A DNA stretch of 64,000 nucleotides from Alphaproteobacteria bacterium. GTDB taxonomy: Bacteria > Pseudomonadota > Alphaproteobacteria > Bin95. The translations under genes were made by a program, and so were the position numbers. Below are positions 1 to 64,000 of the stretch, piece by piece. Location of the stretch: the NCBI GenBank assembly GCA_963665325.3, contig CAXXWS020000003.1, positions 544,001 to 608,000 of the forward strand, written 5' to 3'. The notes under the pieces were generated by a model. It saw only the letters and a program-made list of their open reading frames with translations, made no database searches and was not told the DNA's origin. How positions within the stretch are numbered: the first letter of the stretch is position 1; each line of letters opens with the position of its first letter.

Positions 1-69
1 CAGCGTGAAGCGCCCCGCGACTTGCGGCGGGCAGGGCAGGATGCGTCAGCCGTGATGCGTCGTACCCGA

Positions 70-122
70 GGCCCCCAAGGTCGGTGCATCCTTGATCCTT
101 GCGTGCACCGACCTTGGGGGCC
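70..122. repeat. 19-bp perfect stem-loop upstream of dctQ (probable intercistronic mRNA structure)
   Basis: ggcccccaaggtcggtgca (70-88) is the reverse complement of tgcaccgaccttgggggcc (104-122); no U-tract follows. Confidence 0.7.
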
Positions 123-257
123 GGCCGGGGCGGGGGTAGTTCATGGCAGCGCGCCTCGGGCGCTGCCAAAGAGGGGTAAGTCGCGCTGACGGTATCATTA
201 TGGCTGCCAGTAGCGCGTTTGACTCGCTGGCGCGACCGGTCTCGATAGGAACGGACG

Positions 258-791
258 GTGAAAGCAATCCAGTACTATCTGCATTTTACGGACTGGCTTA
301 ACGCGAGGTTTGCCTGGATCGTCGCGTTCATGATCGTCCCGATGCTCTGCATCATGGTCTGGGAAATCGTGATGCGGTACTTCTTCAATGCGCCGTCGCT
401 TTGGGCTTATGAAATATCGCTTTTCCTGTACGGCGGCTACATTGTGCTTGGCGGAGCCTACACGCACATGACCGGCGGCCATGTCAATGTGGACATCTTC
501 TGGGGTCAGCTCTCGCCTCGGGGGCGTGCGATGCTCGATATCGTCACCAGCGGTTTCACGTTCCTCTTTTTGGGCGTGCTGTTTTGGGTATCGCTGGAGA
601 TCACCATCAATTCCTGGCGGCTTGGAGAGACCACGATGACACATTGGAAACCCATCTATTATCCGTTGCGCACAACGCTGCCGGTGGGATGCTTGCTGTT
701 CCTGATGCAGGTTCTCGCCAAGCTGATCCGCGACGTGATGATCGTCATCAAGGGCGAAGATATCTTTCCGGTACGCGTGCAGGTTCCCTAA
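258..791 (+). CDS. dctQ: TRAP transporter small permease
   Basis: 177 aa, four hydrophobic helices, 'EIVMRYFFNAPSLWAYE' and 'GGHVNVD' DctQ motifs; followed by dctM. Confidence 0.92.
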   Translation: MKAIQYYLHFTDWLNARFAWIVAFMIVPMLCIMVWEIVMRYFFNAPSLWAYEISLFLYGGYIVLGGAYTHMTGGHVNVDIFWGQLSPRGRAMLDIVTSGFTFLFLGVLFWVSLEITINSWRLGETTMTHWKPIYYPLRTTLPVGCLLFLMQVLAKLIRDVMIVIKGEDIFPVRVQVP

Positions 792-868
792 CCCCCGCCG
801 CCTCGCTCCGTATGTCCACTGACGTGTCGACCATTGTGTCTCGACGACAGCCCCGCAGGAGTTAGCTC

Positions 869-2188
869 ATGTTTGGCCTTGGCCCGGAGTGGCTAACAGT
901 GATCCTGTTTGGCAGTCTCGTTGTGCTTCTGCTTTCGGGGCTGCCGCTGGTGTTCGCGATTGGCGGCGTCGCAACTTTCTTCATCATCTTCTTGTGGGGC
1001 CCGCACGCGCTGCCGATCCTCGCAAATCGAACATACATGGCCATGGACCTGTTCCTGCTCGTGGCCGTGCCCATGTTCATATTCATGGGTGCCTTGCTGC
1101 AGCGATGTGGCATCGCCGAAGAAATGTACGAATTGATGTACCACTGGATGGGCGGGCTCCGCGGTGGGCTTGCGGCCGGGACAGTACTCATCTGCACGCT
1201 GTTTGCAGCGATGGTCGGCATCAGCGGTGCCGCCACCACGTCGATGGGCCTGATTGCACTGCCCTCGATGCTCAGGCGCGGCTACAAGAAAGACATAGCG
1301 CTCGGTTGCATATCGGCAGGCGGTTCACTTGGAATCCTCATTCCGCCGAGCGTGCTGATGATCATCCTCGCTCTGACCTCGAGACAGTCGGTCGGCCAGA
1401 TGTTCATTGCCGGCATTGTGCCCGGGTTGCTGCTCAGCTCATTGTTTGTCGGGTATATCCTGATCCGCTGTTACATCCAGAAGGATATGGGACCGAGCGT
1501 GCCGCCGGATGACCGACTTCCGGCGGCTGAGCGTTTGAGGCTACTGAGGGCGTTGTTGCTTCCCGTCAGCCTGGTTTTTGCGGTGATGGGGTCCATGTTC
1601 TTCGGCTTCGCCACGCCCAGCGAGGCTTCGGCAATCGGCGCCCTCGGCGCGATTGTCAGCGCAGTGATCAAGCGGTCGTTCAATTGGAAGAACTTCACCT
1701 CGGCGCTATTCATCACGCTACGATTGAGCGCGATGGTAATCTGGATTGTATTCGCCGCCTCGGCGTTCACAGCGCTCTACGCCGTAACCGGTGCCTCTGC
1801 GCTCGTAGGTGGCTTGATCACGGGTATCGGCGATCCATGGATGGTGATCATTACCATGCAGATCATCCTGCTCGTGTTGGGAATGTTCTTCGATCCGGCG
1901 GGCATCGTTTTGCTGACCGCTCCCCTCTTTTTCCCGATTGTCACCTCGCTTGGCTTCGATCCACTTTGGTTTGCGATATTGTTCGTAATCAATATGGAGT
2001 TGGCCTTTCTGACGCCGCCCTTCGGATTCAATCTGTTCTACATGAAGGCGGTTGTGCCGCCAGGTGTGAACATGATGGATATCTACAAATCGACGACGCC
2101 GTTTGTCTTTCTCATGATACTGGGTCTCATTCTTTGCATGATCTTCCCCGAGATCATTACTTGGCTGCCGGGCCTGATGAGGGGCTAA
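869..2188 (+). CDS. dctM: TRAP transporter large permease
   Basis: 439 aa polytopic membrane protein with 'GSLGILIPPS' and 'LTPPFGFNLF' DctM motifs. Confidence 0.95.
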   Translation: MFGLGPEWLTVILFGSLVVLLLSGLPLVFAIGGVATFFIIFLWGPHALPILANRTYMAMDLFLLVAVPMFIFMGALLQRCGIAEEMYELMYHWMGGLRGGLAAGTVLICTLFAAMVGISGAATTSMGLIALPSMLRRGYKKDIALGCISAGGSLGILIPPSVLMIILALTSRQSVGQMFIAGIVPGLLLSSLFVGYILIRCYIQKDMGPSVPPDDRLPAAERLRLLRALLLPVSLVFAVMGSMFFGFATPSEASAIGALGAIVSAVIKRSFNWKNFTSALFITLRLSAMVIWIVFAASAFTALYAVTGASALVGGLITGIGDPWMVIITMQIILLVLGMFFDPAGIVLLTAPLFFPIVTSLGFDPLWFAILFVINMELAFLTPPFGFNLFYMKAVVPPGVNMMDIYKSTTPFVFLMILGLILCMIFPEIITWLPGLMRG

Positions 2189-2342
2189 CACATCTAAACC
2201 GTGCCGTGCATGACCTCGAGAGTGCCAGCCGCGGGAAGGCATGGCTCCAGACCGGCGACTGGAGTGTTGCCGCCGACAGTCGCGGCCGGGGGAAACTCTT
2301 GGCGTCGTGGCCGGGCTGCAAACCGGCTCCGTATCAACCCGA

Positions 2343-2427
2343 CAATCATCCATTACGACCCGGACACAGGTCGTCTCCTGTGGAGATTCAGGCCTGTAAA
2401 GGGCAAGGAGTGGCTTGACTGGAACGA
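2343..2427 (+). pseudogene. fragment resembling the N-terminus of phage HNH endonucleases
   Basis: Reads IIHYDPDTGRLLWRFRP...WN, like the YDPxTGxxxW start of HNH homing endonucleases; no HNH core follows. Confidence 0.4.
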
Positions 2428-2475
2428 AGGCTGGTTCCAGTCCGCATGGCCGCAAACAGCGGTCGACAAGTGCCC

Positions 2476-2595
2476 GGCCATGGACCTCGGCGGCGTTGCG
2501 GTGGACGAGCGTCAAACGGGTGCGGCGCTGGAGGAGTTGCGCAGGCAGGCTCCGGACGCCGCGCTCAAGGGGCTGGCGCCTCATTAACGGGGATG
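2476..2595 (+). repeat. dispersed direct repeat A, copy 1 (~120 bp)
   Basis: ggccatggacctcggcggcgttgcgg...ggctggcgcctcatt, near-identical to 16878-16997. Confidence 0.9.
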
Positions 2596-2867
2596 CTGCC
2601 CGTACTCCCCGTTGCGCCAGAGCACTCCATAGGCCGCCTCTCGTCCGGATCGACCCTGTAGCGCCCGGCATGGGCCTTGCGGCGTGGCGCCGGCCCGAAA
2701 TCTGGGCACATCGGGTTGCGGCGGACATTGGCGTTGAACTCGACCCCCGGCCCGATCTCCTGGAACGGGATCGGACCGAAGGCCCGAAGGTCGACTTCGA
2801 CCGCGGGCCGGGATCTTCCCACCATCGTTTCTCTTCCCCCTGCGGTTGTCCATGTTCGACGGCCGCC

Positions 2868-5800
2868 TCACCACCGCGCCGTCAGCCTGAACCCGCTGCC
2901 GTGCTCGGGCGGCGCGTCGTCGTTGGCGCTCTCGCGCCTTGTCGCCTCGAGCGAGAGTTCCAGCGAGCCCGTCCCCCGGCCGGCGTTGACCATCCGCCAG
3001 CCGAGGCTGTAGTCGCGGCCCGCCTGCGAGAGACCGAGCGCGATCTCCGGCGTGGCCGTAAACCGGTCGCCGAACATCGCGAAGCCGTAACCGAACCGCG
3101 CCTCCAGGCGGCGCTGCTCGAACCCGTCGCCATTCTCATTGGCCGCGAGCCCCTCCAGGGTCTCGCGCGTGAGCAGCGCGTCCTTGCCGCTCGACGCGCC
3201 GGCGCCGAAAGTCTGGCTGAGGCTGAGCGACGGGCCCCGGCCCGAGGAGCGCGGCGTCCAGGCGAGCGTGCCGGCGATGCCGCGGTCCCGGAGCCCCGCC
3301 GCCTCGTGGGTCAGCAAGCCCCGGCCCGACAGCGAGGCCGTGAGGCCGTGCTCCGGCAGGGCGAGGTCGATCCCGCCGGCGAGGTCGACGCCGTAGCCGG
3401 TCTCCGCGTCGCCGCCGTCATGGCGCAGCCCGAGTGCCAGGCGCGGCGTCGCGGTGGCGCCCCCGGCCGTCCCGCCCGCGCCGAGCGCCAGCGGCCAGGA
3501 GCCCTCCAGCCCGAGGGTGAGCCGCGACATGTCGGCCGTCGCCGCGGCGAGGTTGCCCTCCGAGGAGGACAGCCGGGCCGAGGTCGTTTGCACCCAGCGC
3601 GCGCCCGCGACCGCATCCAGCCGCGGGCCGTCGCGGCCCACCAGCGTCGCCCGCAGCCCGCCGGCCGCGAGCTTCATCGAGAGGTCGGTCTTCATCGCCG
3701 CCTGCTCTTCGGGCTTCACGGTGAGCTCGCCCGCGCCGTAGCCGGCCGCGCCCCAGACCGAGAGCCGCTCCGAGGCGGCATAGCCCGCCCATGGCGTCAC
3801 CGCCGTCACGTCCGCCTCGATGTCGCCGGAGCTCTCGCCCCGGTAGCCGCCCGTTCCCGTGCTGCGCGAGACCACCAGCCCCGTCGTCCAGCGGTCCCGG
3901 GCATGGTCGAAGCCGAGCAGGCCGGTGGTTACGTCGCCGTCCAGGCTGAGCGTGCCGTCGCGGCCCGCGAAGCGCGACTGCGCGATCCGGCCCCAGAGCG
4001 CGGCGAACCCGCTATCCTTCGTCCGGCCGGCCAGCAAGAAGGAGGAGCTCATCAGGACCTGCTGCGCCGTCATCGACCGCGACCGGGCCTGTGTGCTCTC
4101 CTCCTCCGCGTCCTCGCCGTTCAGCCAGTCCGTCAGCGACTTCAGCCGTGCGGTCTCCCCGGCATCCGCCGCTCCACCGGGCGTGGACCCGGCCGCCGCC
4201 GTCCCATCGGCCCCGACGGCGGATGCCGCACCTGGCTCCGTGGCGGCCGCCGTCACATCGATGGCCTCGCCGGCCAGCACGACCGACATGCCGGCGGAGC
4301 GCGACGCGCGCAGCCGCTCGTCCACCGCGGCCAGAACCTGGTCCGCCACCGTGCGCCCGAAGCGCGCGATCCAGGCCTTCGGGATATGACCCGTGTTGTG
4401 GATCGTGCCGGTCGCCGTCGCGTCCTCCAGATATGCGCGCCCCGTGGGGTTGGAGAGGGTGAGCATCATGGTCTCGCTGCCCTCGTCCTCCGCGTCGGCA
4501 TGCACCGGCACCGACACCGTCTTCTCCGTCTCACCCGCCTCGAAGGTGAGCCTCCCACTCGTCTCGGTGTAGTCCCCGGGCGCCACCGCCGTGCCGTCCG
4601 AGGTCGCGTAGTCCACCGTGACCGTGCCCGAAGCCTCCCGGCTCAGGGTCACCACGAACTCGAGCGGCGCATCCGTCCCGTCTGTCCCCTCGTCAACCTC
4701 CGCGTCCGTCACCGACAGCGCCGACGGACCCGGAATGTTTACCGGGAGCACGCTCGAGAGCTTCCTGCCGTCCGGCGTGCAGAGCGCGTCCGTACCGCTG
4801 CAGTCACCGGTCGTCGTCGGCAGGCTCACCGTCACCGCTTCGTTGCCCAAAGGCTTGACCACCACCCGCCACAGGTCGCGACGCCCGTCCACGCGGCGTA
4901 CCCGGCGCACCTTCCCTCCCGTCGCCGCCAGCGTCCTCGCGATCCTTCTCCCCGAGCCCCCGGGCGGCAGTGCCTCGCTGAACAGGAGCCGGAGCTGGAA
5001 ATTGCTCGACCCGTCATGCTCCGCCGGCACCGACTGGAACGTGGCCGTGAGCGGTGTCGACAGCGCCCGCCGCCCCTGCGGTGGACCCGGCACGAGCGCA
5101 ACCGGCGCCGTCGAGAGCACCCGTCCGTCGCGCGTGCACAACGCACCGGTCTCCGAGCACGCCCGGTTGACCGGCACCAGGATCGTCACCGCCCCGTTGC
5201 CCGATGGCGCGACGGTCAGCTCCCACAGGTCGCTACGCCCGTCCACCTTCGCGGCCCCCGTCACCGTCCCGCCGCTCACCAACAGCGCGTGGTCGCGCAT
5301 GTCATCTGCGCCGATCGTCACCTCCTCGCTGAACGAAACCCGGAGTGGGAACGAAGTCGACCCGTCGTGCGACGACGGCGGCGGGTCCGCAAATAAGGCC
5401 GTCAGCGGCTCGGCCGCGGTCGCCATCGACAGCCCGCGCCAATCCCGGGAGATGATGAGCCGGTAGAACTGCTGATGTGTGAATCTGTTCAGCTTGACCA
5501 CGACGGTGACCGTTCCGTTGCGCACATTCAGCTGATCGGTGGCGGAAAACTCGGGCAGGCCGGGTGAGTTGCGATGCAACGTCAAATCGGTATCGGGGTC
5601 GACCGCTGCCGCGCTCACCGTGACATGCGTGGTTTCCTCGGACACCTCCGCGAAGTAGGTGCGGGCTTGGGGCCAGGGTTTGCTGAATGAGGTCAGCGTC
5701 CCGGAAACCGGCGTCACCGTGAGGTTCCGGATGACGCTGTCGACGGGATTCACCCGGTTGCGCTCGACGGTGTAGGTGTAGGTCCGGGTGGTCACGCCGT

Positions 5801-7304
5801 CGGGCGCGGTCACCGTCGCCGTCACCCGGGCGGTGCCGTCGGCGACGCGGAACGTCGCCGTTGCGCCGCCGTCATAGCGGTCCGCGGTGCTCTCGACTGT
5901 GCTGCCGCCAAAGGTCACCGTCGCGCCCGGCGTGTAGGGCGCCGCCACCAGCACCAGCCGCTCGGTGGGCTCGGGCGCCTCCGCCTCGTAGGCGTCGGTG
6001 TCCGGGGAGAACGCCGGCGATCCGCGCAGGTAGCCGCCGGCCGGGTAGGTGAGCCACAGCGCCCGCAGCCGCGCATCGTCTGCGGTGCTCACCCAGCGGC
6101 CCATCTCGCGGGCGAATTGCTTGCCGCTCGTGCTGCAAATCGAGTGGCTCTCGCTGCAGTCCCGGGCCGCCCGCACGCGGATGCGAAGCGGCCCCGCCGA
6201 GGAAGGCGTGACAGTCATCCGGTACTTCCGCGCGCTACCGTCGCGCGCGGAAAAGTTGCTCATTGTCCCGTTTTCGACCGCGACCGCCGCCGAAACGTTG
6301 GCGAGCGGCGAGTCGATGGCCTCGGGGAACCCGAGATCCACCGTGAACGGCGTGCTCCCGTCGTGCGAGTCCGGCAAGCCGGAGAACCAGCCCTTGAGCC
6401 GGTCCCGCCGGGTCACGACCAGGGTGTAGGTCTTCGTGGTCACGTTGTCCCCGGCAGTCACCTTCACCCGGTAGGTGTTCGAGCCGATCAAAAGCCGGGA
6501 ATCGAGCGCGTCCGTGCGGCCATTCCGATCGTAGTAGGCATTGCCGCTGGCGCCGAGATACTCCACCGTCGCCTGGTCGTGGGACGTCGTCGCCGCCAGC
6601 TCCACATAGTCCACGCCGTGCGCCACCGTAGCCGTATATTCCTCCGTGTCCGACGTGAAGGATGGCGTGAAGGCGATGGCGGAACCGTCGGAGGCATCCT
6701 TCAGCGTCAGCGCGCTCAGGGAGGCGGAAACATCGACCAGCTTCACGGCGACCGTCGAACCCATCCCGGGCTCCGGCCAGGGCCGCCCGCTATCGTTGTC
6801 CGCAACCTCCCACCCAAACCGAACTGCGGTGAAATTGTCTCCCACCGACGTCCCAATAGCAGCCTCGGAAAGGCTGAAAACCTTGCTTCCGATATGCAGC
6901 CGCCAATTCTGCGACCGAGAGGGGAGCTGGAATAGAGAGCCGGGGGAGATGGTGAGTCGAACAGAGTTGTCGTCCCGGATGCCTGCATCGTATCGCAGAA
7001 CCTCGACGCCATAGGTCGTCCCGTCGAACTCGAAACTCTTGCCATCCGTATCGGTGAGGCTGCCATAGGGGCACCAGGATGGGTTCAGAAAAGCACTCGC
7101 CCACGCCTCCGAGCAGTAGCCCTCCGGGCCGTCCTCCGCGTCTGGTTCAGCAATGTTCAGGGTGGCCGACCAGAGTTCCGTCTCTGCCTGCACGGGGTTC
7201 GCGGTGCCGAACAGTGCGGCGAAGGCGAGCAGCAATGCGATCGCTACCCGGCGTTCGCCGGCATTGCGGCGGTACGAACGCACTTTCGCTCCTTCAAGAT
7301 GCAT
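2868..7304 (-). CDS. large surface adhesin / autotransporter-like protein (cadherin-like beta-sandwiches, Calx-beta, C-terminal beta-barrel)
   Basis: 1478 aa; signal peptide; 'LSALTL..F.P.F.....Y.ATV' and 'VTA.DG.T..TYT..V.R' cadherin-like units; 'LSVTDAEVDEG...VTVDYATSDGTAVAPGDY...LTFEAGETEKTVSV' Calx-beta; barrel region ending in W. Start codon uncertain. Confidence 0.85.
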   Translation of the reverse strand: MHLEGAKVRSYRRNAGERRVAIALLLAFAALFGTANPVQAETELWSATLNIAEPDAEDGPEGYCSEAWASAFLNPSWCPYGSLTDTDGKSFEFDGTTYGVEVLRYDAGIRDDNSVRLTISPGSLFQLPSRSQNWRLHIGSKVFSLSEAAIGTSVGDNFTAVRFGWEVADNDSGRPWPEPGMGSTVAVKLVDVSASLSALTLKDASDGSAIAFTPSFTSDTEEYTATVAHGVDYVELAATTSHDQATVEYLGASGNAYYDRNGRTDALDSRLLIGSNTYRVKVTAGDNVTTKTYTLVVTRRDRLKGWFSGLPDSHDGSTPFTVDLGFPEAIDSPLANVSAAVAVENGTMSNFSARDGSARKYRMTVTPSSAGPLRIRVRAARDCSESHSICSTSGKQFAREMGRWVSTADDARLRALWLTYPAGGYLRGSPAFSPDTDAYEAEAPEPTERLVLVAAPYTPGATVTFGGSTVESTADRYDGGATATFRVADGTARVTATVTAPDGVTTRTYTYTVERNRVNPVDSVIRNLTVTPVSGTLTSFSKPWPQARTYFAEVSEETTHVTVSAAAVDPDTDLTLHRNSPGLPEFSATDQLNVRNGTVTVVVKLNRFTHQQFYRLIISRDWRGLSMATAAEPLTALFADPPPSSHDGSTSFPLRVSFSEEVTIGADDMRDHALLVSGGTVTGAAKVDGRSDLWELTVAPSGNGAVTILVPVNRACSETGALCTRDGRVLSTAPVALVPGPPQGRRALSTPLTATFQSVPAEHDGSSNFQLRLLFSEALPPGGSGRRIARTLAATGGKVRRVRRVDGRRDLWRVVVKPLGNEAVTVSLPTTTGDCSGTDALCTPDGRKLSSVLPVNIPGPSALSVTDAEVDEGTDGTDAPLEFVVTLSREASGTVTVDYATSDGTAVAPGDYTETSGRLTFEAGETEKTVSVPVHADAEDEGSETMMLTLSNPTGRAYLEDATATGTIHNTGHIPKAWIARFGRTVADQVLAAVDERLRASRSAGMSVVLAGEAIDVTAAATEPGAASAVGADGTAAAGSTPGGAADAGETARLKSLTDWLNGEDAEEESTQARSRSMTAQQVLMSSSFLLAGRTKDSGFAALWGRIAQSRFAGRDGTLSLDGDVTTGLLGFDHARDRWTTGLVVSRSTGTGGYRGESSGDIEADVTAVTPWAGYAASERLSVWGAAGYGAGELTVKPEEQAAMKTDLSMKLAAGGLRATLVGRDGPRLDAVAGARWVQTTSARLSSSEGNLAAATADMSRLTLGLEGSWPLALGAGGTAGGATATPRLALGLRHDGGDAETGYGVDLAGGIDLALPEHGLTASLSGRGLLTHEAAGLRDRGIAGTLAWTPRSSGRGPSLSLSQTFGAGASSGKDALLTRETLEGLAANENGDGFEQRRLEARFGYGFAMFGDRFTATPEIALGLSQAGRDYSLGWRMVNAGRGTGSLELSLEATRRESANDDAPPEHGSGFRLTARW

Positions 7305-7811
7305 CCGGTAAGAACCCCCTTCGCGAACCGGCGGGCTTGAGCGAAGCTGTGCGATCGCGTGTGGGCACCAAGGGGCAAGACAAGTGCCGCCGAGGAGCCC
7401 TCTCCCCCCAAAGGATGATGGCTTTATTTGTCTATTTGTTCAATTACAAATTATATTTTGAATACTATGTCAACGACAGAGGAAGAATGTACCGGCGTTG
7501 GAGTGGGCTCCTGGGGCGTAAGCGCTTTGGGCGCCCCACCTTCCAGCAGAGCCTCTGATTTGAGATTCACCGCTTTCACGAAAGCGGGAGGTGAGTTGTA
7601 AGCGATGCAATGACGTCCAGGGTCGGAAGAAAGCTTGGCATTGCCCAAAATTGGCGGTCAACAAGAATGCTGAAATTCACCGCAACAAGAGCAAGAGAAT
7701 GTAACGGGACAGCAATGCCCCGTAATGCCGGCGGGCGCCATGACCGCGATAGTTCTTGGTGCCACCTTTGCTGCGAAAATTCGTTTCGCGCTCGAGTGAT
7801 GGAGAAATTCA

Positions 7812-9929
7812 ATGGCCGAAAAGACAGTCTTCAGCGCCTGTCCGCACGATTGCCCCGACACCTGCGCGATGCTGACTACGGTCGTCGACGGCGAAGTCGT
7901 CAACGTGCGCGGCAACCCGGACCACCCGTTCACGCGGGGCGGTCTGTGCGTCAAAGTCAACGACTATGAGAACCGGGTCTACAGCGAAAACCGTGTGCTC
8001 ACCCCGCTGCGCCGGACCGGCGCCAAGGGCGACGGGAAATTCGAGCCGATAAGCTGGAGCGCGGCGCTGGAGGAAATTTCCGGCCGCTGGAAGGGAATCA
8101 TCGACCGCGACGGGCCGGCCGCAATTCTGCCCTACAGCTATCTCGGCACCGAGGGCATCCTGAACGGGCTGAACGCCGGCGACGCCTTTTTCAACAGGCT
8201 GGGCGCGACGGTGGCCGAGCGCACCTTTTGCGATTCCGCCGCCATCACCGCCTTCTTCATGACCTGCGGCCCGACCCCGGCGGTCGACCCGGAGAGCTTC
8301 GTCCACTCCCGCTACATCGTCCTGTGGGCGATCAACACGATCAGCACCAACCTGCACCACTGGCCGTTCATCGCCGAGGCCCAGCGCCGCGGCGCCAAGG
8401 TGGTGGTCATCGATCCGGTCGCGACCAGGACGGCCAAGCGGGCCGACTGGCACCTCGCCATCAAGCCCGGCACCGACGCCGCCCTGGCGCTCGGCATGAT
8501 CAACGTCATCATCGCCGAGGACCTGGTCGACCATGACTATGTCGCGAATTACACCGTCGGCTACGAGGATCTGAAGTCCCGCGCAGCCAACTTCACGCCG
8601 AGCCGTGTGGCGGCGATCACCGGGCTCTCCACTGACGACATCAGGAAGCTGGCCCGCGAATTCGCCGTCACGCAGCCGTCGGTCATCCGCATGGGCGTCG
8701 CGATCGAGCGCAACGCCTCGGGCGGCAACGCCGTGCGCGCCATGGCCTGCCTGCCCGGCCTGGTCGGCTCGTGGCGCCATTGCGGCGGCGGCATCCTGCA
8801 CATGCCGATCTGGGCCTTCCCGCTGAAATGGGACGATCTCAGCCGCCCCGACTGGATTCCCGAAGGCACGCCGGTTATCAACCAGTGGCGCATCGGCCCG
8901 GCGCTGACCGGCGAACTGGAGCAGAAGATCAGCTCGCTGTTCGTCTACAACTCGAATCCCGCCGTGGTCGCGCCCGAGCAGGAGAAGGTGTTGCGCGGCC
9001 TGGCGCGCGACGACCTGTTCACGGTGGTCAGCGAGCATTTCATCACCGATACCGCGCGCTACGCCGATATCGTCCTGCCGGCAACGACCCAGCTCGAACA
9101 GTTCGATCTCATGTTCTCCTGGGGCCACCTGTATCTCACGCTGAACGAGCCGGCGATCGAACCGCGCGGCGAGGCGGTGCCGAACACCGAATTGTTCCGG
9201 CGCCTCGCCGGCGCCATGGGCTTCGACGACCTCTACTGGCAGCGCAGCGACGAGGAAATGGCCCTGGATGCGCTCGACTGGGAGAACCCGGTGCTCGACG
9301 GCATCGATCTCGCCAGCCTGCGCAAGACCGGATATGCGCGCCTCAAGGTCGGCTCGCCGGACGATTTCGTGCCCCATCGCGACGGCAATTTCCCGACGCC
9401 GTCCGGCAAGGTCGAGTTCAAATCCTCCATAGCCGCGGGCGGCAACATGGTGCTGCCCCTGTTCCGCCAAGGCTACCTTGCCGAACAGTCCGGCGAACCG
9501 CTCGATCCACTGCCGGATTTCATCCCGCAGAAGGAGTCCCCCGATACCAATCCCGCGCTCGCGGCCCGCTACCCGCTCAACATGATCTCGCCCAAGAGCC
9601 ACGCCTTCCTGAACTCGTCCTACGGCAACCTGCGCACCCAGCTGCATCACGCCGGCGAGCAGATTATCGTCATTCATCCGGCGGACGCCGAAGAACGCGG
9701 CATCGCCGGCGGCAGCGAAGTCCGGGTGTTCAACGACCGCGGCGATTTCCATGCGGTGGCCGAGATCAGCGAAGATGCCCGGCCCGGCGTCGTCGTCGCA
9801 CCCATGGGCTACTGGGTGAAGGGCAGCCGCAACGGCTGCACGGTGAACGCGATCACTCCGCCGGCCTTCGCCGACTACGGCAACGCGCCTACCTTCTCGG
9901 ATACGCTGGTCGAGGTCGCGGCGGCGTAA
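7812..9929 (+). CDS. molybdopterin-dependent oxidoreductase, DMSO reductase superfamily
   Basis: N-terminal CPHDCPDTC...GGLC 4Fe-4S motif, 'ADIVLPA', C-terminal molybdopterin-dinucleotide domain 'IHPADAEERGI'; no Tat signal. Confidence 0.93.
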   Translation: MAEKTVFSACPHDCPDTCAMLTTVVDGEVVNVRGNPDHPFTRGGLCVKVNDYENRVYSENRVLTPLRRTGAKGDGKFEPISWSAALEEISGRWKGIIDRDGPAAILPYSYLGTEGILNGLNAGDAFFNRLGATVAERTFCDSAAITAFFMTCGPTPAVDPESFVHSRYIVLWAINTISTNLHHWPFIAEAQRRGAKVVVIDPVATRTAKRADWHLAIKPGTDAALALGMINVIIAEDLVDHDYVANYTVGYEDLKSRAANFTPSRVAAITGLSTDDIRKLAREFAVTQPSVIRMGVAIERNASGGNAVRAMACLPGLVGSWRHCGGGILHMPIWAFPLKWDDLSRPDWIPEGTPVINQWRIGPALTGELEQKISSLFVYNSNPAVVAPEQEKVLRGLARDDLFTVVSEHFITDTARYADIVLPATTQLEQFDLMFSWGHLYLTLNEPAIEPRGEAVPNTELFRRLAGAMGFDDLYWQRSDEEMALDALDWENPVLDGIDLASLRKTGYARLKVGSPDDFVPHRDGNFPTPSGKVEFKSSIAAGGNMVLPLFRQGYLAEQSGEPLDPLPDFIPQKESPDTNPALAARYPLNMISPKSHAFLNSSYGNLRTQLHHAGEQIIVIHPADAEERGIAGGSEVRVFNDRGDFHAVAEISEDARPGVVVAPMGYWVKGSRNGCTVNAITPPAFADYGNAPTFSDTLVEVAAA

Positions 9930-10051
9930 CCCTGATTCCTCCCCTTCCGACACCCGGGTTACCCGCGGCCCGTAGCGCCGTTGCGCGGCGCTGGCTCGGC
10001 GGGCTCTCGAAATCGGGCAGCAACAGCGTCGCGGTGGCCGCGCGTCGCTCC
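9833..10051 (+). repeat. dispersed direct repeat B, copy 1 (219 bp; 3' end of the oxidoreductase gene plus downstream DNA)
   Basis: Near-identical to 12481-12699. Confidence 0.92.
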
Positions 10052-10149
10052 TCCCCCGACATATCGTTCTTTTTTGGTCCGGGACCGACTGCTCTCCCTT
10101 CTGCGCTTAAGCGCAAGTCCGAGCCGCGCTCGATCCCAGCAGCGCTGAT

Positions 10150-10713
10150 GTGTCCGGAACGGCCGAGCCGGGAGCCGCGCAGGAGTGCGGCGCGATGTTG
10201 AACGAGATCGCGGACTCATCGATCCTCGCTATCGAAGAGTCGAAGCGAAATGTCGATGCGGCCGCCCTGCACCGGGCGGTCGAAATGCTGGACGGCGCCA
10301 GATCCATCCATGTCGTCGGATACCGCCCGGCTTCCTGGGTCGCCGCCTGCCTGTTCGACGGCCTGACCCAGCTCGGTCGCCGCTGCCGCCGGATCGGCTC
10401 GCCTGCAATTTCGGCACTGCGGACCGTCTCGGCCCTGGGCGCTGAAGACCTGCTGTTGGCCATCTGTTTTTCGGACGATGACGATTCGGCTGTTCGGGTC
10501 GCGGCGGCGGCACAGGCGCGAAAGGTCCCGGTACTCGCTTTCGCGCACAGGATCGATCACCCCCTTGCCGGCGCTTCCAGCCTCTTCATGGCGATGCCCG
10601 CCTCTCTCGAAAGCAAGTTCGAACCTTGGGCCGCCCGCATGATGTTCGCCCAGGCCCTGATTCTGGCACTGGAGAAGCGGCGGGCGAGGCAACAGCGGGG
10701 TGGGAGCGGATGA
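10150..10713 (+). pseudogene. MurR/RpiR-family regulator, SIS domain only (HTH missing)
   Basis: 'LHRAVEMLDGARSIHVVGYRPAS', 'EDLLLAICFS', 'ARKVPVLAF' are SIS features; an in-frame TAA at 10108 leaves no room for the N-terminal HTH. Confidence 0.7.
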
Positions 10714-10860
10714 GTCTCGCTCAACTTCAACAGCACGGACAAAAAAGTATTTGATAACACAGAGGGTTCTCCGAGACGGGCGACAGCGACAGCAATTACG
10801 TCCAAGATCAACGTGTTTGGTGCGGCAATGCGTCAATCCTCAAAAGCAAGCCTCGTTGGT

Positions 10861-10995
10861 TTACTTGGCCTTTCTTTCCCCGAGAACAGGCGCCCTCTTG
10901 CCTTTGTTGAAGTCTGCGGTCGCCAGCACCTTTTCTTTGATTTTCTTGGGTTTCTTGGTCTCGCGGTTTCCGCGTCTCTTATCGCCTTTGGACAT
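10861..10995 (-). CDS. small Lys/Arg-rich protein, 44 aa (absent from ORF track)
   Basis: Hand translation MSKGDKRRGNRETKKPKKIKEKVLATADFNKGKRAPVLGERKAK*; RBS AGAGG upstream; resembles alphaproteobacterial MxKGxKRxNRExKKPK peptides. Confidence 0.75.
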   Translation of the reverse strand: MSKGDKRRGNRETKKPKKIKEKVLATADFNKGKRAPVLGERKAK

Positions 10996-11117
10996 CCGAT
11001 TTCCTCTCTAGTGAACCAGTTCGCTCGTTCGGCAATCGGGCAACAGGATTCTGCCGCCCACTTCGATTGGTTATCTGAAATTCGCCGGCAAGGGCTGGCT
11101 GCCGACGACATTGGCGC

Positions 11118-12131
11118 TCATCCGATCAGTATTTCTCCACCCAGACCGCTCTCAGTGCGGTCAGGAGTTTCGCTTCCTGTTGCCAGGCCATTGTCAGCAA
11201 TTGTCAAAATCATTGCCTCGTAAGTCATGTCGAGGTTAAGCAGACAGCAGCGATAGAAATAACCTCTGCGTAGGCCAGGCATCAGGTTCGCTTCAATGAA
11301 ATTCGGCACGTTTGCGTGGCTCATCTTGATGTCGATGCGTCCCAACGACTTGCCGCCCAGGGCCCGGAATGCTGCCTTGGCGAGGGTGCCAAGCTGCAGG
11401 CGCGTCGCCGCGTCTGTCACTGGCGCGACGGTTTCGGAGTCCTGCTTCTTGACATCATAGTCGAGAATACGGTCCCCGTTCCTGTTCGGCGCGGCGATGA
11501 TTTCTACGGGCATGGCGCGCAGTTTGCCGTTGCAGGCGTCCTCGAGTATGCCGACACTGTATTCCCGGCCAGACAGATAGGTCTCGACCAACGCCTGGGA
11601 CATCTGGTTCTCATGGATATCCAGCACCTTGCGCCGGAAGTCATCAAAGTCGTGGACAACAGACTTGGCATCAACGCCGCGGCTGTCTCCGCCGGTTACG
11701 GGCTTTACAAAGAGTGGAAAGGGAAGAGGGATGGTGGCGGCGGTCGGGTGTTCGCCCGGTGCAGTGAGGAAAAACTCTGCCGTCGTGACATTGGCCGCGC
11801 TAACTAAATTCTTCGCGCGGGCCTTGTCGTGTTCGTTGTCCAGTGCCGATCTGCCCGATGCGATATAGGCGATTCCGTGCAGGTCGAGAAAATCGTTCAG
11901 CCAGAGGTCTTCGCCATCAAAAGTGAAGTATTTCACCCCCGAGAATACGAGGTCGGGCCGCCGAATCGCCATCCGCTCGAGATCGCGACGTGTCCGGATT
12001 TGGGTGATGGTGACGAGTTGATAACGGTCGGAAAGGATCTTGTGAACCAGCGCTTCGTCGATCTCGATCCCGACATTCTTTCGATGCGCTGCTATGCCGG
12101 CGGGGTGGGGTACGATGACGATTTCGATCAT
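11118..12131 (-). CDS. D-Ala-D-Ala ligase-like ATP-grasp enzyme (non-canonical N-terminus)
   Basis: 'DKARAK', 'FPLFVKPVTGGDSRGV', 'ALVETYLSGREYSV', 'GRIDI', 'FIEANLMPGL'; ATG 12131 preferred over the TTG at 12284. Confidence 0.85.
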   Translation of the reverse strand: MIEIVIVPHPAGIAAHRKNVGIEIDEALVHKILSDRYQLVTITQIRTRRDLERMAIRRPDLVFSGVKYFTFDGEDLWLNDFLDLHGIAYIASGRSALDNEHDKARAKNLVSAANVTTAEFFLTAPGEHPTAATIPLPFPLFVKPVTGGDSRGVDAKSVVHDFDDFRRKVLDIHENQMSQALVETYLSGREYSVGILEDACNGKLRAMPVEIIAAPNRNGDRILDYDVKKQDSETVAPVTDAATRLQLGTLAKAAFRALGGKSLGRIDIKMSHANVPNFIEANLMPGLRRGYFYRCCLLNLDMTYEAMILTIADNGLATGSETPDRTESGLGGEILIG

Positions 12132-12480
12132 CTCGTCGCGTTTGCTTGCGAACGCACGCCTTTCGTCGAGAGCAAGAGGCAAGCCACCCAGGCGGTGTGG
12201 CGTGTGCTCGGTCCGTGAATAGGTACCGTTCAGCGTATCCGTTACGTCCACAACCGAATTGCTCAATGCCGCTCCTTCAAGCACCCATGGGCACGGCAGC
12301 CCAGGAACCGCAAGGCGTTCCGAGGCCAGCTTGGGCTGCTCAGTTCGTTTCGATGTGTCGATTTGGTAGCGTTGAATTTGAATTCAACTCTAACCAGAAT
12401 TCCACAGATAACATAATCGGCCAACGATAGATACAACTATCGTCGACGACAGAGATCGTGGGCATTCTGCCCGCCCGCAG

Positions 12481-12699
12481 CGGGTGCAGGGTGAACGCGA
12501 TCACCCCGCTGGCCTTCGCCGACTACGGCAACGCGCCTACCTTCTCGGATACGCTGGTCGAGGTCGCGGCGGCGTGACCCTGATTCCTCCCCTTCCGACA
12601 CCCGGGCTACCCGCGGCCCTTAGCGCCGTTGCGCGGCGCTGGCTCGGGGGGCTCTCGAAGTCGGGCAGCAACAGCGTCGCGGTGGCCGCGCGTCTCTCC
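12481..12699 (+). repeat. dispersed direct repeat B, copy 2 (orphan 3' end of the oxidoreductase gene)
   Basis: Encodes GCRVNAITPLAFADYGNAPTFSDTLVEVAAA* plus the same downstream ~120 bp as 9833-10051. Confidence 0.92.
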
Positions 12700-12907
12700 G
12701 GGATCGGCGGGCGCTGATCGCCAACGACCCCCATCTCGATCGAACTGTTTCATGACCAAGAGTGGAAGACCCTGAACGCAAAATTGGTTGGGCATGGTTC
12801 TCATGGTACCGATAGTTCGGTACTCGCCACGGAACAGGTCTTGTCACCCTCTCTCCCAATGACCTATAGCCTAGACGGTATTGTGTATGCTGCAGCTTCT
12901 TGGGCTG

Positions 12908-13012
12908 TCAGGGCCTGTGGGCGGATTTGAATGAGATGAAGGCAGCGGCGAGCGCAACGAAAGAGCCGAAATCTGTGGCGGTTTTTTCGCAGCGCAAGGC
13001 GATGCGTTCGAT
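12908..13012 (-). mobile_element. IS5-family transposase C-terminal remnant
   Basis: Minus strand reads IERIALRCEKTATDFGSFVALAAAFISFKSAHRP*, matching the 'RIALRCEKT..NF.SFVALA...I..KSVH' IS5-family end. Confidence 0.75.
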
Positions 13013-13152
13013 CGCGGCGAAGTTCGGCTGCACGACCGGGACGCCGGCGCCGGGCAGGGAATGCCCAGCGACGCTCGCGGGCAGGTCAGGGCGCTGGAAC
13101 GGGGTCCGGTGAAGCAGGGCGCAGATACCGGGATAGCTGACGGGCGGACCGG

Positions 13153-14316
13153 ATGGGTGCTGTCTTGAACAGGCAGGACCTGTTCGAGCGCATTGTGCTG
13201 TCTCTCAGCGATGTTGCGCTCGGCGATGTCCCGTGGCTGGCGTCCGCCGGACTGATCGAGGAGTTCTTGGAGGCGAGCGGCAGTTTCCTGATCTTCGGCG
13301 ACGGGGCCGCGCTCGACGATGTCTGCATCTTCTTTGCGCAGTTCTGCATGGGCGGGGAACGCAGGGACGACCTGGAGCGCATGTATTTCGAGACCTACCA
13401 CGCCGTGGACGAACGTCTGCCGCGCGTTCGGCTGCTTGCCGACAGCGAGCTGGTCACGACTCGCTCGCTGTTCACCGAGGATGAGCTGAAGACCTCGGCA
13501 GTTTACAACGAGGCCATGCCGCTCGCCCGTACCCGGGACAGCCTCCATGTGCGCCTTGACGGGCCGAAAGGCTCGCGCATCGTGTGGGCGGTGGGCGATC
13601 CGGTCGAGGGGGACGGCTGGTCGGGCGAGCAGGTGGAGTCGATCCGGTTGCTGCTGCCGTATATCCGCCACTTCGTGCGGGTCCAGCAGACGCTGGCCGA
13701 TGCCGGGGCGCTCGAGTCGTCGCTCACCGGGCTGCTCGACAATGTCCGCGTTGGGGTCCTGCAGCTCGACCGGCGCGGCCGGGTGATGGCGGTGAACGAT
13801 CGCGCCCGGGACATCCTGCGCCGGGCTGATGGGCTGACCGACCGGGACGGCCTGCTGCAGGCGGCGCTGCCGGCAGAGGATACGAGGCTGCAACGTCTGC
13901 TGGCGGGGGCCCTGCCCATCCCCGGCCGCGTCCGGGCGGGCGGTTCGATGATGGTGAGCCGTCCACATGCCCTGCAGCAGCTGATCGTGCATGTGAACCC
14001 GGTGAACGAAGCCCGGCCGAACTCGTATCGAGCCAGCGTCGGCGCGCTGGTGCTGGTCATCGAACCGGCGAGCCGCAACGGTACCGACGAGGCCCGGATA
14101 AGCGCCATGCTCGAACTCACGCCGGTGGAGAGCGAGATTGCTGCAATGCTGGCGCGAGGGCGGACGATTCGCGAGATCGCGGCGGCAACAGGGCGCAGCC
14201 AGAAGGCTATCCGCTGGCACCTCGGTCATATCTTCGCCAAGCATGGCATCTCCCGGCAAGTCGAGCTGGTGCAGCTGGTGACGGCGCTTTGCAACATTCC
14301 GGAGTCCGGGCCGTGA
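13153..14316 (+). CDS. PAS-domain / LuxR-type HTH transcriptional regulator
   Basis: 'LLDNVRVGVLQLDRRGRVMAVNDRA' PAS-like; C-terminal 'LTPVESEIAAMLARGRTIREIA...IRWHLGHIFAKHGISRQVELV' LuxR HTH. Confidence 0.88.
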   Translation: MGAVLNRQDLFERIVLSLSDVALGDVPWLASAGLIEEFLEASGSFLIFGDGAALDDVCIFFAQFCMGGERRDDLERMYFETYHAVDERLPRVRLLADSELVTTRSLFTEDELKTSAVYNEAMPLARTRDSLHVRLDGPKGSRIVWAVGDPVEGDGWSGEQVESIRLLLPYIRHFVRVQQTLADAGALESSLTGLLDNVRVGVLQLDRRGRVMAVNDRARDILRRADGLTDRDGLLQAALPAEDTRLQRLLAGALPIPGRVRAGGSMMVSRPHALQQLIVHVNPVNEARPNSYRASVGALVLVIEPASRNGTDEARISAMLELTPVESEIAAMLARGRTIREIAAATGRSQKAIRWHLGHIFAKHGISRQVELVQLVTALCNIPESGP

Positions 14317-14448
14317 CACGGTTGCGAGGCGGGCGGTGGCGGGCCTCGAACCGAAACGCCTATGCGTGACCGTAAAGTGCCGGGACCCGGCGCTTAACGA
14401 CACTGAAAATCCCGGCCAACTGCGGGCGTGGCAGCCGACCGGCATGAT

Positions 14449-14709
14449 TTTTTTCGGCGTTAACACCTGTCCCGATCAAGGCGGAAACTTCTGGCGGCGT
14501 CCTCGATTGTGGGTTCCGCATCGCCGTTGTACATCGTCGATTGTCGAAGGGGTTTGCAGTCCGCGAAGAAGGATGGTCGAGGTCAGGAAGCCATGACCGT
14601 GGATATCCGTATTGCCACGCCGGATGACATCCGCGTGCTTGAGACCCTGATCGAACGCTCGTCGCGTGTGCTTCTGGTCCCGTTCCTCTCCGCCGCACAG
14701 CTCGCGGCG
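14449..14709 (+). repeat. dispersed direct repeat C, copy 1 (261 bp; GNAT upstream region and 5' end)
   Basis: Near-identical to 20510-20770 at a constant offset of 6061. Confidence 0.92.
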
Positions 14710-14712
14710 TGA
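14593..14712 (+). pseudogene. truncated GNAT acetyltransferase (first 39 codons)
   Basis: MTVDIRIATPDDIRVLETLIERSSRVLLVPFLSAAQLAA*, matching the start of the GNAT at 20654. Confidence 0.8.
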
Positions 14713-15034
14713 ACCGCCCCGGGTTTCCCGGAGGCTCCGTCTTGTGAGAAGGAGGAGCCATTATGGGAAGGCATTCCGGCGTGATTCTCCCCCTGGAGGA
14801 CGCCAAAGCCATGGCGTCGACGCCGTGGACGCTCCGGGCTCCGGTTTGTCGCTGCTGCTGTCCGGATGACGGGTACGACTTGGACCGGCTGCCGCGCGAC
14901 GGATCGGTGCCTGGCGACCTGCCGAGACCTGGGAGCGCTGCGATGGCCCCTGACGCTCTGCGCATGCTCGCACGCCCCGTGCAGCGCGTCGCCCGGCGCA
15001 CTATTATTCTGGCCCCTACCGGAGCGGATCCCCC

Positions 15035-16333
15035 ATGAACCGAAGAGAATTTCTCGCCTGCTCCGCCGCAACGGTCTTGCTTCCAGGGACGGCCTGGGCG
15101 AAGCCGGCCCTCCGGCTGAAGGCCGGTCCCGTCACTGCCCGGCTCTTGCCGGAAGGCGAAGCCTCGACCCGCATGCTCGGCTTCAACGGATCGAGTCCGG
15201 GGCCGGAACTCCGTTTCCGACAGGGCGACCGCGCTTCCGTCTCCTTCGAAAACGGATCCGGCCGGCGCTCCGCCATCCACTGGCACGGCATCCATCTCGA
15301 CAACGCGATGGACGGCGTGCCCGACCTGACCCAGGCGGCGGTCGAGCCGGGTGCGACCTTCGACTACGCGTTCGAGGCCCCCCACGCAGGGACCTACTGG
15401 TACCACGCCCACCACCGCTCCTGGGAACAGGTCGCCAGGGGCCTCTACGGCCCCCTGATCGTCGAGGAACGGAACCCGCCCGCTGTCGACCGCGACATTA
15501 CCGTCGTCCTCGACGACTGGCGCCTGGAACGCAGCGGCGCGCTGCACGAGAGCTTCGGCGACCGGCACGACTTCTCCCATGCCGGCCGGATGGGCAATTT
15601 CGCCCGGGCCCTGTTCTCGCGGAGCACGGTCCGGCGCGGCGACCGCATCCGCCTGCGTCTCATCAATGCGGCCACCGCCAGAATGTTCCCGGTCACGATA
15701 GCCGGGGGCGTCGGCAGGGTCGTGGCCCATGACGGCATGCCGCTCGCCGAGCCGGAGCCTCTCGAAGATCTGCTGCTCGCCCCGGCGCAGCGGACCGACA
15801 TCATTCTGGATGTGGCGGAGCCCGTCTCGTTCGCCCTCAAGACCCGTCAGGGCCCCTTCGCACTCGGAACCATCGCCGTGGAGGGTTCGAACCCCGCACC
15901 CGCCCGCGCGCCGATCCAGCCTCTGCCGGCCCCCGACATCCCGGCGCCCGACCGGGACGGTGCGACCCGCCTCACCCTCGTCATGCAGGGCGGGGCCATG
16001 GGCGGGCGCCACGGCGGCAGCGACTTCTGGGCCTTCAATGACCGCTCGGGCATGCCCGAGGCACCCTGGCGGCGCTTCGCGCGCGGTGAAACGGTGCGGA
16101 TCGCCATGCGCAACGACACCGCGTTTGCGCACGGCATCCACCTGCACGGCCATCATTTCCATGAGATCCTCGACGACGGCTCGCTCGGCCCCTACCGGGA
16201 CACGACCCTGGTCGACCGGCAGGCGAGCCGCGACATCCTTTGCGTGTTCGACAATCCCGGCAAATGGCTCCTGCACTGCCACACGCTCGGCCATCAGGCA
16301 TCGGGGATGAAGACATGGGTGGAGGTCGCATGA
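15035..16333 (+). CDS. Tat-exported multicopper oxidase
   Basis: MNRREFL Tat motif; Cu ligands HWHG, WYHAH, HGIHLHGH, HCHTLGHQASGM. Confidence 0.95.
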   Translation: MNRREFLACSAATVLLPGTAWAKPALRLKAGPVTARLLPEGEASTRMLGFNGSSPGPELRFRQGDRASVSFENGSGRRSAIHWHGIHLDNAMDGVPDLTQAAVEPGATFDYAFEAPHAGTYWYHAHHRSWEQVARGLYGPLIVEERNPPAVDRDITVVLDDWRLERSGALHESFGDRHDFSHAGRMGNFARALFSRSTVRRGDRIRLRLINAATARMFPVTIAGGVGRVVAHDGMPLAEPEPLEDLLLAPAQRTDIILDVAEPVSFALKTRQGPFALGTIAVEGSNPAPARAPIQPLPAPDIPAPDRDGATRLTLVMQGGAMGGRHGGSDFWAFNDRSGMPEAPWRRFARGETVRIAMRNDTAFAHGIHLHGHHFHEILDDGSLGPYRDTTLVDRQASRDILCVFDNPGKWLLHCHTLGHQASGMKTWVEVA

Positions 16334-16764
16334 AGGCCGTTCTGCCGGCTCTCGTCCTGCTCTGGCCCACCCTGGCCCTTGCCGGCCACGAGCTAGACGA
16401 CCGCGACCTCGCCAACGGGCAGGTCCTCTACAAGCAGCACTGCGCCTCCTGCCACGGCGCGCAGCTGGAGGGGCAGCCCGACTGGCGCCGGCCGGGCAAG
16501 GACGGGATCCTGCCGGCTCCGCCCCACGATGCGACCGGCCATACCTGGCATCACGACAACCGGCTGCTGTTCGACTACACGAAGCTCGGCGGCACGGCGC
16601 TGATGGAGGCGCGCGGCATAGCCGGGTTCAGGAGCGGCATGCCGGGCCTCGGCGACGTCATGAGCGACGACGATATCTGGGACGTTCTCGCCTACATCCG
16701 CTCCACATGGCCAGAGCGCATCCGGACTATCCAGGCCGCCAGAAACCCGGAGCACGGGCGATGA
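16330..16764 (+). CDS. monoheme cytochrome c
   Basis: Signal peptide, CASCH heme motif, 'PAPPHDATGHTWHH', distal 'GMP'; ATGA overlap with the oxidase stop. Confidence 0.92.
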   Translation: MKAVLPALVLLWPTLALAGHELDDRDLANGQVLYKQHCASCHGAQLEGQPDWRRPGKDGILPAPPHDATGHTWHHDNRLLFDYTKLGGTALMEARGIAGFRSGMPGLGDVMSDDDIWDVLAYIRSTWPERIRTIQAARNPEHGR

Positions 16765-16877
16765 CCGGTCCCCGTTCCCCCGGCCCCGCCTTCGCCGACG
16801 AACGCGGACGTCCGGTCGAAGGCGCGGTCTCGCGGCTAATGACTGCAGGAAGGCAAGGCGCGCGCTCACAAGGGCGA

Positions 16878-16997
16878 GGCCATGGACCTCGGCGGCGTTG
16901 CGGTAGACGAGCGTCAAACGGGTGCGGCGCTAGAGGCGTTGCGCAGGCAGGCTCCGGACGCCGCCCTCAAGGGGCTGGCGCCTCATTGACGGGGATG
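16878..16997 (+). repeat. dispersed direct repeat A, copy 2
   Basis: Matches 2476-2595 with about five substitutions. Confidence 0.9.
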
Positions 16998-17117
16998 TTG
17001 GCCGGCGCGCATCGGCGACAGCATCGACAACGATCTTGTCGCTACGCCATAAGCCGCTTTCATTTCTACGGATTATACGTATATTGAGGTGAGGCCCTGT
17101 TACTTGGGGAGGCTACC

Positions 17118-17375
17118 ATGCCCACCGTTAGCGCCCTTGAGTTCCAGCGCAAGTTCGGCCGGTTTCAGCACGAAGCGCAGAGCGAGCCGGTGGAGATAAC
17201 CCGGCATGGGCGTCGCGAGTTCGTGCTCATGTCTGCGGAACAATATGACTGGCTTCGGGCTTGTGCGCAGCGCAGCCATCGCACGGACGACGCTGCCGAT
17301 GTTGTGATCGACGCCGTGGAGCGCGCTGAGATGGATGCGGAGCACAAGCCGCTCGACGACCTGCTGACGCGATGA
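17118..17375 (+). CDS. Phd/YefM-family antitoxin
   Basis: 'VSALEFQRKFGRFQHEAQSEPVEITRHGRREFVLMSAEQY' Phd signature; GGAGG RBS. Confidence 0.9.
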   Translation: MPTVSALEFQRKFGRFQHEAQSEPVEITRHGRREFVLMSAEQYDWLRACAQRSHRTDDAADVVIDAVERAEMDAEHKPLDDLLTR

Positions 17376-17382
17376 CGAGACG

Positions 17383-17460
17383 GTGGCGGTTCCCGATCCG
17401 AAGCCGGGCCTGGTCGTCAGCTACGACTACCTCTGGACACATGAGGCCACCGCCGGCCTC
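17383..17460 (+). pseudogene. 5' fragment of a probable cognate toxin (PemK-like hypothetical family)
   Basis: VPDPKPGLVVSYDYLWTHEATAG directly follows the antitoxin; the frame then runs into low-complexity sequence. Confidence 0.55.
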
Positions 17461-18111
17461 CTCAGTTCTTATACCAGCGGTGCCGGGGTGAGACTCATGG
17501 GTGGGCGCCGCCGCGCCGAACGCGGCAACCATTTCGGATGGCGGCGTTGGCGCCGCCCCGCTCGGCGTCCCGGCCCTCTCCTCATCCTGAGTAGCGCCCG
17601 CGCCAGCGGGCGCGTATCGAAGGACCGTCCCCCGGTGGAAACGCCTCCCTCGATACGCGGCTGACGCCGCTACTCGGGGGAAGAGGACCGGGCCGACGGC
17701 AGGGGCGCCCTCGCTATCGGTTCCGATCAACCGCCGCCGGTATTACGTCGTCAGCTCTCCCCGGCACACATGGCGCGCCTCGCCCGTGATGTACACTCTC
17801 CAGTGCTTCTTCACCCGGCGCTGACGTCAGACAGGCGCTGCCTCTTGCCCTCCTCAGCGATGGGCTTCTTCGAACGGGACCGATCGTTCCGATCGGTCAT
17901 CGGCTCGCCATGTCCGCGTGCGTCCGGGACGCCAAACCCCGCCGGACCCCGGCTTAGCGGCTGATCGACATGCCGCAGCCGACATGAAAAGTGCCAGAAT
18001 GGCACGGCCGGCGAAGCTCTATATCGTGCCGCATTTTTCTTGGCGATTACATACTTAACACCACCATTCGGAAGCCCCATATCTGTCTCATAGGAGGCAG
18101 ACACGAGCATC

Positions 18112-19066
18112 TTGAACGATCCGATCTTCCATGACGAGCTCGCGGCCTATGCCTATGTCGAGAGCATCCTATGGCCGCATGGGCCGGTCTGCCCCAAGTG
18201 CGGTTGCATCGACAGCGCCTATGAGTTGAAGGGCAAGCGGGCCCGGATCGGCCTGCGGCGCTGCAAAGAGTGCAAGAAGGAATTCACCGTCAAGGTCGGC
18301 ACCGTTTTCGAGTCCAGCCATGTCTCCATGTGCTACTGGCTTCAGGCAGCCTATCTGTTGAGCGCCAGCAAGAAAGGCTTCAGTGCCCACCAGCTTCACC
18401 GCGTTCTTGGTGTCACCTACAAGACTGCGTGGTTCATGTTCCATCGGCTCCGCGAGGCCATGCGCACCGGCGATCTGGCTCCCTTCGGCGCTGGTGGCGG
18501 CACGGTCGAGGTCGACGAGACATTCATCGGCAACGACCGCACCATCAAGCCGAAAGGCGAGAAGAAGGGCCGTGGCTACGCGCACAAGCACAAGGTGCTG
18601 TCGCTAGTAGACCGCACCACAGGCCGTGCCCGGTCTATGGTGGTGGACGACCTCAAGGCCAAGACGCTGGTTCCGATCCTGAAAGAGAACATCGCTGCCG
18701 AGGCGACGGTCTATACGGACGAGGCAGGCCAGTATCGCCATTTGGCTCGCGACTTCGCCGAACACGATTTCGTCCGCCACGCTTCCGGAGAATACGGTCG
18801 CGGTACCGTCCACACGAACACCATCAAACAAAGGCTATTTCAGCATCTTCAAGCGGGGCATGAAGGGCGTCTATCAGCACTGCGCCAAAAAGCACCTACA
18901 TCGGTATGCGGATGAATTCGAGTTCCGCTATAATCATCGCGTGGCCAATGGATGCGGGGATTCTCAACGAGCCGCCCATATGATATCGTCCATCCAAGGA
19001 AAATGGCTCACCTACCGGGACTCATCATGGCCGAGCAACGCGAACTCACTGGAGACCCTCTGCTAG
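18112..19066 (+). pseudogene. IS1595-family transposase, frameshifted
   Basis: Zn ribbon CPKCG...CKEC, 'VEVDETFIG', 'VYTDE', 'HTNTI'; the frame shifts at caaacaaa (18825-18832) and resumes as GYFSIFKRGMKGVYQHCAKKHLHRYADEFEFRYN. Confidence 0.92.
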
Positions 19067-19725
19067 CGGGCTTCTATAATGTCCGCGATGCTGCGCGCCT
19101 CCTTGGGATAGACAGCACAGCCCGCCTGCGGGGTTGGCTGACCGGCTGGCCGAACGCTCGGGCAGGGCCAATAGTACAGCGTCAGTTCGTCGATACCTCA
19201 ACAGTCAGTTTTCTAGACCTTATGGAATTGAGGTTTATCGACTATTTTCGTGCACAAAAGGTCCCATTGCAAACGCTTAGACGGGCCGCTGATAAAGCTA
19301 GGTTGCATTGGGAAACCACCCATCCATTTGCATTGTCTAAGTCCAAGTATATAACCGATAGACGAAAAATATTTGCCCAATCGGCAGAGGAGCAAAAAGA
19401 TACAATTACATGGGATTTGGCCACAAACCAATTGGAAATGTGGGAAGCGCTGGAAAGCGCCATTGCCCGCGGAGTGGAGTTTAGCCCTTCCACGGACCTC
19501 GCCGAACGATGGCGACCGAAAGGAAGTGAATTCCCCGATGTTATAGTAGATCCCCATTACGCGTTCGGACACCCTGTTATTGGGTCTCGCGCTGTACCAA
19601 CAAGTGCGATATTTTCCTTATACAAAGCCGAATGCGGTAAGTCTGACCAAATTGCCAAGTGGTTTAATGTCACCGTAGAACACGTTAATCAAGCCGTTCA
19701 ATTTGAGATTGAGTTGTCGGCTTGA
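19027..19725 (+). CDS. DUF433-domain antitoxin (VapB45-like, N-terminal HTH)
   Basis: 'FYNVRDAARLLGI', 'VSFLDLMEL', 'VIVDPHYAFGHPVI...IAKWFNVTVEHVNQAVQFE'. Confidence 0.85.
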   Translation: MAEQRELTGDPLLAGFYNVRDAARLLGIDSTARLRGWLTGWPNARAGPIVQRQFVDTSTVSFLDLMELRFIDYFRAQKVPLQTLRRAADKARLHWETTHPFALSKSKYITDRRKIFAQSAEEQKDTITWDLATNQLEMWEALESAIARGVEFSPSTDLAERWRPKGSEFPDVIVDPHYAFGHPVIGSRAVPTSAIFSLYKAECGKSDQIAKWFNVTVEHVNQAVQFEIELSA

Positions 19726-20192
19726 AGATTAGAACGGATGAACATATTTCTCCCGTTATTGTTTCGATTATTCGAGACGTGGCTGCCACTACCGGATGGG
19801 AAATATCATCCGTTTATGATAGCCAAGACAGAGCGGTGGATGACACTTACTGGATCACTAAGTTTGCTAACGAGGGCGGTGAGGCAATTCTAACCGCTGA
19901 TCGGGATTTTGTTTCACGACCTCCGCAAATTGTAGCAGTCTTTGACACTGGGATGAAGGTAATTCAGTTGCCTCCGAGATGGGCAAATTCCAGAAGATCA
20001 TTCCAAGCCTCTCACTTGCTTCTCTGGTGGGCGCGCATTGAACTCACCTTACGCCAAATGAAGCAGCGGGAGTGCTACAAGCTGCCATGGAACCTGAACG
20101 AAACAGGAAATCTGAAGAAGGTGACAATCGACTATGCCTCCGCCCAAAAAAAACTCCGTAAAAGCAAACGTCGATCAAGTCCAAGAATTTAA
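19722..20192 (+). CDS. PIN-domain toxin (VapC45/DUF5615-like)
   Basis: 'KIRTDEHI', 'DDTYWITKF', 'ILTADRDF' acidic PIN residues; overlaps the DUF433 stop codon. Confidence 0.82.
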   Translation: MKIRTDEHISPVIVSIIRDVAATTGWEISSVYDSQDRAVDDTYWITKFANEGGEAILTADRDFVSRPPQIVAVFDTGMKVIQLPPRWANSRRSFQASHLLLWWARIELTLRQMKQRECYKLPWNLNETGNLKKVTIDYASAQKKLRKSKRRSSPRI

Positions 20193-20313
20193 GGAGGCCG
20201 CCCGGGAGGCCGGCGCTGACATGGACAAGGACGAGTTCGGCCACGTGCTCGGCGGGCTGGCGAAGCCGGATGAGCCGAAGAAGCCGGATCAGGCACGGGA
20301 CGACGAAGCATGA
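20134..20313 (+). CDS. small IS1595-associated protein, 59 aa (absent from ORF track)
   Basis: MPPPKKNSVKANVDQVQEFKEAAREAGADMDKDEFGHVLGGLAKPDEPKKPDQARDDEA*; pattern Q..F.EAARE.G.D.D...F; ATGA-coupled to the next ORF. Confidence 0.65.
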   Translation: MPPPKKNSVKANVDQVQEFKEAAREAGADMDKDEFGHVLGGLAKPDEPKKPDQARDDEA

Positions 20314-20486
20314 GGGTTTGCTTGTGTGGATGCGGCGAAGCCGTTGCCCCCGGCAGGAACTTTCTCCCTGGGCACGACCAACGGCTTCGGTGCGCCCTTG
20401 AGAAGGCAGTCGGAGGACCGGAAAAGCTCAAGGAAATTGTTGAACGACACTTAGCCACCCTGTCAAAGTCGGAGAATGGCGTTTAG
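20310..20486 (+). CDS. small CxCGCG...FxPGHD putative Zn-binding protein, 58 aa (absent from ORF track)
   Basis: MRVCLCGCGEAVAPGRNFLPGHDQRLRCALEKAVGGPEKLKEIVERHLATLSKSENGV*; the stop codon reaches the right TIR. Confidence 0.7.
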   Translation: MRVCLCGCGEAVAPGRNFLPGHDQRLRCALEKAVGGPEKLKEIVERHLATLSKSENGV

Positions 20487-20509
20487 TGGCGCGAAGTATA
20501 TAATCCCTA

Positions 20510-20770
20510 TTTTTTCGGCGTTAACACCTGTCCCGATCGAGGCGGAAACTTCTGGCGGCGTCCTCGATTGTGGGCTCCGCATCGCCGTTGTACATCGTCG
20601 ATTGTCGAAGGGGTTTGCAGTCCGCGAAGAAGGATGGTCGAGGCCGGGAAGTCATGACCGTGGATATCCGTATTGCCACGCCGGATGACATCGGCGCGCT
20701 CGAAACTCTGATCGAACGCTCGTCGCGTGCGCTTCTGGTCCCGTTCCTCTCCCCCGCACAGCTCGCGGCG
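20510..20770 (+). repeat. dispersed direct repeat C, copy 2
   Basis: Matches 14449-14709; begins 2 bp outside the IS1595 right TIR. Confidence 0.92.
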
Positions 20771-21198
20771 AGTCTCGAGGTGATGACGCTCGACAGGGAA
20801 CTGATCGCCGATGGAACCTATTTTGTCGCGGAGGAAGGCGGGATCGCGGCGGGTTGCGGGGGATGGACCCGCCGGCGGGGCTTCGTAACGGCCCGACACG
20901 GGCGGGACGGGGACAGCGAATTGCTTGCCCCGGGCGCGAACCTGCCCGCGTGAGAGCCATGTACACCGATCCGGATCATGCACGCCGCGGCATCGGGCGC
21001 CTCGTCCTGGAGACCTGCGAGAACGCGGCGCGGGAGGCCGGATTTACCGAAGGGGAACTCCTGGCGACACTGGCAGGCGAGCCGCTCTATCTGGCCGCCG
21101 GATGGCGGGAAGCCGAGCGGACCGTCGTTCCGACGCCTGCGGGAATCGATGTGCCTGCCGTGCGGATGGTCAAGCAGTTTCTGCCGTGCGCGGAGTGA
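20654..21198 (+). pseudogene. GNAT N-acetyltransferase with a one-base frameshift near 20930-20940
   Basis: N-half ...LIADGTYFVAE..IAAGCGGW in one frame; C-half PARVRAMYTDPDHARRGIGRLVL...ATLAGEPLY in another. Confidence 0.85.
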
Positions 21199-21206
21199 AT
21201 ACAGAC

Positions 21207-21275
21207 CGTATTCGATCCGGCAACCCGGGAGCGGCGAGGCCACGTTCCATCGGTGGCGCAAGGAATATGCCGGGC
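21207..21275 (+). mobile_element. IS3-family OrfA remnant
   Basis: Reads SIRQPGSGEATFHRWRKEYAG, like the 'IRQIGVSE.TYYRWRKEYGG' HTH of IS3 OrfA. Confidence 0.55.
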
Positions 21276-21392
21276 CTCCGAATCGCGGCACGACGCAGGA
21301 ACCGCAAGAGGCAGGACCCTGGCCTTGGCCCGCTTGACAATGTTCCCTGTATGTGCTTTTCCGCGCCATCGCAACAAGGAGGCCGGGTGGAC

Positions 21393-21812
21393 ATGCCGGG
21401 TGCGCTTTCTCTCGACCTGCGCAAGCGGGTGATCGACGCGGTGGAGGCGGGGATGAGCCAGCGGGAAGCGGCGCGGCGGTTCGCCGTGAGCGTGAACACG
21501 ATCACCAACTGGATCGCCCTCAAGCGCGAACGCGGCGACCTGAACCCCAGGCCCCTCGAGCGCATCCGCCCGCTGTCCGCCGATCCCGCGCGGGGCTTCG
21601 TCCTCGGCCTTGTGAAACGGGACCCCCACCTTTCCATCCAGGAGCTGCGCGAAGCGCTGGCGGCGGAGGGCGTCTCGGTGAGCTGGAGCGCGGTGCAGAG
21701 CTTCCTCAAGCGCCACGGCGTCGAGCGGAAGCCGGGCCCCCGGCCCCCCGGCCTGCGGCGCCGGCTGGCGAAACGCCGGGCCCGTCGGGCCGTCCCAAAC
21801 CCCCGCGGATAG
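21393..21812 (+). mobile_element. IS630-family transposase N-terminal HTH region without DDE domain
   Basis: 'MPGALSLDLRKRVIDAVEAGMSQREAARRFAVSVNTITNW...DPHLSIQEL...GVSVSWSAVQSFLKRHG'. Confidence 0.85.
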
Positions 21813-22027
21813 ATTGTCCCGGACGGCCGCAATCGATTGCAGGCGCTCGACGCACCCCTCCCGTCCGCCCGAAACCGGTTTTCACACTTCCAGCCCCTTC
21901 GAAAACGGCGCCCCGCCGCCCTGCGCTCAGGTCATGTCCCCGCTCTCCCGTTCCGGCAAGCCCCGGATATGGGGCGGGCATGCAGGAATTCAACCGCTAG
22001 AAAGGAAACAAATCCGCTGCCGGGCGG

Positions 22028-22115
22028 CGCGAAGGCGGGGAGACGGGCCCCCGCCTTCGCGGGGGCGACGATAAGGGGGGCGGGGGCGACGATTTAGGGC
22101 GCGGGAGCGACGAAA
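22028..22115. repeat. REP-like palindrome followed by short tandem units
   Basis: cgcgaaggcgggg / ccccgccttcgcg 13-bp stem (22028-22061), overlapping the first of three gcggg(g/a)gcgacga units. Confidence 0.6.
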
Positions 22116-22197
22116 AGGGGGTGGGCCGGCGTCTCGACCCGCGCGCGCCGCTGTTGTAGCTATGCGGACTTCACGCGACGGGAAGGGCCGACAAGAC

Positions 22198-22797
22198 ATG
22201 ACCGGCGATCCTCCGAGCCGTCCGGACCGGGCCGAGGCCGAGCGGGCGGTGCGCACCCTGCTGCAATGGGCGGGCGACGACCCCGACCGCGAGGGCCTGC
22301 TCGGCACGCCCGACCGCGTGCTCAGGGCCTATGGCGAGTTCTTCGCCGGCTATCGCGAAGACCCGGTGAAGGTGCTGGAGCGCACTTTCGAGGAGACCGC
22401 CGACTACGACGAGATGATCGTGGTGCGCGATATCCGCCTGGAAAGCCATTGCGAGCACCACATGGTGCCGATCATCGGCAAGGCCCATGTCGGCTACCTG
22501 CCGGCCGGGCGCGTGATCGGCATCTCCAAGCTCGCCCGCGTGGTGGACATCTTCTCCAAGCGCCTGCAGATCCAGGAGAAGCTGACCGCGGAGGTGGCCG
22601 ACACCATAGACCGCGTGCTGCAGCCGCGCGGCGTGGCGGTCGTCATCGAGGCGACGCATATGTGCATGGCGATGCGCGGCATCCACAAGACCGCGTCCTC
22701 CACCGTGACCAGCCGGATGCTGGGCGGCTTCCGCACCGACCCGACCACAAGGCGCGAGTTCCTGACCATGATCGGGCGCGGTGGCGATTCCGTCTGA
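22198..22797 (+). CDS. folE: GTP cyclohydrolase I
   Basis: '[16 protein letters not shown]', 'SHCEHH', 'GISKLAR', 'RLQIQE', 'HMCMAMRG'. Confidence 0.97.
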
Positions 22798-22841
22798 GCC
22801 GCGTTATCCTGCCGCCTGCACAACTGCCGGAGGGGAAAGCG

Positions 22842-23366
22842 ATGACCTACACGCTTGAGCAATTCGCCGCCGAATGCCGCGAGGCGCTGGCTGCCGACAG
22901 CGGCCGGGCCGGCAAGGAGGGTGTGCTCGCCTGCGTGAAGAAGGCGTTGGAGAGCCCGGAATTCCTCGAGACCCATCTGGGGCCGGACGCGACCGCCGAG
23001 CGCGAGATCATCTACGAGGATCCGGACTACGACTTCTGTATCTGCGCCCATGTCTATCAGGGCGCGCGGACCGGCGGTCCGCACGACCATGGGCCCACCT
23101 GGGCGATCTACGGCCAGGCGGTCGGCGAGACCGAGATGACCGACTGGCGCATCGTCGCGCCGCCCGCCGACGGCAAGCCGGGCAAGGTCGAGCTCTCCCG
23201 CGTCTACACGATGAAACCGGGCGACGCGCATCTCTACGATGTGGGCGACGTCCATGCGCCGCGCCGCATGTCGTCCACCCGGCTGATCCGCATCGAGGGC
23301 TGCGACACCATGAAGGTTCAGCGCACGCCGCTGATGGCGGTGGAAGACGCGGACGCCGCGCAATGA
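22842..23366 (+). CDS. cupin / cysteine-dioxygenase-like metalloprotein
   Basis: 'GPHDHGPTWAIYG' and 'GDVHAP' cupin His motifs; RBS GGAGGGG. Confidence 0.75.
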   Translation: MTYTLEQFAAECREALAADSGRAGKEGVLACVKKALESPEFLETHLGPDATAEREIIYEDPDYDFCICAHVYQGARTGGPHDHGPTWAIYGQAVGETEMTDWRIVAPPADGKPGKVELSRVYTMKPGDAHLYDVGDVHAPRRMSSTRLIRIEGCDTMKVQRTPLMAVEDADAAQ

Positions 23367-24250
23367 GCGTGAGCATCCGCCGGCTGACAGCCGGGTTTGC
23401 CGGCGAGGTCTCGGGCGTCGATACGACCCGGCCGCTGCCTCAGGGCATGGCGGAGGAACTCGATGCCGGCATGGCGGAACACGGCGTGCTGGTGTTTCCC
23501 GGCCAGGCGCTGACCGACGAGCAGCAGGCGGCGTTCAGCCAGAATTTCGGCCGGCTGGAAATGCCGTCCGCCGTGTCCAACATCACCAAGGAGCATGAGC
23601 GGCGCCTCGGCCCCGCCATGGCGGATGTGTCCAACCTGACGAAGGAGCACCGCCCCTTCGACCGCGAGGACCGGCGCCGCATGTTCAATCTGGGCAACCG
23701 CCTCTGGCACTCGGACTCGTCCTTCCGTGCCGTGCCGGCCAAATACTCGCTGCTCTCCGGGCGCATTTTGCCGTCGGGCGGCGGCAATACCGAGTTCGCC
23801 GATATGGCGGGGGCTTACGACGCGCTCGACGGGGCGATGAAGGCGCGGATCGAGGATTTGGTCTGCGAGCATTCGCTGCTCTATTCGCGCGGCCGGCTCG
23901 GCTTCGAGGACCTGACCGAGGACGAGAAAGCCAATTTCCGCCCCGTGCGCCAGGCGCTGGTGCGCGTCCACCCGGTGAGCGGGCGCAAGTCGCTCTACCT
24001 CTCCGCCCATGCCGGCAGGATCGTCGGCTGGCCGGGCCCCGAAGGCCGCCTGCTCCTCGAAGATCTTACCGAGCACGCGACGCAGAGGCAGTTCGTCTAT
24101 GCGCATGAATGGCGGGTCCACGATCTTGTGATCTGGGATAACCAGCGCACCATGCACCGTGCGCGGCCCTTCGACGATGTGAACGAGGTCCGCGACGTGC
24201 GCCGCACCACCGTCGCCGGCGAGGAAATGACAGCCGCCCAGGCGGCCTGA
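23363..24250 (+). CDS. TauD/TfdA-family Fe(II)/2-oxoglutarate dioxygenase (TfdA-like)
   Basis: 'LGNRLWHSDSSF' HxD motif, 'GGNTEFADM', 'WDNQRTMHRA'. Confidence 0.93.
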   Translation: MSVSIRRLTAGFAGEVSGVDTTRPLPQGMAEELDAGMAEHGVLVFPGQALTDEQQAAFSQNFGRLEMPSAVSNITKEHERRLGPAMADVSNLTKEHRPFDREDRRRMFNLGNRLWHSDSSFRAVPAKYSLLSGRILPSGGGNTEFADMAGAYDALDGAMKARIEDLVCEHSLLYSRGRLGFEDLTEDEKANFRPVRQALVRVHPVSGRKSLYLSAHAGRIVGWPGPEGRLLLEDLTEHATQRQFVYAHEWRVHDLVIWDNQRTMHRARPFDDVNEVRDVRRTTVAGEEMTAAQAA

Positions 24251-24255
24251 GGGCA

Positions 24256-25692
24256 GTGCCCGACAGCGGGAGTCCAAGGCCCAACCCGGCAGAGCGGCTG
24301 GCGGAATTTGCGGCGGGGCTGCGCGCGGAGGATGTGCCTCACGCCGTGCGGGAGCGCGCCCGGCATTTGATTCTGGATGCGCTTGGGGTGGCGGCGGCGT
24401 CCAGCCGGCAGGAATTCGCGCGCGTCATGCTCGGCGGATTCCGTGCGGCCGGCGGCGAAGGCGGGTCCGGCGTGGTGGCGATGGGGACGCGGCTCTCCCT
24501 GCGCGACGCGGCGGCGCTCAATGCCGCGCTCATCCACGGCCTCGACTTCGACGACACCCATCCGGGCGCTGTGGTGCATTGCACGGCCGTGTCGCTGCCC
24601 GCGGCGCTGGCGCTCGGGGAAGAGCGCGATGCGCCCGGCGCGGAAATCCTCACGGCCTACATCGCGGCGATGGAATGCGCCGCGAGGATCGGCCTTGCCG
24701 CCGACTACGGTTTCCACCGGCGCGGCTTCCATGCCACCGGGATCGCCGGGCATTTTTCCTCCGCGCTCGCTGCCGGGCGGCTCATGGGCCTGGATGCGGC
24801 GGCGCTCGCTTCGGCGCAGGGCGTGTGCGTCTCGACGGCGGCGTCGAGCCGGGAGTTCTGGTCGGACGGCGCCTGGAACAAGCGCCTCCATCCCGGCTGG
24901 GCGGCCGAGGCCGGCATCACCGCGGCCGGCCTTGCCGGCGCCGGTTTCAAGGGCTGCGAGCGGCCCTATGACGGGCGCTTCGGCCTCTTCCGGATGCTGA
25001 TGGGCGACGAGGCCGACACCGTCGATTTTTCATTGCTGACGGCGGGCCTAGACGAGCGCTGGGAGTTGCTCGAATCGGCCGTCAAACCCTTCCCCACCTG
25101 CCACTACACCCACGCGATTATCGACAGCGCGATTGCGCTCCGCCGGAACCATGGGCTCAAGCCCGATGACATCGCCCGCATTACGGTGCTGGTGCATGAG
25201 GACCTGATCGCGGCGCTCATGGAGCCTGAGGCGCTGAAACGAAGCCCGCCGGAAGACTATGCCGCGCGCTTCAGCGCCCCTTGGGCGGCGGCCTGCGGGC
25301 TGGCGCTCGGAAGGCTCGGCCTTGCCGAACTGGAGCCTGAAGCGCTCGGCGACCCGCACGTGCTGGCGCTGGCCGCCCGCGTCGAATGCCGTCCCGACCC
25401 GGATTCGCTGTTCCCGCGTTATTTCTCCGCCGGCGTCGAGGTCGAGACCCGGTCGGGCGAACGCCACAGGCATCACGAACCGGTCAATCGCGGCGCGGGA
25501 GACCGGGCGCTCACCAATGCCGAAATCGTGGAGAAATTCCACGCCAACGCCGCCCCGGCGCTGGGCGAGGCCCGGGCCGAAGCCATGGCCGCCCACGTGC
25601 TGGACATGGAGCGCCTCCCGGGAAGGGAGCTGATGCGGGGACTGATACCGGCGGCGTCGGGTTGCGACCCATTAGGGATACCACCCTGGTGA
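24256..25692 (+). CDS. MmgE/PrpD-family protein
   Basis: 'LILDALGV', 'HGLDFDDTH', 'GFHATG', 'KRLHPGWAA', 'KPFPTCH'. Confidence 0.92.
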   Translation: MPDSGSPRPNPAERLAEFAAGLRAEDVPHAVRERARHLILDALGVAAASSRQEFARVMLGGFRAAGGEGGSGVVAMGTRLSLRDAAALNAALIHGLDFDDTHPGAVVHCTAVSLPAALALGEERDAPGAEILTAYIAAMECAARIGLAADYGFHRRGFHATGIAGHFSSALAAGRLMGLDAAALASAQGVCVSTAASSREFWSDGAWNKRLHPGWAAEAGITAAGLAGAGFKGCERPYDGRFGLFRMLMGDEADTVDFSLLTAGLDERWELLESAVKPFPTCHYTHAIIDSAIALRRNHGLKPDDIARITVLVHEDLIAALMEPEALKRSPPEDYAARFSAPWAAACGLALGRLGLAELEPEALGDPHVLALAARVECRPDPDSLFPRYFSAGVEVETRSGERHRHHEPVNRGAGDRALTNAEIVEKFHANAAPALGEARAEAMAAHVLDMERLPGRELMRGLIPAASGCDPLGIPPW

Positions 25693-25900
25693 CGCACCGT
25701 CCGGGACTGTTCAACAACAGGACCCTAGCCAATGCGGTTCCGCCATGTTTCAATCCTGTAATGCGAAGCCGCAACCCAACCCGCAAAAGGAGTTGGCGCC
25801 GCCAAACCGGAAGCCGCGCATGTACCGCTGGCGATCGCTGCCACATAGCCTGCAACCCCTTGAACAGACAAGCAACAGGCGACCAGGGAGGAACTACGCC

Positions 25901-27088
25901 ATGACGCTTTCTCGACGCGATTTTCTGCGCATTTCTGCAGACTACGGGACCAAGGCGGCCGTCTTTGCCGCCGTTGCCGGAACGACGTCCGCCACGCTCA
26001 TCAGCCAGTTCGCGGCCAAGGACGCGCAGGCTGCCAAGAAGGCCAAATACACGATCCGCCACGGTGTCAGCGTGGTAAATCCTAAAAACGAAGAATTCCT
26101 GCAGACTCGCGTCTATGACCTCGCCAAATGGATCGAAGAAGGATCGGACGGCGAAATCGCCGTGCAGATCCTCGACAGCGGGCAGGCCTGCGCGGAAAAC
26201 CAGTGCGTCGAGCGGGTCGGGGCCGGTGTGCTCGATATGGGCAACTCCTCAGCGCAGAATGCCGCCGCCGTCATCTATCACGCGCAGGCGCTCGACTGGC
26301 CGTTCCTGTGGCGGGATCCGCAATCGCTTCTCAACCTGTTACACGATCCCGCCATGAACCCGGTTTACCGCGATGTCTGGCGGAACAAGTACGGCGTCGA
26401 GTTCCTCTATTGCACCAACGAGTTGCGCGACATCTTCATGGGGTTGAAATACAGCGACCTGCCGGAGGTCCGTCATCCGGACGGCTTGAAGGGCCGCAAG
26501 CTCCGGATCACCAACTCCACCATGATCCAGAATTTCGCCGATTCGCTCGGTATGAACCCGGTGCCGCTCGCCTGGACCGAGACGCTGGAAGGCATGAAGT
26601 CCGGCGTCGTCGATGGCATGGAGACCTGGGGCGGCGCGGCCGCGAGCTTCGGCATGACCAAGGTCACGGCTCAGGTACTCGAGCTGGACTTCTGCCCCGG
26701 AACGGGCTCGGTTTTCATGAATTCGCGGTCGATGGAGCGCATGCCCGAGCGCCTGCAGGACGTGGTTCGCGAAGCCAGCCGCAGGGCGAGCGAAGAGTCG
26801 TATCACAACCTGCAAGTCGCCCTGAACACCGTCACCGGCGCCGGGCCGAACCCGACGCCGGAGAGCAACTATGTGCAGCTGAAGGACACGATGCGCCATG
26901 TCCGCCTGACCGAGGACGAGATGGACGTGTTCCGCGAGCGCGGCTCGGTCGAGCACAACGGGCAGATCTACAGTGAAATCCGCAAGGAACTGGACGCCCT
27001 GGCGGGCCTTGACGTCTTCGGCGCCATTGCCGAATACGAAAGTAAGGTCCGCGGCAAACCGCTGAATCCCCAGAAGTGGTGGGCGTAG
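25901..27088 (+). CDS. dctP: TRAP transporter solute-binding protein, Tat signal
   Basis: MTLSRRDFL; 'LKGRKLRI', 'MNPVPLAWTETLEGMKSGVVDGME'. Confidence 0.92.
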   Translation: MTLSRRDFLRISADYGTKAAVFAAVAGTTSATLISQFAAKDAQAAKKAKYTIRHGVSVVNPKNEEFLQTRVYDLAKWIEEGSDGEIAVQILDSGQACAENQCVERVGAGVLDMGNSSAQNAAAVIYHAQALDWPFLWRDPQSLLNLLHDPAMNPVYRDVWRNKYGVEFLYCTNELRDIFMGLKYSDLPEVRHPDGLKGRKLRITNSTMIQNFADSLGMNPVPLAWTETLEGMKSGVVDGMETWGGAAASFGMTKVTAQVLELDFCPGTGSVFMNSRSMERMPERLQDVVREASRRASEESYHNLQVALNTVTGAGPNPTPESNYVQLKDTMRHVRLTEDEMDVFRERGSVEHNGQIYSEIRKELDALAGLDVFGAIAEYESKVRGKPLNPQKWWA

Positions 27089-27196
27089 TCGAGTGACCGG
27101 ACCCCGGACGCCGTCAGGGTGTCCGGGGCTTCTTCATTCCTTTCCGGACGGTAATCCCGGATCGCCTGACGGCGTCCGGGAAACCGAGTGTGTCTG

Positions 27197-27703
27197 ATGG
27201 GACAGCGGTTCGACGACCTGATTACATGGATCGAAAAGGCGGTGATGCTGCTCGCCTATGTGACGATCATCCTGGTGGTCGGGCTGGAGACGATCCGGCG
27301 GATGATCACGGGCGAGCAGGAAGCCTGGGGGCCGGAGATCGCCATGGGCGCGTTCGTCTGGCTCTCGTGGTTCGCCATGTCCAGCGGCGTGCGCACCGGC
27401 GCGCATCTCTCTTTCACCACTGCGCGGGACCGCATGCCCGACGGGATTCGCCGGAGTATGGAGGTATTCGACTGCCTGCTCTGGTTCGTGTTGGGCGCTG
27501 TTGTCATCGTCGCGTCGTGGGATGTCGTGATGCTGAATGAGCGCTTCAACATCAAGATCTTCGGGACCGACATCCCGATCGCCGCGATCTCCATCGCCGT
27601 GCCGCTCGGCTGGGGCTTCACCATGGTGCGGGTGCTGCAGCAACTGGTCCGGGTGTTGCAGGGCAAGACCGGCCCGCATATCTCGGCGGAGGAAATCCGA
27701 TGA
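27197..27703 (+). CDS. dctQ: TRAP transporter small permease
   Basis: Four TM helices, 'WGPEIA', 'GAHLSF'; between dctP and dctM. Confidence 0.88.
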   Translation: MGQRFDDLITWIEKAVMLLAYVTIILVVGLETIRRMITGEQEAWGPEIAMGAFVWLSWFAMSSGVRTGAHLSFTTARDRMPDGIRRSMEVFDCLLWFVLGAVVIVASWDVVMLNERFNIKIFGTDIPIAAISIAVPLGWGFTMVRVLQQLVRVLQGKTGPHISAEEIR

Positions 27704-29043
27704 GCGAAGGCGACCTCCCGACCCTGGCGCTCCTCGTGGATTGGCTGCGCGAGGTGCTGAACGTCTGGAACATCACTGCCATCGCCGTCCTGCTGTTCTT
27801 TCTCGGAACCCCCGTCCTGCTGGTACTTGCCGCTTGGGTGGTGGCGTCCTCCTATTTCGTCGTGGAATTCCCGCTGACCAATGTCGGCATTGCGGCGAAC
27901 GACTCGATCAAGAACTTCATCTTCCTGGCCGTGCCGCTGTTCGTCATCACCGGTGACTTCCTGACGGAGGGCGGCATCAGCCGGAAGCTGATCGCGTTCT
28001 CGCGCTCCTGCGTCGGCTTCATGCACGGCGCCACGGCGGCGACGGCGATGTTCTCCTGCGGCCTGTTTGCGGCGATTTCCGGGTCCAACGCAGCGACGGC
28101 GGCGACCATGGGGCGGCTGCTCGGCCCGGAAATGGTCGAACGCGGCGTCAGTCCGGGCCTGTCGGGCGCTATCATTGCAGCGGGCGGCACCGTCGGCGTC
28201 ATCATCCCGCCGAGCGTGATCTTCCTCATCTACGGCGTCACGATGGAGGTGCCCAGCGTCGATCTGTTTATCGGCGGCATGATTCCGGGCCTGCTGATGG
28301 TCATAGCGCTGCTCGGCAGTGCGGTCGTACTGACCGGGAAGGTGGAGCGCGGGGTCGGCCTGCGTAATCTGAGCGCCCGCAAAATTGCCGGATCGGCGTT
28401 GACGGCCTGGGCGGGATTCGTCGCCATAGGGGTGATTTTCTTCGGTATTTACTGGGGCTATTTCAGCCCGACGGAGGCGGCCGGGGTCGTCGCCATCTAC
28501 TGCTTCATCGTCGGCTCCGTGCCGATCCTCGGCGGCCGGCTCCGCTTGCGCCAGATACCGGGCATCATGCTGAACAGCGCGCGGCTGGCCGGCCTTCTGG
28601 TGCCGCTGGTGGTGTTTTCCATCCAGTTTCAACAGGTCTCCAGCGTTATGGGCCTGCCGGTGGCGATTCAGGACTTTCTGGGCGACCTCGGCCAGAACTA
28701 CGGCACGACCGTGCTGATCGCTGTCATGATGCTGCTGATCCTGGCGGTGGGCGCGATCACGGAATCTGTTGCCGTGGTCCTCATTCTCGGCCCCATCCTG
28801 GCGCCGGTGGCGGAAAGTATCGGCATCGACCCGATCCATTGGGGCGTGGTTTTCGTCGTCGGCACCACGATCGGGTTCATCACGCCACCCTACGGCTTGA
28901 ACCTGTTTGTGGTCTCGGGCGTCCTGAGAATCAACTATGACCTGATCATCCGGCAGATCTTCAAATTGCTGATTCCGTTGATGATCGTGTGGATCATCGT
29001 GACGGCGACGCCCTGGTTGTCTCTGGCGCTGCTCGGCGGCTAG
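27700..29043 (+). CDS. dctM: TRAP transporter large permease
   Basis: 'AISGSNAAT', 'GVIIPPS', 'FSPTEAA', 'ITPPYGLNLF'. Confidence 0.95.
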   Translation: MSEGDLPTLALLVDWLREVLNVWNITAIAVLLFFLGTPVLLVLAAWVVASSYFVVEFPLTNVGIAANDSIKNFIFLAVPLFVITGDFLTEGGISRKLIAFSRSCVGFMHGATAATAMFSCGLFAAISGSNAATAATMGRLLGPEMVERGVSPGLSGAIIAAGGTVGVIIPPSVIFLIYGVTMEVPSVDLFIGGMIPGLLMVIALLGSAVVLTGKVERGVGLRNLSARKIAGSALTAWAGFVAIGVIFFGIYWGYFSPTEAAGVVAIYCFIVGSVPILGGRLRLRQIPGIMLNSARLAGLLVPLVVFSIQFQQVSSVMGLPVAIQDFLGDLGQNYGTTVLIAVMMLLILAVGAITESVAVVLILGPILAPVAESIGIDPIHWGVVFVVGTTIGFITPPYGLNLFVVSGVLRINYDLIIRQIFKLLIPLMIVWIIVTATPWLSLALLGG

Positions 29044-29052
29044 GAGGAACGA

Positions 29053-29421
29053 ATGAGCGAGCGCAATGAAGCGACCGAAAAGCTGTTCAAGGCCTTCATG
29101 AAAGGCTTCGCGAAGCACGACACCGCACTGGTTGCGCCGACGCTGGCCGATGATTTTGTCTGGAGCCAGCCGACAGGCGAGACCTTTGTCGGCAAGGAAG
29201 CCGCCTTGCAGGCCATGGCCGACCGTTGGTCCGCGCCCGGCGGCGGCCCGGTGTTCGGCAATAGCGGTTTCGAGGTGGTCGACGACACCGTCATCCAGAC
29301 CTACGAGGTGACGGCCGACGCACCGGACGGCGGTAAAAGGACCCTGCGCGGCATGGACATCTACAAGGTCCGCGGCGGTCTGCTGACACGAAAGGACGCC
29401 TTCTGGAAGCAGTTGGGGTAG
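29053..29421 (+). CDS. SnoaL/NTF2-like protein
   Basis: 122 aa, 'LADDFVW', 'GMDIYKVRGGLLTRKDAFWK'. Confidence 0.85.
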   Translation: MSERNEATEKLFKAFMKGFAKHDTALVAPTLADDFVWSQPTGETFVGKEAALQAMADRWSAPGGGPVFGNSGFEVVDDTVIQTYEVTADAPDGGKRTLRGMDIYKVRGGLLTRKDAFWKQLG

Positions 29422-29553
29422 CGTTGCCGGCTGGATGAACCCGTCCAACTCGCCGGCTCCCCGGAGCGAGCCGCACGCGAGGGTACCCATGTGCTAGACA
29501 TGGAGAGGCTGGCGGGAAAGGGGCTGATGCAAGGGCTGGCTTAGGTAGAAGGA

Positions 29554-29898
29554 ATGATTGAAATGTCGGTTAGGTGGAACTACTGGACAGGGCACATCAG
29601 TCAAGTTGACGAGACTTTGCGCCGAGCACTGGGCGCATATGCACGACATAGTTCAGAGTTCAAAATCGGTCTCACGAGCGACCCCGAAGCAAGATGGAGG
29701 GCATACCGGGCGCAGGGTTGGCGCGAAATGATAGTTATCTACCAAACAACATCTGCAACCTATGTTGGCCGAGTAGAGGATCACCTGATTCAGCATGGAC
29801 AGAGAAGGCACATGGATAAATCATGGAACCAAAACAGAGGAGGGGGCGGCCTGCGACAGGGGTATCTAAACTACTATGTTTATGTGGTCTTATATTGA
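29554..29898 (+). CDS. low-GC hypothetical protein, possible circularly permuted GIY-YIG nuclease
   Basis: 114 aa; FKIGLTSDPEAR, VEDHLI, WNQNRGGG, C-terminal YYVYVV; visibly AT-richer than its neighbours. Confidence 0.6.
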   Translation: MIEMSVRWNYWTGHISQVDETLRRALGAYARHSSEFKIGLTSDPEARWRAYRAQGWREMIVIYQTTSATYVGRVEDHLIQHGQRRHMDKSWNQNRGGGGLRQGYLNYYVYVVLY

Positions 29899-29919
29899 AA
29901 CCCCCACAAGGCGGACCCC

Positions 29920-30708
29920 ATGACCGGCGAGACGGCCCTTTACGAACGCGACGGTGCGATCGTCACAATCACGCTGAATCGGCCCGAGAAGCTCAATGCC
30001 TTCGACGATGCTGCGGTGGAAGCGCTGTCGGAGGCGCTGGCCCGTTTTGACACCGACCCCGACGCCAATGTGGCGGTCCTGCACGGGGCAGGGCGCGCCT
30101 TTTCCACCGGGGCGGACGTGCTGCGCCGGCAGCTGCGGCCGCGCGAGGAGCTGGAACGGTTCGGCGGCCCCCAGGGCCGCGGGGCTGATTCCGGGCGGCT
30201 GTTCGTCCATGCCGTCAACTGGAAGCCGGTGGTCGCCGCTGTGCATGGCTACGTCATGGGGCTCGCGGTCGGCATTGCGCTCGACTGCGACCTGCTGGTG
30301 GCCGAGGCGGGCACCCGCTTCCAGATCACCGAGACCTCGCGCGGGCTCGGCGGCTCGGTCTATTGGGGGCTGATGCGGCTGCGGGGCGCGGGCGCCTTCG
30401 GCGACGAGGTGGCGCTGACCGGCCGTTGGTTCACGGCAGAGGAGGCCGCGGCAGCCGGCGCCATCAACCGGCTGGCGCCTGCCGGGGGCCATCTCGAAGC
30501 CGCCCGCGAGCTTGCGGAGATGCTGAACGCCAACCCTCCCTTGAGCGTGCGTTCCACCGTGCGGGCGCGCCGGCGGGAGATTGCGCGGGTGCGCTCCGAA
30601 CTCTTCGCCGCGGCGCAGCCGGAACGGCTCTATCTCACCGAGGACTTCCACGAGGCGGCGCTCGCCTTCAAGGAAAAGCGCGCGCCCGGACCGTTCAGGG
30701 GCCGGTAG
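29920..30708 (+). CDS. enoyl-CoA hydratase/isomerase family protein
   Basis: 'ITLNRPEKLNA', 'FSTGAD', 'KPVVAAVHGYVMG'. Confidence 0.92.
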   Translation: MTGETALYERDGAIVTITLNRPEKLNAFDDAAVEALSEALARFDTDPDANVAVLHGAGRAFSTGADVLRRQLRPREELERFGGPQGRGADSGRLFVHAVNWKPVVAAVHGYVMGLAVGIALDCDLLVAEAGTRFQITETSRGLGGSVYWGLMRLRGAGAFGDEVALTGRWFTAEEAAAAGAINRLAPAGGHLEAARELAEMLNANPPLSVRSTVRARRREIARVRSELFAAAQPERLYLTEDFHEAALAFKEKRAPGPFRGR

Positions 30709-31555
30709 GCGGGGGTTCCAGACCCTCCAGGACCGGGCGGAAGCCGATCAGGATGTGCTTGAGCGCGGCCGGGCGGCTGTGGCGGGCAGCCGGGCGGCAG
30801 ACGCCGCAGCCGCTGTCGTCCCAGGAGCCGCCCTTGACCAGGAAACGCCCGGACCGGGCCTCGGTCGCGGTCCACTCGAAGACCTGGCCGGCGGCGTCCA
30901 GCAGGCCGAAATGCGAGGCGCTTTCGGGGAACTGCCCGACCGGCAGCGTGTCGAACGGCCCGCCGTCATGGCTGTTGAGGCGCTCGGACGCGAATTCGTC
31001 GCCCCAGGGGAAATGGCGGCCATCCGCGCCGCGCGCGGCCTTCTCCCATTCGAGCTCGGTCGGCAGCCGCCAGATCCGCCCGGTGCGCTCCGAGAGCCAT
31101 TCCGTGTAGGCCCGCGCATCTTCGTGCGTGACCAGCACGACGGGGTGCGCCTCCCGGCCCTCGGGCGGGCGGCCGCCGATCCAGGCGTGGCGGCGGGTGC
31201 GGGGATATGGGTGGATCAGGCCGTAGCCCTTCCAGGTTTCGGCATCGACATCGGGCGCCTTGTGCCCTGTCTCGGCGACGAAGGCCGTATATTGCGCATT
31301 GGTGACGGGCGTGCGGGCGATCCGGAAGCCCGGCAGGCTCAGCGTCCGGCGCTCGCGCTCGCCGTCATACCAGCCCTGCTTGCGGGTGACCGAATGGCCG
31401 TAAGCGGCTTCGTCCAGCCGGTAAGCGGCCTCGCGCTCTGCTGCACCCGAGCCGGCGATGAACGCCCCTGCCGGTACCGGGACCGTTTCCGGCAGGTCCG
31501 CGGCTGCCGTTCCGCAGGCCGCCAGAACCAGTGCTCCCGCTAGCGCAACTCGCAT
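30695..31555 (-). CDS. secreted FGE-sulfatase-domain (SUMF1/EgtB/PvdO) protein
   Basis: Signal peptide; 'TPVTNAQY', 'HPVV.V...DARAY', 'RLPTELEWEKAARG', 'FPWG', 'GQVFEW', 'KGGSW', 'IGFR'. Confidence 0.92.
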   Translation of the reverse strand: MRVALAGALVLAACGTAAADLPETVPVPAGAFIAGSGAAEREAAYRLDEAAYGHSVTRKQGWYDGERERRTLSLPGFRIARTPVTNAQYTAFVAETGHKAPDVDAETWKGYGLIHPYPRTRRHAWIGGRPPEGREAHPVVLVTHEDARAYTEWLSERTGRIWRLPTELEWEKAARGADGRHFPWGDEFASERLNSHDGGPFDTLPVGQFPESASHFGLLDAAGQVFEWTATEARSGRFLVKGGSWDDSGCGVCRPAARHSRPAALKHILIGFRPVLEGLEPPPTGP

Positions 31556-31732
31556 CTCTTCGCCCCTTCGATGGACAGGCGAGCCTTCTTGAGCGCCGCG
31601 CGCAAGGCCCGCTCACGCAGTTGTGACCGGGACCGTCCATTCTTCCGGGCCGCCATATCGGTTAGCATCGAAGCAGGCGATTTCCGGATCGTCCTGAGCA
31701 TTATCGGGAAAACCAAAATCGGGAGAACTGCC

Positions 31733-32044
31733 ATGAAATCCTATAGGGCCCGCCTGCTTTCCACGGCGGTCATCGGTGTTGGCATGGCTGTCGGCGCCGT
31801 CGGCGCGGCAAGCCTCGCCGGCACGGCCTACGCCGCCTGCAAGCCCGCCGCTTGCGCGTGCAACCCCTGCAAGCCGGAATGTGTGTGCAACCCCTGCAAG
31901 CCCGCCTGCGGCGCATGCAATCCCTGCAAGCCCGCCTGCGGCGCGTGCAACCCGTGCAAGCCCGCTTGCGGCGCGTGCAATCCGTGCAAGCCCAAGAAGG
32001 CCGCCTGCGGCGCTTGCAACCCCTGCAAGCCCAAGAGCAACTAA
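31733..32044 (+). CDS. secreted Cys-rich repeat mini-protein (6 x CNPCKP)
   Basis: GGAGA RBS; Sec-type signal ending in AYA; mature ~69 aa with 19 Cys; synonymous variation among the 30-bp repeat units; own terminator. Confidence 0.88.
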   Translation: MKSYRARLLSTAVIGVGMAVGAVGAASLAGTAYAACKPAACACNPCKPECVCNPCKPACGACNPCKPACGACNPCKPACGACNPCKPKKAACGACNPCKPKSN

Positions 32045-32090
32045 GCCCGAACGGGCCGCGGCCGGCTCACCAGCCGGCCGCACCTTCCGT

Positions 32091-32123
32091 GGCCGCGGCG
32101 CAGAAATGCGCCGCGGCCTTTTT
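32091..32123 (+). terminator. rho-independent terminator of the Cys-rich gene
   Basis: ggccgcggcgca-gaaa-tgcgccgcggcc 12-bp stem followed by ttttt. Confidence 0.85.
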
Positions 32124-32677
32124 CATGCGGCGTCGGAAATCGCCTGCGCTTCCGGCTCCAGATCCAGCTGGAGGGCGTCGTTGAAGCGGTTGAATGCCCC
32201 GCAGAGCGCGATCCGCCACGTCAGTTCGACGATCTGCTCCTCGCTGAAATGCGCTTTCAGCCGTTCGAGAATCCCGTCGCGGATGCCCCCGGCGCGGTCG
32301 TTGACCTGGACGGCGTACTCGACCACCAGGCGGTCGATATCGTCGAGTTCCGGGTGGTTTTCCGGGTCGTCCAGCAGGATGGCGACCCCGGCGGCGCTCA
32401 TTCCCTCAACAGCCAGCATCGGTCCGTGATGGGCCACGCAATAGTCGCAGGCATTGCGCTGCGAGACCGCGACCAGCGCCAGCTCCAGATAGCGGCGCGG
32501 CAGCACGGCTTCCCGGCGCAGCGCCGTCAGCAGGCCGAACGTGTGCTCCAGAATGGGCGGCCGCCGGCCGAGCGCGCCCACCAGGCTGGCGAACGGCCCG
32601 TAGGAAGCTGCATCGTCCACAAGCGGATGCAGGGCGGGCGGCAGGTCTTCTCGTGCGGCATAGGCGATGCGGGCCAT
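32123..32677 (-). CDS. carboxymuconolactone decarboxylase / AhpD-family protein
   Basis: 'ELALVAVSQRNACDYCVAHH' CxxC motif, 'FSEEQIVEL', 'NRFNDAL'. Confidence 0.9.
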   Translation of the reverse strand: MARIAYAAREDLPPALHPLVDDAASYGPFASLVGALGRRPPILEHTFGLLTALRREAVLPRRYLELALVAVSQRNACDYCVAHHGPMLAVEGMSAAGVAILLDDPENHPELDDIDRLVVEYAVQVNDRAGGIRDGILERLKAHFSEEQIVELTWRIALCGAFNRFNDALQLDLEPEAQAISDAA

Positions 32678-32691
32678 GGGCGGCACCTCCG

Positions 32692-34785
32692 TCAGGCGAT
32701 GTCGATGACAATGTTCCCGTAGTCGTCCAGCCACGCGGAATCTTCCGGCGGGACGAGGCAGGTGGCGTCGTATTCCTCAACGATGACCGGGCCCGGTGTT
32801 GCGTCCCGGCCGAGATCGCCGCGCGCCAGCACTGCCGCCTCACGCCATCCGTGCTCGCGGCCGAACCATGCGCGGCGGCTGCGGGCCTCGCCTGAGGGCG
32901 CGGGCGGCGGGGGCGGCGGCGTCCGGTCATGGGAGAGGCCGCGCCCGACGACCTGCGCGGTCATCAGCTCCACCGGCTCCTCCGGCCCGGCCCGGTGGCC
33001 GTAGGTGCGTTCGTGTTCGACGCCGAATGCCTCCTCCAGGGCGGCAATCCACGCCGCGTCCACCCGGCCCGGCGGCGCGGCGACCTGGAGTTCGAAGATC
33101 TGGCCGTGATAGTGGAGCTGGGCGCTGCGCGCGAGCGTTCGCCGGTCCGGCGGGATGCCGTCGGCTTCGAGCTGTTCGTTCGCCTCCGCCTCCAGCGCGG
33201 CCCATGCGGCTTCGAGTTCTGCCGGGTCGGCTCCGCGCAGGATGCGCCGATGCGCGTGGGAGTAGTGGTGTTCGACGTCGGCATGGAGCAGGCCGAAAGA
33301 CGAGAACAGCCCCGGCGACGGCGGCACCAGCACCCGCTTAATGGCAAGTTCGCGCGCCATGCCTGCGGCGAAAAGCGGCCCGTTGCCGCCGAAGGCGAAC
33401 AGCGCATAGTCGCGCGGGTCGCGCCCGCGCTCCGAAGAGACGGCGCGGATGGCGCGGATCATGTTCGAGGCGGCGATGCGGTGGGCGCCCAGCGCCGCAT
33501 CTTCAGGCGCGAGCCCCATCGGACCCGCGATGCAGCGCTCGAAGGCCTTCCGTGCTGCCTCGAAATCGAGCTTGAGCGCGCCGCCGACAAGATGGCCCGG
33601 ATTGAGGTATCCGAGCAGCAGGTTGGAGTCGGTGAGGGTCGGTTCGGTTCCGCCCGCGCCGTAGCAGACCGGTCCCGGATCGGCGCCCGCGCTTTCCGGC
33701 CCGACCTGGAGGGCGCCGGCGGCGTCCAGGCGGAGCAGCGAACCGCCCCCGGCGCCGACTTCCGCGAGGTCGATGGCCGGCGTCTTGACGACATAACCGG
33801 CGCCGGTCATCAGCCGCGAGCCGGCGATAACTCCGGCGCCCACGCTGAATTCGAGCGCGCGCGAGACTTCGCCGCGCTCGACGATGGACGCCTTGGCCGT
33901 GGTGCCGCCCATGTCGAAGGTAAGGACATTTTCGAGGCCGACGGCCTGGGCCAGTGCCTGCGCCCCGATCACCCCGCCGGCAGGGCCGGATTCGACAATG
34001 TGCATGGGCAGGCTGCGCGCCGCCTGGGAAGGCATGAGCCCGCCACTCGACTGCATCAACAGCAGCGGCGCGCGGGTGCCTATGCCGGCAAAACCCTCTT
34101 CCAGCCCTGCCAGATACCGCGAGACCACCGGCTTCAGGCACGCATTCACCACCGTTGTGGAGGTGCGTTCGTATTCCTTCGCCTCGGGCAGCACGCGGTG
34201 GCTTACGCTGGTTTCGATTTCAGGCGCGAGGCGCTCGATGATTTCGGCGACAATTTGTTCATGCGCGGGGTTGGCGTAGCTGTGCAGCAGCGCCACGGCG
34301 ATGGCCTCGACGCCCTCGTCCAGCAGACGCCGGACCGCCGCTTCCGCGTCGTCGGGGTCGAGCGGCGCCTGGACCTTGCCCTCATGGGTCATGCGCTCGG
34401 CGACCGTGCGGCGCAGATAGCGCGGCACGAGGGGCGGCGGCTTCTGCCAGGCGATGTCGTAGAGGCGCGGCATGCGCAGATTGCGGATCTCCAGGATGTC
34501 GCGGAAGCCGTCGGTGGCGATCAGCCCGGTTTTCGCGCCCTTGCCTTCGAGGATGGCGTTGGAGGCCACCGTGGTGCCGTGGCGCAGCTCGGCGATGTCT
34601 TCGCCCGCGAACGCGCCTTCCCCGATCAGCCCGGCCAGCGCCTCGACGATGGCGCGGGCGTAGTTGTCCACGGAGGAGGAGACCTTGCGGGTCAGCAGCT
34701 GGCCGCTCCCGTCGAGACAGACGATGTCGGTAAAGGTGCCGCCGATGTCGATTCCGAGGCGCCAGCGGGCTTCAGCGTTTTTCAT
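32692..34785 (-). CDS. hydantoinase/oxoprolinase family, A (ATP-binding) subunit
   Basis: 'GIDIGGTFTD', 'HGTTVASNA', 'ESGPAGG', 'DMGGTT', 'GPESAGADPGP'. Confidence 0.94.
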   Translation of the reverse strand: MKNAEARWRLGIDIGGTFTDIVCLDGSGQLLTRKVSSSVDNYARAIVEALAGLIGEGAFAGEDIAELRHGTTVASNAILEGKGAKTGLIATDGFRDILEIRNLRMPRLYDIAWQKPPPLVPRYLRRTVAERMTHEGKVQAPLDPDDAEAAVRRLLDEGVEAIAVALLHSYANPAHEQIVAEIIERLAPEIETSVSHRVLPEAKEYERTSTTVVNACLKPVVSRYLAGLEEGFAGIGTRAPLLLMQSSGGLMPSQAARSLPMHIVESGPAGGVIGAQALAQAVGLENVLTFDMGGTTAKASIVERGEVSRALEFSVGAGVIAGSRLMTGAGYVVKTPAIDLAEVGAGGGSLLRLDAAGALQVGPESAGADPGPVCYGAGGTEPTLTDSNLLLGYLNPGHLVGGALKLDFEAARKAFERCIAGPMGLAPEDAALGAHRIAASNMIRAIRAVSSERGRDPRDYALFAFGGNGPLFAAGMARELAIKRVLVPPSPGLFSSFGLLHADVEHHYSHAHRRILRGADPAELEAAWAALEAEANEQLEADGIPPDRRTLARSAQLHYHGQIFELQVAAPPGRVDAAWIAALEEAFGVEHERTYGHRAGPEEPVELMTAQVVGRGLSHDRTPPPPPPAPSGEARSRRAWFGREHGWREAAVLARGDLGRDATPGPVIVEEYDATCLVPPEDSAWLDDYGNIVIDIA

Positions 34786-34952
34786 ATGTCGTCGCTCTCG
34801 TCGGGATTTACCCGGGGCCGGGGCGCGTTCGCGCGCCGCCGATTCTTGTCATCATGGATAGCCGCCGGGTCATAGCGGATGCAGGGTAGCAACGGATCCC
34901 GGGGCCGTCACCCGGCGCCCGGCCGAAAACGGGTTATCCGTGCTGCAGGCTG

Positions 34953-35855
34953 CTACTCGCTTCGTTCGAGGGCGGTCTCGCGCACCGTCTGCACAAGCCG
35001 GCGAAACGGCGGCAGTTCCTCGGCCGAGCGGCGTACGACATAGCCGGACCGGTAGCGGCAGAGGCCGAACTCGACCGGAAGGGGCCGGAGGAACTGTCCG
35101 GGGAGTCGTTCGAGGAAGGAGAACGGCAGCAAGGCAAGATAGGGCCCGCCGTTCAGGATGGACAGGCAGGCGCTCCCGCTTTGCACGACGATTTTCGCGC
35201 GGATGTCCGTGGCCTGGTAGAGCCGGTCGAGTAGGCTGGCCAGGGGTGGCTCGCGGGAGAAATCAATCCAGGGACAGCGGGCGAGGTCTCCGTCGGAGAT
35301 GTCCCGGGAGAAGAGCGGGTGGTCGCGCCAGGCGACGATTCCCGCGGTCACGTCCAGAAAACGTTCCCGCCTGAGCGACGCATGCAGAAGCTCGCCAATG
35401 TCGATGCCGCCGCAATGCAGGTCGCTTTCGCCGTCGGCGAGTTGCCGGAGCCCCTCGGCGCGGCTGGCCATGTCGACCCTGATATCGATCCCCGGACTAT
35501 CTTCGTGGAAGCGGGCAAGGGCTGCGGGCAGTACGGTTTCAGTCCATGTCGGGCTGGCGGTGATACGGAAGCTGCCCGTCCGCCCCGACCGGGCGGCGCT
35601 CAAAGCCTCTTCGGCAGCTTCGATCTCGCCCAGGATTCGCCGCGCGAGAATGTTGACGGTGGCGCCCAGCGCGGTCAGGCGCACACCGTGCGGCAGGCGT
35701 TCGAAGAGCCGGCCTCCGAGCTGGCGCTCGAGCCGTGCGACAACGCGGGTGAGCGCAGGCTGGGTGATCGCCAGCCTGTCGGCCGCGGTGGCTATTCTTC
35801 CTGCTTCGACAACGGCAAGAAATCGGACAAGGTCGCTGCGCTTCTCGAACATCAT
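34953..35855 (-). CDS. LysR-family transcriptional regulator
   Basis: 'FLAVVEAGRIATAADRLAITQPALTR..ARLERQLG..LFER' HTH; 300 aa. Confidence 0.92.
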   Translation of the reverse strand: MMFEKRSDLVRFLAVVEAGRIATAADRLAITQPALTRVVARLERQLGGRLFERLPHGVRLTALGATVNILARRILGEIEAAEEALSAARSGRTGSFRITASPTWTETVLPAALARFHEDSPGIDIRVDMASRAEGLRQLADGESDLHCGGIDIGELLHASLRRERFLDVTAGIVAWRDHPLFSRDISDGDLARCPWIDFSREPPLASLLDRLYQATDIRAKIVVQSGSACLSILNGGPYLALLPFSFLERLPGQFLRPLPVEFGLCRYRSGYVVRRSAEELPPFRRLVQTVRETALERSE

Positions 35856-36055
35856 CGCCGTTCAGCGCGTGTTCCGGATCGAAAAATGTCGTAGCAGAAA
35901 GAGCATCGATAGTTGTGCCGATCGGCTTCGTGCCCGCGCGCCGGTCGGCAGACTGGGGGGAAGGACCATCGCCAACATCCCGATACGGCGCACAATGAGA
36001 CCGATTGAGTAAAGGACAGGAAACGGGAATGAAAATGCTGTTAGGAGGAAAATCC

Positions 36056-36070
36056 ATGCCGGAAGGGCAT
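36056..36070. promoter_or_regulatory. putative LysR recognition site (T-N11-A)
   Basis: ATGCC-ggaag-GGCAT palindrome ~200 bp upstream of the LysR start. Confidence 0.45.
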
Positions 36071-36306
36071 AGGCATTGCAGCGAATCTTTCATGCGACAG
36101 CAGCCTCGCCTTGTTGACCCGAGACAAGCCGCTCCGGCGCAGCACCGCCGCGTCGGGCGACGGTTGCGCCGTGCGCTCAATTGCCGGTCAGGACGCTGCA
36201 TCCGGGGCTATCCGGGACGCAGGTAGTGTCAGGGACTCCATTGCGGCCGGCGCCGGTCCGCGACCTCGCGCCCGCCGGCTGCGAACCGGCCCGCTGGCGG
36301 GCGCGG

Positions 36307-37068
36307 TCAGCCGCGCATAGCTTCGAAGCCTGCCCTGGCAGCCTGCTGCAACAGGCTCGCATCGGTGCCGTAGCAGATGAAATCGACGCCCTCGCCGATC
36401 AGGCGGCTGCCTTCCTCCGGCGACCCCACCAGGCGCCCGATGCCTTTGCCGGCCGCATGCGCCGCCGCGACGATGCGCCGGTGGGCATTCACGAAATCCG
36501 GGTGGTCGAACGCGCCCGGCACGCCCAGGCTGCAGCTCAGGTCGAAATGGCCGATCCAGAGCAGGTCCACCTGCGGCAGGGCGGCGATGGCCTCGACATT
36601 CTCCACACCCTCCGCCGTCTCGATCAGCGGGATGCAGACCGTGCGGGCGTTGGCGGCGGCAAGCGCTTCTGCGGGCGGGCCGGCGGCATAGCGGTCGTGC
36701 GCAATGCCGAGTGCCACGCCGCGCACCCCGTCCGGCGGATATTTCATGTAGCCCGCAAGCTCGCGGACCTCATCGGCGGACCCGGCCATCGGCAGCAGCA
36801 GGCCTTCCGCGCCGGCGTCGAGCGCGGTCGCGATGTCGGGATAGGTCTTGCCCGCCCGGCGCACGAAATGCGGCATGCCGGCGGCTTCGAGATAGCGCAG
36901 GATGCGCTTCAGCCCCTCGATGCCGATGCCGCTATGCTCGCAATCGACGAAGACGAAGTCCGCCCCCGCCGCCCGGTAGATATGGCCGATGCCGGGGCTC
37001 TCGAACTCCATGATGCAGGCTCCGAGCTTGACGTCCCGGTGGCCGGCCATTTCTTTCAGGCTCGCCAT
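36307..37068 (-). CDS. HpcH/HpaI class II aldolase family protein
   Basis: 'DFVFVDCEH', 'YPPDGVRG', 'IETAEGVENVEAIAA', 'IGHFDLS'. Confidence 0.92.
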   Translation of the reverse strand: MASLKEMAGHRDVKLGACIMEFESPGIGHIYRAAGADFVFVDCEHSGIGIEGLKRILRYLEAAGMPHFVRRAGKTYPDIATALDAGAEGLLLPMAGSADEVRELAGYMKYPPDGVRGVALGIAHDRYAAGPPAEALAAANARTVCIPLIETAEGVENVEAIAALPQVDLLWIGHFDLSCSLGVPGAFDHPDFVNAHRRIVAAAHAAGKGIGRLVGSPEEGSRLIGEGVDFICYGTDASLLQQAARAGFEAMRG

Positions 37069-37142
37069 AGCGGCTCCGTTTGTTGCAGGCTTGTGCGCTA
37101 CGCTATCCCGGAAGCCGGGACGAGGAAAAGACAGGAGAAGCC

Positions 37143-37892
37143 ATGACGGCGCAGTACGACTTCACGAACCAGGCAGCCATAGTCACGGGCGGTGCGCGCG
37201 GCATCGGCCTCGCGATTGCACACCGCCTCCACCGCGACGGCGCGGCGGTCGCGGTCTGGGACATGGATGCGGCAGCGGGCGAGGTGGCGGCGGCCGAACT
37301 CGGCGAGCGCGCGGCGTCCTTCGTCGTCGACGTGACGGACTATGCTGCCGTGGAGGCTGCGCTCGCGGCCACCGAATCCCGGCTCGGCCCGGTCTCGATC
37401 CTCTGCAACAATGCCGGCATCGCCGGACCTGCCGGGCCCGCCTGGGACTATCCGCTAGAGGATTGGCACGCCGTCATCGACCTCGACCTGAACGGCGTTT
37501 ACTACGGGTGCCGCGCCGTCCTGCCGGGGATGATGGCGCGCGGCTACGGGCGCGTCGTCAACACGGCCTCCATCGCCGGCAAGGAAGGCAACGCCAACGC
37601 GGCCGCCTACAGCGCCGCCAAGGCGGCCGTCATCGGGCTTACGAAGTCGCTCGGCAAGGAGACGGTCGCCACCGGCGTGCTGGTCAACTGCGTCGCCCCG
37701 GCGGCGGTCGAGACGGACATCTTCAAGCAGATCACGGAAGCGCACATCGAGATGATGCGCTCCAAGATCCCGATGGGCCGCTTCGGCACCGTGGACGAAG
37801 TCGCCAACATCGTCGCCTGGCTCTGTTCGTCGGAGTGCAGCTTCCAGACCGGCGCCGTCTTCGACGTCTCCGGCGGCCGCGCGACCTATTGA
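37143..37892 (+). CDS. short-chain dehydrogenase/reductase
   Basis: TGGARGIG, NNAG, YSAAK. Confidence 0.94.
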   Translation: MTAQYDFTNQAAIVTGGARGIGLAIAHRLHRDGAAVAVWDMDAAAGEVAAAELGERAASFVVDVTDYAAVEAALAATESRLGPVSILCNNAGIAGPAGPAWDYPLEDWHAVIDLDLNGVYYGCRAVLPGMMARGYGRVVNTASIAGKEGNANAAAYSAAKAAVIGLTKSLGKETVATGVLVNCVAPAAVETDIFKQITEAHIEMMRSKIPMGRFGTVDEVANIVAWLCSSECSFQTGAVFDVSGGRATY

Positions 37893-37923
37893 GGCGAAGC
37901 CGGGAGGGAGCCTCCTCGCCTCC

Positions 37924-38703
37924 TCAGCGGTGCTGCCAGACCGGCTCGCGCTTGGCGATGAAGGCGTCGACGCCTTCTTCCGCGTCGCGCATCTCCATGT
38001 TCGCCGCGATGACGCCGCTGGTGTAGTCGTAGGCTTCGTCCAGCCCCATTTCGAGCTGACGGTAGAAGGCTTCCTTGCCGATCTTGACCACGGCGCCCGA
38101 CTTGCCGGCGATCTTCGTTGCCAGCGCCTGCGTTTCGGCTTCGAGCGCGGCTGCGGGCACGACCCGGTTGACGAGCCCGAACCGCCAGGCCGTCTCCGCG
38201 TCCATCAGGTCGCCGGTCAGCAGCATCTCCATGGCATGCTTGCGCGAGACCGCGCGCGAGAGCGCGACCATCGGCGTCGAGCAGAAGAGGCCGATATTGA
38301 CGCCGGGTGTCGCAAACCGCGCTTCCTCGCTCGCAACGGCAAGGTCGCAGCTTGCGACGAGCTGGCAGCCGGCCGCGGTCGCAATGCCGTGGACGCGTGC
38401 GATCACCGGCTGGGGCTGGCGTACGATGCGCGTCATCAGCGCGCTGCATTCGGCGAACAGGATGTCGTAGAAGGCGCGGTCCGGCGTGGCGCGAATTTCC
38501 TTCAGGTCGTGCCCGGCGCAATAGCCGGGGCCGTTGGCGGCGATTATCACCGCACGCACCGAGCGGTCCTGCCCGATGGCGTCCAGAGCGCCGGACAGCG
38601 CGGCGAGCATCGGGCGGGAGAGCGCGTTGCGCTGCTCCGGCCGGTTGAGGGTAAGCGTGGCGACGCCGTTCTGGTCGTCGCGCAGCAGGATCGATTCGCT
38701 CAT
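37924..38703 (-). CDS. enoyl-CoA hydratase family protein
   Basis: 'LTLNRPEQRNALS', 'CAGHDLKE', 'ATAAGCQLVASCDLA', 'ATPGVNIGLFCSTP'. Confidence 0.93.
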   Translation of the reverse strand: MSESILLRDDQNGVATLTLNRPEQRNALSRPMLAALSGALDAIGQDRSVRAVIIAANGPGYCAGHDLKEIRATPDRAFYDILFAECSALMTRIVRQPQPVIARVHGIATAAGCQLVASCDLAVASEEARFATPGVNIGLFCSTPMVALSRAVSRKHAMEMLLTGDLMDAETAWRFGLVNRVVPAAALEAETQALATKIAGKSGAVVKIGKEAFYRQLEMGLDEAYDYTSGVIAANMEMRDAEEGVDAFIAKREPVWQHR

Positions 38704-38749
38704 CGGTTCGGTCTCCCGCGCAGCCGGAACACCCGCGACGCCTCGCGCA

Positions 38750-38777
38750 TTGACAGGCGCTGCGGTGCGGTTATGTT
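38750..38777 (+). promoter_or_regulatory. sigma70-type promoter of rplM-rpsI
   Basis: TTGACA (38750-38755), 16-nt spacer, TATGTT (38772-38777). Confidence 0.6.
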
Positions 38778-38810
38778 GCGCCGCCGTCTCGCTCCAGTGA
38801 AGAGGGACAG

Positions 38811-39272
38811 ATGAACACATACTCCGCCAAGCCGGCAGACGTCGAGCGGAATTGGTGGCTGGTCGATGCCGACGGGCTGGTGCTCGGCCGCCTTGCCTCG
38901 ATTATCGCCATGCGGCTGCGCGGCAAGCACAAAGCGCTTTACACGCCGCATATCGATTGCGGCGACCATGTGGTGGTCGTCAATGCGGACAAGGTGGCGC
39001 TGACCGGCGCGAAGGAAGACGACAAGGTCTATAACTGGCATACGGGTTATCCGGGCGGCCTGCGCTCGCGGACGGTGCGCGAGCAGCGCGACCGGCGCCC
39101 GGAGCAGCTTGTCGTCAAGGCTGTCGAACGGATGCTGCCCAAGACGAAACTCGGCCGGCAGGTCATTTCGAAGCTGCATGTCTATGCCGGCCCCGAGCAC
39201 CGCCATGCCGGCCAGAAGCCGGCGCCGCTCGACATCGCGGCCATGAACCGCAAGAACGCCAGGAGGGCCTGA
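38811..39272 (+). CDS. rplM: 50S ribosomal protein L13
   Basis: 'LGRLAS.IA..LRGKHK..YTPH.DCGD', 'HTGYPGG'. Confidence 0.98.
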
Positions 39273-39277
39273 AGGTC

Positions 39278-39772
39278 ATGGCCGAGGAGACCCGCACACT
39301 CGCCGACCTGAAACAGGTTCTCGACACCGATGACGTCCCGGAGCGGCCGGCCCCGGCAATGCCTGCGGCGCCGGAGATCGACAGTTTCGGGCGCGCCTAC
39401 GCCACCGGCAAGCGCAAGGAGTCCATCGCGCGCGTCTGGATCCGTCCCGGCGCCGGACGGGTGACGGTCAACGGCAAGACGGGGGAGGCCTATTTCCCGA
39501 GGCCGACCCACCGCATGCTGCTCGCCCAGCCTTTCGTCGCGGTCAACCGCACGAACCAGTACGACGTGATCTGCACGGTGCGCGGCGGCGGCCAGTCCGG
39601 CCAGGCCGGCGCGGTGCGCCACGGCATCGCCAAGGCGCTCACCTGTTTCGAACCGGGCTTGCGCCCGGCGCTCAAGCAGGGCGGGTTCCTGACCCGCGAT
39701 GCGCGCCGCGTGGAACGCAAGAAATACGGCAAGCCGAAGGCGCGGCGCAGCTTCCAGTTCTCGAAACGCTGA
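39278..39772 (+). CDS. rpsI: 30S ribosomal protein S9
   Basis: 'YATGKRK', '[10 protein letters not shown]', C-terminal '[11 protein letters not shown]'. Confidence 0.98.
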
Positions 39773-39821
39773 CGCGGTCCCGGCGCGGGAGACCGCGCTC
39801 AAGGGAAGGGAGACCCGCCCC

Positions 39822-40871
39822 ATGCCCCAGATCGGAAACCGGGCCCGGGCGGCGATCCTGGGCGCGAGCGGCTACACCGGCGCGGAACTGATCCGCCTGC
39901 TGGCCCGCCACCCCTATATCGAAATCCGCACGCTCACCGCCGACCGGCGCGCGGGCGAGCCTTTTGGCGCGGTGTTCCCGCATCTGGCCGCGCTCGGCCT
40001 GCCGGACCTGGTGCGCATCGAGGATGTGGATTTCGGCGCCCATGACATCGTGTTCTGTTGCCTGCCGCACGGCACGACGCAGGAAACGATCGCGGCCCTG
40101 CCGGCGCATCTGAAGGTTGTGGACCTCTCCGCCGATTTCCGCCTCGCCGATATCGACACCTATGCGGAATGGTACGGCCATGCCCACCGGGCGCCTGAAC
40201 TCCAGAAGAGCGCGGTTTACGGGCTCACCGAGATCAAGCGCGGGCAAGTCGCACGCGCCCGCCTGGTCGCCAATCCGGGCTGCTACCCGACAAGCGCGCA
40301 GCTCCCGCTGGTGCCGCTGATCGAGGCGGGCGCGGTCGAGTCGCGCAACATCATCGTGGACGCGAAGTCCGGCGTCACCGGGGCCGGGCGGTCGCTGCGC
40401 GAGGACGTCCTGTTCGCGGAAGTGCAGGACGGCATCCATGCCTACGGCATCGGCCGGCACCGCCACGCGCCGGAGATCGAGCAGGGGCTCGGCGAGGCGG
40501 CGGGCGCGCCCGTCATCGTCAGCTTCACCCCGCATCTGGCGCCGATGAACCGGGGTATCCTCTCCACCATCTATGTCGAACTCGCCAATGGCGAGACGGC
40601 CGATGGGCTCAGGAACCGGCTGCGCGAACGTTATGCAGACGAGCCCTTCGTGCATGTGCTGCCCTCCGGCGCACCCGCGACCCGCCATGTGCGCGGCACC
40701 AATCGCTGCGATATCGGCGTGGCGGCGGACCGCGCACCCGGCCGGGCGATCCTGGTCTCGGCCATCGACAACCTCGTCAAGGGCGCGTCGGGCCAGGCCG
40801 TGCAGAACATGAACGCCATGCAGGGCTGGGAGGAGACGACGGGGCTCGAGCTGGAAGCGATGTATCCGTGA
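39822..40871 (+). CDS. argC: N-acetyl-gamma-glutamyl-phosphate reductase
   Basis: 'GASGYTG', 'DLSADFR', 'ANPGCYPT', 'IDNLVKGASGQA'. Confidence 0.97.
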   Translation: MPQIGNRARAAILGASGYTGAELIRLLARHPYIEIRTLTADRRAGEPFGAVFPHLAALGLPDLVRIEDVDFGAHDIVFCCLPHGTTQETIAALPAHLKVVDLSADFRLADIDTYAEWYGHAHRAPELQKSAVYGLTEIKRGQVARARLVANPGCYPTSAQLPLVPLIEAGAVESRNIIVDAKSGVTGAGRSLREDVLFAEVQDGIHAYGIGRHRHAPEIEQGLGEAAGAPVIVSFTPHLAPMNRGILSTIYVELANGETADGLRNRLRERYADEPFVHVLPSGAPATRHVRGTNRCDIGVAADRAPGRAILVSAIDNLVKGASGQAVQNMNAMQGWEETTGLELEAMYP

Positions 40872-41398
40872 GGGGAGCGGTTCTGCCCTATCGGGGCGTC
40901 TGGCCGAAGCTTGCGGACGATGTTTTCATAGCGCCGGGCGCCGTAGTGGTCGGCGATGTCGAGATCGGGGCCGGCGCCAGCGTCTGGTACAATGCTGTAG
41001 TGCGCGGCGATGTCGGCCGCATCCGCATCGGTGCAGGCACCAATATTCAGGACGGGACGGTGGTGCATGTCACCGGCGGCGCCTTCGACACCGTGATCGG
41101 GGACGAGGTGCTGGTCGGCCACCGCTGCATGATCCACGGCTGCCGGCTGGAGGACCGCGCCTTCATCGGCATGAGCGCGACCGTGCTGGACGGCTGCGTC
41201 GTCGAAGGCGACGCCATGCTGGCCGCCGGCTCCCTGCTTTCGCCCGGCAAGCGCATTCCGGCCGGGGAACTCTGGGCCGGCACGCCCGCCAAGAAAATGC
41301 GCGATCTCACCCCGGAAGCACTGGCCGGCTTCCGCCGGCAAGTCGCCCACTACGCCTGGAACGCCCAGGTCCACATCGAATCGCTGGCGGACTTGTAG
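40868..41398 (+). CDS. gamma-carbonic anhydrase family hexapeptide-repeat protein
   Basis: 'VVRGDV..IRIG..TNIQD...H', 'GH...HGC'. Confidence 0.93.
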   Translation: MRGAVLPYRGVWPKLADDVFIAPGAVVVGDVEIGAGASVWYNAVVRGDVGRIRIGAGTNIQDGTVVHVTGGAFDTVIGDEVLVGHRCMIHGCRLEDRAFIGMSATVLDGCVVEGDAMLAAGSLLSPGKRIPAGELWAGTPAKKMRDLTPEALAGFRRQVAHYAWNAQVHIESLADL

Positions 41399-41463
41399 GC
41401 GGCTGTTGCCTTCCAGACGGCGCTGATTCATGCTGCCGCCGGCCCGATAGACACGGTGGGGCG

Positions 41464-42147
41464 ATGGTGCAGAAGAAGCCGAATCGGGAGGATATCAGGG
41501 ACCGGCCGGCCTATACGGTTGCAGAGGCGGCGGGATATCTGAAGATGCCAGCGCCTACTCTCCGGTCATGGGTGCAGGTTATAGACCGTTCCGATGCGCC
41601 CCGACACAATCGGTCGGGTCCGCTAATCGATCCAGCTTGCGAAAGCCCGTTACGCCTTTCTTTCAATAATCTTGTCGAATGTCACACGCTGCGCGCACTC
41701 AGGACGAGGCACGGAGTATCGATAAAATCTGCGCTTGTCGCAATGGAAACGGCAAGAGGAGTTTGCCGTACACAAAGATTACTCTTAAGTGATCGATTGC
41801 GAACGGATGCCGGCGAAGTGTTTCTCGACAAATATGGAGAGTTGGTAAATCTGACCAAATCCGGCCAGATCGCCATGAAGGCCATATTGGCAGGGTTGCT
41901 GAAGTCAATAGACAGGGACGAATTCAGCCTCCCCAAGCGGCTCTATCCGGTTAGTGACGAGAGCAAGGTGATTGTTATCGACCCGCATGTGGCGTTCGGC
42001 CGCCCCGTTATATCCCGCTGTGGAATTTCAACGGGCGCGATTGTCGCTCGGCTGGACGCAAACGAGATGGAAGAAGACATCGCAAACGATTACGAACTGA
42101 CTCTGGACGATGTAAGGCAGGCCGCAATTTATGAAAGAGCGGCGTAA
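41464..42147 (+). CDS. DUF433-domain antitoxin (VapB45-like)
   Basis: 'PAYTVAEAAGYL', 'LSFNNLVE', 'IVIDPHVAFGRPVI...IANDYEL...VRQAAIYE'. Confidence 0.88.
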   Translation: MVQKKPNREDIRDRPAYTVAEAAGYLKMPAPTLRSWVQVIDRSDAPRHNRSGPLIDPACESPLRLSFNNLVECHTLRALRTRHGVSIKSALVAMETARGVCRTQRLLLSDRLRTDAGEVFLDKYGELVNLTKSGQIAMKAILAGLLKSIDRDEFSLPKRLYPVSDESKVIVIDPHVAFGRPVISRCGISTGAIVARLDANEMEEDIANDYELTLDDVRQAAIYERAA

Positions 42148-42149
42148 GT

Positions 42150-42569
42150 GTGATATTTTTCACCGACCGCGATCTTGGCCGCTCTTTTCCGGAAATTCTG
42201 GAAGCGGCCGGTTTGCAGGTGAGAAGACATGCCGACCTCTTCCGGCACGACGCCGCGGATGAAGAATGGCTGACGGAAGTCGGCAGGAATGGCTGGTTCG
42301 CCTTATCCAGAGACAAGCACATCTACTACAGGCCGAACGAGAAGGAAGCGGTAATCCACGCGAAGGTGGGGCTCTTCATCGTCGTCGGGAAGGCGCCGCA
42401 CCGGGAGCTGGCCGAGAATTTCGTCCGGTCGATGAGGGCCATCGAGCGCTTTGCCGGCAAGCACGTACCGCCATTTATCGCCAAGGTGTATCGACCGTCG
42501 CAGGACTTGGCGCGACGGGTGCCGCCGGGTCCGGGCAAGGTGGCGCTTTGGTATCCGGACGGCGGGTGA
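42150..42569 (+). CDS. VapC45-like PIN toxin
   Basis: 'FFTDRDLG', 'DEEWL..VGRNGW..LSRDKHI.YRPNE'. Confidence 0.88.
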   Translation: MIFFTDRDLGRSFPEILEAAGLQVRRHADLFRHDAADEEWLTEVGRNGWFALSRDKHIYYRPNEKEAVIHAKVGLFIVVGKAPHRELAENFVRSMRAIERFAGKHVPPFIAKVYRPSQDLARRVPPGPGKVALWYPDGG

Positions 42570-42654
42570 ACGCCTACCCCGTCTTTGACGGGGACGGATG
42601 ACCCGCCTTATCGTGCAGGGAACGAAATCCCCCGGATCGCAGGAAGGGACCCCG

Positions 42655-43350
42655 ATGCCCATCACCACGCCTGAAGTGAAGGCCGCCCTGGAGACCATCT
42701 TCGCCGGCGATTCGGAGATCTACCGGGAACGCGGCTTCCAGCGCCGCGTCGGCTTCGGGACCCGGCCCGCGCTGCTCGTCATCGACATGGCCAATGCCTG
42801 GACCCGGCCGGACTATCCCTTCACCTGCGACAACATGGAGGAGATCATCCCCGCCAACCGGGCCCTGCTGGCGGCGGCGCGGGAGAAGCGGATTCCCGTC
42901 GTCTTCACCTCCACCGCCTACCGCAATCCCACGGGCCCCCACCCGGATACGGGCCTCTGGCACCTCAAGATCCCGACGGAAATCCTTTCGGAGGGTTCCG
43001 AAGCGACCGCCATCGACGACCGCCTCACGCCGGAACCCGGCGAGCAGGTGATCCTCAAGAAGCGGGCCAGCGCCTTCCACGGCACCTGGCTTGCCGGCTA
43101 CCTGCGCGCCCAGCGGGTGGACACCGTCATCGTCACCGGCGTGACCATGGCGGGATGCGTGCGCCACAGCGTCGAGGACGCCATTGCCGACGGCTTCCGC
43201 CCCATCGTCGTGCGCGAAGCGGTGGGCGACCGGGTGCCGGGGGCGGTGGAATGGAACCTGTTCGACATCGACGCCAAGTTCGGCGATGTGGAGCCGCTGG
43301 AGAACGTGCTCGCCTACCTGAACGGCCTGCCGGCGCTCGCCAACGACTGA
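42655..43350 (+). CDS. isochorismatase-family cysteine hydrolase (maleamate amidohydrolase / N-carbamoylsarcosine amidase-like)
   Basis: 'GFGTRPALLVID', 'KKRASAFHGT', 'TGVTMAGCVR' with D-K-C triad. Confidence 0.92.
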   Translation: MPITTPEVKAALETIFAGDSEIYRERGFQRRVGFGTRPALLVIDMANAWTRPDYPFTCDNMEEIIPANRALLAAAREKRIPVVFTSTAYRNPTGPHPDTGLWHLKIPTEILSEGSEATAIDDRLTPEPGEQVILKKRASAFHGTWLAGYLRAQRVDTVIVTGVTMAGCVRHSVEDAIADGFRPIVVREAVGDRVPGAVEWNLFDIDAKFGDVEPLENVLAYLNGLPALAND

Positions 43351-43829
43351 GGGAACCCCTGGCCGCAAGGCGGCCGCCGTCCGGGCACTCGACCGGAAGC
43401 AGCGGCTCGTTCACGAAATTTGATTTAATTCCTCAATAAGACTTGACTTCCGGGGACCCTGTGGCAATATAGGCCGGGAGGAAGGAAGCGGCATCCGCGG
43501 GGCCGCTTCGTCTCCGGTTGCGCGCCGGCGCGTAAAAGACCCCCAGTGAAATGGACAGGACAGGTGCGTGCTTTGCCTCGCGCGCGCAATCAGGCGCGCG
43601 AACCGCGCCGGCGCCAACGGGCGCCCGCGCCTGCGCGCGATACGCGCGAAACAGGGACCCGCTTGCCGGGCGAGCCGGCGGCGGGGAGAACGAAATGGAT
43701 ACGGAGAACCGATGAGCGATATGCCCCCTTTCGTCACAAGACCTCGGCTCCCCGCCTTCTCGGGGGCAGGCAAGTCCGGGTCGACGCCGACCGGGCCGGG
43801 GCGGCGACGGGACCGGAGGTGCGGCGGAC

Positions 43830-43882
43830 CATGACAAAACATGACATTTCCGGAGGGCCTCATGACAAAACATGACATTTCC
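43830..43882. repeat. two 22-bp direct repeats in a ~600-bp non-coding stretch
   Basis: catgacaaaacatgacatttcc at 43830-43851 and 43861-43882. Confidence 0.85.
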
Positions 43883-43987
43883 CGACCGTCCCCGCATTCT
43901 TGCGGGCGGCGGCGGGCGTCGTCTCGTTGACAGGCGGGCGGCGCACGGCCATCAAACGGGCGACGATAGGGGAGGAGGGACGAACCC

Positions 43988-44788
43988 ATGCAGGACGGCG
44001 ATCTCTACGAGATTTATGCGGTCAAATACGGCGAGGTCGCCGAGCGCGCGATGAGCGAGAACATGATCGGCGGCGATCCGCACGACATGTCCGGCCAGCT
44101 CGATTTCTATGTCTGGGCCGTGGTCGGGCGCTCGCGCACCTTCATCGTCGATACCGGCTTCAACCACGAGACGGCCGTTGACAGGGGACGCAAGCTCCAG
44201 CGCCTGCCGAAGGAAGGCCTCGAGCTGGTCGGCGTCGATGCCGGCGCGATTCGCGATGTGGTGATCACGCATCTCCACAACGACCATGCCGGCACGCTCA
44301 CGGACTTCCCCAATGCGCGCTTCCACCTCCAGGAACAGGAGATGGAATACGCCACCGGGCGGTGCATGTGCCACGAGGTGATAAGGGCCCCCTACAATGT
44401 GGAGGATATCTGCACGATGGTGCGCAAGGTGTATGCGGGCGAGGTCGTCTTCCATGACGGCGACGCCCAACTCGCGCCCGGCGTGTCGCTCCACCACATC
44501 GGCGGCCATGCCAAGGGGTTGATGAGCGTGCGTGTCGAGACCCGGCGCGGACCCGTGGTGCTGGCCTCCGATGCAGCGCATTTCTACGCCAATCTGGAGC
44601 AGCGCCGGCCGTTCCCCATCGTTTACAATGTGGCCGACCTGCTGACCGGCTTCGACCGGCTGGAGGCGCTGGCCGGCGCGCCGGACCGTGTGGTGCCGGG
44701 CCACGACCCGCGCGTGCTGCACCGCTATCCCGCCGTCTCGGACGAGCTCCGGGGCATCGCCGCGCGCCTCGACGCCGATCCCGCCTGA
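43988..44788 (+). CDS. metallo-beta-lactamase-fold hydrolase, N-acyl-homoserine lactonase family
   Basis: 'VDTG', THLHNDHAG (HxHxDH), 'GGHAKG', 'LASDA', 'PGHD'. Confidence 0.9.
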   Translation: MQDGDLYEIYAVKYGEVAERAMSENMIGGDPHDMSGQLDFYVWAVVGRSRTFIVDTGFNHETAVDRGRKLQRLPKEGLELVGVDAGAIRDVVITHLHNDHAGTLTDFPNARFHLQEQEMEYATGRCMCHEVIRAPYNVEDICTMVRKVYAGEVVFHDGDAQLAPGVSLHHIGGHAKGLMSVRVETRRGPVVLASDAAHFYANLEQRRPFPIVYNVADLLTGFDRLEALAGAPDRVVPGHDPRVLHRYPAVSDELRGIAARLDADPA

Positions 44789-44791
44789 CCC

Positions 44792-45802
44792 TTGCGCCTC
44801 GGCATTCTGGACCAGTCGATCGCCGCCGAAGGCCGTCCCCAGGCCGAGGCGATCCGCAATACGGTTGCGCTGGCCGAGCTGTGCGAGCGGCTCGGCTACG
44901 ACCGCTTCTGGGTCTCGGAGCACCATAACCACCCGACCATCGTGGGCACCGCGCCGGAGATCCTGGTGGCCGGCATGGCGGCGCGGACCTCGCGCATCCG
45001 CATCGGCAGCGCAGGGGTGATGCTGCCGCACTACGCGCCCTTCAAGGTCGCGGAGCAGTTCCGGGTGCTGGACGCGCTGGCGCCGGGGCGCATCGACCTC
45101 GGCCTCGGCCGTGCGCCGGGCTCCGACGGGCTGACGGCCTTCGCCCTCAATCCGCGCGCCAATGAGAGGCCGGCGGAGTTTCCGGCGGACATCCGCGACC
45201 TCCAGGCCTGGCTCAAGGCTGAACCGCTGCCGGAAGGGCACCCGTTTCGCAGGCTCGGCGCCTTTCCGCAGGGGGACACGGCGCCTCAGATATGGCTGCT
45301 GGGGTCGTCCAACTATGGCGCGCAGGTGGCGGCCTGGTTCGGCCTGCCCTACGCCTTCGCCTGGTTCTTCACCGACGGGCACGGGGCAAGGGAGGCGCTC
45401 GGCCTCTACCGCGAGCATTACAAGCCGAGCGCGGACTGGCCGGAACCGCATTCGGCGATCTGCGTGTGGGCGCTGGCGGCCGACAGCGAGGAGGAAGCCC
45501 AGTTCCATTTCGGCCCCCGCCTGCGCTGGCGTCTCGGCCGCGACCGGGGCGTATTCCTGCCACTGGAGTCCGCCGAGAAGGCTGCGGCCTACGAGTACAG
45601 CGACGGCGAGGCCGCACGGCTGGCGCGATTCCGCGAGCAGGCCGTCGTCGGCCGGCCGGAGCGCGTGGTCGAGCGCATCGCAGCCATCGGCGAGGACCTC
45701 GGCGTGGACGAGATCGCCATCGTCACCTGGACGCATGACGAAGCCGCCCGCCGGCGCAGCTACGAGCTCATCGCCGAAGCATGGGGCATCGCGCCCGGTT
45801 AG
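44792..45802 (+). CDS. luciferase-like (LLM class) flavin-dependent oxidoreductase
   Basis: 'LGILDQS', 'WVSEHH', 'IRIGSAGVMLPHYAPFKVAEQF', 'GRIDLGLGRAPG'. Confidence 0.94.
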   Translation: MRLGILDQSIAAEGRPQAEAIRNTVALAELCERLGYDRFWVSEHHNHPTIVGTAPEILVAGMAARTSRIRIGSAGVMLPHYAPFKVAEQFRVLDALAPGRIDLGLGRAPGSDGLTAFALNPRANERPAEFPADIRDLQAWLKAEPLPEGHPFRRLGAFPQGDTAPQIWLLGSSNYGAQVAAWFGLPYAFAWFFTDGHGAREALGLYREHYKPSADWPEPHSAICVWALAADSEEEAQFHFGPRLRWRLGRDRGVFLPLESAEKAAAYEYSDGEAARLARFREQAVVGRPERVVERIAAIGEDLGVDEIAIVTWTHDEAARRRSYELIAEAWGIAPG

Positions 45803-46111
45803 CCCGCATTTCTCACCAGGGTCATGGTCTGCGCGGTGCTGTCGGGCCGGCAGGGAAGGAGAGCCGCGCAGCGCGATGCGGGGCATCGGGCAAGCGGTTC
45901 GACGCACCCTGCCGGCCCGACAGCACCGCCCTTCGGGTCGCGCCCAGGCGTCCGCCCGCGGCGGCGTAAACGCCGCCATCCAAACAAACTGCCGCGTTGC
46001 GCGCGGCGTCGCGGGCCTCAACCGTAGGCTGTGCTACGCTTTTCGGCCCGCTCCTTGCGGAGCGAACGCCTGGACAGCGACGCAGGCCGTGACCCTGGTG
46101 AGAAATGCGGG
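45803..46111. mobile_element. MITE, 309 bp, 22-bp perfect TIRs, TTAG target duplication
   Basis: cccgcatttctcaccagggtca at 45803-45824 and its reverse complement at 46090-46111; TTAG at 45799-45802 and 46112-46115; no transposase. Confidence 0.88.
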
Positions 46112-47083
46112 TTAGCCCGCTGTGCGGCGGACGAGGTTCAGGAGGTCGACCAGGTCGAGAATGCGCGCGACCCAGGGCTCGCGCGGGTTGAAGCCGGGAC
46201 CGGCATCGCCGAGAAGGCGGCCTTCGAGCGCGTCCAGCAGGCGCGTGAGGCGCCGGTCATGGATGCCGAGCCGGGCCTGCACGGGATCGGCCGCCACCCC
46301 GGCGAAAGCGGTCAGCATGGCCGGCACCAGCACCAGCGCGCCGGTGAGGCCGGCGACCGCGACTGTCGAGGCCTTGGCCGGGAAGACGCTGTACCAGAGC
46401 CCGCCCGCGGCTGCGCCGAGCGGAAAGCCCGCGATTGCCGCCTGTTGCGCCAATGCCTGCGCAGCGACCGGGCCGAGCGACAATGCGCCCGGCGTCCATT
46501 GCCGGAAGGCTGCCGCGCCGATGCCGGCAGAGACGAGCGAAGCGGCAAGCTCGGCAACCGCGAGCCGCGCCTCGCCGTAGCGCCCGGCCGCCCGCTCGGC
46601 CCAGGCCCTGAAGCCGGGCGATGCAGACGCCGTGGAAAGCCGGTCCAGCAGGACGCTCACCGCCGGGTCGCGGGCGATCTCCTCGGCAAGCGCGTCGCGT
46701 TCCGAGTGCCGTCGGGGCTGTCCATAGGGCAGCTCCAGCAGTTCGGTGAAGAGCCGCCATTCAATCTCGCGCGCCACGTCGGTGACGAACACCTTTCGGC
46801 CCCGGCGCATCCCGGCGGCGGCCCCTTCATATCCGCCGCGCTCGGCGAGCCGGGCGGCGGCCTCCAGGGCAAGATTGGGCCCGGCGAGCGCGATGTTGGC
46901 GGGGGCCCTAAGCAGGTCGCGCCCGACCGCCCGGCGGTGGAGTTCGAGCGTTCCTCTCAGGCGGAAATTGCGCCGGACGAAATCCGGCGCCATCTCCCGG
47001 CGGCGTCGGATATAGCGGCCGATGGCGCGGCGCACCGTTGCATCGGCTTCCTCGGGCCCGAGATATGGCGCAACATCGCCCAT
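46112..47083 (-). CDS. conserved hypothetical membrane protein (DUF6635-like from memory)
   Basis: 323 aa, hydrophobic Ala/Gly-rich C-half, 'ADPVQARLGIH.RRL'; co-oriented with the upstream genes. Confidence 0.7.
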   Translation of the reverse strand: MGDVAPYLGPEEADATVRRAIGRYIRRRREMAPDFVRRNFRLRGTLELHRRAVGRDLLRAPANIALAGPNLALEAAARLAERGGYEGAAAGMRRGRKVFVTDVAREIEWRLFTELLELPYGQPRRHSERDALAEEIARDPAVSVLLDRLSTASASPGFRAWAERAAGRYGEARLAVAELAASLVSAGIGAAAFRQWTPGALSLGPVAAQALAQQAAIAGFPLGAAAGGLWYSVFPAKASTVAVAGLTGALVLVPAMLTAFAGVAADPVQARLGIHDRRLTRLLDALEGRLLGDAGPGFNPREPWVARILDLVDLLNLVRRTAG

Positions 47084-47137
47084 CTGCCCAATATGGTGCG
47101 GCGCCGGGGCCGGTGCGAGTGGTGCGCCCGCTGCCGG

Positions 47138-47632
47138 TCAGAGCGTGCGGATATAGTAGATCAGGTCGAGTTCCGGCGGCGCGGCCCCGGCCTGGCTCAG
47201 CATGTCGTGGACTTGGCCGCGATGATGGGTCTGGTGGTTGAAGAAATGCGTCCAGACAAGCCGCAGCGGGGTGCGGGACGGCGTGCCGGCCAGATTGCTG
47301 TAAGCGAGGTCGCCAGCCAGCCGGTCCTCGTTCATCGCGGAAAGAACGCGGTCGATCCGGTCGTCTTCGGCTTCCCGCGCACGGCGCAGCTCGCCGAAAT
47401 CGTCGAACAGGACCGTGTCGAGCGGGGTTCCGCTGTCCTCGAACCCCTCGATACGCCCGAGCCAGGCGCGGTCGCCGACCAGGATATGGTTGAGCGTGTT
47501 GTGGATCGAGCCGAAGAACGCGAAACGGTCCCGCTTCCGCTCCTCGTCTCTCAGGCCCGCGCAGGCGTCGTAGAGGCGCGTATTCACCCAGCGGTTATAG
47601 GCCGCCATGGTCTTGAAATGGCTGAGGAACAT
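47138..47632 (-). CDS. DinB-family protein
   Basis: 'YNRWVN.RLY', 'FFGSIHNTLNHI', 'HFFNHQTHHRGQ'. Confidence 0.93.
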   Translation of the reverse strand: MFLSHFKTMAAYNRWVNTRLYDACAGLRDEERKRDRFAFFGSIHNTLNHILVGDRAWLGRIEGFEDSGTPLDTVLFDDFGELRRAREAEDDRIDRVLSAMNEDRLAGDLAYSNLAGTPSRTPLRLVWTHFFNHQTHHRGQVHDMLSQAGAAPPELDLIYYIRTL

Positions 47633-47660
47633 GGAAGCTCTCCGTTGTTTCCGGCGGGCG

Positions 47661-48611
47661 TCACGCCGTCAGCGCGAGATATTCGGCATTGCGCCGGTCA
47701 TGGAGGGTGCGGACGGCCTCGCCGGCTTCGGCGAGCGGGAAGGCGCGCACCGGGCCGGGCTTGAGTTTGCCGGCGCCGACCAGCTCGAACAGCTCCTCGG
47801 AGGCCGCCAGCAGGGCGTCGGGTTCGGCGATCCAGGCCGCGAGCGTCGGGCGTGCAACAATCAGGGACCGCACCTCCAGCCGCTGGAGGGCCAGGGGCGG
47901 AGGCGGCCCGGCGACATCGCCGAAGCCGATAGCCGTGCCCGCAGGCGCCAGACAGTCGAGGCAGCGGGCGAAGGTTTCGCCGCCCGTCGCGTCATAGACG
48001 ACATCCGCGCCCCGGCCCCCGGCTATCTCGCGGACCTGCGAGGCAAGGTCTTCCGGTCCGGAAACGACCGTGTGGACGCAGCCGTTCGTCCTTGCGACCT
48101 CCGCCTTTTGCTCGCTGCCGACCGCGCCGACGACCTCCGCGCCGACGGCAGCTGCCCATTGGCAGAGCAGCCGCCCGACACCGCCGGCCGCGCCGGTAAC
48201 CAGCACGATTTCGCCCGGCTGTACGCGGCGCAGCCGGCGCAACAGATAGTGGACGGCGAGGCCCCGGCGGATGATGGCGGCGGCGGTCGCGTCGTCGCTA
48301 TCCCCCGGAACCGGGACCAGCCGGCCTGCCGGGACATTGCGGCGCGCGCGCCAGGCGCCGGGCAGGTCGGCATAGGCCAGCCGGTCGCCGGGCCGGATGC
48401 CCTCGACGCCCGCGCCCACCGCCTCGGCAACTCCTGCCGCCGCGACGCCGGGAACGAAGGCCGCCCCTTCCTCCGGCGCCTCGACGCCGCAGCGGTCGAG
48501 CCCGAAAGCCGTCTGGCGGATCTGCACCTCGCCGGGGCCGGGCAGGCCTGTGGATTCCTCCTCGACGACCGGGGCCGCTGAGCCCGGCCGGATGCGAACG
48601 ACCGCCGTCAT
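47661..48611 (-). CDS. NADPH:quinone oxidoreductase-like (zeta-crystallin/MDR family)
   Basis: 'PGPGEVQIR', 'GDRLAY', 'VTGAAGGVG..LCQWA', 'GADVVYD'. Confidence 0.88.
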   Translation of the reverse strand: MTAVVRIRPGSAAPVVEEESTGLPGPGEVQIRQTAFGLDRCGVEAPEEGAAFVPGVAAAGVAEAVGAGVEGIRPGDRLAYADLPGAWRARRNVPAGRLVPVPGDSDDATAAAIIRRGLAVHYLLRRLRRVQPGEIVLVTGAAGGVGRLLCQWAAAVGAEVVGAVGSEQKAEVARTNGCVHTVVSGPEDLASQVREIAGGRGADVVYDATGGETFARCLDCLAPAGTAIGFGDVAGPPPPLALQRLEVRSLIVARPTLAAWIAEPDALLAASEELFELVGAGKLKPGPVRAFPLAEAGEAVRTLHDRRNAEYLALTA

Positions 48612-48621
48612 CTGCGCGCCG

Positions 48622-49830
48622 TCAGGCGGCGTCGGCCTGCATGCGCTCCGGCACGGTCAGCCCGAACAGCTTCGCCGCGTTCAGGCCGAGGATCTTCGCG
48701 CGGTCGGCTTCGTCGAGCCCGCCCATGGTGCGCTCTATGGCCTCGCCGGAATGCGGCCAGGTGCCTTCGTGGTGGGGATAATCGTTCGCCCACATGAAGT
48801 TGCCTGCGAGGCCCCAGTCCTTCGCGAGCGCCAGGCCCGCCGGGTCTTCCTGGAAGGTGGCGTAGCCGTGCGCGCGGTAATAGTCCGACGGCAGGCCCTG
48901 GAGCTTCGGGCGCACCCACATATGGTGCTTGCGATAGGCCTCGTCCATCGCGTCGAGCAGCCAGGGCACCCAGCCGATGCCGGCCTCGATGGTGGCGAAG
49001 CGGATCTTCGGGAAGCGCTCCAGCACGCCCGAGGCGCAGAGGTTCGCGACCGGCTCGATGGTCGGAGAAAGCGAGTGGGTCACATAGTTGATGACCGCCC
49101 CGCCATTGCCGCGCGAGGCGCGCGGGTCGCGCCCGGTGCTGACATGGAAGGTGACCGGCATGCCGGTTTCCTCGACCAGCGCCCAGAGCGGGTCGAAATG
49201 CGGCAGGTTGTAGTTGACATGGTCCACATCGTGCCCGCCCCAGCGGGGCTTGCAGGGCAGGGTGAGGGCCTTGTAGCCGAGCCCGGCGCAGCGCTCGATC
49301 TCGGCGAGCGTGCCTTCGAGGTCGCCGGTCGCGACCGCCGCCGCGGGCACCATCTTCTCCGGCCAGGCGCCGAACTGTTCCCAGGCCCAGTCGTTCCACA
49401 CCCGGCATTGCGCGTTGGCGAACACCGGGTCCGGCGTCGCCCACATGGCGAGGCCCTTGTTCGGGAAGATGATTTCGGCGTCGATGCCGTCGCTCTCATT
49501 GTCGCGGATGCGGCCCTCGGGATCGGCGCCCGCCTGCGAGCGCACCCAATCCTCGCCCTCGAAGCTCATGATGCGGATGCGGTCCGGCCGGTAGCCTTCG
49601 CAATAGCGCCACTGCACGCCGTTCTCGTCGGTGACGACGCGCGGTGCGCGCTCGCGGTATTTCTCCGGCAGGCGCGTCGCCCAGAGGTCCGGTGGCTCAT
49701 TGGCGTGGCTGTCGGTCGAGACCATGTAGTATTTCTTCGGGTCGCCGGCGCGCGCGGTGCGCGTCCAGCCTTCGTGTCCCGGCGTTTCCAGCCGCCAGAG
49801 GTTCTCGGCATTGATGGCGATATCGTTCAT
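48622..49830 (-). CDS. amidohydrolase_2-family metallo-enzyme
   Basis: 'STDSHANEP', 'PVTFH', 'IEAGIGW', 'WANDYPH.EG'. Confidence 0.9.
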   Translation of the reverse strand: MNDIAINAENLWRLETPGHEGWTRTARAGDPKKYYMVSTDSHANEPPDLWATRLPEKYRERAPRVVTDENGVQWRYCEGYRPDRIRIMSFEGEDWVRSQAGADPEGRIRDNESDGIDAEIIFPNKGLAMWATPDPVFANAQCRVWNDWAWEQFGAWPEKMVPAAAVATGDLEGTLAEIERCAGLGYKALTLPCKPRWGGHDVDHVNYNLPHFDPLWALVEETGMPVTFHVSTGRDPRASRGNGGAVINYVTHSLSPTIEPVANLCASGVLERFPKIRFATIEAGIGWVPWLLDAMDEAYRKHHMWVRPKLQGLPSDYYRAHGYATFQEDPAGLALAKDWGLAGNFMWANDYPHHEGTWPHSGEAIERTMGGLDEADRAKILGLNAAKLFGLTVPERMQADAA

Positions 49831-49929
49831 GGGGTCCCGAATACTCCCTCAGATGGTCATTCGCGCCGGACGCTACCCGCTTGGCCCCACGGCGTCCACA
49901 CCGGCCCTGTCCCGGAAAGGGGGAAGTCG

Positions 49930-50961
49930 TTGACCCGGCAGGAAAAACCGTGGTGGCGCCCCGAGGCTTACGCCGCCCGCCGCCCGGCACTGCTCGAGCG
50001 CGCGGCGCTGCTGCGGCGCATGCGGGACTGGTTCCACGGGCAGGATTTCGTCGAGGTCGAGACGCCGGCGCTCCAGGTGTCCGCCGGCATGGAGGTGCAT
50101 GTCGCGACCTTCGCCGCGGAGCTGTCGGAGCCGGGTGGGCGGTCCCGCGCGCTCCGGCTGCACACCTCGCCCGAGATCGCGATGAAGAAGCTGCTGGTGG
50201 CCGGCGAGCCGCGCCTCTTCCAATTCGCGCGCGTCTTTCGCAATGGCGAGCGCTCGGCCACGCACCATCCGGAGTTCACCCTGCTGGAGTGGTATCGCGC
50301 GGGCGCCGATTGGCGCGACCTCATCCCCGATTGCGAGGCCCTGCTGGCGCTCGCGGGCCCGGAGCTCCGATGGAACGGCCGGCGCGTGGTGACGGCCGCG
50401 CCTTTCGAGCGTCTTTCCGTCTCCGCCGTTTTCCGCGACCGGCTCGGCCTCGACGTGCTGGCGGCGGACACGGCCCGGCTCGCCGCCGTTTGCCGGGCGG
50501 AGGGGCTGGAGCCCGGCGGCGCGGACAGCTGGGAGGACCTGTTCTTCCGCCTGTTCCTCAACCGAATAGAGCCGCGTCTGGGCCTGGAGCGCCCGACCGT
50601 GCTGCACGGATGGCCGGCGCGCATGGCGGCGCTCTCCCGTATCGACGCAGACGATCCGCGCACCGCGGAGCGCTTCGAGATCTATGTCGGCGGGCTGGAG
50701 CTCGCCAACGCCTTCGGGGAGCTGACCGACGCCGCCGAGCAGCGTCGGCGTTTCGAGGCCGCGGCGCGCGAGCGCCGGGCGCTCCATGGCGACGATCTGC
50801 CCGTCGACGAGGACTTCCTTTCCGCGCTCGAACGCGGCATGCCGGCCTCGGCGGGCATCGCGCTCGGCTTCGACCGGCTGGCAATGCTGGCCGTGGGCGC
50901 GGACCACATCGAGGACGTGCTCTGGGCGCCTGTGGCGGGGGCGGACGAAGACGAAGCATAA
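49930..50961 (+). CDS. epmA: EF-P lysine aminoacylase (GenX/PoxA)
   Basis: 'FVEVETP', 'LHTSPEIAMKKLL', 'FRNGE.S..HHPEFTLLEWY', 'ERFE......ELAN', 'GIALGFDRL'; TTG start inferred. Confidence 0.94.
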   Translation: MTRQEKPWWRPEAYAARRPALLERAALLRRMRDWFHGQDFVEVETPALQVSAGMEVHVATFAAELSEPGGRSRALRLHTSPEIAMKKLLVAGEPRLFQFARVFRNGERSATHHPEFTLLEWYRAGADWRDLIPDCEALLALAGPELRWNGRRVVTAAPFERLSVSAVFRDRLGLDVLAADTARLAAVCRAEGLEPGGADSWEDLFFRLFLNRIEPRLGLERPTVLHGWPARMAALSRIDADDPRTAERFEIYVGGLELANAFGELTDAAEQRRRFEAAARERRALHGDDLPVDEDFLSALERGMPASAGIALGFDRLAMLAVGADHIEDVLWAPVAGADEDEA

Positions 50962-51207
50962 GAAGAGAAACGGACAATGCGCGGTCTGTGTTCTTCCCTT
51001 TCGCTTTCCAGCGCGATGAGCGCCAGATTGGCGAGGGAGGATTTTCGGGACCCCCATTTGCCCTCTATCCCGACGACACGGATCCCGCGCCCGCTCCCTT
51101 CGGCAGGCTCGGGACAGGCCCTTCGATACGCGCCCGCTGGCGCCGTTGACTCGCCGGGGCGCGTTGGGTAGCTTCCCGCCGGCCGGTGGAAATGAGCGGG
51201 GTGTTCC

Positions 51208-51624
51208 ATGGGGGTTTCGCTGCCTCCCGACTATAAGCCTTCCGGAAGCGAAGATTTCATGAACCCGATGCAGCGGGAATATTTCCGGCTGAAGCTGCTC
51301 GACTGGAAGGAGCGCCTGATCCGCGACTCCGGCGAAGCCGTCGTTCAGCTGCAGAGCAACAGCCTTCGGGTCGCCGACGACGGTGAACGCGCCTCGATGG
51401 AGACCGACAAGCGCCTCGCGCTCCGCACCCGCGACCGGGCGCGCAAGCTGATCGCCAAGATCGACCAGGCGCTGAAGCGGATCGACGAGGGAACCTACGG
51501 CTATTGCGAACAGACCAACGAACCTATAGACCTCGGGCGGCTGGAAGCCCGGCCGATCGCGACGCTTTCCATCCAGGCGCAGGAGCGCCATGAGCGGAGC
51601 GAGCGTATGCACCGGTCGGACTGA
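51208..51624 (+). CDS. dksA: RNA polymerase-binding protein DksA
   Basis: 'FMNPMQREYFR', 'LRTRDRARKLIAKIDQAL.RI..G.YGYC', 'RLEARP.AT'. Confidence 0.95.
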   Translation: MGVSLPPDYKPSGSEDFMNPMQREYFRLKLLDWKERLIRDSGEAVVQLQSNSLRVADDGERASMETDKRLALRTRDRARKLIAKIDQALKRIDEGTYGYCEQTNEPIDLGRLEARPIATLSIQAQERHERSERMHRSD

Positions 51625-51690
51625 GGCTTCCCGGAAGGCCGCATTCCGGCGGCGCCCATCCTCCATCGACCCGGCGAACGGCAAACCCCA

Positions 51691-54498
<2,808 letters not shown>

Positions 54499-54509
54499 GC
54501 CGGGTGCGC

Positions 54510-54998
54510 ATGCCCGCGGCCTGGGGGCTGGTTGCTGCGGTTCTGGTTTTCGCCGCGGACCAGGCGTCCAAGCTCTGGGTGCTGGCCGCCCAGTCGGGCC
54601 TGCCGGTCGAAATCGCGCCCTTCTTCAACATCGTGCTGGTCTGGAACCGGGGCGTGAGTTTCGGCATGTTCGGCTCCGTCGGGCCGCTGGTGCTGGCGGC
54701 GCTCGCGGGCGCTGTGGCGCTGGTACTGATCGTGTGGATGCTGCGCTCCCCGCGGCGTTTCGAGGCGCTGGCGCTCGGCGCCGTCGCCGGCGGGGCGGCG
54801 GGCAATATCCTCGACCGGCTCTTGCGCGGCGCTGTGGTGGACTTTCTTGACTTCCATATCGCCGGCTGGCACTGGTATGCCTTCAATCTGGCCGATTCCG
54901 CCATTACCGTCGGCATCGCCATGCTGTTGTTCGACGCCGTGTTCATGGGCAGGCGGCGGACCGGGGGAACCGGCGGCGGGAAGGAACGAAGCGCATGA
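54510..54998 (+). CDS. lspA: lipoprotein signal peptidase II
   Basis: 'DQASK', 'NRGVSFG', 'GNILDR', 'VVDFLD', 'FNLAD'. Confidence 0.96.
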   Translation: MPAAWGLVAAVLVFAADQASKLWVLAAQSGLPVEIAPFFNIVLVWNRGVSFGMFGSVGPLVLAALAGAVALVLIVWMLRSPRRFEALALGAVAGGAAGNILDRLLRGAVVDFLDFHIAGWHWYAFNLADSAITVGIAMLLFDAVFMGRRRTGGTGGGKERSA

Positions 54999-55507
54999 CG
55001 ATCCGGTCGTTGGCACTGGTTGCGGGCGCGGTGTTCGCTCTCGGCGCATGCGATGTGGCCCGGACCCTCGGCATCGACCGCGAGGGGCCGGACGAATTCG
55101 CCGTGCTCCGCCACGCGCCGCTCACCGTCCCCCCCGATTTCCGCCTCCGCCCGCCGGAGCCCGGCACGGTGCGTCCGCAGGAACTTGCGCCGCGCGAAAG
55201 CACGCGGCAGACGCTGACGGGCGCGACGACAAGCGAAGGGGCGGAGCGGTCCGCAGGCGAATCGGTGCTTCTCTCCAAGATGGGTGGCGCGCAGGTGGAC
55301 AGCAGTTTCCGCCAGCGCATCGACAAGGAGACCGCCGAGATCGCCGCCAAGAACCGGCGGCTGCTCGACGACCTGATCTTCTGGGAAGACCGCAAGACGC
55401 ATGCGAGCGTCGTCGATGCCCGGGCGGAGAGCAAGCGCCTGCGCGAGAACGAAGCCCTGGGCAAACCGCCGACCGAGGGCGAGACTCCGACGATCCAGCG
55501 CCGGTAG
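54995..55507 (+). CDS. DUF3035-family lipoprotein
   Basis: Lipobox LGAC; 'PDEFAV..HAPL.VPPDF.LRPP.PG'; usual position after lspA. Confidence 0.88.
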   Translation: MTIRSLALVAGAVFALGACDVARTLGIDREGPDEFAVLRHAPLTVPPDFRLRPPEPGTVRPQELAPRESTRQTLTGATTSEGAERSAGESVLLSKMGGAQVDSSFRQRIDKETAEIAAKNRRLLDDLIFWEDRKTHASVVDARAESKRLRENEALGKPPTEGETPTIQRR

Positions 55508-55525
55508 GGCGGAGGAACGCGGACG

Positions 55526-56812
55526 GTGCTGGGCGACCTTCCATACCGGCAGGACCTGTCGCGCTGTTCGGGCGTCGCCGGCAGCGATGCTTTCGAGCGG
55601 GCGCTCGCGGGAACGGCGGAGGGGCTCGCAACCCTGCGCCGCGCCTATGACGACGGCAGCCTGCCCCTGTTGCGCCTGCCGGAAGCGCAGAGCGACCTCG
55701 CCATGATCGAGGCGCGCGCCGAGCACCACCGGGAGCACGCCGACGATGTCGTCATCCTCGGCACGGGCGGGTCCAGCCTCGGCGGGCAGGCGCTCTATGC
55801 GCTCGCCGATTCCGGCTTCGGGCCGAGCGGCGATTCACCCCGCCTGCATTTCCTCGACAATATCGACCCCCACACCTTCGACCACCTGTTCCGCAGCCTC
55901 GACCTCGCACGCACCGACTTCCTGGCGATTTCGAAGTCGGGCGGGACGGCCGAGACGCTGCTGCAGTTCCTGGTTTGCCTGGAGGCGCTTGCGGACAATG
56001 TCGGCCGGGAGGGTGCGGCCCCGCATGTGACCGTTATCGCCGAACCCGGCGCGAACCCGCTGAGAGCCCTCGCCGAGTCATGGGACTTCACCGTGATCGA
56101 CCACGATCCCGGCATCGGAGGGCGCTATGCGGCGCTGACGCCGGTCGGGCTGCTGCCCGCGGTGATCGCCGGCCTCGATCCGGCGGCGCTGCGCGAAGGC
56201 GCACACCAGGTGCTGCACGGGACCCTTAACGCCCGGACACCCGGCGCGAGCGGCCCGGCGCTCGGCGCGGCGCTGAATGTTGCTGCGGGCCGGAGCACGG
56301 TGCTGGCGGCCTATGCCGACAGGCTGCTTCCCTTCACCATGTGGTTTCGCCAGCTCTGGGCCGAGAGCCTCGGCAAGGACGGCAAGGGCACGCTGCCGGT
56401 TCCGGCCACGGGCGCCGTTGACCAGCACAGCCAGCTTCAGCTCTGGCTCGACGGCCCGGACGACAAGCTGTTCACCGTGGTCACGGCCGAAACCGCCGGG
56501 CGCGGGCGCATCGTGCCGCCGGCGCTGGTGGAGGACGGGCGGCTGGAATGGCTCGCCGGGCGCAGCATGGGCGATCTGCTCGACGCCGAGGCGCGCGCGA
56601 CCGTGGAAACGCTGGCGCAAAAGGGCCGGCCGGTGCGTCAGTTGCTCCTGGAGCGCATCGACGAGGCCGCGCTCGGCGCGCTGATGATGCATTTCATGCT
56701 GGAAACGATCCTCGCGGCCCACTTGCTCGGGGTCGATCCTTTCGACCAGCCGGCGGTCGAGCAGGGCAAGGTGCTGGCGCGGGACTATCTCGGCGCCATG
56801 GGCCGTCGGTGA
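55526..56812 (+). CDS. pgi: glucose-6-phosphate isomerase (short type)
   Basis: 'GTGGSSLG', 'SKSGGTAET', 'IGGRY', 'QLWAESLGK', 'DQHSQLQ', '[11 protein letters not shown]'. Confidence 0.95.
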
Positions 56813-58563
56813 TGCTGCGCCGCCTGCCGGACGCGGTGGTCAACCGCATCGCGGCGGGCGAGGTGGTCGAGCGCCCGGCGGCGGCGGTCAAAGAACTGGT
56901 CGAGAATGCGATAGACGCAGGCGCGGGGCGCATCGACTGCGGCCTGCGCGCCGGCGGCGCGGCCTGGATTTCCGTGGACGATGACGGCGCCGGCATTGCC
57001 CGCGCCGACCTCGCGCTGGCGCTCGAACGCCACGCCACCTCTAAGCTTGCCGATGACGATCTGGTCGATATCCGCACGCTCGGCTTTCGCGGCGAAGCGC
57101 TGCCGTCGATCGGCGCCGTCGCGCGCCTGACGATCGTCAGCCGGGCGGAGGGCGCGACGGAGGCGTGGCGCATCTCGGTCGATAACGGCGAACCGGGCGC
57201 AGTCGAGCCAGCGGCCCGCGCCCGCGGCACGCGGGTGGAGGCGGCGGGCCTCTTCCGCGCCGTGCCCGCCCGGCTAAAATTCCTGAAATCCGCGCGCGCC
57301 GAATATCTCGCCGCTGCCGACATGCTGAAGCGGCTCGCCATGGCACGCCCCGCCATCGCCTTCTCGCTGGAGCATGACGGCCGCCGCGCCTGGGCCTCGC
57401 CGGCGGCTTCCGATCCCCTGGCCCGGCTAGCTGACGTGCTGGGGGCGGAGTTCGCGGAGAACTCGGTTCCGGTCGCGCTGGAGGCGGACGGGCTCCGCCT
57501 CTCCGGCCATGCCGGCCTGCCGACCTGGCATCGCGGCACGGCGCAGGCGCAATATCTGTTCGTCAACGGCCGCCCCGTGCGCGACCGGCTGCTCCAGGGC
57601 GCGGTCCGCGCGGGCTATGAGGAGCTTGTGCCGCGCGGGCGCTTTCCCGTGCTGGCGCTCTTTCTGGATGTGCCGCCCGACCGGGTGGATGTGAATGTCC
57701 ATCCGGCGAAAACCGAGATTCGCTTTCGGGATGCCGGCCGGGTGCGCTCGCTGATCGTTTCGGCGCTGCGTCGGGCGCTCGCGGAAGAGGGCCACCGCGC
57801 CGCCGCGCCCGCCGGGTTTCATATGGGCGCCGCCGCACCGCTCATGGGGCAGTTCCGGCCGGGCGGCAGCTTTGCGCCGCCCCTGGAACTCGCCGAGCGC
57901 GCCGCCGTCTGGCAGGCGCCGCTCGACCCCGGATTGCATCCGTCGGCCCCGCCGCCCGCGCCGGAGGCGCCGGAGGCTGCCGGCCTGCCGCTGGGCGCCG
58001 CCCGTGCGCAGCTTCACGACACCTATATCGTGGCCCAGACCGGGGACGGCATCGTGTTGGTGGACCAGCATGCGGCGCATGAGCGGCTCGTGCTCGAACG
58101 CATGCGCCGGGCGCTTGCGGACGGCCCGCCACCGCGCCAGACGCTGCTGCTGCCGGAGGTCGTCGAACTCGAGGAGGCCGGGGCCGAGCGGCTCGCGGCC
58201 AAGGCGGAGGAGCTGGGCGAACTGGGCCTCGTGCTGGAGCGCTTCGGCCCGGAGGCGGTACTGGTGCGCGAGACGCCGGCGGCGCTGGGCGAGGCCGATG
58301 TGAAGGGGCTGGTGCGCGACCTCGCCGACGACCTCGCCGAGCACGGGCTGGCATTGACGCTGAAGGAGCGGCTGGAGCATGTGGCGGCGACCATGGCCTG
58401 CCACGGATCGGTGCGCGCCGGCCGCCGCCTCGGCGCGCAGGAGATGGATGCGCTTCTGCGCGAAATGGAGGCCACGCCCCGCTCCGGCCAGTGCAATCAC
58501 GGCCGCCCGACCTATGTGGAGCTCAAACTCGCGGATATCGAGCGCCTGTTCGGCCGGCGCTGA
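56812..58563 (+). CDS. mutL: DNA mismatch repair endonuclease MutL
   Basis: '[10 protein letters not shown]', 'GFRGEAL', 'DVNVHPAK', 'DQHAAHER', 'CNHGRP'. Confidence 0.98.
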
Positions 58564-58593
58564 GGAAATGGCCTGCCGGGCGGTCCGACGCCC

Positions 58594-59427
58594 TCAGCAA
58601 ACCGGCGGGGCGAGCAGTTCGAGTTCTTTCAGGCGGTAGCGGATCGTGAAATCGGGGAAGGCGACCTCGGCGTCGCCGCCGACGCCGTTCTCGTAAAACC
58701 ATTCGGTCGACTCGAAGGCGGGCGTGGTGTCGTCGTTCGCGCCGAAGAAGGCTATTCGCGCCCGCCAGTGCGCAAGGCCGTCGAGTTCCTCCGGCGCCTC
58801 CGGCGCCGTGCCCGCCGCACTGTCCGGCAATACCAGGAGGCTCGCGGTCAGGAGGTCGTCCTCGTCCTCGCCGAAGAAGACCGTGCGCGTGAACAGACCG
58901 TCGCCGGTCCTCGCGTGCTCGATGACTTTCTCTATCCAGGCGCCGGGGAAGAGCGTCCCGGGTGCGAGCGCGAGGCGGTCCCCGTCCGGCCGGCTATAGA
59001 CGACCTCGCCGCCTGCGCCGGGTGCCGGGAGGCGCGCCCTGCCACGCCGCTCCTCGACCGGAACGCCGGTTCGGCTGGTCTTGCCCGAGAAGCCGTAGGC
59101 CGTTCCGTCCAGCCGTTCCCACGCCGAGAAGTCCACCCGCACGGCTACCGGTTCCCCTTCGTCCGACTGGATCAGCAGGCGGGTCTCACGGGTCACGACC
59201 GTGCGTTCGCAATCGGAAGTCCATTCATAGGCCGCCGCTCCCGACAGGCCGCCGATGCCGGAGGATGCGCCGGCGCGAACCAGCCCGACCTCGTAAAATG
59301 CCCGGTGCGGCGCGATTGCGCCGCCCCCGGCCTCCGTTCCCGCCGCAGTTGCGAGCAGTACGAGTCCGGCCAGGGCGGCTCGTCCTCCAAGGCGGCCGAG
59401 GTGCTGTCCGGTGTGTCCCGAACCCAT
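58594..59427 (-). CDS. EipB/DUF1849-family periplasmic protein
   Basis: Signal peptide, 'APHRAFY', internal Cys plus C-terminal Cys, 'GTLFP', 'YENGV'. Confidence 0.8.
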   Translation of the reverse strand: MGSGHTGQHLGRLGGRAALAGLVLLATAAGTEAGGGAIAPHRAFYEVGLVRAGASSGIGGLSGAAAYEWTSDCERTVVTRETRLLIQSDEGEPVAVRVDFSAWERLDGTAYGFSGKTSRTGVPVEERRGRARLPAPGAGGEVVYSRPDGDRLALAPGTLFPGAWIEKVIEHARTGDGLFTRTVFFGEDEDDLLTASLLVLPDSAAGTAPEAPEELDGLAHWRARIAFFGANDDTTPAFESTEWFYENGVGGDAEVAFPDFTIRYRLKELELLAPPVC

Positions 59428-59492
59428 GTCCGACCTCCCCGTGCGATGCCTCGGGTTATACCGGATTGCACCGGAAGGGAAGCCGCGCCCGA

Positions 59493-59521
59493 TTGCCCGG
59501 AAGGGGCTTCCGCCCTATAAT
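59493..59521 (+). promoter_or_regulatory. sigma70-type promoter of ssrA
   Basis: TTGCCC, 17-nt spacer, TATAAT. Confidence 0.75.
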
Positions 59522-59527
59522 GGCGGC

Positions 59528-59790
59528 GCCGGGCATGCTCGGCTATGGCGATAAACGCTATGCGAAATAAGCGTTGCGGACCCGGGGGCAGTACCCGGCG
59601 CCTCCACCATCCACGGGGGCGAACCAGGATCGACGTGCGTGGTAAAGGCATGGTCTTCGCTCGGCATGGTACCACCGTTATCGGGCCGCAACTCAAGTGC
59701 GAATGACAATGAGGTCGCACTCGCTGCCTGATCGCTGATCGGGTAAGCGCGGTTTGGAGGGCACCGGGCAACAGAAGCCCTCCACCCGCC
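59528..59790 (+). ncRNA. ssrA: two-piece (circularly permuted) tmRNA; tag ANDNEVALAA
   Basis: Acceptor piece ends ...ggcagtacccggcgcctccacca (59609); coding piece starts gggggcgaac (59615); tag frame gcgaatgacaatgaggtcgcactcgctgcctga (59699-59731); ends approximate. Confidence 0.93.
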
Positions 59791-59866
59791 GCGCGCAACG
59801 CGGCGATTCGAACACCTGCCGCGAGCAACGCGGCGGCGCCGCACCGTTCCGGGGGGCGGGGGAGCG

Positions 59867-60349
59867 ATGGCTGACGATTTCTTGCAATACGACCGGCTGG
59901 TCGAGGACGCGATGCGCAGCGTCGTCCGGCGCGCGCTCGAGGAAGCGGCTGAAAACGGCCTGCCCGGCAACCACCATTTCTACATAACCTTTTCGACCCG
60001 CCATCCGGCCGCCGCGGTGCCGCCGCGCCTCGCCGCGCAATATCCCGAGACCATGACCATCGTGCTCCAGCACCAGTATTACGGGCTGGAGGTCCACTCG
60101 ACCCATTTCGAGGTCACGCTCTCCTTCAACCGCATGCAGGAGCGCCTGCATGTTCCCTGGGAGGCCGTGACTGTGTTTCACGACCCGTCGGTCGATTTCG
60201 GCCTGCGCTTCTCCCGCGAGGGCGTCGAGCCGCTGCTGCCGGTCGAAGAGGCCGGGGAAGAAGAGGCCGGGCAGCCGGAGGGCGGCAAGGAGGACAAGGG
60301 CAAAGGCGGCGGCAATGTCGTGTCGCTGGACCGGTTCCGCAAGAAATAG
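59867..60349 (+). CDS. sspB: ClpXP adaptor SspB, alphaproteobacterial type
   Basis: '[12 protein letters not shown]', '[13 protein letters not shown]', C-terminal '[10 protein letters not shown]'; directly after ssrA. Confidence 0.95.
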
Positions 60350-60360
60350 GGGGCGCGCCG

Positions 60361-61971
60361 ATGCCCGAATTCGCCTTCCACGAGATGTTCCCGCTCGCCA
60401 AGGGCGACACCCCATGGCGGTCGCTCGAAGGAGATTTCGTTTCCGTCGATCGGTTCCGGGGCAGGGACTTCGTCTCGGTCGATCCGGAAGCGCTGAGCCT
60501 GCTCGCGCGCGAAGCGTTCCACGACATCTCGCACCTGCTGCGTCCGGGGCACCTCGCGCAGCTCGCGTCCATCCTCGACGACCCCGAGGCCTCGCCCAAC
60601 GACCGGTTCGTTGCACTCGACCTGTTGAAGAACGCGAATATTGCCGCGGGCGGCGTATTGCCGATGTGCCAGGACACTGGCACCGCCATCGTCATGGGCA
60701 AGAAGGGCGAGCGGGTGCTGACCGGCGGCGGGGACGAGGAGGCGCTCTCGCGCGGCATCTTCCGCGCCTACACGGAGGACAATCTGCGCTATTCGCAGCT
60801 TTCGCCCGTATCCATGTTCGAGGAGCGCAACACCGGTTCCAACCTGCCGGCGCAGTTCGACCTGTATTCGACGCCCGGTGAGGAATACGAGCTGCTGTTC
60901 ATTGCCAAGGGCGGCGGCTCGGCCAACAAGTCCTTCCTCTACCAAGCAACGCCCGCGACCCTGCATCCGGACCGGCTGCTCGCCTTCATCGACGAGAAGA
61001 TCCGCACGCTCGGCACCGCCGCCTGCCCGCCATACCACCTCGCGGTCGTCGTCGGCGGCACGTCGGCGGAGTTGAACCTGAAGACCGTCAAGCTTGCCAG
61101 CACGGGCTATCTGGACGGCCTGCCGACCGAGGGCGGGCCGCATGGCAATGCCTACCGGGACCGGGAAACCGAGGAAAAGATCCTGGAAGCGACGCGCGCC
61201 ATGGGCATCGGGGCGCAATTCGGCGGCAAGTATTTCTGCCACGATGTGCGGGTGGTGCGCCTTCCGCGCCACGGCGCTTCGCTGCCGATCGGCATCGGCG
61301 TCTCCTGCTCGGCCGACCGCCAGGCGCTGGCGAAGATCACCCGCGAGGGCGTCTTCCTGGAGGCGCTGGAGCGCGACCCGGCGCGGTTCCTGCCGGAGAC
61401 GGACGCGGGCATGCTCGGCGGCGAGGTGGTCGCGCTCGACCTCAACCGGCCGATGGACGAAATCCGGGCCGAGCTCTCGCGCCATCCGATCCGCACCCGC
61501 CTGGCGCTGACCGGCTCGATCACCGTTGCGCGCGACCTTGCGCACCAGAAGATCGAGGCGAGGCTCGCGGCGGGCGAGACAATGCCGGACTATTTCCGCG
61601 ACCACCCGATCTACTATGCCGGTCCGGCCAAGACGCCCGAAGGCATGGCGTCGGGGTCCTTCGGCCCGACCACGGCCGGGCGCATGGACGCCTTCGTGGA
61701 CGCCTTCCAGGCCGCAGGCGGCAGCCATGTCATGCTCGCCAAGGGCAACCGCTCGGCCCAGGTGACGGCGGCCTGCAAGGCGCATGGCGGCTTCTATCTG
61801 GGCTCGGTCGGCGGCTCCGCGGCTCGGCTCGCCCGGGACCACATCCGCAAGGTCGAGGTGCTGGAATATCCCGAGCTCGGCATGGAGGCGATCTGGCGCA
61901 TCGAGGTCGAGGACTTCCCCGCCTTTATCGTCATAGACGACAAGGGCAACGACTTCTTCGCTGGAATTTGA
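60361..61971 (+). CDS. fumarate hydratase, class I (Fe-S)
   Basis: 'PMCQDTG', 'KGGGSANK', 'GTAACPPYH', 'GPTTAGRMD'. Confidence 0.96.
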
Positions 61972-62026
61972 CGGAAAAGGGAAGAGTCCCTGCGGACGCT
62001 TGCGCGCCCGCAGGGAAGCAGCCGGA

Positions 62027-63100
62027 TCAGGTGATTGCGACCGGATTGCCGATCGAGCCGGTAGCGCCCTTGATCGGCAACGGCGCGAACACATAGACGA
62101 ACTGGTACGCCCCGTCGGCGATCAGGTCGTCGAAGACCAGGTTCTCATGGATGTAGATGCCGTTGCGGGTGATGAGCTCGTTATGAACCACGAACGCCTT
62201 CTTCGGGTCCGGGTTCGGCACCACCTCGACCGGCCAGGTGTCGCCGCCGACGAGGCACACGCCCTTGTCCACGAGGATCTTCGCGACATCCATGCCGATG
62301 CCGGGGCAACCGGAATTGAAGCGGTCGTTGTTCTTTATCCAGAGGTCGCCCCAGCCGGTGTTGAAGAACACCGCGTCGCCTTCCTTGATGTCGTCGAGCG
62401 ACATGCCCTGCGCCGCGAGCGCGGTATCGACATTGGCCGGCGTGATCTCGTTGCCGGCATCCCATGCCTGCTGCGGCTTCACATCGATCAGGTGGCCGCG
62501 GGTGAAGAACGGCTTGACATGCTCCATGCCGATCTTCTGGAGCCCGTAAGCGCCCTCGACCTCGGCCCCGGTGAAGCCGTTATAGTAGCGGTGGTCCGCC
62601 TTGTCCGTCGCCGAACCGACGATGGCGCCGATATGGCCGAGACCGTCGAACTGGGTGCCGACCTGGCCGATTTCGGTCGCGAGATATTCGTCGTTATAGA
62701 CGAGCATGTTATCGCCGAACGGCCCGCCCGTCGGGGCGCCGGGAATGCGGAGCGCGAAGCCGCGCGGCCCGAAGAAGGGAATGCTCGGCTCGTAATCCCG
62801 CCCGATACGGCGGACCTTGCCGTTCTTGATCCACTTGACCGCGTCGAGCGTCTTCTCCGGCGACATCCAGTTGGAGGCGCCGGCCTGGTCGCCCTCGCCC
62901 CAGCGCGACGGCCACCACTTCTCGCCGATGGGCGTCATGTGGCTGTCCGCCTTGGCTTCCTGGACGCTGCCGCCGGTCATCGCCGCGCCGGCGGCCGCCA
63001 CCGCGCCCGCGCCCACCGCGGCTGTGCGCATGAAACTCCGACGGTCCGGCGACTCGATGTCGGCCGTCTTCGGCAACGACTCGAACTTGCTGAAGATCAT
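62027..63100 (-). CDS. Tat-exported cyclase-family (kynurenine formamidase-like) metallohydrolase
   Basis: 'DRRSFMR' Tat motif; 'GTQFDGLGH', 'TGW', 'PGI', 'IHENL', 'GATGS'. Confidence 0.9.
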   Translation of the reverse strand: MIFSKFESLPKTADIESPDRRSFMRTAAVGAGAVAAAGAAMTGGSVQEAKADSHMTPIGEKWWPSRWGEGDQAGASNWMSPEKTLDAVKWIKNGKVRRIGRDYEPSIPFFGPRGFALRIPGAPTGGPFGDNMLVYNDEYLATEIGQVGTQFDGLGHIGAIVGSATDKADHRYYNGFTGAEVEGAYGLQKIGMEHVKPFFTRGHLIDVKPQQAWDAGNEITPANVDTALAAQGMSLDDIKEGDAVFFNTGWGDLWIKNNDRFNSGCPGIGMDVAKILVDKGVCLVGGDTWPVEVVPNPDPKKAFVVHNELITRNGIYIHENLVFDDLIADGAYQFVYVFAPLPIKGATGSIGNPVAIT

Positions 63101-63201
63101 GTGCCTCACTCCCCTTGCGGCTATTCCGGTAATTGTAGGACTGTATCCTGTGCCCGGGTTCGCCGGCAGGTCAAGACTGGACAACAAGAAAAGCGTTGCC
63201 G

Positions 63202-64000
63202 ATGAGTATTTTCGAAGCCCATGCGCCGGAGGCTCGCCTGCCGGTGACCGTGCTGACCGGCTTCCTCGGCAGCGGCAAGACCACCCTGCTGAACGCGCTC
63301 TTGCGCGACCCGGCCATGGCCGGCACGGCGGTGATCGTGAACGAGTTCGGCGACATCGCGCTCGACCATCTGCTGGTCGAGGCGGTGGATGGCGAGACCA
63401 TGGTGGTCAACGGCGGCTGCGTGTGCTGCCAGCTGCGCTCCGACCTGGAGGAGACCTTGCGCGACCTGCTGGCGCGCAGGCGCGACGGCGAGGTGCCGCC
63501 TTTCGAGCGCGTGGCGGTGGAGACGACGGGCCTCGCCGACCCGGCGCCGATCGCGCAGACGCTGCTGAACAACCCGCTGGTGTCGCGCTTCTACCGGCTG
63601 GACGGCATTGCGGCGACGGTGGACGGCGTGCTCGGGCCGGGCCATCTCGGCGAGCAGCCGGAAGCTGTGAAGCAGGTCGCGCTCGCCGACCGCATTATCG
63701 TGACCAAATGCGACCGGGACGACGCGACGCCGGAAGCGCTGGTCGAACTGCTGGATCGGCTGGCTCCCGGCGCGGAGCGGCGCGAGGCCGCAATGGGCGC
63801 GGTTTCGCCAGATTTCCTGTTCGGCCTCGACACGGCCGATGCCCGCTGGCTCGGTCTCGACGCCGAACAGGAGGACGGCCACGATCACGGGCACGACCAT
63901 GAGCACGGCCACGATCTCAGCGACATCGACACCGTGTCGCTGGTCTTCGAGGAGCCGATAGACTGGATGGCGTTCTCGCGCTGGCTCGCGGAGCTGCGCA
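63202..64000 (+). CDS. COG0523/CobW-family metallochaperone GTPase (runs off window)
   Basis: Hand translation: '[19 protein letters not shown]', 'VNEFG', 'GCVCC', 'ETTGLADP', His-rich [12 protein letters not shown]. Confidence 0.94.

Follow-up and report, generated by a model that had tools for sequence, protein, structure and literature searches.

To our knowledge, no enzyme of this fold other than FGE acts on protein cysteines, and sulfatases are the only natural clients of FGE. We also know of no described cytochrome P460 protein with a Cys-repeat N-terminus. In FGE chemistry, peptidyl-cysteine binds a bis-thiolate Cu(I) site (PMC12123546), and bufferins are MNIO/DUF692-modified, Sec-exported copper-binding RiPPs (PMC11626156, PMC12452194). 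In our literature search, we found no report describing the module presented here and, among the matches listed, no FGE-RiPP precursor case like this one; the search returned nothing relevant on DUF6969, periplasmic metallothionein, CNPC in the periplasm or ToxD/toxoflavin with formylglycine, and nothing joining cytochrome P460 with cysteine-rich or with formylglycine. Here, we analysed a locus at which a predicted exported FGE-fold protein is encoded divergently from a mini-protein built of cysteine repeats. Positions refer to the window, the whole 64,000-nucleotide stretch of DNA that was analysed, and the features are as follows.

30695–31555, minus strand: predicted exported FGE-fold protein, 286 aa, with a hydrophobic leader and a full-length match to PF03781 (148.6 bits, E 3.4e-43); the gene bears GGSWDDSGCGVCRPAAR.
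30794–30832, minus strand: CxxC loop GGSWDDSGCGVCR, residues 242–254, with Cys250 and Cys253.
31556–31732, no strand: divergent intergenic region of 177 bp, with conserved blocks amid variable sequence (13 genus loci aligned).
31612–31628, no strand: palindrome CTCACGCAGTTGTGACC (TCAC-N6-GTGA), a candidate operator; the halves TCAC and TTGTGACC are unchanged in 13/13 genus loci and the flanks vary.
31721–31726, plus strand: ribosome-binding site GGGAGA, 6 bases 5′ of the ATG; GGGAGAAC is unchanged in 13/13 genus loci.
31733–32044, plus strand: mini-protein ORF, 103 aa, comprising a 34-aa leader and a 69-aa mature part.
31733–31834, plus strand: predicted Sec-type signal peptide, 34 aa, ending in AYA, as read from the sequence.
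31835–32044, plus strand: mature Cys-repeat polypeptide and stop codon, 69 aa with 19 Cys, in CxxCxxC units with K/P/A spacers.
32091–32123, plus strand: predicted intrinsic terminator of the Cys gene, a hairpin (32091–32118) of 12 pairs, 11 of them G-C, with a 4-nt loop, followed by TTTTT.
32123–32677, minus strand: AhpD/CMD gene, 14 nt after the hydantoinase gene.

The sequence-only reading of this DNA had described a leader-bearing ORF with 19 Cys, its own ribosome-binding site and a terminator, 177 bp from a divergent, leader-bearing FGE-sulfatase gene with a CxxC in its loop, and each of these features was borne out by the translation, the GGGAGA, the hairpin with its TTTTT and the PF03781 match. 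The hairpin was the only terminator-like site within 31400–32300. When the genome was searched for the palindrome with up to 3 mismatches, other sites were no commoner than for the reversed control. The AhpD gene had been taken to run on from the hydantoinase gene, which the 14-nt gap fits; its proposed link to the Cys gene holds within the genus and fails outside it, since neither AhpD nor the hydantoinase has a homologue beside the Cys gene at any of the 59 non-genus loci (0/59). The enoyl-CoA hydratase was likewise rejected as a part of the module, with one match only in the 59 non-genus loci (35% identity, L065).

The mature mini-protein contains C 19, A 13, P 13, K 10, N 7 and G 4. With 19 Cys in 69 residues (28%) and zero aromatics, it has the size and composition of a metallothionein, and the predicted Sec leader (AYA) followed by Cys repeats is the arrangement of bufferin-type precursors. 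CNPCKP occurs six times, four of them within identical ACGACNPCKP units, and TRF gave a period of 30 nt and 5.4 copies for the gene. Among the four identical units, 16 codon-pair differences were found, of which 16 were synonymous and 0 non-synonymous, indicating that the peptide is under selection and is more than a mere DNA repeat. A Pfam and NCBIfam search of the mini-protein found no family at E 0.01 and no metallothionein or bufferin model, and ESM Atlas returned unnamed clusters only (0.82–0.84, under the usable score). Contigs over the Cys gene, from two RNA-library runs and one presumed RNA run, derived from relatives: a 200-nt contig at 31686–31885 carried 3 differences and 60-nt pieces carried 5.

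We found that the mini-protein belongs to an unnamed CNPC/CGAC family, with a homologous Sec leader followed by CxxCxxC repeats and Ala/Lys/Pro spacers (alignment A1). In the window, the FGE gene adjoins it, and DUF6969 is on contig C3 of the same genome. Its leader aligns with those of the distant relatives P0004–P0006, and the small and large Cys-repeat proteins of locus L049 share the same kind of N-terminal start. The family was present at 69 loci in the genome collection, 59 of them outside the genus, and in 14 of the 16 other genus genomes; a search of protein representatives gave 47 Cys-repeat matches at E 1e-3 among 1.84 billion. CNPC makes up 2012 of the 2990 CxxC motifs of the family, some relatives having CGAC-only repeats without Pro. 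The two-CNPC DNA pattern read backwards had zero matches in the 401 genomes searched, so that chance falls far short of accounting for the CNPC motif. Across the family, Cys accounts for 24% of the repeat region, His is absent and aromatic or hydrophobic residues are nearly so, and the number of CNPC motifs varies from 4 to 8 within the genus and up to 44 elsewhere. K or R follows CNPC at 4% of 2027 sites across the family, and CNPCK resembles the CxPxR of sulfatases in this genus only.

For the FGE-fold protein, an AlphaFold model was obtained with pLDDT 82.3 and pTM 0.84 (loop residues 249–251, pLDDT <50). Foldseek with this model matched CalU17, ToxD, pFGE and FGE at E 1e-15 to 1e-18, and the probability of 1.00 and TM of ~0.65 against FGE structures indicate an FGE-sulfatase (SUMF1-like) fold. 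By sequence, the protein is closer to ToxD, its best PDB match (profile E 1.2e-38), and to CalU17 than to true FGE; a C-terminal fragment used as a PDB query gave no match to true FGE, and NCBIfam gave no equivalog above its cut-off. The equivalence of the loop to that of true FGE was drawn from the shared GGSW...R-x-A-x-R frame and the pFGE alignment. Orthologues at 59–74% identity are spread over Alphaproteobacteria. An alignment of 18 sequences (60–82% identity) showed 88 invariant columns, including His, Asp and Trp, with G242, G243, S244, W245, D246, D247, G249, C250, G251, C253 and R254 unchanged in 18/18 orthologues. Cys250 and Cys253 are the sole conserved Cys of the mature protein, and all 18 orthologues carry GCGVC (CxxC), not the Cx4C of catalytic FGE (human C336 and C341, numbered from PDB titles). 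The motif was found in the C-terminal tails of 33 of 34 loci, the L074 sequence ending before it. No Cys stands at the positions of Cys250 and Cys253 in the aligned loops of ToxD, CalU17, pFGE and PorK, which are among the top five PDB matches listed. The genome's other two FGE-family paralogues also have no Cys pair in the loop, and one of them, NirV-like and adjoining NirK, has no CxxC pair near its C-terminus. Taken together, these comparisons indicate that the FGE-fold protein represents a distinct, predicted exported subfamily with an invariant CxxC loop.

The sequence-only reading had taken the two proteins for a functional pair and suggested looking for a conserved neighbourhood of CNPC repeats and the GCGVC FGE subfamily. 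Such a neighbourhood was found from both sides. The flanks of the 59 non-genus Cys-protein loci contain an FGE orthologue (61–69% identity) in 25 cases, DUF6969 in 39 and a P460 domain in 47. Conversely, 23 of the 33 metagenome FGE loci with at least 2.5 kb of flank on both sides carry a repeat ORF (CNPC in 21, CGAC in 2 more), 26 carry DUF6969 and 18 carry P460. Where repeat loci had no FGE neighbour, all five genomes tested have one FGE orthologue elsewhere. We then counted both genes in 400 evenly drawn alphaproteobacterial genomes, calling FGE orthologues at E 1e-60 and repeats by the CNPC pattern: 23 genomes have both, 9 FGE only, 14 repeats only and 354 neither, with FGE thus present in 32/400 (~8%). 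The odds ratio is 65, or 10 within DUF6969-positive genomes, and, as the genomes are not independent, P values overstate the association. The 23 co-positive genomes fall into 20 families. The tie is not obligate, FGE being absent in 14 of the 37 repeat-positive genomes and the CNPC pattern in 9 of the 32 FGE-positive ones. Gene order and orientation vary by lineage, with FGE-Cys here and DUF6969-FGE or DUF6969-Cys elsewhere. In 12 genomes of the genus the two genes adjoin each other, and 2 have neither, one of these 2 having a split DUF6969; in G008 the Cys gene is intact and the FGE copy has three stops, and in G007 a Cys gene is retained in truncated form, without FGE. Co-folding of the two mature proteins, run without controls, gave ipSAE of 0.02 and 0.01 (mark 0.32), which speaks neither for nor against binding. 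Taken together, conserved neighbourhood and genome co-occurrence strongly support the pair, and the FGE-Cys pairing recurs across many Alphaproteobacteria and is not a matter of local chance.

The commonest partners of the family, cytochrome P460 fusions and DUF6969, are a context that the sequence-only reading had missed. Most relatives are cytochrome P460-domain proteins (PF16694) whose N-terminus consists of the Cys repeats, and in the non-genus repeat loci the domain nearly always lies in the same ORF as the repeats. PF16694 scored 34.6 bits in L049 and 25.5 bits in L042 (cut-off 27), with a CxxCH site at the C-terminus. DUF6969 is present in ~22% of the sampled genomes and accompanies 36/37 repeat-positive and 31/32 FGE-positive genomes. 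It is His-rich and leaderless, whereas the FGE-fold and repeat proteins both bear leaders. Its model (pLDDT 86.8) gave nothing at E 0.001 in Foldseek against the PDB; the best match in a wide VIA-align search (Z 5.7), to ~58-residue helical hairpins of ribosomal proteins, was uninformative, and ESM Atlas returned DUF6969 clusters only.

We also compared the locus with MNIO systems, to whose DUF692 substrates the mini-protein had been likened. This likeness was not upheld: the 185 related loci (1.38 Mb) contain no MNIO (DUF692, PF05114) homologue and no DUF2063 partner, and no MNIO gene adjoins the precursor here, the only PF05114 gene of the genome lying on the same contig at a distance of ~419 kb and having a separate bufferin-type precursor.

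Both functions suggested for the mini-protein by the sequence-only reading, metallothionein-like binding and Cys modification, are kept as candidates. In the likeliest account, the exported CxxC FGE-fold protein acts on the poly-thiol repeats by way of Cu/thiol chemistry. The full module would comprise an exported protein of FGE fold whose GCG[V/I]C loop is invariant; exported CxxCxxC-repeat proteins, mostly CGACNPC or CNPCNPC with Ala/Lys/Pro spacers, which may be small or P460-fused; and a cytoplasmic His-rich DUF6969 protein, which in this genome is encoded on another contig. The 69-residue product would be an unfolded periplasmic poly-thiol and a client of the FGE-fold protein, whose CxxC pair would hold Cu(I), as the Cx4C pair of FGE does, with a peptidyl-cysteine thiolate as third ligand. 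Some repeat cysteines would then be oxidised, or copper or redox exchanged with them; we favour oxidative processing, which would turn the repeats into a modified polymer, metal- or redox-active. That the FGE-fold protein acts in one of these two ways, within a pared-down conserved envelope module, is our preferred reading, and we hold it tentatively, as plausible rather than probable. The invariance of Cys250 and Cys253, the two-way linkage, the co-occurrence over 20 families and the leaders on both proteins argue for this reading. The CxxC in place of Cx4C, the closer relation to ToxD and CalU17, the lack of conservation of the C-x-P-x-K/R context, the existence of Pro-free repeats and the non-obligate link, with the genus genomes G008 and G007, argue against it. 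A specific new modification pathway is possible, though doubtful: a copper-type FGE-fold oxidase, probably with the involvement of DUF6969, would turn many repeat cysteines into formylglycine, thioaldehyde-derived or heterocyclic groups. If so, its substrates would be the mini-protein of the window and, in other genomes, P460 cytochromes, its product an oxidation-proof metal-binding or cross-linking periplasmic polymer, and it would give the FGE fold a second natural substrate class and DUF6969 a first function.

The main rival is a plain periplasmic metal buffer, resembling metallothionein and left unmodified, in which CxxCxxC thiolate clusters would bind soft metals, namely Cu(I) and perhaps Cd, Hg or As(III), repeat number would set the capacity, and the FGE-fold protein would be an accessory such as a copper donor/acceptor or a thiol-keeping factor. 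The Cys-dense, His-free repeat region with its three-Cys block per unit is consistent with this, the freely varying repeat number fits a stoichiometric binder, and a secreted cupredoxin-like protein recurs in 23 related loci. However, no metal-resistance or metal-regulator gene is among the recurrent neighbours and no Pfam/NCBIfam metallothionein model matched; known copper binders of the periplasm rely on Met and His, as free thiols become oxidised in that compartment; and the tight tie to an enzyme-fold protein with an invariant CxxC would be left unexplained, so that we consider such a buffer a serious but rather improbable account. A second rival gives the repeats an accessory role, in redox or nitrogen-oxide chemistry, to a P460/cytochrome c unit: the repeats, normally tethered to a P460 haem domain, would be a dithiol/disulfide relay or an NO/hydroxylamine sink, with DUF6969 and the FGE-fold protein serving the haem system. 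The P460 domain at 47 of the 59 non-genus repeat loci points this way, as do the loci where DUF6969 occurs without FGE or repeats (beside cytochrome c in 9/20, beside a repeat-less P460 in 5/20), the recurrence of cytochrome c (20) and rhodanese (12) in related loci, and CNPC itself, which we take to resemble redox CxPC motifs. Yet the mini-protein stops after the repeats, without a P460 domain or CxxCH haem site; it stands alone here and beside the large form in other lineages, and the FGE orthologue follows the repeats and not P460 as such, being absent beside repeat-less P460 genes save for one relative at 35% identity in L270. In this genome, searches with PF16694 and with the L049 domain found no P460, a blank that carries no weight. 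We consider this accessory role unlikely.

A non-catalytic pair is a further, quite unlikely option, with the FGE-fold protein structural or binding, like PorK/GldK or pFGE, and the mini-protein a disulfide-knotted envelope component. PorK/GldK and pFGE, of FGE fold without known catalysis, are indeed among the matches, and the CxxC could be a simple structural disulfide in the periplasm; against this, the invariant CxxC sits in the loop of the FGE catalytic Cys pair, the 88 invariant columns include His, Asp and Trp, and a knot is hardly to be expected of a low-complexity repeat devoid of hydrophobic residues. Finally, an ordinary sulfatase-maturing FGE with incidental adjacency to the Cys gene would suit a genome with at least four Cys-type sulfatases with CxPxR (CAPSR, CVPAR, CQPSR and CMPAR), one of them lying 8 kb before the window start, and with two FGE-family paralogues whose loops have no Cys pair. 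These sulfatases have N-termini without a leader, whereas the FGE-fold protein bears one, so that none of these CxPxR proteins would share its compartment; no sulfatase homologue was found in the 185 related loci; and the CxxC in place of Cx4C and the strong linkage to repeat proteins and DUF6969 make such a role very improbable.

The present analysis concerns a distinct exported FGE-fold subfamily genetically tied to proteins that consist of hardly anything but strings of cysteines. If this tie is enzymatic, it would widen FGE chemistry, possibly with a new multi-site aldehyde or metal-binding tag, and would explain how a thiol-rich polymer works in the oxidising periplasm. DUF6969, a fold without a solved relative, gains a first testable context, and attention is drawn to a class of P460 cytochromes, so far overlooked, whose N-termini are poly-Cys. 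Carriers have been cultured, one instance being the record of a Hoeflea isolate among the loci (L075), and these hypotheses are therefore directly testable.

Compared with known systems, the FGE-fold protein is like FGE/SUMF1 in its fold (Foldseek E ~1e-15 to S. coelicolor, T. curvata and human FGE), in the conserved Cys pair in the loop after GGSW and in its likely client, a peptidyl-cysteine; it differs in having CxxC instead of Cx4C, in its predicted export, in its neighbourhood without sulfatases and in a putative client made of repeated sites, with no counterpart of the CxPxR Arg. The orphan FGE-fold proteins NirV, ToxD and CalU17, whose chemistry is unassigned, are likewise encoded beside a redox metalloprotein, but ToxD and CalU17 show no Cys at the CxxC pair where the alignments span the loop, the NirV-like paralogue has no CxxC pair near its C-terminus, and none of them is tied to Cys-repeat proteins. 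The likeness to bufferins lies in a leader-bearing Cys precursor with candidate modifying proteins, in the periplasmic destination and in DUF6969 as a cytoplasmic metal-site protein that could act as a cytoplasmic modifier, whereas the repeats of this family are far more Cys-dense and may belong to a 400–770-aa haem protein. With cytochrome P460/c'-beta (PF16694), the window protein is connected through most of its relatives, which carry the domain that it does not have itself. Finally, metallothioneins and Csp share with it a Cys content of 24–28%, a small residue set (C, A, P, K, N and G), the absence of aromatics and the CxxC/CxxCxxC blocks, but the mini-protein has a Sec-type leader, is strictly repetitive, matches no family model and shows genetic linkage to an FGE-fold protein, to DUF6969 and to P460.

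The mini-protein gene and the gene of the FGE-fold protein are divergent, with start codons 177 bp apart, and the locus carries the following features:

30695-31555, minus strand: FGE-fold gene with a full-length FGE-sulfatase domain (PF03781, 148.6 bits)
31612-31628, divergent promoter region: palindrome CTCACGCAGTTGTGACC (TCAC-N6-GTGA), its halves invariant in 13 genus loci and its flanks variable
about 35 nt downstream of the palindrome: a second conserved block, CCATATCGGTTAGCA
six bases 5′ of the mini-protein ATG, plus strand: GGGAGA, as read from the sequence
31733-32044, plus strand: mini-protein ORF of 103 residues, MKSYRARLLSTAVIGVGMAVGAVGAASLAGTAYA and then a 69-residue mature part
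32091-32123, plus strand: terminator-like hairpin closing the mini-protein gene, with a 12-pair G+C stem and then a T-run
32123-32677, minus strand: AhpD/CMD gene, 14 nt after the hydantoinase gene and on the strand opposite to the Cys gene

When the ORFs, leaders, motifs and hairpin were read again, all that the sequence-only reading had stated about them held. The mature part consists of 19 Cys, 13 Ala, 13 Pro, 10 Lys, 7 Asn, 4 Gly and 3 other residues with six CNPCKP motifs, and would be an unfolded periplasmic poly-thiol. The gene has a DNA repeat period of 30 nt, and its four identical ACGACNPCKP units show 16 pairwise codon differences that are synonymous throughout, indicating that the peptide is conserved, beyond a mere 30-nt DNA repeat. 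The mini-protein matched no family in Pfam or NCBIfam, and RNA-library contigs over its gene were too short and too divergent from the window sequence to indicate its expression. A 114-aa ORF at 29554-29898, upstream of the enoyl-CoA hydratase gene, also had no Pfam or NCBIfam family.

Only six relatives of the mini-protein came out of 5.8 billion proteins in a word-based search, and a profile search among 1.84 billion representatives yielded 47 at E 1e-3. Whole-genome searches found it in 14 of the 16 other genus genomes and convincingly nowhere else in the host family, the single match in a second genus being 30% identical (E 3e-4). Scanning one genome per species with a back-translated motif, we obtained 69 repeat loci, 10 from the same genus-level group and 59 from outside, with record titles naming Anderseniella, Hoeflea, Sneathiella, Rhizobiaceae, Hyphomicrobiales, Rhodospirillales, Kiloniellaceae, Pelagibius, Magnetovibrio and unnamed Alphaproteobacteria. 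Common to the relatives are a leader of the form MKS-F/Y-K/R-x-x-LL... and a CxxCxxC unit spaced by Ala, Lys or Pro. In a set of 136 distinct repeat ORFs, C-N-P-C made up 2012 of 2990 CxxC motifs and C-G-A-C 542, and the repeat regions contained 26.5% Ala, 23.6% Cys, 13.4% Pro, 12.3% Asn and 9.1% Lys. Of the 59 non-genus loci, 47 encode a cytochrome P460 domain that includes a CxxCH site; almost always it forms the C-terminal part of the ORF (260-770 residues) that also carries the repeats. With a cut-off of 27 bits, PF16694 scored 34.6 bits in locus L049 and 25.5 in L042. A small (~90 aa) repeat protein and a large fusion lie side by side in L040, L042-L044, L049, L056, L060, L079 and L090, and the small free-standing form is what the Cys gene of the window encodes.

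The sequence-only reading had paired the repeat protein with the GCGVC-type FGE-fold protein, and we found that this pairing is borne out by both neighbourhood and co-occurrence. From the repeat side, an FGE-fold orthologue (61-69% identical) lay within the flanks of 25 of the 59 non-genus loci, all 25 with DUF6969, and whole-genome searches for five repeat loci without a neighbouring FGE gene found exactly one orthologue elsewhere in each (59-64% identical, E ~1e-110). From the FGE side, a metagenome scan gave at least 436 relatives, the best 80 of which were sampled; among the 33 with at least 2.5 kb on both sides, 21 had an ORF containing at least three C[NSAGK]PC motifs, 26 had DUF6969 and 18 a P460 domain. 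Two of the remaining well-flanked loci encode P460-domain proteins (L105:3515-4690 and L150:3464-4594) whose N-terminal repeats consist solely of CGAC or CGACGAKKG strings, with 43 and 30 Cys and no CNPC-type Asn-Pro.

For co-occurrence, 400 genomes were drawn evenly across the class, FGE orthologues were accepted at E 1e-60 or better, and repeats were called by two nearby CNPC motifs in DNA, a pattern that misses the CGAC-type variant and whose reversed control was zero everywhere. FGE orthologues were present in 32 genomes, the CNPC pattern in 37 and DUF6969 in 90 (89 over the Pfam cut-off, one in a genome flagged as unpublished). Both FGE and repeat occurred in 23 genomes from 20 families, FGE only in 9, repeat only in 14 and neither in 354 (odds ratio 65, Fisher P 9e-21), and the association held within DUF6969-positive genomes (odds ratio 10, P 3e-6); the relatives are not independent, so these P values are upper bounds on significance. 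DUF6969 was found in 31 of the 32 FGE-positive and 36 of the 37 repeat-positive genomes. Moreover, the two genes are divergent in the window, while elsewhere the order is DUF6969-FGE-small-large, or FGE and DUF6969 lie apart from the repeat gene; such variation in order and orientation between lineages speaks for functional selection and against inherited synteny.

Within the genus, the ech-FGE-Cys-AhpD-hydantoinase arrangement is kept in 12 genomes, and the Cys and FGE genes are both absent from G001 (95% completeness) and G015 (100%), the latter carrying an unlinked DUF6969 split over two frames. In G008, a 90-aa Cys gene is intact and the only FGE copy has moved 200 kb away (L180, G008:C1:2990863-2994690) and contains three in-frame stops (two TGA, one TAG). 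G007 has a shortened Cys gene, with a 69-aa open frame matching query residues 1-69, and a 59-residue FGE remnant alongside. These two genomes count against an obligate FGE-Cys link. The AhpD gene, which had been tied loosely to the pair, keeps its place in the genus and loses it beyond: AhpD and hydantoinase adjoined the Cys gene in none of the 59 non-genus loci. The enoyl-CoA hydratase gave one match there, 35% identical, in L065. With no neighbourhood outside the genus bar that match, all three were rejected as module parts.

DUF6969 (PF22308, 264-282 bits; 240-260 aa) is encoded next to the repeats at 39 of the 59 loci outside the genus. It lacks a leader and carries an invariant H-x-H...E-H-G-H-F-H cluster; its confident model (pLDDT 86.8, pTM 0.89) had no Foldseek match in the PDB and only trivial helical matches by VIA-align. 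Among 20 genomes with DUF6969 that lack FGE and the CNPC pattern, cytochrome c lay beside it in 9 and a repeat-less P460 in 5; thus DUF6969 tracks periplasmic haem proteins generally, and the FGE-fold protein tracks Cys repeats in particular. The source-genome DUF6969 (L098, G000:C3:430794-434408) stands between a 445-aa and a 141-aa ORF, neither with a Pfam family, and the 1.5 kb around it contain neither a cytochrome gene nor a Cys-repeat gene. In 23 module loci, the FGE-fold gene has beside it a gene for a secreted, cupredoxin-like protein of ~140 aa, in which three Cys are conserved (TQT[PG]CQF...DC...SCPLNxTP[DN]Y; PF13473 only at E 0.0015-0.005) and the usual type-1 copper ligand pattern is missing. 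These loci are L048, L068, L070, L087, L092, L102-L104, L106, L114, L125, L129, L131, L132, L135-L137, L141, L143, L146, L156, L164 and L175. Class I cytochrome c (20 loci), a rhodanese-domain protein (12 loci), DegP, DUF2336 and TRAP/TAXI transporter genes also recur; none of these neighbours, the cupredoxin-like gene included, is within the window.

The FGE-fold protein starts with a hydrophobic leader, and its loop reads GGSWDDSGCGVCRPAAR. Its AlphaFold model was confident overall (pLDDT 82.3, pTM 0.84), with Cys-loop residues 249-251 not confident, and Foldseek put it at similar distances (E 1e-15 to 1e-18) from CalU17, ToxD, pFGE, bacterial and human FGE, OvsA and EgtB. In sequence profiles, ToxD was closest (1.2e-38), with true FGEs next at ~1e-19. 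The alignment of 18 orthologues (60-82% identity) has 88 invariant columns, among them G242-G-S-W-D-D, G249, C250, G251, C253 and R254, and alignments covering the loop showed no Cys opposite the CxxC pair in ToxD, CalU17, pFGE or PorK. The catalytic pair of human FGE, C336/C341, is a Cx4C (PDB titles), whereas C250/C253 is a CxxC. In FGE, Cu(I) is bound between two thiolates with the substrate cysteine as third ligand (PMC12123546), and CxPxR is the core client motif (PMC2459300). The CNPCK of the window fits C-x-P-x-K, but family-wide CNPC is followed by Ala in 53%, Asn in 31% and Lys or Arg in only 4%, and some relatives are Pro-free. The protein thus shares the fold of FGE and has two Cys in the corresponding loop, but two defining features of a catalytic FGE fail, and we do not file it as one. 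A second FGE-fold gene of the source genome (L008, G000:C1:927664-930972) adjoins a NirK-like copper nitrite reductase gene, as in the NirV arrangement, and has neither a CxxC nor a Cx4C pair in its loop.

The most likely reading, though a tentative one, is that the CxxC enzyme acts oxidatively or via copper on the repeat cysteines. The mature mini-protein would then be its client, and a synthetic peptide, ACGACNPCKPACGACNPCKP, is named as model substrate. An unmodified metal buffer, to which the free variation in repeat number (4 to 44 CNPC motifs, up to 162 Cys) is as well suited as to a multi-site substrate, is possible and rather unlikely given the FGE partner. A redox or NO-related accessory of the P460/cytochrome c system agrees with the P460 fusions and less with an FGE-fold protein following the repeats in particular, and we consider it improbable. 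The pair may be non-catalytic, which the invariant loop would not suggest; this is less probable again.

Sulfatase maturation is very improbable. The source genome has at least four Cys-type sulfatases with CxPxR, one of them (CVPAR) at G000:C4:535947-536957, 8 kb before the window start. Their N-termini read as leaderless, as opposed to the leader of the FGE-fold protein, and 185 related loci totalling 1.38 Mb contained no sulfatase and no MNIO/DUF692 homologue. Among the three PF03781-like genes of the source genome, no FGE-family paralogue with a canonical Cx4C pair was found.

Literature searches, with most subscription journals outside their reach, found no matching paper on DUF6969, and nothing matching the module where P460 is combined with formylglycine or with cysteine-rich stretches, for metallothioneins of the periplasm, or for RiPP-like systems that use FGE-fold enzymes. 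An FGE fold acting on a protein-cysteine client is known already, and our finding would be a variant on that theme; that it is a genuinely new modification pathway is possible but rather unlikely. The single MNIO gene of the source genome lies ~419 kb away (L278, G000:C4:155260-159057; PF05114, 333 bits) with its own bufferin-type precursor just upstream (97 aa, leader-bearing, four spaced Cys), a separate Cys-peptide system. Bufferins offer the closest described logic, being Sec-exported, Cys-modified copper binders (PMC11626156), but their enzymes differ from those of the module.
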